Positions 1 through 64,000 of a stretch of DNA of 64,000 bases are shown one piece after another. The DNA comes from Cyanophora paradoxa CCMP329 (Eukaryota; Plantae; Glaucophyta), in the NCBI GenBank assembly GCA_004431415.1, contig QPMI01000088.1, positions 62,001-126,000 on the forward strand, given 5' to 3'. The notes below the pieces were generated by a model. The model saw only the letters and a list, made by a program, of their open reading frames with translations. It was not told where the DNA came from and did not search any database. The position numbers were made by a program, and so were the translations under genes. How positions within the stretch are numbered: the first letter of the stretch is position 1; each line of letters begins with the position of its first letter.

Positions 1-2498
1 CCGGCGCAGGCGGCGCCGCCGCCCTCGCCGGCCCCGCCTCGCCCAGGGCCGATGGTGACGAGGCCGCGCGCGCCGCCGCGAGCTCCCCCGCCCGTGCGCC
101 GGACCCCGCCCCGCCGCCATCTCCGCCCCCGTCTGAGGGCGCGGTGCGCAGCGACGGGGCTGGCGGCGGGGGAGGGGGCGCGGGCGGGGAGCGAGCCGGG
201 GCGGGCGGCGTCGGCGGCGCCGAGCGAGTCGTCGACGACGTCGGCGGCGACGAAGGCGCGGGAGGCCAAGCCGTACGCGGGGGACCCCGCCGCCGGGCCC
301 CTCCTCTACTGCATGAGCGTGCGCCCGCCCCCACGCCCGCCGGCCCGCCCCTCTCGGCCTTCGAGCAGCTCCTCGCGCGCGCAGGTGGTGAAGACGAAGA
401 AGGACCCGACAGTGCGGCGCGGGGCCATCGTCAAGGCCGTCGCCCTCTGCTCCTCCCGCCAGTTCGTCCACATGTTCCGCGTCCGCCCGGCCCCGCCCCC
501 CTCCCCGCCGCTCGCGCGGGCCCGGCCGAGCGGGCGGGGCGGGGCGGGCAGCCACTGCTGGTGATGGCGCTGAACCAGTACTTCGAGGGGAGCAACGTCG
601 AGGCGCGCCCTCCCCAAGCTCTCTCCCCTTCCGGGGGCGGCCGACCCCTCACGGGCTCCCGGCGCAGGTGCTGGCGGGGCTCTATGCGGCGCTCAACGCG
701 CTCGACCTCTCCGGCATGCCGGCCTACACGCCCGCACAGAAGGCCGTCTACCGCTACTGCCAGGTCCGCCCTCCCTCCAGAAGTGGGCGTCCGCCTCGCT
801 CGGCACCGCTCTGCGTCGTTGAGCTGCGGCTGGGCTGGCCCGGGAGCTCGCCGGGGCCCCCGCCGCGCGCTCACGGCTCCCGGCAGGTGGAGGAGTCGCG
901 GCGGCGCTACCCAGTGACGATCGGGTGGAGCGGGGGCCAGAAGCTCTCCGTGCCCCTCACCATGGAGGACGAGGAGGTCGGCGGGGTGCGCCGAGACCCG
1001 CCCCGCCCCGCCCGCCCCGCCGCGCGGCCTCGCTCGCCGCCGACGCGGCCTGGCGGGGCCCCCGGCAGGCGGACTGGGGCCCGGTGTCGTTCCTGGTGCA
1101 GACCTTCAAGGAGGCGGTCGTGCCGATCTACTCCTGCGTCCTCCTCGAGAAGCGCATCCTCTTCCTCGGCTACACCTCCGTCCGCCCCGCCCCAGCCCCC
1201 GCCCCCGCCCGCCCGCCCCACGGCTGAGTGGCGGGGGCAGTCGGCGGAGAACATCGCGCGGTGCGTGCTGGGGGCCTGCCGCCTCGTCTCGCCCACCGTC
1301 CCCGGCCTCCTCGCCGTGCTTCCTTCCCCGCCCGCCCGCTCCGCCCGCCCGCCCGGCCTCACGCCCCCGCAGCGGGCCTTCCCCTACGCCAACCTCGCCC
1401 ACCTCGACTTCCTCTCCGTCCCGGGGTACATCGCCGGCGTCGGCAACCCCATGTTCGAGGAGAAGCAGATGTGGTGGGACCTCTGCTGCAACATCGACAC
1501 CGGCGCCGTCCGCCTCGCCCCTCCCCGCCCTCCCCGCCCCCGCGGCGCCGCGCTCGGCTGCTCAGTCTCCCCCGCAGGTGACGGTGAACCCGTCGCTGGC
1601 GCTGAAGCTGAAGGAGATGGGGGAGGAGGGCCGCCTGGGGGCCGCCCCCTTCGACGCCGAGCTCGCCTCCCAGGTCCCCCCGCACCGCGGCGCCCTCCCC
1701 GGCCGGCGAGATCCCCGCTGAGCGGGCGCCCCTGGAGCAGGCGATCCACGGGGCGCAGCTGGGGCGGGGGGAGGACCAGGTGGCGGGGCTCTTCCGGGAG
1801 TACACGCGGCACCTGCTCGAGCTGGAGCGGGAGGAGTTCCTCGAGGAGGCCCGCCGCGCCGCCGAGCTCAAGGCCAACGCCCCCCGCTCCGCCGCCTTCG
1901 CCAAGACACCCTCCGCCCGCCTCTACGAGGCCGTGCGCCCCCGCCCCTCCCCGCACCGGCGCCGGCCGAGCCGGCTCGGCTGCAGCGGAAGAAGGCGGGG
2001 CGGGAGTCGCGGGCGGTGACGGCGGTGGACGTGGAGGGGATCATACGCGCCCTCCGCCTCCGCCGCGTCCGCCCTCCGCCCCCCCGCCCCCCTCGCGGCG
2101 GGCGCGGCTCTGAGGGGGCGGGCGTGCGGGCGGGGCCAGGGCCTGTCGGAGGCGGAGATGGGGCGCCTGCTGGGGGACCTGGAGGCCCACGTACAGACCC
2201 CCGAGCAGGTCCTCGAGGTCCGGCCCCCGCCCCGGGGTACAGCCTCGCCCCGCCTCGTTCGAGCCGCGCGCCGGCCGCCGCGCAGCTGCTCTCGTACCTG
2301 CCGGAGACGACGGGGGGCATCCTGCCGGTCGCCCTCGGGCTCTTCCACGGGCAGGAGGCGGTGCGGGCCTCGGCGGTGCGGCTCATCCAGCGCGTCGAGG
2401 CGAGCGGCGTCGGCGTCCGCTGCGTCGACTCCCTCAACATCTTCCTCCAGTTCGCCTACAACCGCTGCGCCAACGCCCTGCCCCCGCGCCCCGCCTGA
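1..2498 (+). CDS. Afi1/MesA-like (DENN-related, SPA domain) polarity/Arf-docking protein, multi-exon, 5' end outside or at window edge
   Basis: Spliced peptides LLYCMSVVKTKKDPTVRRGAIVKAVALCS, VLLEKRILFLGY, RAFPYANLAHLDFLSVPGYIAGVGNPMFEEKQMWWDLCCNIDTG resemble Afi1/MesA; short GT/GC-AG introns; stop TGA 2496-2498. Confidence 0.7.
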
Positions 2499-2764
2499 CG
2501 CCCCGTCCTGCCCCGTTCCCTCCAATGAGAAACATCACTAGTACTAGTCTCATTCACATTCGAAGCCTTGGCTCAGTGAAGAGCGTACGTCGCGGCGGCG
2601 GAAACGCAGCGCTGCGAGCTAGATCTAGAGTTGAATCGAGTCCGGGCACTGATCACAGAGAATCCCCAGCTCATGCACAACAGCTAAGCTTTGGCTTGAG
2701 CGTATCTTACTTAACAGTGTTTACACGGCGTCGAATTACTATTTCGGAAGTCTGCCCAAGGGTG

Positions 2765-3311
2765 CTAGCAGGCGTCGTCCGCTGCAGCCTCCTCGAGCAC
2801 GAGCGCGAGCTGGTCCTCCGCGTGCGCATCGTCGGCCTCCGCCTCGTACCATCCCTCGCCCTCCTCCACCTCCCCGCCCACGCCCTGCGGTCGCCGCCGG
2901 CCGCGGTCAGCACGACGCGCGCGCAGACTCGAGTGAGCAGCGCGCACGTCTCCGCCCGTGCTGTCCGCGGGAAAGCTGTGATTCAAAACGAGCCCGGAGG
3001 CGGTATCGCCCGACCCGTCGGATTCCGGAGTGGAGTCCTCGAGGCAGCTCTTAAGGGCGCTGTCTTGGGCGGTACAGTACTCTGAAATGCACATCTTCCG
3101 CACGAAGAAGTTCGCATCTTCGCACACGTCTGTCGAATCTATCGCGTTGTCGCTGCTGCAAGCGGGCGCCGGCCACTTCTCATGGCATACTTCAGTCCGC
3201 TCCTCTCGGCATGCATCCAGGGCGACGGCAAGAGCCTGCTCTGGAAGTCAGCCTTAAGCTAAGATCACTGCATGCAGCCGCAGCGCGCACCGAGCACGGC
3301 GACGTCGACAT
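2765..3311 (-). CDS. Hypothetical small Cys-rich protein with acidic tail
   Basis: Open frame LDACREERTEVCHEKWPAPACSSD...VCEDANFFVRKMCISEYCTAQDSALKSCLED; candidate ATG at 3311 with a probable first intron; start uncertain. Confidence 0.4.
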
Positions 3312-3857
3312 TGTGCTCCAGGGAGGCCGGTCTGGTTGTGATTGGACAGCTCTAGCAGCTAGCTCTAGCTACGTCCAGTTCAAGAGATTTCGAGTCAGCG
3401 TAAGCAGCCGTAAGGGTCAGGGGCAGCTCGCGCTCGCGGTTCTGGACGTCAACTGCAATCTGGATCGGTGCCGAGTTCTGGGAATTGAGCGGGCTATCGC
3501 CGTCAATCTAAACTACAGTAGGGCAGCTGGAAAGCTCTGGCGGCGAGCTTGGAGCTCCAGGCAGCTCCTTGAAGGGGGGGTACCATCGGTGGGCTATCAC
3601 CGCACTCTAGCTAGACGCAGCGCAGAGCCGAAGGGCACAGCGAGATCTTCTTGAATTGCATCTAAGACTCTTGCTTTAGAACAAGGAGCGTCCAGGGCAG
3701 CGACCGGCGGATCTCGCTCTCAGCCGTTCGCAAGCTGCGCCACCTTCTACGAACTTTCTGCGCTGTTTAGCTACTCACTTTCTGCGGGAGTTCCTCCTCT
3801 AGCGCCGGCGAAGCGAGGCACGCTTGTCCCCTCCAAGCCGCCGGACGCCGCGCCGCG

Positions 3858-5443
3858 ATGGCGGAAGCCGATGTGCACCCGGAGGACGTGCGCGATATGG
3901 CGGTCTACCTGGGCATCGACCCCTCCAGCGAGGCGCACCTCCTCTACATCGCCCGCCTCGCCTTGCGGCTCCCGTGCCCCGAGGGCTGGACGGAGCACAC
4001 GGACAAGGAGGGAAGGCCCTTCTACCGGTCCGCAGACGGCGCAGTGAGCCGCAGCCACCCGTCGGACGAGATGCTGAAGAAGCTGGTGCGCGCCCACGTC
4101 TTCTGCGGCCAGCCGCGCCCGGGGCGAGCGGGCGGGGGCAGGTGAGGCAGGAGCGGCGGCGGCACATTGCGAACATGGACGGGACGTCGCCGGAGGCGAG
4201 CTGGATGGCCTTCCGCGACGCGGACGGCATGCTCTACTACTACGACTTCGAGACGAGGTGCGCGCCGCGCTGTGCGAGGGGGCGCGCTGGGCCAACAGCT
4301 GCGGCAGGCTGACGAGCTCGAACGCGGTGCGGGCGGACCTCATACTGCCCTTCGCGTGGTCCATGGAGCTCCCCGCCCTCGAGGCGCGCCCCGCCCCGCC
4401 CCGCCCCGCCCCGCCCGCGCCAGCGCCGGCGCCTCGCCGACGCGCCTGGGGCGGCAGCCGGGGGGCGAGCACGCGCAGGAGCCGCCGGCGCAGCTGCAGA
4501 AGACCCGCGATGCCGACGCGTGCGCTCGCCCGCCCCTCCCCTCCGCCGCCGCCTCCACCGACGCGCGCCGCGCAGAACGGCGAGGCCGCCGCTGACGGAG
4601 CTGACGTTCTACTCGTGGTGGCTGGAGGGGGGCGGCGGCATGGGCGGGCGCGGCGTGGGCCCGCACGAGCAGGCGCAGGACACGCTCGCGGCGCAGAGCG
4701 TGCGGCACAGCCTCACCCTCGTCTTCAACATCAGCACGGGCAGCGCCAGCGTGCGCGGCGCGGGCCCCGCGCCCCGGGCGCCGCCCCCCGCTGAGCCCCG
4801 CCTGGCAGATCTTTGTGGACAGCGACGTGCACCTCGCGCTCCCCGGCATCACCGACGACCGCAACCGCCCTATCACCGTGCGCCCCGCACGGCGCGGCGC
4901 GGCGCAGCGCCGGCGCGGCGTCTCACCGGGGGCGGGGGCAGTGCTGGGACATCAACGTGGGGACGCGGGTGAACGCGCTGGGGCGGTGGGTGGTGCTGAA
5001 GCACGCGAGCGTGGAGACGCTGGAGTGGCTCGAGGCGCACCGCCGCCGCCTCTGCTTCGCCCGCGAGCGCCTCCGCGAAATCCTCCCCAAGGCCCGCCCC
5101 CGCCCCCGCCCCCCTGCCCTCCGCTCTGCTTTCTCTCCTCACGCCGGCGCAGTACTCGACGAAGAGCCGGGTGGGGTACCCTGAGATGCCCCTCATCCCA
5201 TTCCAGCGGCAGGCGGCCACCGAGATCCTCCTCGTGCGGGAGTTCGTGGTCAAGGGCAAGGCGAGCCTGCGGCGCCTGCGGCAGGAGGTCGCCGACATGG
5301 TCAAGGAGCTCGCGAAGCACCGGCCGCGCGTGGCGGAGCGCTTCGCGGTGGTGCTGGACCCCGACGGCCACCTCGAGCGCGGGGGCGGGGCCCTCGGCGA
5401 CCCCGCCCAGCCCCTCTTCGAGCTCACCTTCGTCGCCCGGTAG
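3858..5443 (+). CDS. WW-domain protein with CEP164-like N-terminus, multi-exon
   Basis: EDVRDMAVYLGIDPSSEAHLLYIARLALRLPCPEGWTEHTDKEGRPFYRS..SHP matches the CEP164-type helical+WW module; second WW-like SWMAFRDADGMLYYYDFET; stop TAG near 5443. Confidence 0.65.
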
Positions 5444-5917
5444 CCCCCTCCGAAGAGGAACGGTCTCTCTCGACTTGGCGAGCCTCGAGCCGGGAGCGGG
5501 GGCGGAGGGGGGAAGAAGGGGCGCCGCCCCGGGCGCGGCGGGGGCAGGGGCTCGTTGTGATTGGGGCGGGACCGCTCGATCGGGCTGGAACTCCATCGGC
5601 AATTGCGCGCATGCAAGCCTTGAAGTGCGCTCCTTGCAATTGAATGCAAGCCTCAAGATGCAATGGCTTCGGGCTGCTGCTACCGCTGTACTGCGCATCC
5701 GCACGTCTCGACTTGGCGTTCGAACGTGACGCGTTCATGATGCTCCTAGCTTTCGAAGTTTTGGAGCGCTCTAGTTGGAGCGTCAAGATACACTGGCTTC
5801 GGGCTCCCTAGTCTCGGCTCGCGTTATTGTTGTTGTAGCTGCAGCTTCATGCGCATGCACTGTCCTGCACAGGTCCGCCTAGATGACTTGTACCCCAACA
5901 CTTCGTTCGCAACCGAA

Positions 5918-7470
5918 ATGGCCTTCGTGGTTCCTGCTTCCTGCGGCGCGCAGGCCCGCGCTGGGCGCGTGGCATTCGAGACATCGTCGTCGACGTCGCA
6001 CGCGCACGTCGCGCGCGCCCTCCGCCAGCCGGCCTCCCTGCGCCGTGCCGCCTTCCTCGGCTCGAGGGTGGCGCCTCGGAGCCCTCGCTTCAACGCCGGC
6101 GTCTCTTTCTGCGGCCCCGTCGCCTCCGTAGAGCAGCTCCAGAAGGTCCGCCGATGATTGCTAGCTAAGCGCACGCGCGCCGGCCCCGGCTCGCCTTGCG
6201 CCCTCGGCTCGCCCTGCTCCGCGCGTCTAACACGCCTGTCTGACAACCCTCGCAATGCGCAGGTGCTGGAGGAGCAGAAGGCGCTGCCGCGCCTGTCGCC
6301 GGCGGAGACCGTGCGCGGCCTGATTAAGAAGGGGCGGTACTGCACGCTTTCGACCAACAGCTCGAAGCATGAGGGTGCGCTCGCGAGCCGCACGCCAGGT
6401 CTTGCGTCGCGCGCGCGAGCTCCGCATCTTGAAGGGTCGGCCGGTCACAGGCTTCCCCTCCGGCGCGGTGATCCAGATGGCGGAGGTCGATGGCACGCCG
6501 ATTTTCAGCTTGAGCTCGATCTCCATCCACACGCAGGTGAGCCGCGGAGCCTGCGACCCTAACCTGAGCTCATCTGACACGCGGCCCGCAGGACCTGCTC
6601 AAGGACCCGCGCTGCTCGATCACGGTTGCCCCGGGCTTCGCCGGTGCGGTAATTGACTACGAACGAAGGTTCGACGGCGTTGATAGGCGCGGCAGGCATG
6701 TCGGACCCGCGCGTCGTGCTGCTGGGCAAGGTGGAGAAGGCCGCCGAGTCCGAGACGGAGAAGCTGAAGGAGGCGTTCCTGAAGGTGCACCCGGATTCTT
6801 TCTGGGTGGAGTTTGGCGACTTCTCTTTCTGTGAGCGAGTCCCCTTTGCTTTCCCGCTTGTGTGCCCCACCCTGATTCTGGGATTTTTCCTGCTTGCAGT
6901 CAAGTTCACGGAGATCAAGGCCGTGAACTTCAACGGGGGCTTTGGCGCCGCCGTGAACTTTGGCAGCGATGAGTACTTCGCTGCCTCCCCCGACCCCCTT
7001 ATCGACTTCGCTGCACCCGTCATGCGCCACAGTACGAGCCCTTCCTCAGTGGAAGTTTCTTTGCCCAGCTCACCTTGCCAATTTGCACAGTGAACGATGA
7101 CCACGAGGAGGACCTGAAGCTGTACGCGAAGCACTACCTCTCCCTCGACGTGGACGGCGCCAAGATGAGCAACGTCGACCAGTGCGCTCGATACTGCCAA
7201 CGGCAGCATGTGCATATCTTGTTTCTCTTTGGCTGATCACATGTGCTTCAGGTATGGATTCGATATGGCAGTGCAAGTCGGCGGTGGGTTCCAGCTGCAG
7301 TTTGCATTTCAGGTTGACATTCATGCGATTCTAACTGGCACCGCTGTGCAGAGATGAAGGCCACGGTCCGGCTGCCCTTCAAGGAACGAGTGGACAACCG
7401 GAAGGCGATCAAGGAGGCTCTGGTCTCCTTGCACCAGGATGCGATGGCCAGCAAGGGCGAATCTAAGTAA
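5918..7470 (+). CDS. Plastid-targeted HugZ/glutamyl-tRNA reductase-binding-like protein (PNPOx-like split barrel + DUF2470)
   Basis: MAFVVPAS transit peptide; RLSPAETVRGL, CTLST, FPSGAVI, FSLSSISIHTQDLLKDPRCSITV, HPDSFWVEFGDFSF, GGFG, MRHMNDDHEEDL; stop TAA 7468-7470. Confidence 0.8.
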
Positions 7471-7528
7471 TCTATTTCTAGATAGGTATGCATCTACATA
7501 CTGTTGGAATATGAGCCAAGTGGGGCAA

Positions 7529-10301
7529 TCAGCCCGCCTTCCTGGGGCGCTTCGGCTTTGGCTTGGGTGGAGACTCTTCCTCCTCACCTTCATCCTGGGA
7601 GCCACATAAAGAGCCAGAAGTGGAGAGCATGGCAAAAGAGAAAGGGTCTTGCCTGCACAGATGCTGTGCCACGGCTGAATGACAGGGTCGTCTGCTTGAG
7701 CTTCGAGCCTGCTGCCGCAGCAGCCTTGCGGGGTGCTGCTTTCTGTTTTGCTGTCGTTGCCGCCTGTGAGGTCGCCTGGCCCTTGCGGCGCGAGGGAGGT
7801 GCTACGCAATTCAAGCACGCGTCAGAGCTGCAGGGATGCCACGTGGATCGAATGAACAGAGAGCGCACGAGCAGCAGGGGCATCAAAGCCATCATCCTCA
7901 TCGTCCAGAACCACTGCATCGCTTGCACGGGGCTGGAGATTCGTCAGAGATGGAGACCTCTACAAAAAAGGAAGCAACAAGAACCTCAGAGGGTCCAGCT
8001 TGCGGTGCCGCAGAGGAAGAATCGCCTAGAGGCCTTGTAGCTGGCGCACTGCTTGACTCTGCTGGCCTTGACGCTAGGATGCCCTGGAGTTGATTGATCA
8101 GGGTGAACTGCTATTAAAAAGGCAAATAAAGGCTAGGGTACCTGCAGCTCATCTGGCTTGTCCACATCTGCACCGGGCTGAGTGAAGAGGAAGTTCTGCG
8201 TGTCCTCCAGGGACTTGAGCACGAATCTAAGACGAGGAGACGTGAGCTTCATTCATGCTGCTGGTACGACACGTGCACTTACTCGTTGATGGAGAGCTTC
8301 TCGTCCTTCTCCACGAACTTCTGCACTGCAGAAGCGAAGTCGTTCTGTGGGAGGATCTGCAGCTGGTGGCTCCTCAGCATGTCCATGACAAGGTCATCGA
8401 TCCTTGTCTGGTCCAGCGGCTCAGATCGATGGAGGTCTGCGAATTCTGCAGCAGTCGTATCTGCGGCAGTCTTCTTGCCTGAAACGCATGGTAAGAAGAC
8501 GAGAGCGCAAAGGCCCAGCAAAACTGGCAAATCCACCTTTCTCCTGTGTGCGGCGTTTAACAAACAGAAGAATGTCCTCACTGTTTGCCACCCGCTGAAC
8601 AAATCTTTGTCCAAAGCGCTGAGGATTGATGGTAGAAAAGCCTCCAGAGTAGTCAACCTGATAACTCGGATGTGAGGAAAAGCACAGCAAACAAAGAGGA
8701 CAGCACTGGCCCGAAGCTTGATGAGAGGCAGATGAAGGTTTGGGTAGTCTGGATCCGGAGGGTGCTCCCGTGCAGCTACCTCGATCATTTCCTCAACCTG
8801 CATCAACAATGTCAGCACAAGCAGCGAGAACTTGGTTCTGAGAGCCCTTGCACCTTCTCAGCCAAGTATTCAGTCACTGCATCTGTGTCCTTGGGATCCA
8901 AAGGCGGTTGTGCAACTGAGAGTGTGATGTCCTCCATAATGAAAGGTCGAACAGTCTTCAGCCTAATAGGTGTGAAACGGTGCTCCTTTCCGCTGACCTC
9001 CAGAAGGGCCATATGCCTGCAAGCTCATGAGCACAATGCCAATGATTTTAATGAAAGTAGAGATAAGTCACTTTGGCTTTGCCTCTCCCTCAATCAACGA
9101 AGTTGCAACTGTTGATCCCGGCTGAACGACAAAGAATCCTCCAGCAGAGCTCTCCCACGGGTTGATGAGGCTCTCATGCTCGTGGCCCCAAATAACGAAG
9201 TCCTTGCAATCAAACTCAGCGAAAGCTTGTGAAGCTCAGCACAAGAGCGCACCAGAAAAGGAGCCAACATCTGTTCGGTGATGGTGCTCTTGGAGTTCCG
9301 ACCCTCTCTGCAGACGTAGAATATGTAAAGCATGCAGCATTGCATCGAGAAGGCAAGCCATTCACCGGTTCTGGTGGATGACAAAGATGTTGAACCAATC
9401 CTGGCGATTCTCTGCCGGTGTCACCCACTTCACGTTCTTCTCACGAAAGATGCGGTAGAGGCGCTCATCCCGAATGTTTCCGAGCCCATACAGGGCGATC
9501 TGCACGATGTCAAGCAAAGCAGATAGGCACTCAGAACGATAATGCACCTTTGATGAACCCTTGGTAATCAGCACAGGTGCAAGGTGTATTTCCTTCAGAT
9601 CCTGTGCCCGTCCAAAGTAGTTCAGGAGGTTTGTGGCTGCCAGCAGATCGATGGCGGACAAGTCGCCATCCTGAAGAAAGAAAGAACCAATGTATGTGTT
9701 AACTAGAGCACAAAGGCGCTTGTGAGACATGCACCCCAGAAGGATCGTCATGATTGCCGTGCACAATGAAGACAGGCAAATCGATGTTGAAGTTAGGGTC
9801 CTCGTAGTTGACACAGCCGGAGCTGCACGCGTCGGAAAGCCGTTATTGAATCGAAAAGAATCGACATAAGAAGACGATAGGGGCCGGAGGGCTGCTGGAC
9901 CTGTTCCTGAAATTCATCTTTTGATCGCTGACCACTTGCACCTGGACGGAGCGGTCTCCAAAGCAGTACTTCCGGAAGATTTCCATAGTGCGATGTAAAG
10001 TCTTGCGAGAAGGCTTGTTGTCGTGGAACAGGTCGCCGCCCAGCAGCACAAAGTCGACCTGTCGCGGGGTTTGACGCGCCTGCAAGGCCACGGCTGCGCA
10101 TGCAGTACCTCCATCTCGCGTGCTGTCCTCATGATCTCCTCGAACGTGTTGAATGAGTCGTCGCCGCGCACGGGGTGCCGCTCCAGGAAGCCGACGTGGT
10201 TGTCAGTCGCCTGGGGAGCGCTCGCTTCAGCCGACGGGCGCTTAACGAGGCGGCGGATCGCGCGTATGCACCACCAGAATGCGGATGAGTTCCTCGTTCA
10301 T
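7529..10301 (-). CDS. MRE11: Double-strand break repair nuclease MRE11, multi-exon
   Basis: [89 protein letters not shown]; basic C-terminus [12 protein letters not shown]. Confidence 0.97.
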
Positions 10302-10423
10302 CGCGCCTGGTTGCGCTCACACGGGCGAGAAGGGAGCGGCCAAGGTGTGCGCAGCCGAAATTCGTATGCGGTTGCAGGTTACACGCATACGGTGCTTTTT
10401 GAGTCTGCGTGCAGTTGAAGGCC

Positions 10424-10770
10424 TGCTCGAGTGCCTAGCTCGCGTTCGCCTGCGCTGACCCGGCGCTCCAGCTCCCGCGGTGCTGCGCTTTGCTCCGCTT
10501 CTCGCTGCCGAGTGCGCGCGCTTCCCGAAGGATTACCGCCACTCGCCGCTCGCCGCCTGCAGCGCTCGATGGCAGCTGCACCTGAGCTCAAACGCGTAAG
10601 AGGGTCTTTGCCAAGCCGGGACCTCGAGCGGATCTGCCTTTTCAACCGTCGCTGTAGTATAGCGGTCAGTATACCTGCCTGTCACGCAGGTGACCCGGGT
10701 TCAATTCCCGGCAGTGGCGCTTTTTCAACCCCGGGCCTCTTTTGCGCTGGGCGCTCGTGCCCGCGCTCTC
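10424..10770 (+). repeat. tRNA-Asp cassette copy 1 (tRNA plus conserved ~225-bp upstream and ~50-bp downstream flanks)
   Basis: Colinear with the reverse complement of 50019-50364 (shared GCAGCTGCACCTGAGCTCAAACG, CGCTTCCCGAAGGA, GGCCTCTTTTGCG). Confidence 0.9.
10648..10719 (+). tRNA. tRNA-Asp(GTC)
   Basis: Acceptor stem GTCGCTG/CAGTGGC, anticodon arm CCTGC-CTGTCAC-GCAGG, T-loop GGTTCAATTCC, followed by a T-run; resembles plant cytosolic tRNA-Asp. Confidence 0.97.
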
Positions 10771-10900
10771 TGGATTCAAATTACGTTCTAATTTGGTTTA
10801 AGGTCCGTCTGTCTCCTCTCAACGCTCAAGATCTTGCAACGGCTAAGGCCGGGTCTAGGTCTAACCGTCGCTAACGTCGACTGCTGCCGCCCGATCAGAA

Positions 10901-12920
10901 ATGTGGCCAAGTGGCCAAGTGGAGAAGTCGTTCGCGGCGGCGGAGACCGCTCTCGGCCCGCAGCTCGCGCTCCTACGGCACCTGCGGGTCGCCAGCAAAG
11001 CCCTCGCCACCGCACGCCGCCTCGAGCAAGCCACCCGGTCAGCATTTACGCCTACGGACGGGCTGGAGTCGCTCGTCGCGGTGGTCGAGGAGGAGCTGAA
11101 GGCCGTCAAGCGCCGCGTCGTCGGCGCGGCGGCCGTCTTCGGGCACACGCCGGCGGGCCACGAGGACCGCTCAAGCTTGCGTTCGGCCGACTTCGAGGCC
11201 CTCCTCTCGGCCCTGACGCCCCTCGCAGAGGCGCGCCAGCTTTGTTTGATCGAATTCATGATGAGCTTCTCGGTCTTACGGGCCGTCCGCTTGCAGGCGA
11301 CGAACGAGGCAGCGAGAAAGCTCGAAGATCACGCAAGCGCGCATTTGAGAAAGCCGGACACGGCGAAGGATTCCAGGGATGCTTTCGGCGAGTTTCTTGT
11401 GCGCGTCCCAGCGCCGCATGCGCAAGTTCTACGCGATCACTTGAGCTCGAGTGCAGGCGGCAGTTTTCACGCTCGGCTTTTCTCTCTTGGTTAGCAAGAA
11501 AGCCGAGGACGACAAGCGGGCCTCGGCGCGGCGCGCGGCTTGGGACAACCTCCTTGCGCTCCGGCGCGTCTTGGAGGCCCTGTGGTTCCGCGTGCGCGGC
11601 GCGCAGGCCGGCCCGCCCCGCGGCGACGTCGTCGCGCCCCTCGTCGCACGCTGCAGCCGTGCGCGCTCCCCGATCCTTTCATTTCGCTTCTCAGCGACGA
11701 GAGCTGCAGATGAGGTGGCGCAGGAGCTGTCTCGGTGGGAGCTGGCCAAGTGGGGCGTTCGCGGCGCCGCAGCCCTCGCCTCCTACGGGTGGACCTTCCA
11801 CGGTCCCGCCGCCGCCATTGGCTACTCCACTCAAGTGCGCCTCGCCGCCCTGTATACCCCCCCCTCCCCATCCCCCCTCGCGGCGGGCCAGCCCAGCGGC
11901 GGGCCAGCTCAGCCCCCCTCTTCCATCGACTCCTCCGCTCCGCCGGCGCCGCCTTCTCCTTCGGCAATTTTTTCCCGCCTTTCATTCTCCAAGTAGTTGC
12001 CACCCGAGTAGCTCTCTTCCTCGTCCTCTTTCATCATACCCCCTCCCTCTTTCGCCCCCCTCTACCCCCTCCTCTCCTCCACCCCCTCCCCCCTCTACCC
12101 CTCCCCCTCCCCCTCCCCTACTTCTCACGCTGTCTTCTCACGTTGTATTACCCTCTCAGGTCGGCACTCTAATGGCTACTGCCGCCTCTGCTGCTTCCGG
12201 CGCCATCGTTCTCGGCATCTCGTGTGCGCATGCGGCCCTTACCATGAGTCAAAGATTTAGCATTGTCGTTAGGTCCGCCTGCCTTGCGTTTTAATTCCGC
12301 TGCAGATTCTGTTGCTAAGCAGCTCCAGATGCATATGGCAAAGGGGTACGTATGTGGTCTTCCTCGATTATCCTGAATCCGAATTGGCGTTCATTGGGAT
12401 GTGCAGGCTGCTAGGCGCATCGGCGGCTGCGGCGGTGGCAGGCTCTGGCGGCCTCCTGGCTTACTACTCTGCTGTAAGTGCATGGAAGCCTGAAAGCGCC
12501 CTCTCGCATACTGGGGGCACCCTCCTCGCTACCGCGGCATTCGTTGTACCCGTCGCCCTCGTGCGTTCATCTGTTTGCGTAGATCTCTCGCTCGCAACAA
12601 CCAAGCGAGCGCCCCTCCAGGCTGCCAAGCACTTGAACTCCCTGGTGGCAGCCGGCGTCGCCCCGCTCGAGGACCGGGTGCGCAGTGGAGATCCCCTTGT
12701 AATCGGTCGCCCTCGATGGTCTCGCCGACCGGCTCCAACGCAGCTCGCCGAGGTCACGTTCGCCGCGGATGCCGTCGCAGAGGCCGCCGCGGCTTTCGGG
12801 GCCGCAGAGAAGGGCGGGGGCCGCTCGCAGCCCTCCACCGCGCCCTTCCAGCCCTTCAGCCTACCCGCCCCCGCGGAGACTGCACCCCCGAAGCCCGAAC
12901 CCCTCTGCTCCATCATGTGA
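10901..12920 (+). CDS. Hypothetical membrane protein ending in a CaaX box (CSIM), multi-exon
   Basis: Consecutive exons (ORFs 10901, 11451, 12160 region, 12312) joined by GT-AG introns; Ala/Gly-rich hydrophobic segments; terminal PEPLCSIM*. Confidence 0.55.
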
Positions 12921-13852
12921 CCCCTCTCGAATCGTTTTCGTCATCTCACCTGCGTTTTGCTTGGCCTTGGCCACGCATTGTGTCGAGAAGTTCTGTGCTT
13001 TCGGTATCTTCAGAGTTCGGTTTTTCAATGTCTTTAGATATTCCCGGGTCCCCCTGTACGGATATTCCCGATGGTCTCATGATCAGAGTCTTCAAGATAT
13101 CCGAGTTCGAATTCAGTGTTGTTCGATGGAGATCTAGAGCTCGAGAGACTTTTGTTCTTGTCTTTCGAATTCGAATATACTACTAATATTCCCTCTCGTC
13201 TTTGTCAAACTCGAACGCGAGTCACTGAGTTGCTAAGCTAATTATTGAATCCGATGATCATGAATCATTGAATAAAAGCGGGATTCGAACGACTCGCCGA
13301 GTCGGCGAATCATGACATGTACATGATCATGCGCCGCAGCGGTACGTATACCGCCGTGACCGTACTACGTAAACTACGGTACCGGTGGCGGGGGCGAAGC
13401 CCTGACTCAGCGGGGCCCGGCCGATGATCAAGATCGGATCGCAGAATATGAACTTAGAAAGTCCGACGGTCCACGCCCCCCTGGGCCCAGGCCCTCGCCG
13501 GAGTTGCAACTCAGTCACCGCTGCCGTAGGCCTCGGGCCTACGTCCACTTCTACGCTAATCCAACATCGCATTATGACATGAACGAAGAAAATCACATGC
13601 ACACATATGCCTTGAAACCCGAAAGTCGCTTCTTGAATTTAAAAACCTACCGTGACTCTAACCTCTGGCCGGCGCGCCTGCCGCCGCGGCAGACGCGCTC
13701 GTAATCGAAAATGAGGGGAACGACGACGAGCGGGTCCGTGCAGAGAAAGCATAAAGACTCTGAGCGAGAACTACAGAATTAGGAGCGGTCCTGTACCCCG
13801 CTAGATCCCCAGCGGAGCGAAAAGAATTCGAAGAAGAGGAGGGGCGCGGGCC

Positions 13853-16800
13853 CTACTCCGCGTCGGAGAGAGTCGACATGGAGCCGCTCATGCTCTGGAT
13901 GCGGAAGGAGCTGCCCACGGCGCCGGCGCGGGCCGGGGCGAGGGCGGCGGCGGCCGAGCGGAGAGCCTCGGCGAGGGTCTCGCGGCGGGACGGGTCGTCC
14001 GAGGCGCGGGCGGCGGCGATGAGGCCGGCGAGCGTCGCCTCCGCGTCCTCCCGCCCCAGGTTCGTCGCCTGCTCCTGGATGAAGATCTGCCCGGCGCGCA
14101 GCGTCAGCCTGGGCGCTCGCAGGGCCGGGCCCGGCGCGTCCCCGCGGGCGGGGGGGCGGGGGGGCGGGCCTGGCGGAGGCTCTTGATGCGGCGGGCGATG
14201 TTGACCTCGTCCTCCTCGAGCCACTGGATCACCCGCTGGTCGTCGCACCACGTCGAGCCGGCCGCCGCCGCGTCCCGCGACGCGTGCCGCGGGCCGAGCT
14301 GCGGCGCGCGGCTCGGGGGCGGGTGGGAGGAGGGGAGGGAGGGGCGGGGCCCGCACGTCGTCCATGGCGAGGGCGTCGTTCATGCCGCGCTCGACGTCGT
14401 CGAACTGCTGCAGCCACTTCTGCAGCATCCCCGTCACCTGCGCCCGCCCCGCTCAGCTCAGCAGCTCAGCTCGCCGGCCGGCCCGGCGGCCCGGGTCAGG
14501 GCGGGGGCCCCGCGGACCTCGCCGTACTGGATGCCGGGGCGGGCGTGCTCGATCTGGCCGCGGACGGCCTTCTCCGCGAGGCGGCGCCGCAGCCGCCAGT
14601 AGAAGAACTCGCGCGCCTGCTTCCACGGCACCACCTGCGCCCGGCCCGCCGCTCGGCCCCGGCCCTCGCCTCGCCTCGCCTCGGGGCGGGGCCGGGGCCA
14701 ACGGACCTGCTCGATGACCTTCTTGGCCTTCATGCGGCCCGGCGTGTCGTGGAGGTCGGCGAACTGCACGGCGACCTGGTTGTACATCGGCAGCAGCTCC
14801 TCCTCCCGCTGCTCGATCAGCGCCTTGATCTCCCGCCTGCCCCCGGCGCTCAGACCCGAGGCGGCCCGGCGGGGCGGGGCGGGGCGGGGCGCACTTGCGC
14901 TGCTCGGTGAGGGGCGCGCCGCTGGCGTCCTTGCCGCCGTCGCGCTTGAGCTCGGCGTTGAGCTCGCGGATGCGCGGGTCGAGCCGCGCCATCGCCGCCT
15001 GCAGGTCCCGCCTGCAGCCCCGCGGCGTGAGCGAGCGACGCAAGAGGCGCCGGAGGGCGGGGAGGGCGGGGCGGCGCACTTGCGGAACTTGATCTCGACG
15101 ATGCCCTGGGGCTCGAGGACGCCGCCGCGGGCGTCGGGGTCGGCGTACATCTCCACCATCTCGGGGTTGATCGTCGAGTCGATGACGACCCACGCCCCGC
15201 CGCGCAGCTCGCCGCCGGGCGGGATGTACACGAAGACCGGCTGCTTGTACTGCCGCAGGTGGTCCACGATGTAGGACCCGAACTTGAGGATCTCGTCGTA
15301 CATGTCCCGCATGCCGCCCGAGAAGCCGCGCCAGTTGGCGAAGACGATGAGGGGGATGCCCTCCCGGCTCATGTCCTGGATCGCCTGCGCCGTCTTGTAC
15401 GCGCTGTCGGGGAACCAGACCTGCCCCGCCTGCTGCACGACCGTCTCCTGGCTCCCCGGGTTCGCCGGGTCCGCCGGCGTCACGAGCTCCATCGTCCGCG
15501 TCTCCGTGACGATCACGCCGAGGGGGATGCCGCCGAGGCGGGCGCGGCCGGTGATGACGGTCTTGGCCCAGCCGCCGAGCGTCTCCGTCCACGAGCCGCG
15601 ATCGAAGAAGCCGGAGACCCACTCGCCCGTCGCCGCGTCGGTCACGCCGGCGAGCATGTGCCGCGGGTCGTACGCCGTCTTCGTCGGCGTGAACTGCGCG
15701 GCGGGGCCCGTCAGCGCGGCGGCACGCGGGAGGGGAGGCGGGGGCAAGGGGGCGGGCGGGCCTGGATGAGGCGGTTGATGGGGTCGACGGACTCGACGAT
15801 GGGGAGGTGGGCGCCCTGGCGCTCGGGGACGTAGGAGAGCCAGGTGAGGATCGCCGCCACGCCCGAGAGGTCGTCCGTCACCGTCTGGTGCGACACGCCT
15901 GCGGGGCACCGCTCAGCGGTGCGCGGGCGGCGGGCGGGGTGGCGGGGCGGCCGCACCGTTGGCGAACATGATCTTGGTGCCACCGATCTGCAGGTTGCTC
16001 GTGTACACGTCGCGCCCCAGCACCTGCCCCCGCCCCGCGTCAGGCCAAAAGTAGAGCGGGGGCGGGGGCGGGGCCTCAGCGGGCCTTGTTGAGGGCGGAG
16101 AAGCCGGTAAGGATGATGGGCCCGGGCCCGCGGTTCTGGATGACGCGCTGGCCGAGGCGGACGAGGTAGGCGCCGATGCCGACGGTGCGGGCCGTGACGA
16201 AGGTGAGGGTGAAGATCTCGTCGTAGGCGCGGCTCGTCTCGCCGGCGATCATGCCCGAGCCGGAAAGGTTCTCCACGCCCAGCCCGTGCTCCGCCCCGAC
16301 GATGTCCACGATGCGGTACCGCGTCTCCGTCCGCCCGCCCTCCAGGTGCACCTGCGATGCGGGGGCGGCGTTGCGTCAAGAGGGGGGCTCCAGGCCGGGG
16401 CGGGGCGGGGCCGCCTCACACCTGGACGGGCTCGCAGACGACGGACTTCTCGCGGAGGCGCTCGTAGTCGGCCTGGGAGAGGTAGAGGTACTTGAAGCCC
16501 TTCTGGGGGGCGGCCGGGTCGTTCCACTCGACCTGGAAGCAGGCCTTGACCTCGTTGGCGAGGTTGATGCGGGCCCCCGAGTTGGCGGCGAGGTAGATGC
16601 GGGGGATGCCGAGCTTGCGGGCCAGCTCCGAGGCCCGCGCGAAGAGCTCGTCCTCGCGCGGCCCGAACGACCCGCTCATGAACGTGATGTCGTTGGCGAT
16701 CACGATGATCTCCCGCCCGCCCTCCTCCGGGTATTCCGGCGTCCAGAGGCGCATCCGCCACGCCACCATGCCCACGTCGTTCTGCCCGGGGCCCCTGCGG

Positions 16801-19800
16801 AGGCGAGGCGGCGGGGCGTCAGGCGGGGCGGGGCGGGCGGGCGGAGGGGGGAGCAAAAGGCACCGGGAGGACTCGACGAGGCGGCCGTCCGAGTCGAGGA
16901 CGAGCTCGACCGTCTCGACCACCTTGGAGGGGACGCGCTTGCGGCGGTAGCCCTTGACGAGGCGCTGCTGGGCGAAGCTCTTCCATGTCTCCTGCAGGCT
17001 CTTCTCGAAGAGCTCCGGGAAGTCGTACACGTACGACGTCCCCACCTGCCGCCCAGCGTCAGCCAGCCCGGGCCGAGGCGGGGCGGAGGGGGCGGGGCGG
17101 GGCGGGGCGGACGGAGTGCGCGGCGATGCGCTTGCGCTGGATGAGGGTGAGGACGGGGTACGGCGCGTTCGGCTGCAGGCTCTGCACTTGCCCCGAGTAG
17201 GACTCGCCGATCGCGCTGCGGGCGGGCGCAGCCGCGTGAGAAACGCGACGGAGCAAGAAGAGCGAAGCGAGGGGCCGGACCTGTAGGTGGTCATGCCGGT
17301 GACGGGGTCCTTGACCTCGAGGTAGCCGTCGACGCGGAGGACGTGGCCCGTCGGGTTCGACGCCACGAACCGCAGCTGCGTCCGCGACGCCTCCGACGTC
17401 CGCACGTTGATCTGCGCGGCGAGGCGGTCCCAGGCGGTTAGAGGCGGCTCGCCTTGCTGCCGAGCCGCGCGTCGCCCGCGCGCACCTTGAGCTCGACGGT
17501 GGCGATGCGGAGCTTGATGAGGCGCGCCGAGTACCGGCTGTAGATGCGCCGCATGATCTGACGGGGCGCGGCAAGTTCAGCTGCGGGAGGAAAGGGCGGG
17601 GGGCGGGCGGGGGGCGGTGCGGGGCGGACGTGGTAGAGGGACTCGACGTCGATGGCGATGTCGGGGAGGATGTTGAGGAAGATGTGGTTCTGCTCCGTCT
17701 TCTTGTACCGCGCGTCACACATCGCCACCTCCAGCGCCTTGAGCGCCTCCGAGAAGACCCGCTCCGCGTCCGGGATCGACACCACCGTCTCGTTGCTCCC
17801 CGTGAAGATGTCCGCCTGCCGCACCAGCGCCCGCACGAAGAAGCGCCGGTCGACGTCGGCCGCCTCGGCGCGGCCGCCGGCGCCGCCCTGCTTCTCCTCG
17901 GCGAAGTAGATGTGGATCTGGCGGTTCGAGTTGGGGTACTGGATGACGTTGAAGTTGGCGAGGCGCTTGAGCTCGAGCTCGTAGGCGAGGGGCGGCAGCA
18001 CGTGGCGGTACACCGTGTCCTCCGCGTACCCGATCTTCTCCCGGAACGTGTAGAAGCCCGGGTACTCGGCCTCGCGCGCCACGATGAAGGTGACCAGCTT
18101 GATGCCGGCCATCCGCAGCGGCACGTCGTAGTTCTTGAGGAAGCGCGCGAAGGTGTCGACGAAGAACTGCTCGGTGGGCATCGAGCCCTGGCTGCCGGCC
18201 TCCCAGAGGAGGGCGACGTCGAGGATGTTGACGGGCTGCGGGTGCACGTGGCGCCCCTCGAGCGAGCGCTGGTACATCTCGACGATGCGCGGGAAGTCGC
18301 GCTCGAGCTCCTCCAGCGAGGCCACGGCCACGACGCAGCCGCGCCGCTCGGGCGCCTTGGTCGCCAGCCCCAGCAGGTTGTCCGACGAGTCGAAGACGGT
18401 CCCCAGACGGCCGGCCCGGCCCTGGCCCATGGCCGCGCGGGCGGCGGCGGCCTCGGGGTTGCCGGTGGGCGTGCTCGGCTGCGAGCTCGAGCCGGCGCCG
18501 CCGGCGAAGGTGAAGTCGAAGTCGACGCGGGCGATGCCCGAGTCGAAGACGGGCCGCAGCGACGAGATGTCGTAGGCGACGTAGGCGCGGCGGACGTAGC
18601 CCTCGATGGCCGCCTCCACGATGTCGCTCTCGGCGTGCTGGAAGAAGGGCATGAGCACGTCGAAGGTCCCGTCGTGGCTCGTGATGAGCGGCAGCAGCGA
18701 GTCGCGGCGGGCGGCCGGCTCGGTGCTGCGGGCGGCGGCCCGGAGCGTCTCCTCGAGGCGCTGGCGGCGCTGGATGTACGTCGGCATGTTGTGCGTCATG
18801 AGGAGCTGGCGGGCCTTGAGGCCGACGTCCGAGTAGCTGCGGCCCGAGAAGCCGGCGATGTCCTGCAGCGCCGACACGTAGTGCTCGATCGCGTTGGTCG
18901 AGCCGATGTGCTCGAGGATGGCCAGCACGAGCTTGCTCTTGCGGGCGACCTCGCGGTGCGACATCAGGCGGTCCACGACCTTGGCCATCTCGCTGCGGTT
19001 CTGCTCACGCATCTCCTCCAGCACGTCCTCGTCGCTCTTGCCCTGCGCGGCGACGGGGCGGCGTGAGGCGCGGAGAGGGGCGCAAGGGGCGGGGCGGACC
19101 ACGGAGAAGGCGTGCTCGGTCTGGTTGTACTCGCGGATGAGGTCCGAGAGGACGGCGACCTCGCGGCCGGCCGAGCCGCCGGCGTACGCCGCGCAGAGGT
19201 CCGCCAGCGGCTTCGTCTGCGCCGCGTACGCGTCCTTCTCCGCCTTGCCCGGCAGCTTCCCCGCGATCTAAAGCAGGGATCAGGCGGGCCCGAGCCAGCA
19301 TCGAGCCTCGAGGCGAGGGGGTCGGGCGGGACCTCGTCGAGGAGGGTCTTGAGGGCGGCGACGTTGAGCTCGGGGCGGGCGGCGCCGGGGCCGGCCTTGC
19401 GGAACTCGGCGACGGCCGCCGAGTACTCGGCGAGGGCCTTCTCGACGCCCTGCACGAGCGGGGCGGGGACGCGGCTGGCGATGACGCTGAGGACCTCCTT
19501 GTACTCGAAGAGCGGGAGCTCGGGGTCGCGCAGGCAGGCGACGAGGTCCTGGACGACCTCGGGGCGGTTCTCGTAGCCGGCCATGATCATGCGCGCCGCG
19601 TTGAGCGCCTCCCGCATGTTCTGGTGCACCTTGTCGCCCGTGACGCGCGGCTTGCGCAGCGCCGGCAGCACGCCCTCCCACACCGTCGCCCGCCGGACCT
19701 GCGGGGCGAGACGCTCAGCTCGGCGCCGCCGCGGCGCCCCGGGCCCGCCGCCCCGCTCGGTTTTCTCGGACCTTGGTGGGGTCGTCGAGCTCGAGGACGG

Positions 19801-22800
19801 CGATGAGGTCGCCGGCCTCGAGGACGCTGCCCTCGACCTTGTGGTAGTGGATGCGGCCCGACTCGGGGGCCACGAGGGGCATGTACATCTTCATGACCTC
19901 GATCTCGGCGTACGAGGCGCCGGCCTTGACGTGCGCCCCGTCCTCCAGCAGGTGCCGCACCAGCTTCCCCGTCATCTGCGAACGAAGCTGCGCGCGGGGC
20001 GGCGTCGGACGCGTAGGAGGCGGGGGGAGGCGACCGGCGGGGCGGGGAGGGGCGGACCTGCGTGGGGTCGTACTCGTTGGGGAAGATGGCGGTCTTGCCG
20101 TCGATGACGAGGCGGAGGCCGCCGACCTCCTCCTTCGCGTACACCACGTGCGACTTGCCTGCCCGAGGCGAGGAGCGAGCCGGCGTGAGCGGCGCGGCGC
20201 CGTGCGGCGCGGTGCGGCGCGGCGCGGGGGGTGCGGGGGCACCGTCGAGGAGGATGAGGAGGCCGCCGTCGGAGAGGGGCCGGACCTCGGCCTGGGCGCT
20301 CGTCTTGTTGATCGTCAGCTTGTACGTGTTCGGGCAGCACCGCGTCACCACGAAGTTGTACTGCGCCCCGCCCGCTCAGTCCGGGGGGCCGAAGCAGCGC
20401 GGAGGGCCGCCGCCGGCCGCCGGCTCGGACCTTGTTGTCGTCGTAGATGAGGTCGATGGTGAAGGAGATGAGGGAGATCTGCTTGGGGGGCATCTGCCCG
20501 CGCTCCAGCATCGCCTGCACCTCCGCCGTCCGCGCCCGCGCCATCGTGAACGCCCGCTGCAGCGCCCCGCACATCACCGCCAGCAGCGTCTCCGGCTTGT
20601 CCGCCGTCATCTTCTCCGAGATCAGGCCTGCACCCCGCCCCGCGTCAACGGAGGGGACGAGCCGGAGGCGAGCGGAGGGGAGGCCGGCACCGTCGAGCCA
20701 CTGCGTGTTGATCTCGTTGGCCTTGTACTGCTTCGTCTCCAGTAGCTTGATCAGGTACTCCACCTGCGGGGAGGGTGAGGAGGGGCGCGAGGGCAGCCGA
20801 AAAAGACGGAGGGGAAAGGATGGGAGGGGAAAGGGGGCGTCGCCGGCATCAGGGATAGAAAGTGTCCACATTGGGGTTCGGACTTCAACGAGGATAATAT
20901 CATCAATTGGCGGCGACGCCACGGGAGAGGGAAGAGGGGGTTCAGCGGGCTCGGGTTGTCAGCAAAATGTGTCATCAAAGGGGTTCTCGAGGCCCCACAG
21001 GTCTATCAACTTTACTTGGAGCATCATTCGAGCCGACGCAAGGAAAAGCTCTAGGAAGAATGAGAAAGGAGGCGGGCAGGTCAGCAAAATGTGTCATCAA
21101 AGGGGTTCTCGAGGCCCCACAGGTCTATCAACTTTACTTGGAGCATCATTCGAGCCGACGCAAGGAAAAGCTCTAGGAAGAATGAGAAAGGAGGCGGGCA
21201 GGTCAGCAAAATGTGTCATCAAAGGGGTTCTCGAGGCCCCACAGGTCTATCAACTTTACTTGGAGCATCACTCCGCACGCCAAGGAAGCAAGCGAAAAGA
21301 AACGAAAACCAAACACGCAAGCGGGCGAGGGGCGGACCGGGGTGCGGATCTCGCCGTGGATGGAGAGCTCCTTAAGGGCGCAGACGAGGTTCTTGCGCGC
21401 GAACTCGCGGTCCTCGCCCCACGCGAACAGATGCCCGAACTGCCCGCACCGAGGTCAGATTCGAGCTCGAAACCGATCCGGGCAAGCGCCGGGCTCGAAC
21501 CTGCGAGTCGGAGTACTCGTGGATGCCACCGCGGCCCGACACGGAGAAGTAGCCCCAGACGTTGGGCGTGGAGCGGAAGTTGAGCTCCTGGATCTGCCCG
21601 CTCGTCGGCTGGAAGCCCTGCGAGCAAGCAAGTCAGGAACGCGACGTCCGGCGAGCCGCGTCGGCTGGGAGCCCCGCGCGGACCTCGTCGGGGTTCTCGG
21701 CCGTGATGCGCGCCGCGATCACCTGCGAGCCGAGTGAGCAGGAGGAGAGGAGAGGAGAGGGGGGGAGAGGGGAGGGGGCGGACGTGGCCCTTGGGCCCGA
21801 CGCGCTGCTTCTTGTCGAAGTCGATGGCGGCCTCGCCGTAGGGGTCCTCGCCGTAGAGGCGCCGGATGGCCGGGATGCGGTCCAGCCGGATCCCCATCGC
21901 CACGTTCAGCTGCGCCGCCGGCAGGTTCACGTCCGTGATCCACTCCGTCACCGGATGCTCCACCTGCCCCCGCCCAGCCCGACCATCAGGCTCGACTCCG
22001 GCGGAATGCGGGCGGGCGGGCGGGCGGGCCTGGAGGCGGGGGTTGAGCTCGAGGAAGTAGTACTTGCCGTTGTCGTAGAGGTACTCGACGGTGCCGGCCG
22101 AGGCGTAGTTGACGAGCTTGGCGAGCCGCACGGCCGCCTTCTCCATCTCCGTCCACACGTGCTCGGGCGCCGCGACCACGGGGCCCTCCTCCAGGATCTT
22201 CTGGTGCCGCCGCTGCACGGAGCAGTCGCGCCCGTACAGCGCGATCGCGTTGCCGTGCTGGTCCGCCAGCAGCTGGACCTGCGCGCACCCCGGGTCAGGC
22301 CCGGCCGTGCCGCGCCGGTCGGGGCCGGCTCGCGAGGGCGGACCTCGAGGTGGCGGGAGGAGGCGCAGAGGCGCATGATGAAGATGGGGGAGCCCGGGAC
22401 CTCGCCCTGCACCGCCCGGAAGGCCGTCGGCAGCGCATCCGCCGATGTCACCTGCCCGCCCGCCCACCCCGTCGGAAAAGGGCGCGCGCGGTCGCGCCGG
22501 GGCCGCGAGCGGACCTTGCGGATGCCCTTGCCACCGCCGCCCTCGGAGGCCTTGATCATGATCGGGTAGCCGACCTTCTCCGCGGAGGCGAGCGCCTCCT
22601 CGACGGTCGTCACGCAGGCCTGCGGGGCAGACGACCGGTCAGCTCGGACGCAGAGGAAGGGAGGAGGAGAGGGGGGAAGGCGGGGGCAGGGCGGGCCTTG
22701 CGGTAGACGTCCTCGGGGATGCCGTTGGTCTTGTAGTCGACGGTGATGCCGTCGCCGGACCAGCCGACGCAGGAGACCTGCGCCGACTGCGCCAGGATCG

Positions 22801-23801
22801 TCGAGCCGATCTTGTCGCCCAGGTCCTGCATCGCCTTCGGGTTCGGGCCCATGAACGCGATCTTCGTCTTCGTGTTGTTCAGCGTCTCGGGCAGGCGCGG
22901 GTTCTCCGACGCGTGGCCCCAGCCGGCCCAGACGGCGTCGCAGCTCGTCTGCTCCGCGATGTCCACGATCAGCGACACGTTCGCGTAGTTGTTGTTGTTC
23001 GTCCCGCCGGGGACCTCCACGAACTCGTCCGCCAGGCGGATGTACTCCGCGTTCACCTGCGCGCGCGACGCTCGCGCCCGCCCCGGATCGTCCGCACGCG
23101 CGCGCGCCCCCGCGGACCTTCAGATCGTCGGGCGTGGCCATGACGACGAACTGGATCTGGCGCTCGTTGCCAAAGGTCTCGTACGCCCAGCGCCGAATGG
23201 AGCGGATCGCCTGCCCGCAAGCGATCAGAGCAAAGGAGGCGAGAAGGAAAGCGCACGCAGCACCTTGACGGCGCCGATGCCATTGTTCGCGATGAGGACC
23301 TTCCGGATGACCTTTGAGCCGCCCAGGCGGCGCACGTACTCCGCAACCGCATCGTCCGTATCCAGAGAGAGCGACAGACTAGCAGAGCCAGTCCGGTTGT
23401 GGAGCTCGTGGGTGGGCTTCTGAGACCGCGGATCGGCGTCAGCCGCGCGCGCGCACCCTCCCGGGCTGCCTCCCAGCCGATTCGCACGCTATCTAAGATG
23501 CTGAACCACTTCGCTAAGTGGCTTGATCGCCCGCGCCCGGGGGCGCGGACGCCGACGATCGCTATCAGGCGGGAGATTTCAACAACGGCAGGGCGCACCA
23601 TCTGCGGCGATGGCGGAACGCTCTTGGCCTTCACGCCAGACGAACCCTCACCACCCGCAACTGCAGATCGCGCGGCGGCAGGCCCGTGAGTGACGTTGAC
23701 GAGGATCCGATCGATGAGACCACAGGCCGGCGAGCGTTGGTCTCGGCGCGCAACGCACCACCGTTAGAGCCACCGGCTGCCCCGTCTTTGACGTTCACCA
23801 T
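13853..23801 (-). CDS. ACC1: Multidomain (eukaryotic homomeric) acetyl-CoA carboxylase, about 30 exons, probably cytosolic
   Basis: BC domain ([53 protein letters not shown]), biotinyl motif EIEVMKM, CT domain ([32 protein letters not shown]); start MVNVKDG at 23801 inferred by splicing. Confidence 0.97.
20836..20920 (-). ncRNA. Intronic box C/D snoRNA candidate 1 (18S rRNA guide)
   Basis: Sense strand: C box TGATGA, D' CCGA, C'-like TGTGGA, D box CTGA; perfect 10-bp terminal stem GGCGTCGCCG/CGGCGACGCC; 12-nt guide complementary to the conserved 18S segment CUUCAACGAGGA. Confidence 0.85.
20959..21027 (-). ncRNA. Intronic box C/D snoRNA candidate 2, copy A
   Basis: ATGATGC (C-like), guide AAAGTTGATAG antisense to 18S CUAUCAACUUU, CTGT (D'-like), GGGG/CCCC hairpin, TGATGA (C'), CTGA (D); flanking stem GGCTCG/CGAGCC. 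Confidence 0.7.
21081..21149 (-). ncRNA. Intronic box C/D snoRNA candidate 2, copy B
   Basis: Core identical to copy A, offset by 122 bp; flanks are chimeric between those of A and C. Confidence 0.6.
21203..21271 (-). ncRNA. Intronic box C/D snoRNA candidate 2, copy C
   Basis: Same core with GTGATGC C-like box; its own imperfect flanking stem GGCGTGCGG/CTGCCCGCC. Confidence 0.7.
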
Positions 23802-24514
23802 GGCCCAGCTGCGTGCCGGAAAACGGAAGTCCCGAGATCAGACCAGGTTCGCGCGCGCGCGGCGCTGGCCATCTGGGGTCTAAGACTGCTGCCACGGAGT
23901 TGAAGAAGCTAGCCTTCAGCTCGGGCACGGCCGGCGCAGATCGGGTCCCCAACCGGCGCTGTATGCGCACAGCGCACCAAGATCCGAACAATCTCCGAGG
24001 CCAAGATGCTTGAGCGCCACGCTTCGAGCTCCTCAACGCATCGGCAGCCGGATCCAACTCGCGGCGATGCTTTGCCGGCAGGCCTGGCGCTGCGCGGCGA
24101 ACTATGGCGTACCCCCCGACGATGTGCTTGTCACCGCGCCGACCGTCTGCTTCCCGCCGCTTCAACGAGCATGCGTAAAAGACGTATACGTAAACTTTTT
24201 TAATCGGCGCGTCTAGATCTAACATTCGTGTCCGACCGACTCTGCAGCATGCGCAAGCGCGTACACGTACGCGTACGAGTGCTGGCACTGCGGCGAATTC
24301 GAAAAGAATGCAATATAAATGGAAAAGAAATTGTATTATGTGACTGTCGGAAAAACACTCTGCACATCACAAAGGAATCTAGATCTGTACTGCCGGAATT
24401 GCATAATCGCGTCAACTGTACTGCTGACGGCGGGGCGGGGCGCAAGGCCCACGGGCCTCTACGCGCCCTAAGCTACGGGGGGCACTACGGGGGGCGGGCG
24501 TCGCCCGGGGCGGC

Positions 24515-26556
24515 CTACAGGGCGGAGGGGGTGTGGATGCGGGTGTAGCGGACTTTGGAGGGGCGCGAGGGGCCGACGACGAGGGCCTCGTAGACGGGGG
24601 TGGGGAAGGGGCCCTCGAGCTCGAACTTGAAGTCGCGGAGGAGCACCGTCCAGATGGTCTTGATCTGGAGGAAGGCGAACTGCTCGCCCAGGCACGCGTG
24701 GCGCCCGGCGCCGAAGCCGAGCCAGCCCATCGCCACCTTCTTGTCCTCCTCGCGCGGCGGCACTGCCGCCCGAGCGCATCAGAGGACGAACGGACGGGAG
24801 GCGGGGGCGGGGGCGGCGGGGCGCACGGAAGCGGTACGGGTCGAACTCGTCGACGTTGGTGAAGATCTCCTTGACGCGGCCGCCGAGCGCCGGCGAGCAG
24901 AAGAGGAAGTCGCCGACGGGGATCGTGTAGCCCTTGCAATTCACCTCCTTGAGCACCTTGCGCATCACGAAGATGAGCGGCGGCGTCATTCGCAGCGCCT
25001 GCGCCGGGGTCGGTCAGCGGGGCACAGAGCGGGGAGGAGCGAGGGGTGGGCGGGCCTCCTTGATGCAGGCGTGGAGCAGGTCCATCTTGCGGAGGGCGTC
25101 GGCGGTGATCTGGCCGCCCGTCTCCCCCAGCACGCGCTGCTGCTCCTCGCGGACGCCCTCGCTGCGGCCCCCGGTCAGGGCGGCGGGGCGGGGGCGAGCA
25201 GCGGGGCGGCGGGCCGGCGGGGCGCTTACACGACGTCCTTGCGGCGGTGCATGTAGAGGCCGGTCCAGGCGGAGGTGATGGAGCTGGTGTGCTGGCCGGC
25301 GAAGAGAAGCGCGAGCATGAGCCCGCCGACCATCTCGGGAGTGTTCTTCGTGCCGTCCTTGTACGTGTGGTCCATGAACGCCTGCAGCACGTCGTCGTGC
25401 TGCGCGCCGCGTCAGCGCGCGGGAAAGCAAGAGGAGCAGGAGGAGGATAAGAAGAGGGGCCGACCTTGACGTTGGGGTTGGCGCGACGCTGCTGGATGAT
25501 GGTGTCGAAGATCTTGGCGATGTCCTTGCGGGCCTGGTCGCGGATCTTGTGCTTCTTGATCGGCAGGTACGGTGCGAAGAACGAGATGGGCGTCACGCCC
25601 TCGTCGACCTTGTGGAGCAGCGGCTCCATCTCGGAGAACATGTGCTCGCGGATCTCGGGGCCTGCGGCGCAAATCAGCGGCCGGCGCGGCGCCGCGGCGA
25701 CAGCGCCGCGGACCCATGAGGCAGCGGGTGGCGGTAAGGATGATGAGCTTGCTGAGCTCGTCGGACAGGTCGACGACGCCCGAGTCGCCCCAGCGGCGGA
25801 AGAACTCCTCGGCCTCCTGGATCTGCGCGCCGCGCGAGAGTTTCAGCTCGACGCTCCCTAGATTGAGTGTACAGTCTGCGCACCATGAGCGGCACGTACG
25901 ACTTGAGCTTCTCGGCGCGGAGGACGGCGTGGACGAGCTTGAGCTGTTCGGCGCGCTTCTCCGGCGTCGCGCCGTACACGACGTCGGGACCGAACATGGG
26001 AACCTAGAGCAGAAGACGTTAGGTGGCGTGGGCCGCTGCGGCGGGGGCGGCCCGCGCACGGAGAAGTCGTAGGCCTCCTGCTGGCTGAGCTCCTCATCGC
26101 TCGACTTGAAGAACGTCTGGTGGGGCTCCGGGCCGACCATGAACGTGAGCCGGTACCCGAAGAGCTTGATGGTGAAGATCTCGCCATACTGCCGCTCGGA
26201 GCGTTAGGTCGGGTCTCGCGCGGTTACGCGCCGCTCGCGCCGACCTTCTCATAGCCGTACTTGGCGAGCTTGAGCGGGTCCTGGAGGAACGCGAAGATGG
26301 GGCCGACGAACGGAATGGTCGAGGAGACGAGCGGCGGCGCGTTCTTCGGTCCCTGCGGCGCAGCACGTCAGCGGCGGCAACACGACGGAGCGGTGCAGGC
26401 GTCTAAATGACGTCGCAAATTGTGACTGCGCACCTTGAAGAGAGAGGACACGAGGAGGAGGACGAGCAGCGCGGCGCCACCGACGATGCCGAGCGCGACT
26501 GGCTCGTAGGCCAGCACCGCCGCGTAAAGCTTATCTGGCTGCGTGATGAGGTCCAT
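24515..26556 (-). CDS. CYP51: Sterol 14-alpha-demethylase (cytochrome P450 CYP51), multi-exon
   Basis: N-terminal TM anchor, [15 protein letters not shown]-helix [22 protein letters not shown], heme motif [11 protein letters not shown]. Confidence 0.92.
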
Positions 26557-26935
26557 CGCAGCCTGTGCTGACGCTCCGACGCTCCCTGGGTTGGCGGGAG
26601 TGGCGTGAGTCGCCGAGTCAACACCTCGGGCAGGACTTCCCGGTCTTGTACCCCCGCCAAGAAGACTTCAAGAACATCGCGAGTCGAACCTCGAATTCGT
26701 TGCCAAATGCATTCCTATTGCTTGCCCTTGAAATTGCAACTACGGTTTCGAATTAAGTGGTCGCCTTCAACTCATGCATGCCTGTACTTGCAATTGCGTG
26801 CTCAAACTATTGCTTTCGGGCTGAGAGACTTGACTGGACGAAATCAATATTGCACTTCGTGCGTTCAATCTCACACCGCCCTGCCACTAAAAACTAGTCT
26901 TACGCTGTGCAAAGGAGAGGTACCCTCACTCCGAA

Positions 26936-28154
26936 AGGGTGCCGCTGATAACGCTGTCGATCTTGGCCTGTTCCCTGTCCTTCCTGTCCTTCTGTGCATC
27001 ATCAGCCTCCTGCAGCAAAGAGTTTCAGCCCATCCAACCAGTCCGCAGCGAGCATGAAAGGCCCACCTCGTCCTCATCTCCTGTTGCTCCTCGCTTCTTT
27101 CTTGCACGCTCCGCTTTCCTCCTCTCTGCTGCTTGTCGCTCTTTCTCGGCTGCAAGCAGCAAGTCAGCAATGCAAAGAGTACATACAGTGCATGAGGCTC
27201 GAACCGGCCCGTCGCTTCTCCAAGTAGTTGAACGTATGCCTGCAGGGATGCAATAGTCAAAGAGCTGGAAATCTTTCAGAATCCATAAATCAATGTGCCA
27301 CACCTTTCAAACTGCTCAGGATCATTGCCATAGTTGCGGTATAGGCCAAGGAGACCCTCATCCTTGGATGTTGCCATTAGAACCAGGTCATCACGATCCG
27401 CAGGGTTCATCTTGGTCGTCCCATCGGATGCAAAGTGCATGCCCTCTAGTAATCGCATTAGACCTGCTTGAACAGGGTCGTCTATTGGGAAGCCTGGGTG
27501 TAGGCAAAAGCCCATCAGAGACCGAGCGATTCAAAAATAAACATAGCCTACCCTTGTCCAAGCTGAGCCGCAAGGGGATCTCAAGTCGCTGTGCCCTGCA
27601 GCAGACGAGGATGAGCCCCAGTGCTGTATGAATCAGCCGCGACGCGCCGCACCGGGTCCAGACGATCCAACTGTCGTCTGTCAAATACCTCACTTGCGTG
27701 GAGTTCTTAACGGGCTCGCAGAAGTGCGGCGGAATCCAGCGGCAGACCGCCCTGATCTCCTCTGGCGTCAAGCCGGGGGTCTGCAGGGAGATGTGCTTCT
27801 TCAAAGAGCTCAGTGTCGGCCATCGCATCATGACTGTCTTCATCTCGCCATTCGGGAACTCGATAGTGCGCAGGCCCTTGCCTGCAAGTCGACCGGTCGG
27901 CTAGGGTGCCCGGCGCGCTTAAGGCGCGCCCGCACCGAAGATGAATCCCTTGAGTACATGGAACGCAAACGCAGCGCCACCGATGTCCTGCGCGCGCTCG
28001 GCGGTCAGCGGCACGCAAAAGACTCGCGCCGGTTGGCGGCTCGCCGCACCTTCCAGTACGACGCCACGAACGCCGGCACCTTAGCTCCGGCCGCGAGCGC
28101 CTTCGTCCCGACCGCTGCCGCCTTCGCGGCCGCTATCTCAAACCCGGTCGGCAT
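26936..28154 (-). CDS. Hypothetical protein, multi-exon, with charged coiled-coil C-terminus
   Basis: Spliced MPTGFEIAAAK...FHVLKGFIF..GEMKTVMMRWPTLSSLKKHI...DRDDLVLMATSKDEGLLGLYRNYG...AEKERQAAERRKAER...ISGTLSE*; no family recognised. Confidence 0.55.
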
Positions 28155-28391
28155 CCGCGCCGGGCCAGGGCTCGCGGCGGTGCCTTCCTATTACAACCGA
28201 TCGCCAATGCTAGCAGCGCCGCTCAGTAAACGCTCCAGCCACTGCTGGGCTGGGTTGTGGGTACACACTGGGGGTACACTGTCGAGCGACCCTCGAGCTC
28301 TCCTTCCGCCTGGCTTCTGAACTTTATCAATTCTGATCGTTTCGGCAGCCAGCGAACTTTAAGCTAGTCATCTCAGGCGAAACCGAAAGCG

Positions 28392-28927
28392 ATGCCGCCG
28401 AAGTCGACGGCGAAGCCTCCCGCTGCGGCTGCCAGCAAGCGCAACGCGCCCGATATCAGAGATCAGTTTCAGCAGAAGCGTCCGAGGCAGCAGGAAAAGA
28501 GCGAGAAGAACCTCGAGCCCTCGAAATCGGTGACCGCAGGTTCGCATAAGCGTACGCCGCGTGCTGGCCTGTACGCGCTCTCTACGTAATTTCTAGCTTC
28601 TAACACTTCTCCTAGCGGCGGCAGTAACTTCGCCCACTCCGCGCGCCGAGGTCAAGCCGAACATCGTGCCAACCGAGGTTGAAGAGGAGGAGCTCAAGAC
28701 GTTCGATCTGACGAACGCGTGGGGGCCTTGCGACGGCATGACACGTCAAGAAAGGTGCGAGGGTCCTCGCGCATCGGCGCGCGCTGGATAAGCGCATGCT
28801 GAGAGGCACCTCGACCAGGTTCGCGCGAGCTGAGAAGCTCGGCCTGGATCCCCCGGCGCGCATCGGCGCGCTTCTCAAGAAGTACGGAAGCGCCGCCGAC
28901 GGGTGCATCTGGAGCGACCGCGTGTGA
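28392..28927 (+). CDS. POLD4: DNA polymerase delta subunit 4 (p12/Cdm1)
   Basis: LKTFDLTNAWGPCDGMTRQERFARAEKLGLDPP matches the POLD4 signature; three exons; TGA 28925-28927. Confidence 0.88.
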
Positions 28928-29324
28928 ATTCGAAGCCCGGCCGCAGCCCGCGGCCGTCGAATATTTCTGAGCGGCCTTGAGCTCAACGCAGCGGCGTGCG
29001 GCTTTGTGCCCCTAGTAGCTCGATGACCCGTCTCACATAACTTGTAGCCTATCCAACTTTGCAAACTTGTACAACCTGTCGTCCCTCAGTTCTTGTGTCG
29101 GGACTCTTTCAGTCTCCCAGATCTGCCGCCCCCCCTTTCGCTGGGGCCTCGCCCTATTCTGCTGTTGCAACCTCCTAGTTTCTCGGTTTATTGTCGTTCT
29201 AGATGTGTAAATTGAAATTCAAGATTCGACAGAACGACCGTGCTTGTCATGATGATCATCGGATGCAGTTACAATCAATTACTTATGCTTGAGCTGAACT
29301 AGTAGGATTGTCGCAGACTCGCAG

Positions 29325-32300
29325 TCAAGAGCCAGAGGGCCGCCGGGATCCGGCGTTGACGTGGGCGCTCTCGCCGGGCGCTCTCCGCGCGAAGGTGGCG
29401 GCGAGGGGTACGGCGGCGGCCGCGGCCTGGACGAGGCGCTCGGCGCCGGTGGAGGCCCGCCGCGCAGGTGCCCGCCGCGCGCCGCCGCCGCCTCCTGCGC
29501 GCGCCCCGAAGTACGAGGCCCGCGTCTTGTACTGGTGCTCCCGGTTCTGCGGGTACAGCCACCGTTTGTAATTATCTCGGAGTTCATGCCGGGGCGCGGG
29601 CAGAGGAGCGACGGCACCATCTCGTAGTCGCGGGCGTACAGGAGCGCGTGCTCGAGGGCCTCCGCGTCGAGCACCCCCGGGAGGCTGCGGGCGGCTCGCG
29701 GGCGCGGCGCGAGCCGGGCGCGGCGCGGGCGGGGCGCACCTCGACCGGACGCGAGCGTCCCGCCGGTAGGGGGGCAGGGACCCCTCGGGGAGGCTGGCCC
29801 GGAGGGCGGCGGGGGCGGCGGGGGCGGGGGAGGAAGAGGGGGGTGGGGCGCTGGGGTTGGCCGGCGGCATGGGGGCCAGGCGGGCGGGGCGGGGGCGGAC
29901 AGCCCTGGCGCAGCATTCCGTGAGCGGGGGGCGAGGAGAGAGGGATCGAGGTGAACGCAGTACCCGGCGGGGGGTGTCATTCCGGGGAGCCAGGGGCCGC
30001 GGGGGAAGAAGGGGGAGGGGAGCCGCGTCGCCGCCGGCGCGCTCTCGGTGAGCGGGCTGGGCGGGGGGTCAGAACGCACACTGAGCCCGGGGGTTCGGGG
30101 TGGGATAAATGGGGGCGCACCCGGGGCCGAGGCCGCCATTGGGGGGATCGAGCCCGAAGATCCCCGGGGAGACGGGGGCCGAGGCCGAGGCCTGCGGGGG
30201 TTCGTCGGGGGGTACAGAGCCTTGCGGAGACGGGGCCAGCGCACCCGCAGCACGGGGGAGGGGGGCGTCTGGGAGAGGGGAGAGCCGGGCCCGCTGGGCC
30301 CGCCCTCGGCGCCCTGAAAGGGAGGAGTGAGACGCGGGGACACGGAGGACAGGAAAGAGGCGCACGGGGCCGGGGCCGGGGCTGGCGCTGGCCGTGGCGG
30401 GCGCGGGCGGGTCGGGTTCGTGGAGGTCCCCGGCGAGCGCGGGGAGGCCCAGGGGTGGGACGAGGGGGGCCCCGGAGAAGGACGAGGGGGACTGCGAGGG
30501 GACCTGCGACGCGGCTTCGAGTCAGGCGTGCGGGAGGGCGGGCCTTCGACGCGGGTCGGAGGGGTACGGGCGCACGGAGCTCCAGGAGGCCGGGGGCAGC
30601 TCGGCGCGGTGGAGGTGGGAGCGCGGGCGCGGGCCCCCGTGGCTCGGCCACGGCGGCGTCTGCAGAAACTGCCGCTGCGGACGGGACGCCGGGCTCGAAG
30701 CGCGCGCGGAAAGGGGACGGCGCGGGGTCCGAACCCGGAGGGCGAGGCGCTGGGCGGCCGCGGTCGGCGCCGGCGGCGGCGCCGAGGAGGAGGAGAATGA
30801 CGAGGAGGCGGTCCCGCCCTCGGAGGAGGTCGCCTGGCCGTCCGCCGATCCCTCCAGCGAGCTCGAGGCCGGGGGCGGGGGCGGAGCCTGCGCGGCCTCG
30901 TGAGGCCAAGCAGCTGCGCGCGCCTCCGCGGCAGGGGCACGGGCCTTGGGGAGGGACATGAGCCAGGCCACGTCCTGCGTGCCGTCCAGGGCGGAGAAGC
31001 TGCCCAGCGCGGGGGCCCGCCGGGGCGCCCCCGCGGGGGGCCACTCCTCCTCCACCACGTCCTCCGCCCCCGCCTCCTCGGCCCCGGCCCCCTCCTCCGC
31101 CCCCTCCGCCTGCGTCGCGTGCGTTCAGATGGCGGACGGAGCACGGGGCGGGGCACGGGCCTCCTCTGCGGCGGCGATGGCGCTGTTGCGGCGGAGGGGC
31201 GAGGCGCTGCGCCCCTCGCGCTCGCTCGAGCCCGAGTGGCTCGGCGGGCCCTCCCGCGACGGCCGCTTGCCCCCGCCCGAGACCGCCGTCTGCCCCCCGC
31301 CTCAGCCGGCGCGGCGGAGAGGAGGGGCGAGGGGGGCGGCGGACCCCGCGCGAGGAGCCGGCGGTGCTGGGCCCCTCGTGGTGCTGCCGGCCCTCGCTCC
31401 CCCGGCTCTGCCAAGGCCCCGGGTTGACATCAGCGTCGAACCAGGACCAGGAAAGGAAGGCAGGGGGGGGCGCGCACGTGCACGGAGAGGGTGGAGGTGC
31501 GCCGGTCGCGGCCCCGCGCGGCGGCGGCGGCTGCGGCCGCGGCCGCCGCCAGCTCCCTCAGGTGCGCCTCGAGCGCCTCCTGCGGGGGCGGGTGAGGGCG
31601 GGAGGGGCCGGCGGGGCGGGGGGCCGGGCCTGCGTGTGGACGAGGACGTCCGGGAAGGCCGAGGAGCGGAGGACGCGGGCGACCCGCCAGCCCCCCGGGA
31701 TCTCTTTCGAGCCGGCACCCCCGAGCCCCGAGGGCCGCGCCCCGCCCTCGGGCGTCCCCGCCCCCTCGTGCGCCCCTTCGTGGTCCCCGGATCTCCGCGC
31801 GCTGCGTCGCCGCCTCGGATGAGCGGAATGGAAGAGGCGCGGGCTCGGATCCCGGCGCGTGCCTCACGGACTTCGAGCGGGAGCCGTGGCCGGGGGGCAG
31901 CGTGCTGAGGAAGGAGGGAACGCCGGAGGGCACGGTCACCGAGGCAGCCCGCCTGAAGCGATCCTGCGGGTGCCGGCCTCTCAGCTCGCACCGATGAAGG
32001 GGCGCCGGCGCGGGGGGTACGGCGCACGTCGTCGCGGGGCAGGTCTGCGGCGGACCACGGGCAGTTCGACGCGTCCAGCGAGAGCTCAGCTACCACCGTC
32101 TCCCTGCGGCACGCTCAGGAGGGGAGGTGTCGGAGGGCTCGGGATGGGGTACGGCACCCGTCCTCGAGGAGGGCCTCGCAGGAGACAAGGAACGAGACGT
32201 GCACGCGGCCCGTCTGGAGGGGTACCGCGTCCCGCGGAAGCTCCACGTCCACCGCCACTAAGCAAAGGGGGTATAAGTGAACTGTGGGGAGGAGGAGGGG

Positions 32301-33606
32301 GGCGGAAAGGGGGTACGGCCGCACCGCACTCGTGAAGGAGGCGGGAGGTGGGGGCGAAGTCGAGGCGCTCGGTCTCCTGGTCCCCGAACCTGCGCCCCGA
32401 CGCTCGGATCAATAGAGAGTACCCCGCAAAGAGAGGCGGCGCGCACTTGCGGGCGAGGAGGGTGCGGCGGAGCTGGCGCCAGGAGTCGCCCCAGCGCACC
32501 AGCGTCAGCTCCTCCACCATCACAGCCACCTTCGCCACGTCTGCGCGAGGGGCGGCCGCGGTCGGCCCGGGCGCGGCCCGGGAGGTGCGCGAGGGGCGGG
32601 GGGGCGGACCGGGGGCCTCGGCGTCGTGGCAGACGTCGACGACGAGAACGGCGCGCCCGCGGTGCGACTCGTGCGCCCGCCGCACCGCCAGCGTCACCTG
32701 CGCCCCGGCCCGCCGCGTCGGATGTCGCCTGGCCTGGGCGGGGCGCCCCGCGCCCCAGGCGCACCGCGTTCGCCACGAAGGCGGGGACGCCGTCGGCGGC
32801 GGCGCTCGGGCGGCGCTCCGTGCCGGGCCCGCCCTCGGACAGGGGCTCCATCGCCGGCCGCGCGCCCCCGCCGGCGGGTACGCCGTCCGAGAGCGCCGTC
32901 ACTATGAGCGACCGGTGCTCCTCCCGGGCCGCCGGCCGCGGCGGCGGCGCCGGAGCGGGTCCGGGGGGGCCGCCCCGCCCCCTCCCCCGCCGCCTCTCCC
33001 GCCCGGGGTCCTGCGCCGCACACCTCATCTGAGGCGGCAGGAGGGAGGGGGGACGGTACGGGGCGGCGCACGTGGGGGAGGATGGGTACAGTGATCTCGA
33101 CCTCGCGTCGCTGCCCCTCAGAGACCTGAACGACCGCCTGCGGGGGCGCTCGGGGCCGGGCGGGGGGCGCTCGAGGGGCGGCGGGGTGCGGAGTGGAGGA
33201 CCTTCAGGGCGTAGCGGATGGAGAAGGCGGCGCCGGGGCGCTCGAAGGTGGGGTGCGCGTCGTGGGGCACGGCGAGCTTGAACGGCACGGGGGCCTCCCG
33301 GGCGCGCTGGCCGTGGCGGCCGCGGCGGGCCTCCTCCTCGCCCGCGGCCGGGGCCGGGGCCGGGGCGGCGGGAGCGGGCTCCTGGGCGGGGCCGGGCAGG
33401 GGGACGCGGGTCCAGACGAGGGCGCGGCTGCGGCTCTCGGTCTTCCACTTGCGTCGCCCGCCGGGGGCCCGCGTGCGCAGCGAGGCGACCTCGAGGAGCA
33501 GGAGGGCCATCACGCGCGCCCCGCCCGCCTCCCCGGCGCTGAACGACACGCTCCCCCGCAGCGCGCTCCCAGCGTACGCCACCCGCTCCTCCGTCTCGAT
33601 CTTCAT
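29325..33606 (-). CDS. Arrestin-fold-like protein with a long Pro/Ser-rich tail; model approximate, possible frameshifts or two genes
   Basis: MKIETEERVAYAGSALRGSVSF and VPFKLAVPHDAHPTFERPGAAFSIRYALK resemble arrestin-N; later beta-rich VAKVAVMVEELTLVR; the rest is low complexity. Confidence 0.5.
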
Positions 33607-34142
33607 CCTAGTTGCTGGTCCCGAGGTCTACAGGGCGGCGGCCGCGGTGGCCCTGTTATTCGACCAACGAAACTTCAGATCGCCCGGCCGCCGACCAAAG
33701 AAACCTGGGCATTGAGCTTCTTTAGAGGCGGAAAGGATACAGTGAGTGGGCCCGGGCGCGCACGACACTCAAATTGGGGTGCCAGTGACGAGCATCTTTA
33801 TAGCTGCGGGCCAGCCTCCAGCGGGGCTCGGTCCGGATCTTCGATCGAAGAGATTTCGTGTCAACCAGGCTCAAAAACTAGCGCAAGGCCTCCGAGCGGC
33901 TGTTGGCAAGGGTTCGATGAAACTCGCAAGTCTACTCGGACGCGCTATGCAAGCGGATTTCCACTATTTTCGGGGCTAGGAAGAACAGCGACTTGCCGAC
34001 GCTGCTGCCCGTGCCCTCAACAGCGAGATGGCTCGATAGCTCGGCGAATGGGGGTACACGCAAGCGAGTGTTCGAACGGCTTGCCAGCATGGTGCTCTCC
34101 GCGCGCCTGTGAAGGGTTAGAAGTTAGCTACGCGTCGCTAGT

Positions 34143-37100
34143 ATGCTTGCGGCCGTCGCTGGTTGGGAGGTAGCCGAGGAGGTCGGCGATGCGCTCGGCG
34201 CCGCCTTTTGCGGCCCCGCCCGCGCCGGCGGCCTGCTCCGCGTGGTTCTCGTAGATGACGACGAGGACGGATGCTCAGGGGAGAGGCTGCTGGAACGGCC
34301 GCCCGAGCAGCTCTTCTCGCAGTCGCGGGAGCTGAAGCGCTTGCACGACTCCTCGCACGGCTTCTTCTTCCTTGGCGGCCTACGCGGCAGCGAGAAAGCG
34401 GAGCTGTACGCGCCGGACACCATCGAGCGCTTCGTCGCGTTCACGGACGAGCCGGACTGCCTGGAGCAGCTCTTCGCCGTCGAGGACCGCTACATCGTGC
34501 GCCATGGCGCCTTCCGCGCCGGCGCCGCCCGCCAATGACCGGCTCCGCCCACCGCAGAGCCTCCTTTCACTCGGCTCGACCGACGCGGAGGCCGAGGCCG
34601 AGAAGCGCGTGCTCGATGAGCGGCAGAGGCTGGGCGGCCGCCTCGACGCCCTGCGGCGGCGCTGCTGCGAGATTCAGCTGGAGGACTCCGACGGCGGCGG
34701 AGCCGGGCGCTCCTCCGTCGTGTGCCAGGCGGAGCTCCTGATCGAGATGCGGGAGGCGCGCGCGCGCGCGCGTGGCGCCCGCGCGCGGTCGCTCGCGCCC
34801 TGACCGCTCGCCCGCGCAGATCCTGGACGCGGTCGCGCCGTACATCGACGAGGACTACGCGCAGGAGCTCTCTGCGCAGCTTTCCGGCTGCGACCTGCTC
34901 CGCTCGGCGCTGCGGGCGGCGAGCGGCGACGAGGGGGCGGCCAACGCGGCGGCGACGCTCCGGCGGCAGGTGCTCTTCCTCGGGCGCCTGCGCGACGCGG
35001 CGGACGAGGCCGTCGACCGCAAGATCGCCGCCGAGCGGTGCGCCCGCCGCCCACGCCCCGCCTGCCCCGCCCCGCCGACACGCGACGCGCGCCGCGCTTC
35101 AGGGAGCGGGCGGGCCGGGAGCGGGCGGGGGAGCTGCTGAGCTGCCGGGAGGAGCTGCAGCGGCTCGGGGCGCGGGCCGAGGCGCAGGGCTTCACGGACC
35201 TCGCCGTCCTCGCCGCCCTCCGCCTCGCCCGCGCCCTCGAGGCCCCCGCCTACCGCTCCGCCTGCCTCCTCTACCTCTCCCGCCGGCGCGCCCCGTTCCC
35301 CCGCCCGGCGCCCGCGCCGCTCACGCCGGCGCAGCTACCGGGGCTTCCTCTCGCGGCCGGCGGGGGAGGGGCGCGGGGGCCACGTGCCGGGGCCGCGGCT
35401 GCAGATGTGGCCGGTGGGGGAGCCGCCCTCGCGGGAGGCGTACCGGGACCTGGTGGCCTCCCTCCCCATCGAGGACTTCCGCGCCCTCCTCGCCCTCCTC
35501 TCCCGGCCCCCGGGCCCCCCCGACCGCCCCGCCTCCTCCTCCTCCCCCGGCGGCCCCGCCTCCCGCCACCCGGGCCCCGCCGGCGCCCCTTTCTCCTCAC
35601 CCGGCGGCCGCTCGCGGCCGCTGGGGTACGTCGTGGCCTCGGGGATCGCGTCGGTGGGCCTGGCGCCGCGCTCGCCGGGCCCGGAGCCGCCGGCCGAGGC
35701 GCGCGTGAGCGTGCTGGTCTACCGCTCGCCGCCCCGCCGGGCCCGGGGCGCCTCCCGCGACGGCGTCGACCTCGAGACGTACGCCTCCTCCGTCGTCCTC
35801 CTCCCGCCCCAGCCCCTCCCGCTGCCGCCCTCACCGCCCACGGCGCCCCACCGCCGCCTCCCTCCGCCTCCGCCGAGGCCGCCGCCGCGCTCCGCTCGGC
35901 CGGCAGCTCGGCGCCCTCGACGCCGCTGCGCCGCGGGGCGGGGCCGCCGCCGCCGCCGGCGCGGGCCGGGGACCTGCTGGAGCCGCCGGAGTCGGCGGAG
36001 GGCTCGCCGCTGAGCGGGCACGCGCGGGCCAAGCTGGACGAGCTCACCTCCCTCGCCCGCCGCCTCCTCGACGGCCTCCCGCCCGCCCCGCCCCGCCTCC
36101 TTCGGGCCCTCCTCCCGCCGCTCCTCCCGCTCCGAGGCCGGCCCCGAGCCGCTCTCCCCGGTACCCCGGGGCCCTCCGCCCGCGCCTCCTTCTGCTACCC
36201 CGCGCCGCCGCCGCCGCCGCCGGCCCGGCCTCCCCGTTCCTGTCGGGCCCCGTCGGCCCGCCGGCCGCCTCGCGGCGGGCCTCCCTCGCCGAGCCCCCGA
36301 GCAGCCCGTAGGGGCCGCCCCTCGGCCTCCCGCTCCCGCGGCCGCCCTCCCGCCCCCGGCCCCTCCCCGCCGTCCGCGGCCGCCTCCACTCTTCCCCCGC
36401 ACCCCGCGCCCCGCCCCGGCCCCTCACCGCTGGACGCGGCACCGCCCCGGCTTTCTCCCCGCCGGCCCGGGCGGGGCCCGCCCCGGAGCCGCCCCGCCCC
36501 GCCAGCGAGGCCATCGTGCTGCAGCTGCTGGCGCAGCGCCGCGCCGCCGCTGAGGCGCCGGCCGCCCCGCCGGCCGCCCCGCCTCCACCGCCGCCCCCGC
36601 CGCCTCCGCCTGAAGAGGCGCGTCGGGCTGCGCTGGAGAGCCTGCAGGGGCGCGTGGCCGCTGCCCTCGCGGCGAAGGAGGCGGCAGAGCGCCGGGCGGA
36701 GCTCGAGCGCGCGGAGGCGGAGCTCGCCGCCGCGCGCGCCCGCGCCGAGGCCGCCGAGGCGGAGGCCGCCGCCGCCGCCGCCGCCGCCGCGCCGCGCCGC
36801 ATCGATTTCTTCGGGGTCGTGCGCGCACCGGCCCCGCTTCTTCGTTCCCCGCGCCTGACTTCCCCCTCTGCAGGCGGGTACGACGACCACGAGGAGGACC
36901 TGCTCCCCGGCTCGCCTCGCCCGAGCCGCCGGGCCTCGCCCACCCGCCGCCGCCCGACGCCGCCTCGCACCGCGCCCTGTCCCGCTCGCCCGAGGCCGCG
37001 CCCCGGGCCGCCCACCGGGAGGCTGGACCGGAGGCAGGCCGGCGGGCCCCGGACTGGGACGAGGGCCCTGAGGAGCCCCGGCGGGCACCGCGCCCTGCGG

Positions 37101-38500
37101 CGGCCCCGGAGCCCGCGGGGCCGCCCCCGCGGCCGCCCTCGCCCTCCCGGGTCGCCCGGCCCGGCGCCAAGTCGCCCGTGAAGTCCATCCTGAAGAAACC
37201 GCGCGCCCTGTCCCCGCCCTCCCGCTCCGCCAGCAGCTGACAATGGCCCGCGCGCAGGCAGCCGGAGCAGGCCCGCCCTCCGCCCCGCCCACCGCCCCGC
37301 CCCCCCCACAGCGCTCGGCAACGCCAACGCGCGAGAGGCCGGCGTCGGCGGCGCCGGCGCGCGGGCAGACTCCGCCGCGGGGGCGGACGCCACCGCGCGG
37401 GCGGCCCGCGACGCCGCAGCGGCAGCCGGCGGCCGCGGCGGCCGAGCGGGATGCGCCGCCGCTGGCAGAGGCGAGCGCGCGGCGGGCGCGGGAGAAGGCG
37501 GCGAAGGCGGCGGCGGAGCGCGAGGCGCGGGCACGCGCGGAGGAGGAGGCCCGCGCCTCGCGCCGGGCCGCGCTCCGCGACCTCCACGAGAAGGCCCGTG
37601 CCCTCGCCCGCCAGAGCGCAGAGCGCTCCCGCACGCCCCGCCGCGCCCGCTCCCCCTCCGCCGACGCGCCCCGGTCGGCCCGGCGCGCCTCGCCGCCGGC
37701 CTCGCCCGCCGAGCCATACTACGAGGAGTACGACGGCGCCGCTGGTCGCAGCGGCGAGGCGGCGGCGCGGGAGGCGCGGGAGCGGGCGGCGCTGCGGGCG
37801 GCGGCGGTGCGGGCGAGCGCGCGGATGCAGCAGCTGCAGCAGCAGCACGAGCAGCTGCAGCAGGCGCCGGCGGCCAGCGGGCACGCCCGCGGGGAGGCCG
37901 GCGTCCTGGAGGGCCAGCAGCGGGCGCGGGAGCGCTCGGCGGAGGCGGCGGCGAAGCTGAAGGCGGAGCGGGAGGCGGCGGCGGAGGCGCGGCGGGAGCG
38001 GCGGGAGGCGCTCTTCCGGGAGCGGGACCAGCGGCTCGCCGAGTTCCGCCAGCGCAAGGAGCGCGACCTCTGGCTCGCCCAGGAGGCCCTCGACCGCCTC
38101 GGCTCCGCCACCTCCGCCGGCTCCCGCGCCTCCTCGCCCCCGCCCGCCGCCCTCGCCTCCCCGAGCCCCTCCTCGCCCGCCGGCAGCCAGCGTTCGGCCG
38201 CCAGCCTGCCCCCACCCCCTTCGGTCCCTTCGGGGTCCGCGGGCGAGGATCGGCCGCCGGAGGGCCGCCCTCGACGGAAGTCGGTGCACTCGCATCTGCT
38301 GGCCCTCCCCTTCGCCTCACGGCGCCCTCGCGTGACCGCCGTGCGCAGAACAAGATCACCCCGGCGACCACGCCGCCCCCAGAGCGGATTCCAGAGCGGG
38401 CGGCAGCGCACGCGGCGCCGGCTCCGGGCCCCGCCGATCCCTTCTCAGAGCGAGTGGCCGACGAGCTGGCCGCCTACCTCGCCTCCCGGTCGCCCTGAGT
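34143..38500 (+). CDS. Large hypothetical protein (helical N-terminus, Pro-rich middle, coiled-coil C-terminus); end approximate, may be more than one gene
   Basis: Coding-like spliced exons from ORFs 34143, 34772, 35038, 35384, 36516 and 37243 with GT/GC-AG introns. Confidence 0.45.
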
Positions 38501-38624
38501 TCAAATGCCCTGACCGAGCTCAAATTCAAACGAGCGCCCTCTATCTGTCTACGGACATGCGCCGTTCTGCATGATTTCGAACGCATTATAGCTGTATGAT
38601 ACAAGAAATACAAGTCCTGCTTCG

Positions 38625-39145
38625 CTAGATGTCCATCGCACTTGTTGTTGGGTGCCGTTCTTCCCGCGCCACGCTCGCGTTGCACCCTATGCAGAAGAGA
38701 CGGTCGTGTGCCATGTCGTAACTGCAGCGAGAAGCGGTCCGTAAGCATGGGGCACCACGCCTCGAGCCTGGAGAGAGCCGCACTTGACGACGGAGCACTC
38801 GGAGCAGAAGACGTCCTGGCAGTGCTCGCACTGCCGCAGGCACATTTCGCAGGCTCGCTTCGAGCAGTAGGAGCACGGAGCATCTTCAGAGCGCTCCCTG
38901 CACACTCCGCACGGCACGCCCGGGGCGTATTGCCTGTGGTCAGACGCCCGCAGCACCGTCCTTTGTGCATTCCGCAGCACGAGCAGGGTCCTCTCTGCAG
39001 ACAAGATCAATCAGAGCAGCGAGGGACAGCACTGGCAAGTGCTCGGACCGTACGGCGAGAGCGCCTCAGGCTTCTTCGCCTTGGTGGGCGCGCGCGCAGG
39101 GTCCTCGCCGAAGGGGCTCCTACGCTTCGTGTATCCACCGTACAT
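38625..39145 (-). CDS. SIVA-like zinc-finger protein, 3 exons
   Basis: KRRSPF, YERTLLVL, then CGVC..CSYCSKRACEMCLRQCEHCQDVFCSECSVVNYDMAHDRLFCIGC, the Cys spacing of SIVA1. Confidence 0.75.
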
Positions 39146-39438
39146 GGCTCTTGTGCGCGTTTGCGGTGCCGGTGGTGGCTGTGGGGAGCAGGCGCTTTGG
39201 CGGCTTTGAACTGACCCGGGTACAGAGAGGGGGAGGGGGGGCAACAGGACCGAGCTGGTCTCTCTTGGATCATCAGGGACCGGCAATCGGCGCCTGCAGC
39301 AAGCAAACGCTACCGCTTTATTTCCAAGCTCCCCCGCCTCTCGTCCTCGGTACTTATCTTCTCTTTAGCTATCAGCTAGAGCGTGAGCTCGCACATCTCT
39401 TAGCTAGAGCGTGAGCTCGCACAGCGTAGAGCGCCCCG

Positions 39439-40577
39439 ATGCCGCGGCTGGAGCGGCTGCCGTCGTCAAGCGGCTTCACCGCCTACAAGTGGATCACGGT
39501 GACACCCCGGCGGACCGCGCAGGCAAAATCTGAGCAACAATCCCATGCAAATACGGCGCCACCTCCACCCCCGCCTCCTCCGCAGCCAATCCTCCCGCCC
39601 GTTGTGCCGCCAGCCCCCGCAAGGGCTGAGCCAGCCCGCTCCCCCTCCCCGGCTGCATCCCAGCAGCCTATGGAATGTCCTCGCAAACCAGTCGTCCGCT
39701 CGCTCCGACCCCCTCGCAAATTGGCCCTTCCCAGCGACCAGAAGTGTGCTCGTGTATCTTTCTCTCCCTGCACGACTGCGCGGCACTTCTCACGCGCAAG
39801 TGCAGGCCTATTGTAAGACCTTCTTTTCAGTCCGTCCTCGCGTCCTGCGCCAACGCTGCTGAGAGCGCCATCAAGTGAGCTTGCATCTATCGTGTTATTT
39901 CCACTGCTAATGGTTTGCAGAAATCTGCAGGCAACCCTCCAACCACCAGATCAGGCAGATGTGCTGTTGAAGGTCCAGTGCCGAAAGGTAAGCTAGTTTG
40001 CACGGGGGAGATTCGCCAATGTCAACTCAGTCATCTGCAGTTTACCGTGGGAAAATTCACATCTTCTTGGCCATCCACTGTGACCTTCTTCACGGATCGT
40101 GCCGAGTACTTTTTCATGCAGCAGCTGCCTTCGGGGGAAAAGGACAAGGTCAGCTCGCTCTGTGGCTTCCCGAAGTGCTAATGACCGTGCGACATGCACA
40201 GGTCCTGATGCAAATGTGGTATGCTGATATGGAGAGAGTACAGCTGAGTGATAGGAGGCAGACGCTCAAATTCAAAATCGGCAGGCCATTAGGTATCATT
40301 CCGTTTGGCGTTTGCATGCCTCCAACAGCAACTGATTGTGCCGTGTAGAGCACTTCCCCGCAGGCTACGATCATCTGGCACCTGAGCACAGCCTCTCAAT
40401 CGAGTTCAACTCAGCAGCCGACCTGCGTGATTTTCAACGTGATGTCTACGAAAAGCTCCTCCTTAGGTCAAAGCCCTGACCGTGCATGCTGTGATATGGT
40501 TGATGCCTCGCGGCAAATGTATTTCTATGCCTCAGTCTAGCCCATCAGCAATTGAAAGCTGGCCAGCCGCGCCCTGA
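39439..40577 (+). CDS. Hypothetical protein, Pro-rich N-terminus and putative PH-like C-terminal domain
   Basis: Spliced beta-strand pattern FTVGKF..VTFFTDRAEYFF..VLMQMWYADMERVQL..LKFKI..SIEFNSAADLRDF. Confidence 0.55.
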
Positions 40578-40854
40578 GCCGTGCCCTGAGACAGCCCTGC
40601 CCTCGATCTTAGCTTTATAATTAATTTTGTGACGCACGTTTCTTTTTTTTCCAATGAGCCCCCTCCCCCCCACGGTTTTCACCGCAGCGCTAGCCGCCTC
40701 CACCCGCGCCCGTACACGCGTTTAACGCGGCTCGGGTATTTGGTCTGGCGTGCATTCAAGCCCCAGAAGCTTATAATTAGACTGTATCGCACCGCGCCTC
40801 GCGCGCGCGAGTTCGCAAGGTCCTGTCAACGCTCAAACTCGAACGCGTCTCGCG

Positions 40855-42232
40855 ATGGTGCGAGCATCCTGCTTCGCCAAGCTCAAACCGTTTAAATGCG
40901 TCGCACAGCATGGCAGGAAGCGCACAGCCGGCGGGCCAAGCGAGGCGGAGATCCTCAAACTCAAAGCGAAGGCTGAGAAGTACGGCCAGCTCCGCGCGGC
41001 AGTTTTCAGGATGGCCCGCGCTCTGGCGTATTCAAGCGCTTGCGCTTGTGCTGACACGCGCCGCTCAGCGTGCGGACCGCGCGTGCAACGAGGAAGCGCT
41101 AGCGCTGACGGCCCAGTTCCTTGCGGTCTCTCCCGAGAACTACACAATCTGGAACTACCGTCGCGAGATCCTAAAGGAGCTCCTGAAGGACAAGTGCGTC
41201 GCCAGCCTGTGCCCGTGCAGTGATTCGCGAGCTGAAGGACGCAGGACGGAGGAGGAGTCGAAAGCCATCTGCAAGCAGGAGCTGTCCGTGGTTGACTCAG
41301 CCCTGGCCGTGAACCCGAAAGTCTACTGCCTTTGGTGGCATAGAAGGCACGAAAAGGACGTCGTGTACCTGCTCTGGCCTGCTTGATCGTGCTCTGCAGA
41401 TGGCTGATCGGAACAGGATTTTGTGACCCGCAACGCGAACTCCAGCTGTGTGCGAAGTATCTTGATTTAGATGAGCGCAACTGTAAGTGCAAGTGCATAT
41501 TACGTCTCCTTCATGCGCACCGACACTGATTGATTCATCCAGTCCACACCTGGTACTACCGCATGGACATGGCAAAGCTCGTTCGAGAGACCCCAGAAGA
41601 TGCTCTGGCGTTTACTACGAAGAAGATCAATCAGAACTGCAGCAACTACTCGGCATGGCACTTCCGGTCTAAGTTTTATCCTCAATCAATGCAGAAGTCT
41701 AGCCCAAAAGGAGATGCATGCCTGACACCCGATGTGCTGAAATCTGGTGAGAATGCTGAAAATCCTTTTGTTGTTTTCTACGCGTGCTTGATCGCTAAAG
41801 TGAACATGGGACCAGAGCTCGCACTGGTCCAGCAGGCGTATTTCACGGAGCCAAGCGATCAAAGTGCGTGGCTCTACCACCGCTGGCTACTGAATGAGAG
41901 CAAAGGTTCGATCCATCGTCATGAACCTTTTTTCCGTGCTCTTAGTATCGCTGCAGTTCTTCATCCTGAGGAACGCAAGGATCTTCTTCAACAGGAGTGC
42001 GCTCGAGTGGAGGAGCTGTTGAGTTTAGAGCCGGAGGCTAAATGTACGTGAGCCCGTGTTTCAGTCAGCTTCTCTCTGACAGTTGCTTCGGCCAGTTGCC
42101 CATCTCGCACGGATCAATATCCTTCGAGAGCTTGGCTTGGATGAGCAAAGTATATTGGATTCACAAGAGAAACTCGTGCTTATTGATCCCAAACGGCAAG
42201 CATATTATCGCGAGTGCTTTCCTAAAGCATAG
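40855..42232 (+). CDS. RABGGTA: Rab geranylgeranyltransferase alpha subunit
   Basis: M|HGRKR start; PPTA repeats PENYTIWNYRR, NPKVYCLWWHRRW, DERNFHTWYYR, SNYSAWHFRS, FTEPSDQSAWLYHRWLL; C-terminal IDPKRQAYY. Confidence 0.93.
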
Positions 42233-42395
42233 TATCTGCGCATGCTGGGATCCAGTTGTCTCTTTTGTAATCTACTATACATCGGTATCTCAATCGATAT
42301 CGTGTCTCATTGCGAATGTGCATGCGTGTGCCAATATGGACATCAGAGAGCTATAATTCGAACAGCAACTGCCTTTGAAAGATAGTCCTAACTAA

Positions 42396-44387
<1,992 letters not shown>

Positions 44388-44573
44388 TCTTCCGCCCGAG
44401 CTAAACTTTCTTCTCACCTGTACCCCACCTCAGTTCTTACCCCTTCTTTTTCCTGGTTCGCTTTGGCGCCGCCGCGGCGAGCGCCTGCCGCCTATGTGGC
44501 GTGCGCAGCGGTAACGAGCACACTCTTCTGACGCCGTTATCCCGCCCCCAGGCCGGTGAACGCATTCAAAACG

Positions 44574-45396
44574 ATGACGCAGCAGTTCGAGCAAGTCGGT
44601 GCGACGCCGCCCGTCTTGGCATGCGCCGAGAGCTGATTCAGTTTGCCTCATCCACTTTGCGTTTCTTGCCGGACAGGCCAGGTGAGCGGCCGTCCGCGCG
44701 CGCCGGCCGGCCATTCGCTTTATGTGCGTTCTGATTCGGCCTCTTCTCGCAGGCGTTCGTCCAGGTGAACACCGTCTGCACGGCGAAGTCGTGCATGCGC
44801 GCCGTCGTTGACCCCATACCGCTCGCCACCGCAGCACTACTACACAGTGTTCGACCAGGACCGCCGGCAGCTGCACCCGCTCTACGTGAGATCTTGTGGT
44901 TCTCATGTGGTCGCGCAAGCGCGCGCCTTCCTAAGCGCAACCGCAGCAAGGCGACTCGATGCTCACCTTCGAGGGCCAGCCCTTCCTCGGCACTGAGAAG
45001 ATCGTCGAGAAGCTCGTCGTGCGTCTCTGTTGTTCAGTGACATTATCTCGCTCTGAGCTGATGTGCATGAATACAGAACCTGAGCTTCCAGAAGATCGCC
45101 CACAAGGTGATCACCTGCGACTGCCAGCCCACCGCTGCCAACGGCATTCTCGTCTTCGTCGCTGGCGACCTGATGGTAAATCTCCGGCATCACCACACGT
45201 ATCGCACCTCGTCTGAACCCCTTGGGTTTAGGTCGACGACTCCCCCCACCCGATGAAGTTCAGCCAGGTCTTCAACCTGAAGCCCCTGCCCACTGGCAGC
45301 TACTACGTTTACAACGACATGTTCCGGTGAGAGAGCAAGCTCTCTCGTGTTTGCGATGCACTCCTGACATGATTTTTCAGCCTCAACCTTGGCTAA
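44574..45396 (+). CDS. NTF2: Nuclear transport factor 2
   Basis: MTQQFEQVGQAFVQHYYTVFD, SMLTFEGQ, KFSQVFNL, YVYNDMFRLN; includes 5-nt and 12-nt exons. Confidence 0.95.
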
Positions 45397-45421
45397 ATTA
45401 CTGTCAGAATAATCTAGCCAG

Positions 45422-45823
45422 GCGCAGCGAGTTACCTGCTGTTTCAATGATGCTTTTTCGATTCGTACATGCTCGCATGCATGCGGCGTCGACCTTCACT
45501 GTCCTGGCGGTTTTTGCCTCCAAGCGCAGGTTGCGAAACTCGTGGTTGATCTTCATGATGCGCGCGCGCCCGATCTAGGTCAAGATAGATAGATAGATAG
45601 ATAGATCATAAAGAGCACGCGGTCCGCCATCTGAAGACCTAGGAGACGGCCTAGCTCCGTATGCTATATGCGCATGCGTCACACACGGCGTAGTCGTCGG
45701 TGACTCGTCACATGCCAAGCGCAGCGAGTTACCTGCTGTCAATGATATATATCGATGCTTTTTCGATTCGCACATGTTCGCATGCATGTGGCGTCGACAT
45801 GCACTGTGCTGGCGGTTTTGCCG
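45422..45823 (+). repeat. Diverged ~100-bp direct duplication (45422-45519 and 45718-45823) around a (GATA)n tract
   Basis: Both copies begin GCGCAGCGAGTTACCTGCTGT and share GATGCTTTTTCGATTCG, CGCATGCATG, CTGGCGGTTTT. Confidence 0.85.
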
Positions 45824-45943
45824 CAAAGGGGCCGCCCCGAGGGGGGTAATCTAGATCTACGAGTGCACGGGAGCCGACCCGGCGGCAGCTGAGCTCGAGC
45901 TTGGTAGTATTGTTCAAGCTAAGGAGCTATAGCTAAGCGCGCG

Positions 45944-47180
45944 ATGCTCGCCGCCCTCTCTCAGCCACGCGGATCGGTGCTGGCGGTTCGTCGGCTCGCG
46001 ACGTCGACCGCGTCAGTCTCAGCGTCCAGCGCGGCGGCGCGGGCGATCGGCGGTTTCCCAGCCTATGCGCGACTCGAGACGCCTGTCTCCCATGCAGCAA
46101 CGGCCGCGGCTGCTTGGCTGCCGTGCCGCGCAATCCCCAGCCGCGGTCTGTCGAAGAAGAAGGGTGCGCGCGCGTCGAGCTCGCGTCCAGCCCGTGAACG
46201 TTAGCTTGGAGCTCATACGTCAGACGAAGGCGACAAGGACAAAGAGGAGGCCAGCGGGCCTCCTATGGAACCTTTCAAAGTGGACGAATACCGGAAGAAG
46301 ATGGACGTGAGTCTTGAAGTGCTGAAGAAGGAGCTTGCTTCACTGCAGACGGGAAGAGCCTTGCCTGGTTCGCTGCCCTGCAGTTTGGCTGCACGCAACT
46401 GGCTGACATGCCATTCGAATTCAGCATTGCTTGACAGTATCACGGTGCCCACGGGTAACACGCGGACCCCTTTAAACAAGCTTGGACAGGCAAGAATTCT
46501 GTCGTGCGCGTGACATTTGATCGCCTGACATTGCTGCTCAGATTACTGCACGAGATCCTCAGAATCTTGCTGTTAGTCTCTTCGATAATACGGTGAGCCA
46601 CTCAGTCTTCCCAGAGTCTTTCGCCTCCATTCGCTACTGATTGGTTCCCTCGGCGATAGCTCATTCCAATGGCTGCAAAGGCCATTTCAGAAGCTGGGCT
46701 AAGCTTGAACCCTCTCATTGAGGGTGCTGTAATTCGTGTGCCTGTGCCCAAGTAAGTGGCGCCCTCATGATCCTCGGCAATCAATCACTCATGAAAATGC
46801 AAAGACCTTCCAAGGAGGCCCGCGAAGGTCTCGCAAAGGTTGTTGGCAAGCACCAGGAACATGTGCGTGCTCAGAGCTCGTTTCTTTCTCCCGCATCCCA
46901 TCGCCTGATGCTCTTGTTCCGAGCAGGTGAAGCAGAGCATCCTCAAGGTCAGAAAGGACGGAATGGATTACATTAAAGCACTCGAGAAGAAAAAGGCTGC
47001 GTCCGAGAATGACCTGAAGCGTCACGAGAAGGATGTGTGTTGTCTGTCTTTCCCTGCAGCCCAGCAGTCATCAAAGCCCTGCGCTCACATTTTTCGCAGC
47101 TGCAAAAGGTCGTGGATGATCACACAAAGAAGGTCAATGACCTGTGTGCTGCCAAGGTGAAGGAGATTATGGCCAGCTAG
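45944..47180 (+). CDS. MRRF: Mitochondrial ribosome recycling factor
   Basis: Arg/Ser/Ala-rich presequence; LKKELASLQTGRA, LLDSITV, PLNKLGQI, AISEAGLSLNP, IRVPVP, SENDLKRHEKD; TAG 47178-47180. Confidence 0.88.
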
Positions 47181-47198
47181 TTGTCTGTTAGCAATTGT

Positions 47199-47372
47199 CT
47201 AGTTGTCTGTAGTCGCCGCAGCCGTGGGCCCAGCCCACCAGCGAGCTGGCCGGCCGGGCCCTGCATGGCCCCCTAAGGAGAGCGCCTCCCCACAGACACT
47301 GGCATCACGTCTAGAGGCGGCGGGTGGTTGTCTCGGGGCGGAGGCGGGAGACCCTACGCTAGTTGTCTGTAG
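47199..47372. mobile_element. Putative short insertion (~146 bp) flanked by a 14-bp direct repeat
   Basis: CTAGTTGTCTGTAG at 47199-47212 and 47359-47372 flanks a GC-rich insert just after the RRF stop. Confidence 0.45.
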
Positions 47373-47666
47373 CAATTTGAACCAATATTTCCTGAAAAGC
47401 CTTGAAGTGAGATTATCCTCGAGGTGGCCCAGTGGCACTGCGGCAAACTTGGTGACGTCGACCTAATCGATGTATACGTAGTAATCGCAATCCGATGATC
47501 GAAGACGCCCAACCTAGCTTCGTCGACATCCAACCCCTAATCGTAATCGCAATCATTGAATTAAAGCCTTGAAGACGTCCAACCTACCAGGGCAAGGCGT
47601 GGATCATACGGCCCAGGGGAGGCGCGGGGGTACAAGGCGTCTGTTCTTTCGGCCCAATTGCAAACC

Positions 47667-48660
47667 ATGCAGTTCGTCGCCGGCGCCGCGGCGCCGGTTG
47701 CGCGGGCGCGTCGGTCAGACTTCCTAGGAGTCTCTGCACGCACGCTGACGTGCCCATCCGCCGTCCGTGCACGGCGGACGCCTCGAGCTCAGTCGCCTAT
47801 CATGGCGAGCTCGAGCTCGAGCTCGGATTCAGGCAAGAAGTCGGTCCTGTTCGTGTGTCTCGGCAATATCTGCAGATCTCCAGCCGTGCGTCTTCTATGC
47901 GATGCCTATGGACGCAGAGCCGGAACGTCCGCCCGCCGCGGCGCGGCACTGAACTGTCATTATTTGTTTTTTGCAGGCGGAGGCGACATTCAAGCACTAC
48001 ATCAGCGAGGCCGGTCTGGCCGATAAGTTCGAAATGGACAGGTGCAGATGCGACCTATAAAGAGCGGCCTGAGAAGCACCACTCGGCAATTTAGTTAGAG
48101 CAATACATCTGGCTAACACTAGTCGCAGTTGCGGCATCGGATGTGAGATGGAGGGGCATGTTGGCGACCCGCCCGATCGGTGAAATCAGCCCACGCATGC
48201 CAAGGACCCATCGGATCTGACTTATGCACTCCCTTGCAGCCGGATGCGAGCTGTTGCTCGAGAACGGGGTATCCCACTGGACGGCAGGGCGCGGCAATTT
48301 GTTCCTGCTGACTTCGAAAAGTTCGATGTAAGTTTGGCTGCATTGCCTGCATCCACTCTTAAGTTTTGTGGTGCAGCTCATCCTCTGCGCTGATGCTGGC
48401 AATAAACGTGGTGTGATGTCAATGGACCGAATGAATCAGTATGAAAACAAAGTCAAGGTGCTTCTTCCTTACCCTTTTTTATGATATCTGATTGGCAAGA
48501 ATTCTGATTCACTGTGCAGATGATGACCGAGTTCGTGACAGACAAGCAGAAATTCCCTGACGCATCTGTGCCGGACCCATATTACCAGGGCAACTTTTCT
48601 TATGTGTTTGACCTGCTTACAAACATGAGCCAGGGGCTCCTCGAATCCCTTTCGGATTGA
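47667..48660 (+). CDS. Low-molecular-weight protein tyrosine phosphatase, probably plastid-targeted
   Basis: MQFV transit peptide; P-loop VLFVCLGNICRSPA, GHVGDPPD, RARQ, VPDPYY; TGA 48658-48660. Confidence 0.92.
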
Positions 48661-48822
48661 TTGCAGTCATTCCTGAAGCATTCAATTAAACAGACAATAA
48701 CCTGCCGCAGTGCCAGACTGATTGTGAGAGCAACTGTTCATTACCGCTCCTTTTATTGTGAATGTTAACTTGTGAAGGCAACCAGCTAAATTTCCCTATC
48801 TACTATTAACAGGATGAAACAT

Positions 48823-49809
48823 CTACACGCTCTGCTCCATAGATGCTGTGGTGGCTGCTGCTTGTGCGGCCAACGCCTTCGTTGAGGGTGGGGGCCCGTC
48901 TCGCCGCGACTTCGTTTTTGCAGGCACATCCTGGAAGCGACCCATCTTCCACAGGGTTGATGCGTCCTGTAGTTAAACTGATGAGCGCCATACTCACAGA
49001 GGGGCGCTGCCAGTGCTCACCGGAATCTGGTTCTGCTGCTCGGTGTGGATCATATGGCCCAAGGAGGCCCGGGTGTGCATGACGGGAATCTTCTGCTTGC
49101 TAACGCTGGCAGCGCTCGCTGAAGCCTCCGCCGCCGCGTTGAATTCAGCGGCGAACTCGTTCTTTATCAGCTTCTCTAAGGGCTGCGGCAGGGGTCAGCG
49201 CCTCGGCGAGCAGAAGGTGGGAACCACAAGCCACTCACAGTCGATGGCCGGCCGGGCTTTCCATATGTGTGAATAGGATCGTGGTTGCTGGGGAGAGAGG
49301 ACGGGGTCGCGGATGTGTTCTTGCCTGCGGGTGCTGGTGTCAGCAAAGAACGTTAGCTAGAGCGCTGGGGGGGTGGTAACCTGTCTTCAAGCGTGCGTCG
49401 TGGGTCAGACGGAACTCCTGCTGCTGCTTGGCAGTGACATAGCCCTTGCGGATGCTCGCGTAATTGAGCGCCTTGAAGTCACGGCCAGGGAGGGCGTCTG
49501 GATTCGGTTTGTGCTCCACCCACTGGCTAACGAGCGCACCCGCTGTGACAAGGACATCAGCTCGACCTGCAGCGCGGCGCGCCACGCCCGGGGCACGGCG
49601 AAGGCGCACCGCCCTCTGGATCACCCGGCAGCTTCTTGCCGAATGTGAAGCCGGGGTCTTCCGGCAGGTCGTATGTTGTCTGTCTAGTTCTTCCGAGCTC
49701 TGGCCGCACCAGCAGCATGTTCTGCGCACGGAGAGGGCGTCGGCTGCAGCGCACTATGCGCGGGTCGGCTGCCGCGCACGATGGGGTGATTCGGAGCTCC
49801 GCGCGACAT
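48823..49809 (-). CDS. CFAP77: Cilia- and flagella-associated protein 77-like
   Basis: LLVRPELGRTRQTTYDLP..FTFG, PGRDFKALNYASIRKGYVTAKQQQEFR, TYGKPGRPSTPLEKLI, HTRASLGH, LWKMGRFQDVP. Confidence 0.8.
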
Positions 49810-50018
49810 CGTGCCTGTGCCCAGAGCCTGGCCCCGCTTTGCTCGTTCTGCCTGACTGCTTGGCCGGGTTCTTGGAATAGCAGTCGTTGATTCCGTACCC
49901 CAAATATGGTTCTTCCCCCCAGATCAAATTCGACGCTGAGCTCGAGCTGCGCCGCTGCTAGCTGCACGCTCGAGCTCCATATGCATCAAATTTGCGAAGG
50001 CTGGCCGGGCTGAAGCGG

Positions 50019-50364
50019 GAGAGCGCGGGCAAGAGCGCCCAACGCAAAAGAGGCCCCGGGGACAAAAGCGCCACTGCCGGGAATTGAACCCGGGTCACCT
50101 GCGTGACAGGCAGGTATACTGACCGCTATACTACAGCGACGGTTGGAGGATCGGATCCACCCGAGGAACCGTGTCAGCTAAGATCCCTCTGCACGTTTGA
50201 GCTCAGGTGCAGCTGCGATCGGGCGCTGCAGGCGGCGAGCGGCGAGCGGCGGCAGTCCTTCGGGAAGCGCTCTCACTCGGCAGGTGGAAGCGGAGCGAAG
50301 CGCGGCACCGCGGGAGCACGAGCGCGGGGTCAGCGCAGGCGAACGCGAGCGCGGCACTCGAGCA
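50019..50364 (-). repeat. tRNA-Asp cassette copy 2
   Basis: Inverted homolog of 10424-10770. Confidence 0.9.
50069..50140 (-). tRNA. tRNA-Asp(GTC), identical to 10648-10719
   Basis: Exact reverse complement of the first copy; followed by a T-run on the minus strand. Confidence 0.97.
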
Positions 50365-50579
50365 GCTTCTCGAGCTTGGCTTTCAAGCTACAGCTCCTTC
50401 GGGGTTCCGCGAGGGCTCCGTGCGCGCTGCGATCGAGCGCTGCAGGCGGCGGCGAGCGGCAAACGCCTTCAAGAAGCGCGCTCCGGAGCACTGGGGCCAG
50501 ACTGTCCCGCAGTCCTGCTGGTATCCAAATGCTTGCTTGGCTCGCTACGATCGCATCTTCGTGTCAGCCTGCGGAAGCC

Positions 50580-51729
50580 ATGTCCTCAGGCTCAGCATAT
50601 GCATCGGCCACAGCTGACCGCTCCAAGGCTGCCCCCGCCGCATACGCACCCACCTTCGAGGCGGAGGACTCGCGCGCAACAGCGGCGGTCAAGTCACGGC
50701 TGCCCCAGCCCGGCCCACTTCCCCTCGCGGCCAGAGGGTCGCCGCCCCCCGCGAACGCCGCCCACGAGGAGTGGCTGCGGCTGGAAGAGCGTCTCTCCAG
50801 CTACGGCCTCCGTGAGCGTAAGATCGATGGTGCGCCGAGCACCCGTGCTCAGCGGCTGCTGCGGCGATGCGGCTACAACCCTCACGCTGTGCATGTGCCG
50901 CCGCCTGCAGGGGACGGCAACTGCCAGTTTAGGGCCTTCAGTGACTCGCTGTACGGCACCCCGAGCCACCACGACAACCTCCGCATGCTGGCCGTCTCCC
51001 ACATCCGCAGCAACAGAGGTACGCGACGGCCCCTGCTCTTGAATTTAGAATCTGCAGGCTAGCGCACCGATCGGGAATGCCCCCCACCTCCTGCTTCCTT
51101 CGAATTCGGCCACCTCGCCGCTCGTTTCCCTTCCTGACGCGCCCCTTCGCCCAGCGCTCTTCGAGGCATTCCTGCCGGAGCCCTTCGAGGAGTGGGCACT
51201 CCCCGGGCCCCACTGGGCCAGAAGTTATACTACGCGAGACCCTTACCCTGGCGGCACAGGTACTGCACGAAGATGCTCAAGCTGGGCACCTGGGGCGACG
51301 CATGTACCCTGAAGGCCCTGAGCGACTACTTCGGGTGCAGCTGGCCTTGCCCCCTCCCCCCCTCCCCCACCCCCCGCACACACACACACCCCTTCCTCCT
51401 CCCCTGTTCGCCTGACGTTCCCTCTTCCTGCCGGCGCAGCTGCGAGGTGAACCTCATCACGTCGTACCCCACGAACTGGTTCCTGCGGGTGCGACGGCAC
51501 ATGCCGCCCCTCCCGCCCGCCGCTGACGGTCTCGCTCGCCTGGCGAGCAGGTGCTTCCGGAGGCGAAAAAGACGAACAAGGAGGTCTGGCTGTGCTTCCA
51601 CGCGGAGGTGCGCACGCACACATTTTCTCGGCCTTCTCGCCTCCCGGTACCCCTCGGACCGAGCTCCCGGGGGCGCAGGTGCACTACCAGTCCCTGGAGA
51701 TCGCGTTCCCTATCTTCTCGGACCGATAG
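50580..51729 (+). CDS. OTU-family deubiquitinase
   Basis: GDGNCQFRAFSDSLY catalytic Cys loop, GTWGDACTLKALSD, WLCFHAEVHYQSL His motif; resembles the plant OTU9-12 type. Confidence 0.9.
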
Positions 51730-52261
51730 CCGGCCCTGGGCCACCCGCCGCCTTCCCTCGAGCTACCCTCCCGGAGTCCCCCTCCAAAGCTATCGCTCCT
51801 CCCGTCCCTCCGTCCCTCTGAACTCCCCCATTTCCTCCCTCGCTCTTGTGTTCATGCTGTGTCTTCAAGTCTGCACGCGCCACGCTTTTCGAACTCAATA
51901 AGCAAGCTCCGCGCGCGCTCCCGGAGTCGACGTCGACGTCCGCTCTGCTTAGCATATAGCTAGTAGCTGACTCAGTGAAGGCGCGCAGTGGCGTGCGAGC
52001 AGCGCCGAGCTCGAGCACTATACATGTATACGTACATGTTCACGTCAGCCGCAGTAAGACCGGGCACGCAAGCCCCTCGGAGTCCCCCTCCGCTCCATCT
52101 GTTCGCACTAGCTCGCTTCTCCCACCGCTCTCCGAGGCTCCTCCTCCGGGCCTCGCAGACCTGGCCATCCTCCGCGCGAGGCGGGAGGCTACCCCCGGCT
52201 CCCCCGCCAGGCGGCCCGGGGGCAGCTACGCGCGTGCTCATGTACAGGGGGCCGGGGGGCG

Positions 52262-53914
52262 CTACTTGAGGTGGAGGGGTTTCTTGCGCTGGGCGACGAG
52301 GGTGTCGCCGGGGGTGGCGACGAGGCCGGCCGGCCCGACGCTCGTCTCGGTGAGCAGCGGCTTGAAGCCGAGCTCCTCCACGGGGATGCCGAACTCCCGC
52401 AGCTTCGACTCGTACACCCGGATGACGTCGTTGTGCGCCTGCGGCCCCGTCGGCCGCCGCCCCGCAGCGCGCCGGCAGCGCGGGGGAGGGGCACGGCAAA
52501 GCGGGGCGGACCTTGGAGAGGCGGGCGACCTCGTACTGGAGGTCCTTGATGGCCGTGTTCTTCGCCTCCAGCACGTCGTCCAGCTTCTTCGTCACCCGCT
52601 GCAGGTCCGCCGGGTTCAGGTTCGACGCCGCCAGCACCTCCGACAGCTGCGCCTCCTTCTTCTCGAACGCGTCGTTCAGCGCCTCCAGCTTCTTCTCCAG
52701 CAGCAGGTTCCTGAACCCCGCCTGCGCCCCCCCGCGTCAGCCGCGCCGCCCGCGACCGCCCGCGCCCCCCTTGCCCGGCCGGCGCGCCTTCTGCTGGACG
52801 TCGTATATCGTCGACTCGAACTTGTCGTACAGCTCGTCCCGCTCCTTCTGGACCTGCGCGGGCCGGCGGCGCCTCAGCGAGCCGCGCGGGGCGAGCGGCG
52901 GGCGCCCCCCGCGCGGCGCGCCTGCGCGAATCGCTGCTCGAGGATCTCGTGCTCCCACTGGAGCGCCTTGTGCTGGCCCTCCATCTGCAGGAGCCGCGCC
53001 TTCGCGTTCTGCAGCGACATCTTGTCCTGCGCCGCCCGTCAGCGCCGGGCAGCGCCGTGCGCCGCGGGCCGCGCGGGGGCGCGGGGGGGCGCGCCTTCTG
53101 GTAGTTGTGCAGCTCGTGCCTGAGCTGGTCCACCTCCTTCAGGGCGTGCGCGAGCGGCTCCGAGAGCTTCTTGTTCTCCTGCGGGGCGCGTCAGCCCGCG
53201 CCGCCCTCCCGCCCGCGCGCCGCCGCCCCCGCCCCCGCCCCAGCTCGCCTGTGCGATCTCGAACATGAGCTTCTCGTTCTGCGCCTCCTTCTTCTTCATC
53301 TCCGCCACCTCCTCCTGCGCGCCCGCTCAGCCGGGCGCGCGTGCGGGGCGGGGGCGGGGGCGCGGCGCGCCTTGAGGGACTTGATGAGATCGAGGTTGTT
53401 GTGCGTGATGTCGTTGTAGTAGTTCTTGATCTGGGGGGGAGGCGGTGAGTGGCCGTCCCCCGGCGGGCCGCCCCTCCGCCCTTCGGCCGCCCCCCTCCCC
53501 CTCTCCCCAGCCCCGCAACCCCCGCGCACCTCGCCGAAGGCCTTCTCGTGCTTCTTCATGAGCTCGTTGATGTGCGTGTTCTTGCGCTCCTCGATCTCGT
53601 GGATCTGCCGGCCGCCCCGCCGCGTCACGAGCCCCGAGCGAGAGGCCCCGCGGGGCCAGCGGGGAGCGGGGGGCCGGCGGACGCGCCTCGTTCTTGCGCC
53701 GCAGCTCAAGCTCGTCGCGCAGCATCTTCATCTTCTTCTCGTACTTCTGCTGCAGCTCCTGCTCCCCGGGGCCCGCCCCGCGTCAGGGTCCCGCCCGCGC
53801 CCGCCCCGCCAACGCCCTCGGACCTTGGCCGTCCGCTCGAACTCTTGCCGCAGCTTTGTTATGTTCTTGTCGTGCTCCTGCGGGGCGCGAGGGGCCGCCC
53901 GGGTCGGCGCCCGC

Positions 53915-53950
<36 letters not shown>

Positions 53951-54848
53951 ACGAGCTTAAGCGTCTTCACGTAGTCCTCGTGCGCGAGCTCCTGCTCCTT
54001 CAGCTCCATCCGCAGCGTCCGCTTGTCCTTCTTCAGCTCGCCTTCTCTTGCCCTGCGGCGAGGGCGCTCGGCCGGCGGGCGGCGCGCGGCGGCCGGCGGG
54101 CCCGGTGCGAACCTGAACTCGTCCTGTAATAGCTTGATCGCAGTCTCGCCGTCCGCCTTCAGCACCGTCACGTTGTTGTTGTGCTCGTACAGCAGATGCT
54201 TGACTTTTTGCTTGTACACCTGCGGGGCGCGGCGGCACGGGTCAGGCCCCTGCGCTGCGCGCGAGAAGCGTGCACTCCGCTCTGCCGGTGCGCAGCAGGC
54301 CGCGGGGCGGGCGGGGACGCGGAGCTCGCCTTGATCTCAACCTGGTGCCGCTCCTCCATCTCCTCCATCTCGCGGTCCTTGTTCCGCAGCTCTGCCTTCT
54401 TGTCCTCCAGCTCCTTCTTAGTGATCTCCCAGAAGGTGTTGATCTTGTCCTGCGCGGCAGCGGCGCGGCGGGGCGCCGAGCGTTGGTGCGTGGGGTTGCA
54501 GCGGCCGGGCTGGCGCGCACTCGTTCTAGCTGGAAGTAGTTGCGCTCTGCCTGTTCCTTGATGAGCTCCTCTGTGAGAGTGCTGATCCGCTGCTGCAGCT
54601 CCTCCGGAGACACCATCTGTTCGCCATCTCCTGTCTTGGACGCTGCTGACCCGGGCTTCTTGCCCTTGTCGCCTCCCTTCTTCTTTGCTCCGCCCTTGCT
54701 CTTCTTCGGCGGCTGCACACGCGGCAAGGCGTCAGCCAGTGCGTCGGGTCGGCCGAAGCCCAGACCAGCTCACAGGCCCCGCCGAGCCCCCGACGGCCCC
54801 AGCCCTCTAGATGCTATCCCCGCGTCTGGTCCGGGCGCCCCGCACCAT
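52262..54848 (-). CDS. GAS8: Dynein regulatory complex subunit 4 (GAS8/PF2), 15 exons
   Basis: [84 protein letters not shown]. Confidence 0.96.
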
Positions 54849-55078
54849 CGCTGCCGCTCGAGCTGGATGTGCACTCCAAAAAGCCGATTGGGGTACGCCT
54901 GCGTCGGACGCCCGGGTACCATTCGTTCGTGCGGATCCGCAGCGCTATCAACCGGGGCGGCGAGCCGCGGCCAGGGCCGTGAGGTGCGATAGCTCTTTAC
55001 GAACGCGGGGAGGTTTCTTCCGACCGTAACGTCCGCCGCCGCGCCTCCAGGTCGTTGTCCGGCACATCCGGTTTCGCC

Positions 55079-57966
55079 ATGGCGTCAGATCAGTCCCAGG
55101 AGGTTCGAGTCGCCCCCGGCGATACCCTGTGGTCGATCTCGCGCAAGAGCGGCGTGCCGGTCGATGTCCTCTGCGGTGTGTCAAACTTGCGCGCCACTGG
55201 CGGCATCCGGCTTTTGGTTCCCCGCGCCGCGGCTGACGCGGTTTTCGTTGCCTCCCCGCAGCGTTCAATGGCATCGTTGGCTCAAATCTGCAAGTGGGGC
55301 AGAAGATTCAGATTCCCGGCGCGATCAACCCGTCTATGAGCAGCCGGATTCCCGCGCCCGCGAGCCCACCTGCGCCAGCCCCAACTCCAGTTCGCCAGCA
55401 TAGCCAGGGTGCCTACAGCTTTCAGTCGCCGCTCACAATTCCCGAATTCGGCGAGGAGCTCTTTTCAACTCCGCGGCGGGAATTCCAGCACTCGACGACC
55501 TCCTTCCTCATCGGCGGCCGCTCAGCGAATTCGAACGATTCCGTAGTATCTCCGAGCATTCCGGCCTCACCGCTCGTTGTCGAGAAGCCGGCCGAGCGCG
55601 AAGGCCGGCCCCGCGCGCCGAAGCCTGCCACGGGCGCCAGCCAGCGCCACACCGTTCAGCGCGGCGAAACCCTCGTTCGTATCGCGACGCTGCACAACGT
55701 GTCAGTCGAGGAAATCATGGAGGCGAACCATCTGGCGAGCTCGCTGATTCAAGTCGGCAGCAACCTGCGCATTCCGCCTCCCTCGGGCAACTCGCCGGTC
55801 GCCACCCTCGCCTTGGCGAACAGTGTTATTTCTTTCAATGAGCCGTTTTCCCGCGTTCCGGAGAACCGGGCGGTTCTCGTGTCGACCTCCTCGCCTTCCG
55901 AGCCCACTTCTCGCATCTCTTCCCCCTCCCCGGTTCGGGAGATCACCTTCCCTTCCCCCGCCATCTCCCGCGACCCCTCTCCTATCCGGGACGCCTCCCC
56001 CGCCCCAGCGATGACCCCCCTCGCCTTCGTCCCGCCGGTCGTCCCTCCCACCACGTCGGCCAGCCCCGCGGCGCCCGCGCAGAAGATGTCGAAGCAGCAG
56101 CCTTCTTCCAACTACACGGTGAAGCGCGGCGACACGATGGTTCGCATCGCGCGGATCCACGGCATCACGCTGGAGGAGCTTATGGAGCTGAACCGCATGA
56201 GTTCGCCCGACATCCGCATCTCCCAGAAGCTCGTCGTGCCCAGCGTCAGCTCCACCGCCGCCGACGCCGCCCCGGCGGCCTTCGCCACTCCCGCCACCGT
56301 CCCGCCCCCCGCCGCCGCCGCGCCTCCCGCCCCAGCCGCCGTCGCGGCCTCTCCCGTCGCACAGCCCACGATGCCGGTCGAGCCTCGCCCCGCGGCGCCG
56401 GCGCCGGCCGCGTCCGCCCCGGCCTCGGTGCCTGCGCCGCCGGTCGCTGCGGCGAAGCCCCAGGCGCAGGCCCGCTCGGAGTCTCCGGTTCATCGCCACT
56501 CGCAGGCGCAGGAGTCGCGCGCCGAGTCGCACTCCCCCGTGCGGCGGACCAGCCCCGGCCGCGCCCAGCACAGCCTGAACAACTTCGGCTCCTACACCGT
56601 GAAGCCCGGCGACACGCTGCTCAAGATCGCCACCGTCATGAACGTGCCGCTGACGGCGCTCATGCACCACAACGGCCTGGACCTCACCAACACCATCCGG
56701 CCCGGTCAGGTCGGCCTCTTCTCCTTCTTCTCTCTTCTGCCGCTTTCTGTCAACGTGCTCTGATCGTCCTCTCGGCAGGTCCTCATCGTTCCGCCGCTGG
56801 GGTCGCGCCGGGGGGAGACGGCGCGCCTGCGCCCCGACTCGGACACGGAGAGCGACAGCGAGCACAGCCACGGCCACGGCCACGCGCACGGCCACGCGCA
56901 CAAGCACGAGGCGGGCCACCACGAGCACAAGCCGGTGGCCACCATCGGCGAGGCGGCGACGCGGGCGTTCCAGAGCGCCATCTCGGCGATCACGCACCCG
57001 CACGGGCACAAGCAGAAGGCGGGCCCCACAAAGAATCGCGGCTTCCACACGGTCAAGGCCGGCGACTCGCTGCAGTCCCTCGCCCTCGAGTACGGCGTCT
57101 CGGCCCAGGCCATCCGCGACTCGAACCCGGAGCGGGTTCGCCCCTCCCCTCGCTTTCTTTCCCCTTCTTTCTTCGCGTCTGACGGCATCGCGCAGGTCAA
57201 GGGCTCGGTCATCTACGTGGGCGACACGCTCACCATCCCGCCGCCGCCCAAGCCGGTGTTCGCTAAGCCGGTCATCTCGGGCGGCTGGATCTCGTCGCTC
57301 TTCGGCTGGCGCTGGGGCCGCATGCACGAGGGCGTCGACGTCGCGGCGCCCGTGGGCACGCCCATCCACGCCACGCAGGCCGGCGTCGTCCGCCGCGCCG
57401 GCTGGTTCGGCGCCTACGGCTACCTCGTCGAGATCCTCCACATGAACGGCGCGCCCCGACCCGCTTCGCGTGATCGCGGCCGCGCTGACGCCGCGGGGCA
57501 GGCTTCATCTCGCGCTACGGCCACGTCTCGGAGATGTTCGTCAAGGAGGGCCAGCGCGTCGAGCGCGGCGACAAGATCGCTGCCGTCGGAAAGTGCGCGG
57601 TCTGGGGGAGGGGGGCAAGGGGGCGCTCCCGCTCTCTGGTCTGGCTCTGAAGCTCCCTTGCTGCGCAGCACGGGCCGCAGCACGGGCCCGCACCTCCACT
57701 TCGAGCTCCGACGCCACGGCGCCGCCGTGAACCCGATGGACTACCTCGACATGGTGCCCCCTCCCCCCGCCGTCGTCCTGCGAGCGCGCTTGCCAACGCC
57801 CTGCGCGCGCAGCGGTGCTGAGGCGCGAGCGGCTGGCGCTCTAGTCTTTCTTTCCCTTTGGCTGGGATAGCGGTGGTATATTGGTTGGCTCCAGGTGTCG
57901 CCCCCGGCGCAGCGTGCGCCGGGGCGCGCCGAAGAGCAGTCGTTATTTTTCATTCGCCCCAGGTAG
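55079..57966 (+). CDS. 5x LysM + M23 metallopeptidase (NlpD/DipM-like peptidoglycan hydrolase), intron-containing; last exon uncertain
   Basis: LysM motifs VRVAPGDTLWSIS, HTVQRGETL, YTVKRGDTM, YTVKPGDTL, HTVKAGDSL; M23 motifs SSLFGWRWGRMHEGVD, SRYGH, GNTGRSTGPHLHFELR. Confidence 0.93.
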
Positions 57967-58682
57967 ACTAGGCGGGGTTTGTCTTTCTAATATCTGAGGC
58001 TACTTTGATTAGCTATAGAGCAGTTGCGGTTTTGCTCATCCCTTCTGCCCATAATTCCCTCAGATCGAGTCTTGTTTGATGTGCGTGGGCTGTCAGTTCC
58101 CGCGATTGATGATACCCCTCTGTATCCATACTGTTTCACACCAGATTTTACTTCGCCCTGTGTGGCTCGCAAACTCTGTACCTTCTACAGTGCTTTTTGA
58201 TTTTGGAAACGAAATGCCGGTGTCGCATATGCCTTCGCTTGCTATCCCGGGCGGATTGGGGCGTCGTTAGGCCACTAGTACTGGGAGTTTGCATCGAGGA
58301 CAACGAATTCGGATATTGTGGATCATCGGATGACCTCGACCCGGTGACCGTCGGACATCGAGCAAATAGCAGATACTGTGACACTGTGTGACATGCGCTA
58401 ACCTCAGTGACCTTCCTAATCATTTCAATCAAAATTGAATCATATGAGTTGACACAAGCTTTAATTTGAAGCCTTGATCGATATCATGATGCTTCGACTC
58501 GGCGAATTCATGATCAAGGCTTCGAATTCAAATCTTGAATAAACTTGATCATGAAAAAGTTCGACAGAGTAAACTCCACGATTACTGATTACTGCTTCTG
58601 AATTCAAATATCAGGATTACTGTGAGCGTACGTATAGGGTGTTGCTGTCCTGCTTTTCACAGGCAAGTTCAACGGTTCACGC

Positions 58683-60443
58683 GGTCGATCGCGCGCATCA
58701 CTCCGCGCAGGAAGCGTCGGCGCGGGGAACGAGCCGGCGCAGGGCGGCGCAGGCGGCTGCCCGCAGCGCCGACAGGTCCGCCGCGAAGGCCCCGCCCAGC
58801 GCGCCACGCTCCATCCCCGCCGTCCGCTCCGCCGCCCGCAGCTGCTCGGCGGCGCCCAGCCGCAGCGTCGCCCGCACGCGGCCGGCGGCGCGCAGCTCGG
58901 AGAAGGGCGCGAGCTGCTGGCTCAGCTGCGCGGCGCAGAGGCGGAGCTTGAAGGGGAGCTGGGCCGGCTCCTGCGTCGCAAAGCGGCCGCGGAGGTGGCC
59001 GGCGTGGGCCTTGAACGCGTCCAGCGCCGCCCGCTGCTGCGCCGGCGAGAGCACGACGACGAAGAGCTCCGCCGCCTCCAGCGCGCCGCCCAGGAGCCCC
59101 AGGGCGCGCCCCGCGGGGGCCCCAGCGCCCCGGGGCTCACCAGCGTCGCCCGCACGCGTAGCCCCGCGGCGCGCGCCGCCTCGCACGCTCGCCGCAGCGG
59201 AGCGTCGTCCGCCGGCCCGTCAGCTCTGCGGCGGGGCGCGGTCAGCGGGGCGCGAGAAGAGGCCGGCGGGGCGGGCGGGGGCACCGAGGCGGACGAGGAG
59301 GAGGCGGAGGGGCGGAGGGCGGGCAGCAGGTCGGCGAGGGCGGCGAGCTGCTCGGCGCCCCGCGCGGTGAGCTCCAGCTCCTCCAGGGCCGGCAGGCGGG
59401 CGAGCCAGGCCAGCTCCCCGCGCTCCAGCGGCGCCCGCCCCCGCACCCGCAGCGCCCGCACGCGCGGCAGCATCGGGGCGCCCTCGGCGGGGGGCGGGGG
59501 AAGGGCGGCGGGGCGGGGCCGTCGGAGGGGCGGGGCAGGCCGAGGCAGAGCTCGCGCAGGTGCTCGTGGAGGCCCAGCTGCGATGCGAGGAACTGCGCGC
59601 GCGCCCGCCTCACAGAGGCCCGGGCGGGGCGGGGCGGGGCGGGGCGGGCGGGGCGGGGCACCTGGACGCCGTCGAGGGGCGTCCAGAGCTCAAGGACCTC
59701 GAGGCGGGGGAGGCTGCGGGCGACGACGGGGGCGGCGCGGAGGAGCCCGCGGGGCAGCCGCAGCTCCGTCAGCGCCCGCAGCGGTTCCAGCGCCGCCGCC
59801 AGGTCCGGCGGCTCGCTGAAGAGGCCCTCGGCTCCGAGACCGAGCCGCGAATCTCCACGGCGGCCAGGCGGCCGCCGGCGCCCGAGGCCGCCGGGCGCAC
59901 GGCGCGCAGCAGGCCGCAGACGTCCTCGCAGTCGGCGAGCGGCGCCTGCGGGCTCCCGAGGTCGACGCGGACCTCCCGCAACGCGCCGGCGAGCGCCCCG
60001 CAGGCGATCTGCAGGAAGGCGCGCAGCCGCACGACGGACGGGCCGCACTCCGGCGCGAGGGTCACGCGCAGGGAGCCCTCGGCCGGCAGCCTGATGGCGC
60101 CCCGCTGCAGGAGCAGCGCTGCGGTCCCCAGCTCCGGGGCGCCCGGTCGCTTGGCGCCGACCTGCGCCAAAGGTCGTCGCGAGCCGCGCCGGGGACGGGC
60201 GGGGCCAAGCGAACGCACGTCAAGGACGGAGCCCAGCGCGCCCTCGCGCGCCGCTTTCTCGATCATCGTCCGCCAGCGACGCGACACGCATCGCATGTAC
60301 CACGCCTCTCGCAGGCCAAGGTAGCCGACGAGCTTGAGGAGAACGTGGTCGTCGATCAGATCCGTGCGCGCTGGACGCGCGGCTGGGGCCGGCCTCGGGG
60401 GCGTCGCATCCACGCCCTCCCGCTTGCGCTTGTTCATGCTCAT
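58683..60443 (-). CDS. F-box protein with LRR-like repeats; 3' end approximate
   Basis: DLIDDHVLLKLVGYL..MRCVSRRWR F-box; LRALTELRL, LPRLEVLEL, LPALEELEL repeats; N-terminal KRKR. Confidence 0.7.
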
Positions 60444-60809
60444 GTGGCGCGTCGAGGCGAACGCGCCCGACTGAACGCGCAGCCGCGGTCCGCTGTTTCA
60501 ATTTTGAGAGTGAATCGCCGGTGCTAAAGAGCTCCGGATCCTACGCGCCGGTGCTGTTGAGCTGGAAAGAGGGCGCCGGAGCCGGCGGCACTCGTGTACC
60601 CGCCCTGGGCGAGGGTACAGGTTGTTCGAGATTCGGGTACAAGAGCGCTTGACGTGGGGGCCCTGGGGGGAGCAAAACACAGTTCGGACATTCCCGAAAT
60701 TCCCGCGTCACGAAAAAAAGTGGGTCGTCGGCTTCTCCCCCTAACTCTCTCACTGAAGTTTGGCTCGCGCAGTCGACCTAGATCTTTCTCCAGCGCAACA
60801 ACAACGAGA

Positions 60810-61172
60810 ATGTGCTCCGCCACCAAGTGGTGCGCTCGCCCGCGGCCCGGCCGCCTCGCCGCGCTGCTCTCAGTTAACGTTCCAGGCCTTCTCGAATCCT
60901 CTCGTCCGGCCTCGTTACTCACGTGCACTGCGTCCCACGCGCAGCTCTCAGTGCGGCAAGGTTTCGTGGGTCGGTGCGTCAAGCCTGCGCAAAGTTGCCC
61001 CGCGCCGCGCTGACTCTCGCGAAGGCTGCGGCATGCACGTTGCGTCGATCATGGCGCGCACTCCCGAGGCTGAGCGCTGCAAGTGCGGTGGTGAGCTGTT
61101 CATTCGCACGCCATATGCGTGGCCGGTTCCTGACCGCGTTGTGCAGCCACCAAGTGGCCCACTGGCAAGTGA
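60810..61172 (+). CDS. 46-aa Cys/His micro-protein in 4 exons (60810-60829, 60945-60973, 61025-61090, 61147-61172)
   Basis: GT-AG splicing gives MCSATKCSQCGKVSWVGCGMHVASIMARTPEAERCKCGATKWPTGK* (141 nt). Confidence 0.75.
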
Positions 61173-61826
61173 GAGCCAGTAGCATCCCTGTACACCACCT
61201 GTTTCAATGTATAGTATGTCGCCATATTTACGCAATTCAAGAACGCTTCTGCTGTCCTTGCAGCGATGAACATGCGCCACGCGCCACGTGCCTCGAGCTC
61301 TCTGCCTGGGCTCGGCGGCCGCGGTGACTCGAGGGCTTGGGGTTCGAGGGTTCAGTGCTGCTGGCTGCGCGTGCGCGCGCTCGCAGCGGCCCGGCAGCCG
61401 CCGGCGTGGGCCCGCGGGGTGCTGCAGCGTTGAGCCCCTCCTTCGAATTCCGGGGTCCTGCATGTCTCGTCCCTGCAGCTGGCTGGCCATGCCAACTTCA
61501 AGGAGACACGGGATCTGCTGGTCTATAGGGGCACACACGGCTCGCCGGGCCGGCTGCTGCAGAGCCGCCGGCAGCGTGAGCCCCCGCGGCCGAGCTCGAG
61601 GCCGCTCTTTCCCCCGCGGCGGGGCCCTGGGCCTCTGGATCTGCCGCCGGCGCCTGCTGCTGGACCCCATTAATTATAATGCTCTGGACGGCCTCGACAG
61701 AATGCGAGATACGTCGACCCCGGCCGGGGATTCCCGGAATCTGCAGCTTTTGAAAAGAATTCAGACATACTGGATCTCTGGATTCCTGATATAATAATCT
61801 GGATACGTAGGTAGGATCGCCAGTAC

Positions 61827-63623
61827 TCAGCGGGCGTCAGCGGGGCTGCAGGACGAGGCCCGCGAGGCGGCCTGGGAGGGCCTCCTCCCCAGCCCCAGCC
61901 CCCGCCCCCGCCCCCGCCTGCTCCCGATCCCTCGACGGCCTCCGCGCCCCCGCCCCCGCCCCGCCGCTCGAGCCCCCTCCCGCCGCCGGCAGCGGCGGCG
62001 CCGCGCCGGCGCCGGCGCCGCTGGGCCTGCGCGGGGCGCGATCAGAAGGCGGGAGAGAGCCGTGCAGTGGGCCCGCCCGCCCGCGCCGCGGCGGACCTCC
62101 TCTGGAGGTGGGCGGCTGGGCGGGGTGGGGCGCGCCGCTGCCGGAGGGCCTGCGGGCGGGGTGAGCGCGTGGGAGGGGGTCGGGGCGGGGCCCCCGGGCT
62201 CGCCGCCTGGCCCCTGTGGACGATGTGGAGGCGTGGCCGGCGCCGGCGGTGCGGGGGGCGGGGAGGGGGGCGGCATGGCTGCCCGCGGCGGCGGAGGAGG
62301 AGGAGGAGGAGGTGCGGCGCCGGGTGCGGGAGAGGTCCATGGGGAAGGGGCTCGCGCTCATGTACGCCCTCACGTCCCCGTTCGCCCCTGCGCCTCGGGC
62401 GAGCGGCTCGGGCCAGGCTCGGGGGGTGCCGAAGGTCGGGGGGTACCGGCGTCGAGCATGGCGAGGAAGTAGGCGGAGAGTGCGGGGAGCGCGCGGTCGT
62501 CCCCGGCCACCAGCTGCTCGCGTACCCCCGGGGGGTTAGGCCGGATCGGCGGCGGGCGGGGGTACAGGTACGAGCCTGCTCCTTCTCCCAGGGGGGTACA
62601 ATTAGGGCGTTCTGCATGTGGTTCCGGACCTTCGGGTGGTGCCGCGGGCGTGAGGCCGGGCGGTGTTCGGGGGGTACGAGTGGCAAGGACGAGGGTACAT
62701 CGTTGATTCCGCGCGGGGCACACGTGCACCTTCCGAGGCGTGTTGTCGATGAGGATCGTGTTGTTGGCGTCGAAGCGGCCTGGTTGAGGGGGTGACGTCG
62801 ACGGGGGAGGGGTGCAAGCACGGCAGGGACGAGGCCGCTCGTACCCTGGCACACTGGGGCCGCCCAGACGCGGGGCAACGAACGCATTGTGTCCCATTTC
62901 TGGGGACCAGCTTAAGCCGCCGGGTCGCAGGCGACCGGCGGCCGCGGGCGACCCGACAGCGCGGGTTGCAGCTGGCCGGACGGTGCGGGTACGTGCCTTC
63001 TCGCCGTGCGGGTCGCGGATGCTGTAGTTGCGGTCGAAGAGGGCGAAGACGCGGGTGGCGGGGTCCGTCGGGGGGCACAGCGCCTCGATCACCGGGCGCG
63101 CGTTCTCCGCCCTGCGCAAGCGGCTGCAGCTCAGCCCGAGGCGGCGCTGGGCGGCGAGGTCCCGCAAGGAGCTTTCAGGGGCATAGCAGCTGTGGCCTTG
63201 CGCGGCTCGGTCTAGCGCTCGCGCGGGGCGCGGGGCGCGGGGCGCACGAGATGGACGTGTAGAACGCGAGGGCGCAGCGGGGGTGCGCCTGCAGCGACGC
63301 CAGGAGCTCCCTCACTCCGGGCCGCAAGTATACTTTCCTGCACGGCCGCCCGCTGAGCCCGGGCCGGGGGCGGCGGTTAGCGGGCCGGGCCGCGGTCGCA
63401 CTTCTTGTTCCAGCGCAGCTCCGGCTCGATCGGCGCACGCGGAATAAGGTTCTCGGTGCGCAGGATGAGCGTCTCGCTGCAGCTCGCGTCAGCATGCAAT
63501 GTGTGCGCCGCGGGCGGCGCGCCTGAGGTCGAAGAGGATGAGAACGCTTCCGGGCGGGACAGGCGGTGCCGCGGTCCGGCTGGGATCAAACGGATGGATC
63601 GATATCTCTGCGGGTGCGGCCAT
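61827..63623 (-). CDS. FCP1/SCP (NIF)-like HAD-family protein; 3' end approximate
   Basis: LILFDLSETLI, VYLRPGVRELL, LAFYTS, NTILIDNTPRK, NALIVPPW. Confidence 0.75.
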
Positions 63624-64000
63624 GCCGGCCGCCGGTGTCCGCCGCTGGATGTTGGAAGCCGCGGCTTGGCTGGGGTACGCTGCGGTAAAGCGCCACTTCA
63701 ATTCCGCGAAGTCACCTTCCGGCGAGCGTGCGCGCGCTTATTCGCGCATGTGAGCATCGCGCGTCCAATTTGAGTGCTTCGATTTGACCTGGTGCGAGCT
63801 CCGCACATCCCGTTGCCGGCAGGCTGCAGCTGTCAAACTCATTCGCGCTCGCAGCGGGCCGAGTTATGGAAAGAAGGCGATATGGAAAGAAGATGCGCGC
63901 GTCCGCACAAGCGTGCGTGCCCTGTGCCGACCCATTTGGAATGGGCGCGCGCGGCCATGCATATGCGCAGTCATTCGCGTATGCATACGCAGAGAGGCCG

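Follow-up and report, generated by a model that had tools for sequence, protein, structure and literature searches.

The stretch of DNA analysed here, 64 kb long and referred to as the window, carries on its minus strand an acetyl-CoA carboxylase (ACC) gene with one oversized intron. The exon-bearing ORF pieces, searched one by one, matched the Pfam families ACC_central (E 2e-109), Carboxyl_trans, CPSase_L_D2 (the ATP-grasp domain) and ACCA_BT between 14.4 and 23.1 kb. Since these four families lie on minus-strand ORF pieces, the host gene can be assigned to the multidomain eukaryotic acetyl-CoA carboxylases. Read on the minus strand, the intron opens with GT at 21337, after the codons for GEIRTP, and closes with AG at 20764, before the codons for VEYLIKLL. 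In two RNA-like runs from different studies (X1 and X8), spliced Logan contigs on the minus strand skip exactly 574 nt with GT..AG ends; thus the intron is real, and the dominant mRNA loses it in a single piece. The same spliced junction was present in the mRNA of a related organism (run X13), whose contigs are exonic, with exon identity of roughly 90-97%.

That this intron is oversized had been proposed from the sequence alone, and both the spliced contigs and the lengths of its neighbours bear this out. Four neighbouring ACC introns skipped in spliced contigs measure 70, 63, 61 and 66 nt, which makes the 574-nt intron 8-9 times as long as they are. Moreover, it is AT-richer, with a GC content of 0.47-0.57 compared to 0.70-0.85 in the neighbouring introns. 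Inside this one excised intron lie four units with box C/D motifs, all of them on the ACC sense strand: a single unit 1 and three copies of a second unit, unit 2, which are part of a tandem repeat (Table 1). The units are probably snoRNA genes, and the arrangement of four sense-strand units in an intron excised in the spliced contigs agrees with the previous proposal of a polycistronic intronic box C/D cluster.

Table 1. Positions in the window of the oversized ACC intron, the candidate snoRNA units and their elements
Feature	Position	Strand	Description	Basis
Host intron, acetyl-CoA carboxylase gene	20764..21337	minus	574 nt, GT..AG	Sequence, spliced contigs, composition
Unit 1, box C/D snoRNA candidate	20836..20920	minus	85 nt including closing stem	Fold, chance scan
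Unit 1 box C	20900..20905	minus	UGAUGA	Sequence, pattern scan
Unit 1 D' guide	20883..20894	minus	12 Watson-Crick pairs with 18S CUUCAACGAGGA, positions 2-13 upstream of D'	
Unit 1 box D'	20878..20881	minus	CCGA, one deviation from CUGA (3/4)	
Unit 1 box D	20849..20852	minus	CUGA	Sequence, pattern scan
Perfect 122-bp tandem repeat	20958..21270	minus	2.6 copies, 100% identity	Tandem Repeats Finder, repeat search
Unit 2 copy A	21203..21271	minus	C GUGAUGC ... D CUGA; guide 21247-21257	
Unit 2 copy B	21081..21149	minus	C AUGAUGC ... D CUGA; guide 21125-21135	
Unit 2 copy C	20959..21027	minus	C AUGAUGC 21021-21027; guide 21003-21013; D' CUGU 20997-21000	
Unit 2 copy C, 3' part		minus	GGGG/CCCC hairpin; C' UGAUGA 20972-20977; D CUGA 20959-20962	

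Architecture of the two kinds of unit

From 5' to 3' on the minus strand, unit 1 consists of a 10-nt stem arm, box C, an 18-nt guide-bearing spacer and box D', followed by 7 nt, a weak C' box (UGUGGA, 4/6), 12 nt, box D, 3 nt and the complementary stem arm. Box C is preceded by a U and not by a purine, and the distance from C to D is 57 nt. The terminal stem has 10 perfect base pairs plus 2 canonical pairs adjoining the boxes, and a 3-nt bulge precedes the GA of box C; in the predicted fold, stem and bulge together have the geometry of a kink-turn. The predicted minimum free energy of unit 1 was -31.6 kcal/mol, compared to -18.5 +/- 2.9 kcal/mol for shuffled sequences (z -4.59), and none of the 200 shuffles was as stable. 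When both strands of the window were scanned for UGAUGN ... CUGA closed by a stem, with the expectation taken from block shuffles, one C...D pair had a stem of at least 10 bp, that of unit 1, where 0.045 were expected per shuffled window. Furthermore, the 12-mer that the guide presents on the plus strand occurs once in the window, with 0.01 expected. The TGATGA, CCGA and CTGA boxes, the perfect 10-bp stem and the guide position named in the sequence-only reading were all recovered, with the same coordinates and motifs.

Unit 1 therefore unites the hallmarks of a box C/D snoRNA: C and D boxes, a kink-turn stem, and an antisense element of at least 10 nt in register, the last judged on heterologous rRNA. 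By its sequence and predicted fold it is a high-confidence, textbook member of the class, and we consider it very probable that it is a genuine snoRNA. Another possibility could be that no snoRNA exists here, and that chance alone has brought together box-like words, rRNA-like strings and a GC-rich inverted repeat in a long, minisatellite-bearing intron. Bare rRNA-like words are indeed frequent, since about 100 12-mers per strand across the window match the rDNA of seven species, so that such a match is meaningful only by its register with the boxes. At the guide position of unit 1, the chance of a 12-mer rRNA match is about 0.002-0.008 (an estimate), and the boxes, the 10-bp stem and the in-register guide are jointly expected about 1e-4 times per window, a value that is partly an estimate. 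All elements lie on the transcribed strand, and the composition of the intron is distinct from that of its neighbours. Taken with these observations, coincidence is a very improbable explanation.

Each copy of unit 2 spans 69 nt from box C to box D, with the guide within 20 nt after C. The boxes follow one another in the order C, D', C', D: box C (A/GUGAUGC) matches at 6 of 7 positions, D' (CUGU) at 3 of 4, and C' and D are perfect, with a GGGG/CCCC hairpin located between D' and C'. Neither folding nor the stem scan gave a terminal stem adjoining the C/D boxes in any of the three copies. In copies A and B the stems have at most 4 bp and are offset from the boxes, and an external stem of 6 bp (GGCUCG/CGAGCC) is confined to copy C, where it is placed 5 nt off box D. 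Many eukaryotic snoRNAs have no long terminal stem, and the lack of a box-adjoining stem in unit 2 thus lowers our confidence in it without excluding its membership in the class. The folding of unit 2 was not better than that of shuffled sequences (z +0.3 to +0.5). The shared 11-mer was found at 21003, 21125 and 21247 of the window, with 0.00 expected, and the three copies, their positions and their motifs are as had been described previously.

Perfect identity across the repeat extends from box C of copy A to 1 nt past box D of copy C; outside these limits the flanks show no relation or a similarity of only about 50%. The single difference among the copies, just ahead of box C, exchanges one purine for another. 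That the limits of this identity coincide with the C and D boxes favours, at the level of the sequence, unit 2 as a discrete functional unit. Note that the copies, being 100% identical, carry no covariation signal. We propose with moderate confidence that unit 2 is a single-guide snoRNA amplified in tandem.

Predicted targets in 18S rRNA

Box C/D snoRNPs methylate the residue that pairs with guide nucleotide 5, counted upstream from D or D'. An Rfam search detected no rRNA within the 64-kb window, and pairing was judged on heterologous rRNA only, using a proxy set of 98 contaminant rDNA contigs retrieved from bacterial genome assemblies with a 24-mer of eukaryotic 18S. The sources of these rDNAs are fungi, plants and other eukaryotes. 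The IMG/VR contig L001 was discarded as an 18S reference, being a rearranged partial 18S. Both target strings lie in 18S core segments and were present in all 44 eukaryotic rDNA loci readable at both regions; in all 44 loci reaching far enough upstream, the unit 2 string lies 1252-1264 nt before the unit 1 string. Across the proxy rDNAs, the only conserved, all-Watson-Crick duplexes in register with a box were those of the unit 1 D' guide and the unit 2 D' guide, the latter with 11 Watson-Crick pairs at positions 3-13 with 18S CUAUCAACUUU.

In the 1800-nt yeast-type 18S numbering, the predicted target of unit 1 is C1568, the C in CUUC*AACGAGGA, and that of unit 2 would be A312, the A in CUA*UCAACUUU. 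These are the same C and A that the sequence-only reading had named, and here they were derived independently under the D'+5 rule. The accompanying statement that both strings occur in conserved eukaryotic 18S stood in the 44 proxy loci and has to be restricted in one respect: the eukaryotic SSU consensus of Rfam varies at both sites, in the CUUC part of the unit 1 site and at one base of the unit 2 site. A G variant was seen in 2 of the fetched rDNA loci, where the pairing would be kept as G-U.

The D-side guides gave no comparable target. For unit 1, the best conserved match of the 12 nt upstream of D was an 11-bp duplex with two G-U pairs in fungal 25S, at no known site, and it was rejected. 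In unit 2 the spacer from C' to D has 9 nt, too short for a D-side guide, and no target was assigned to it.

In yeast, G1572 of the segment with the predicted unit 1 target is methylated through snR57, which pairs with the same short stretch of 18S (Gm1572). We know of no human methylation site in this segment. Arabidopsis methylates 18S A1579, equivalent to yeast position 1573, within it (PMC8053127), and unit 1 resembles the Arabidopsis snoRNA SnoR8 (18S Am1579; PMC8053127) in that its guide would pair with the same short segment, ...CAACGAGGAAU... The registers differ, unit 1 selecting C1568 where SnoR8 and snR57 select yeast positions 1573 and 1572, respectively, and no sequence homology was detected. 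Alternative placements of the unit 1 D' box that would reach 1572 or 1573 were rejected, as none leaves a usable duplex. Table 1 of PMC8053127 lists 35 mapped Nm sites in Arabidopsis 18S, and the equivalents of C1568 and A312 are absent from these 35 sites.

The absence of A312 from the Arabidopsis map (PMC8053127) is one of the observations that would fit a more restricted reading, in which only unit 1 works and the 122-bp array is a recently amplified, decaying or inactive C/D-like repeat, or else an orphan whose target is not A312. The deviations in the C and D' boxes of unit 2, the lack of an adjoining terminal stem in copies A and B and the shuffle-level folding point in the same direction. 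So does the chance of an 11-nt match at the given guide position, which we estimate at about 0.01, and a very recent duplication in the absence of selection would account for the perfectly identical copies. Against this, the C, D', C' and D boxes of unit 2 are correctly ordered and spaced, a hairpin links D' to C', and the guide lies in register; the identical part of the repeat ends at the C and D boxes, and the array adjoins a good snoRNA on the sense strand. We therefore regard an inactive or orphan array as unlikely, with a small but appreciable share of the probability, and we think it likely that several box C/D snoRNA genes share the ACC intron as a polycistronic host, with unit 1 and the three copies of unit 2 all genuine.

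Proposed release of the units from the host intron

If the intron is such a host, its expression would proceed in four steps. RNA polymerase II would transcribe the ACC pre-mRNA, from which the 574-nt intron is spliced out, this excision being the step seen in the contigs. In unit 1 and in each of the three unit 2 copies, the C/D kink-turn would serve as the assembly site for Snu13, Nop56, Nop58 and fibrillarin. The intron would then be debranched, cut endonucleolytically in the pyrimidine-rich spacers, or both, and exonucleases would trim the products back to the protected snoRNPs. Finally, each snoRNP would pair its D' guide with 18S rRNA, and fibrillarin would 2'-O-methylate the rRNA nucleotide opposite guide position 5, counted upstream from D'.

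Eleven RNA-like runs from three studies contained one third of the sampled words, a proportion equal to the exon share, and the intron was absent from every run on record as RNA. No small RNA from the units was seen; over the 1501 nt that were compared, the aligned contigs of the RNA-like runs were spliced mRNA only. One further run (X12) contained no ACC exon and a single intron contig of 152 nt, at 21044-21195. The length of this contig is exactly 122+30, as a 31-mer graph yields from a tandem repeat through a circularised repeat path. Since the contig includes the spacers, it represents low-coverage DNA or intron or precursor RNA, and not a mature snoRNA.

The spacers themselves suggest a variant of the release step, compatible with the polycistronic reading, in which the long intron is a chain of mini-introns, one snoRNA each, freed by internal or stepwise splicing. 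Each 122-bp repeat would then be a mini-intron with a GTCGGC 5' site, a branch-like CUGAC over box D, a pyrimidine tract and a CCTAG 3' site, giving one snoRNA per lariat, and the 13-nt spacers would have to be discarded. In support of this, TTCTTCCTAG in each repeat spacer looks like a 3' splice site, with GTCGGC coming 13 nt after it, and CUGAC at box D is similar to the branch motif found locally. However, zero-length AG|GT junctions, corresponding to zero-length exons, were looked for in the intron and none was found, and the reading frame would be lost if the 13-nt pieces were included. The spliced contigs of X1 and X8 show the single 574-nt skip only. Moreover, the neighbouring ACC introns have GTCCG/GTGC and CAG at their splice sites and not GTCGG and TAG, and a branch point within box D would conflict with the assembly of the snoRNP. 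Both the chain of mini-introns as a whole and the assignment of its splice signals appear highly unlikely, and the same low probability applies to one snoRNA per lariat with discarded spacers.

Relation to known snoRNAs and intronic clusters

The sequence-only reading had named an Infernal search of Rfam as a check, and this search did not speak for the units: no snoRNA family reached its threshold, and at the gathering thresholds no family of any kind was reached in the whole window. With E values up to 10, the intron gave only sub-threshold, generic C/D matches and a spurious lncRNA match. The families snoR38 (RF00213) and snoU25 (RF01298) share the generic C/D architecture with unit 1 and align to it weakly; membership in either was rejected, as the scores were 17.6 and 15.1 bits compared to gathering scores of 45 and 50, respectively (E 4-7), and the guide regions do not correspond. 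A pattern modelled on unit 1 (C box, guide, D') had no match in viral contigs. In metagenome contigs it had 3, all in the same GC-rich bacterial coding sequence, which were discarded as not being snoRNAs. Protein word searches for an orthologous intron, using the mechanical ORF across the intron and a 471-aa ACC exon, were blank within the length filter and are little informative.

The organisation of the cluster has clear counterparts. In Chlamydomonas reinhardtii, intronic clusters of box C/D and H/ACA snoRNA genes are described in the work cited by PMC7671301 (Chen et al. 2008, Genetics 179:21). As in the Chlamydomonas and plant clusters, the ACC intron brings together several snoRNA genes, often tandem isoforms, on the sense strand of one protein-coding gene's intron; a polycistronic precursor is inferred, and the hosts of those clusters extend beyond translation genes. 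Ostreococcus tauri likewise has intronic snoRNAs, including the intronic clusters 3 and 5, which are processed from excised introns (PMC7671301), and ribosome and RNA-processing genes make up only about half of its hosts (PMC7671301). As varied hosts are known in Chlamydomonas, Ostreococcus and plants, a lipid-synthesis host is unremarkable, and the suggestion that it departs from the usual does not hold against the varied host genes of green-algal and plant intronic snoRNA clusters (PMC7671301).

The ACC cluster differs from these systems in other respects. It comes from the glaucophyte lineage, and its copies are 100% identical, unlike the diverged isoforms of the Chlamydomonas and plant clusters. 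The Ostreococcus tauri genes are nearly all single-copy (PMC7671301), whereas unit 2 of the ACC intron has been amplified three times. Nor does the Arabidopsis map contain an equivalent of the guides of the ACC units or of their predicted sites.

The layout of the cluster is therefore already known from green algae and plants, and what is known of snoRNA gene organisation is unchanged by it. What is new here is membership only: undescribed candidate snoRNAs, with two predicted sites that the Arabidopsis map does not list. A literature search found no paper on Cyanophora snoRNAs. If confirmed, the units would be among the first snoRNAs described for the Cyanophora lineage, and the known 2'-O-methylation sites in conserved segments of 18S would grow by two that are specific to this lineage. 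One of these sites would lie 4-5 nt from the yeast and Arabidopsis sites, in the same helix, and would bear on the drift of methylation sites within this segment. Finally, oversized, AT-richer introns in this GC-rich genome may flag snoRNA hosts, and this would be an aid to annotation.

Sequencing contig and splice-like motifs at the intronic repeat

A contig of 152 nt (depth 5) from X12, an RNA-like sequencing run of 2024, corresponded to the perfect 122-bp tandem repeat of the acetyl-CoA carboxylase (ACC) intron, at 21044-21195 of the window. Despite the presence of this contig, no ACC exons were present in X12. The contig could represent either low-coverage DNA enriched for the repeat or abundant RNA from the intron.

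Each repeat spacer, lying between unit-2 copies, carries an ordered set of motifs, and CUGAC, which comprises box D and the following base, is similar to the branch motif of the introns adjoining the ACC intron. Cryptic splice signals are a possible reading of these motifs; their use was not backed by any junction read.

Other candidates and repeats in the window

Two further C/D-like elements were found in the window. The weak candidate at 48414-48507 has a 10-nt LSU rRNA complement, which is out of register with any D box. This element lies in AT-richer surroundings, directly upstream of a CAG|ATG junction. The match at 40501-40577 is probably a chance occurrence, since its rDNA complements are limited to GC-rich 10-mers.

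The window also contains a direct repeat and a 302-nt inverted repeat, whose arms are 87% complementary, are separated by 39 kb and each contain a tRNA-Asp(GTC) gene.

Coordinates and strands of features in the window
Feature	Position	Strand	Description
ACC-intron repeat spacers	21149-21201; 21027-21079	minus	pyrimidine tract with CCTAG at its end, then 13 nt, then GTCGGC (each)
Weak C/D-like candidate	48414-48507	+	GUGAUGU ... CUGA; 7-bp stem including three G-U pairs
C/D-like match	40501-40577	+	UGAUGC ... CUGA; 6-bp stem
66-nt direct repeat	45449-45514; 45754-45819		91% identity; spacing 305 nt
tRNA-Asp(GTC) gene	10648-10720	+	within inverted-repeat arm 10423-10724
tRNA-Asp(GTC) gene	50068-50140	-	within inverted-repeat arm 50064-50365

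Eukaryotic rDNA in public collections

A 4543-nt IMG/VR contig filed as viral (L001) carries a rearranged partial eukaryotic 18S, of which 912 nt cover the entire Rfam model, with a further 18S piece on the opposite strand. In the species-representative collection of bacterial and archaeal genome assemblies, eukaryotic rDNA was present on at least 98 contigs (L002-L099), including yeast-type rDNA units of ~9.2 kb and plant rDNA inside assemblies of leaf-nodule Burkholderia. The eukaryotic rDNA contigs in these prokaryote assemblies are contamination of public genomes.
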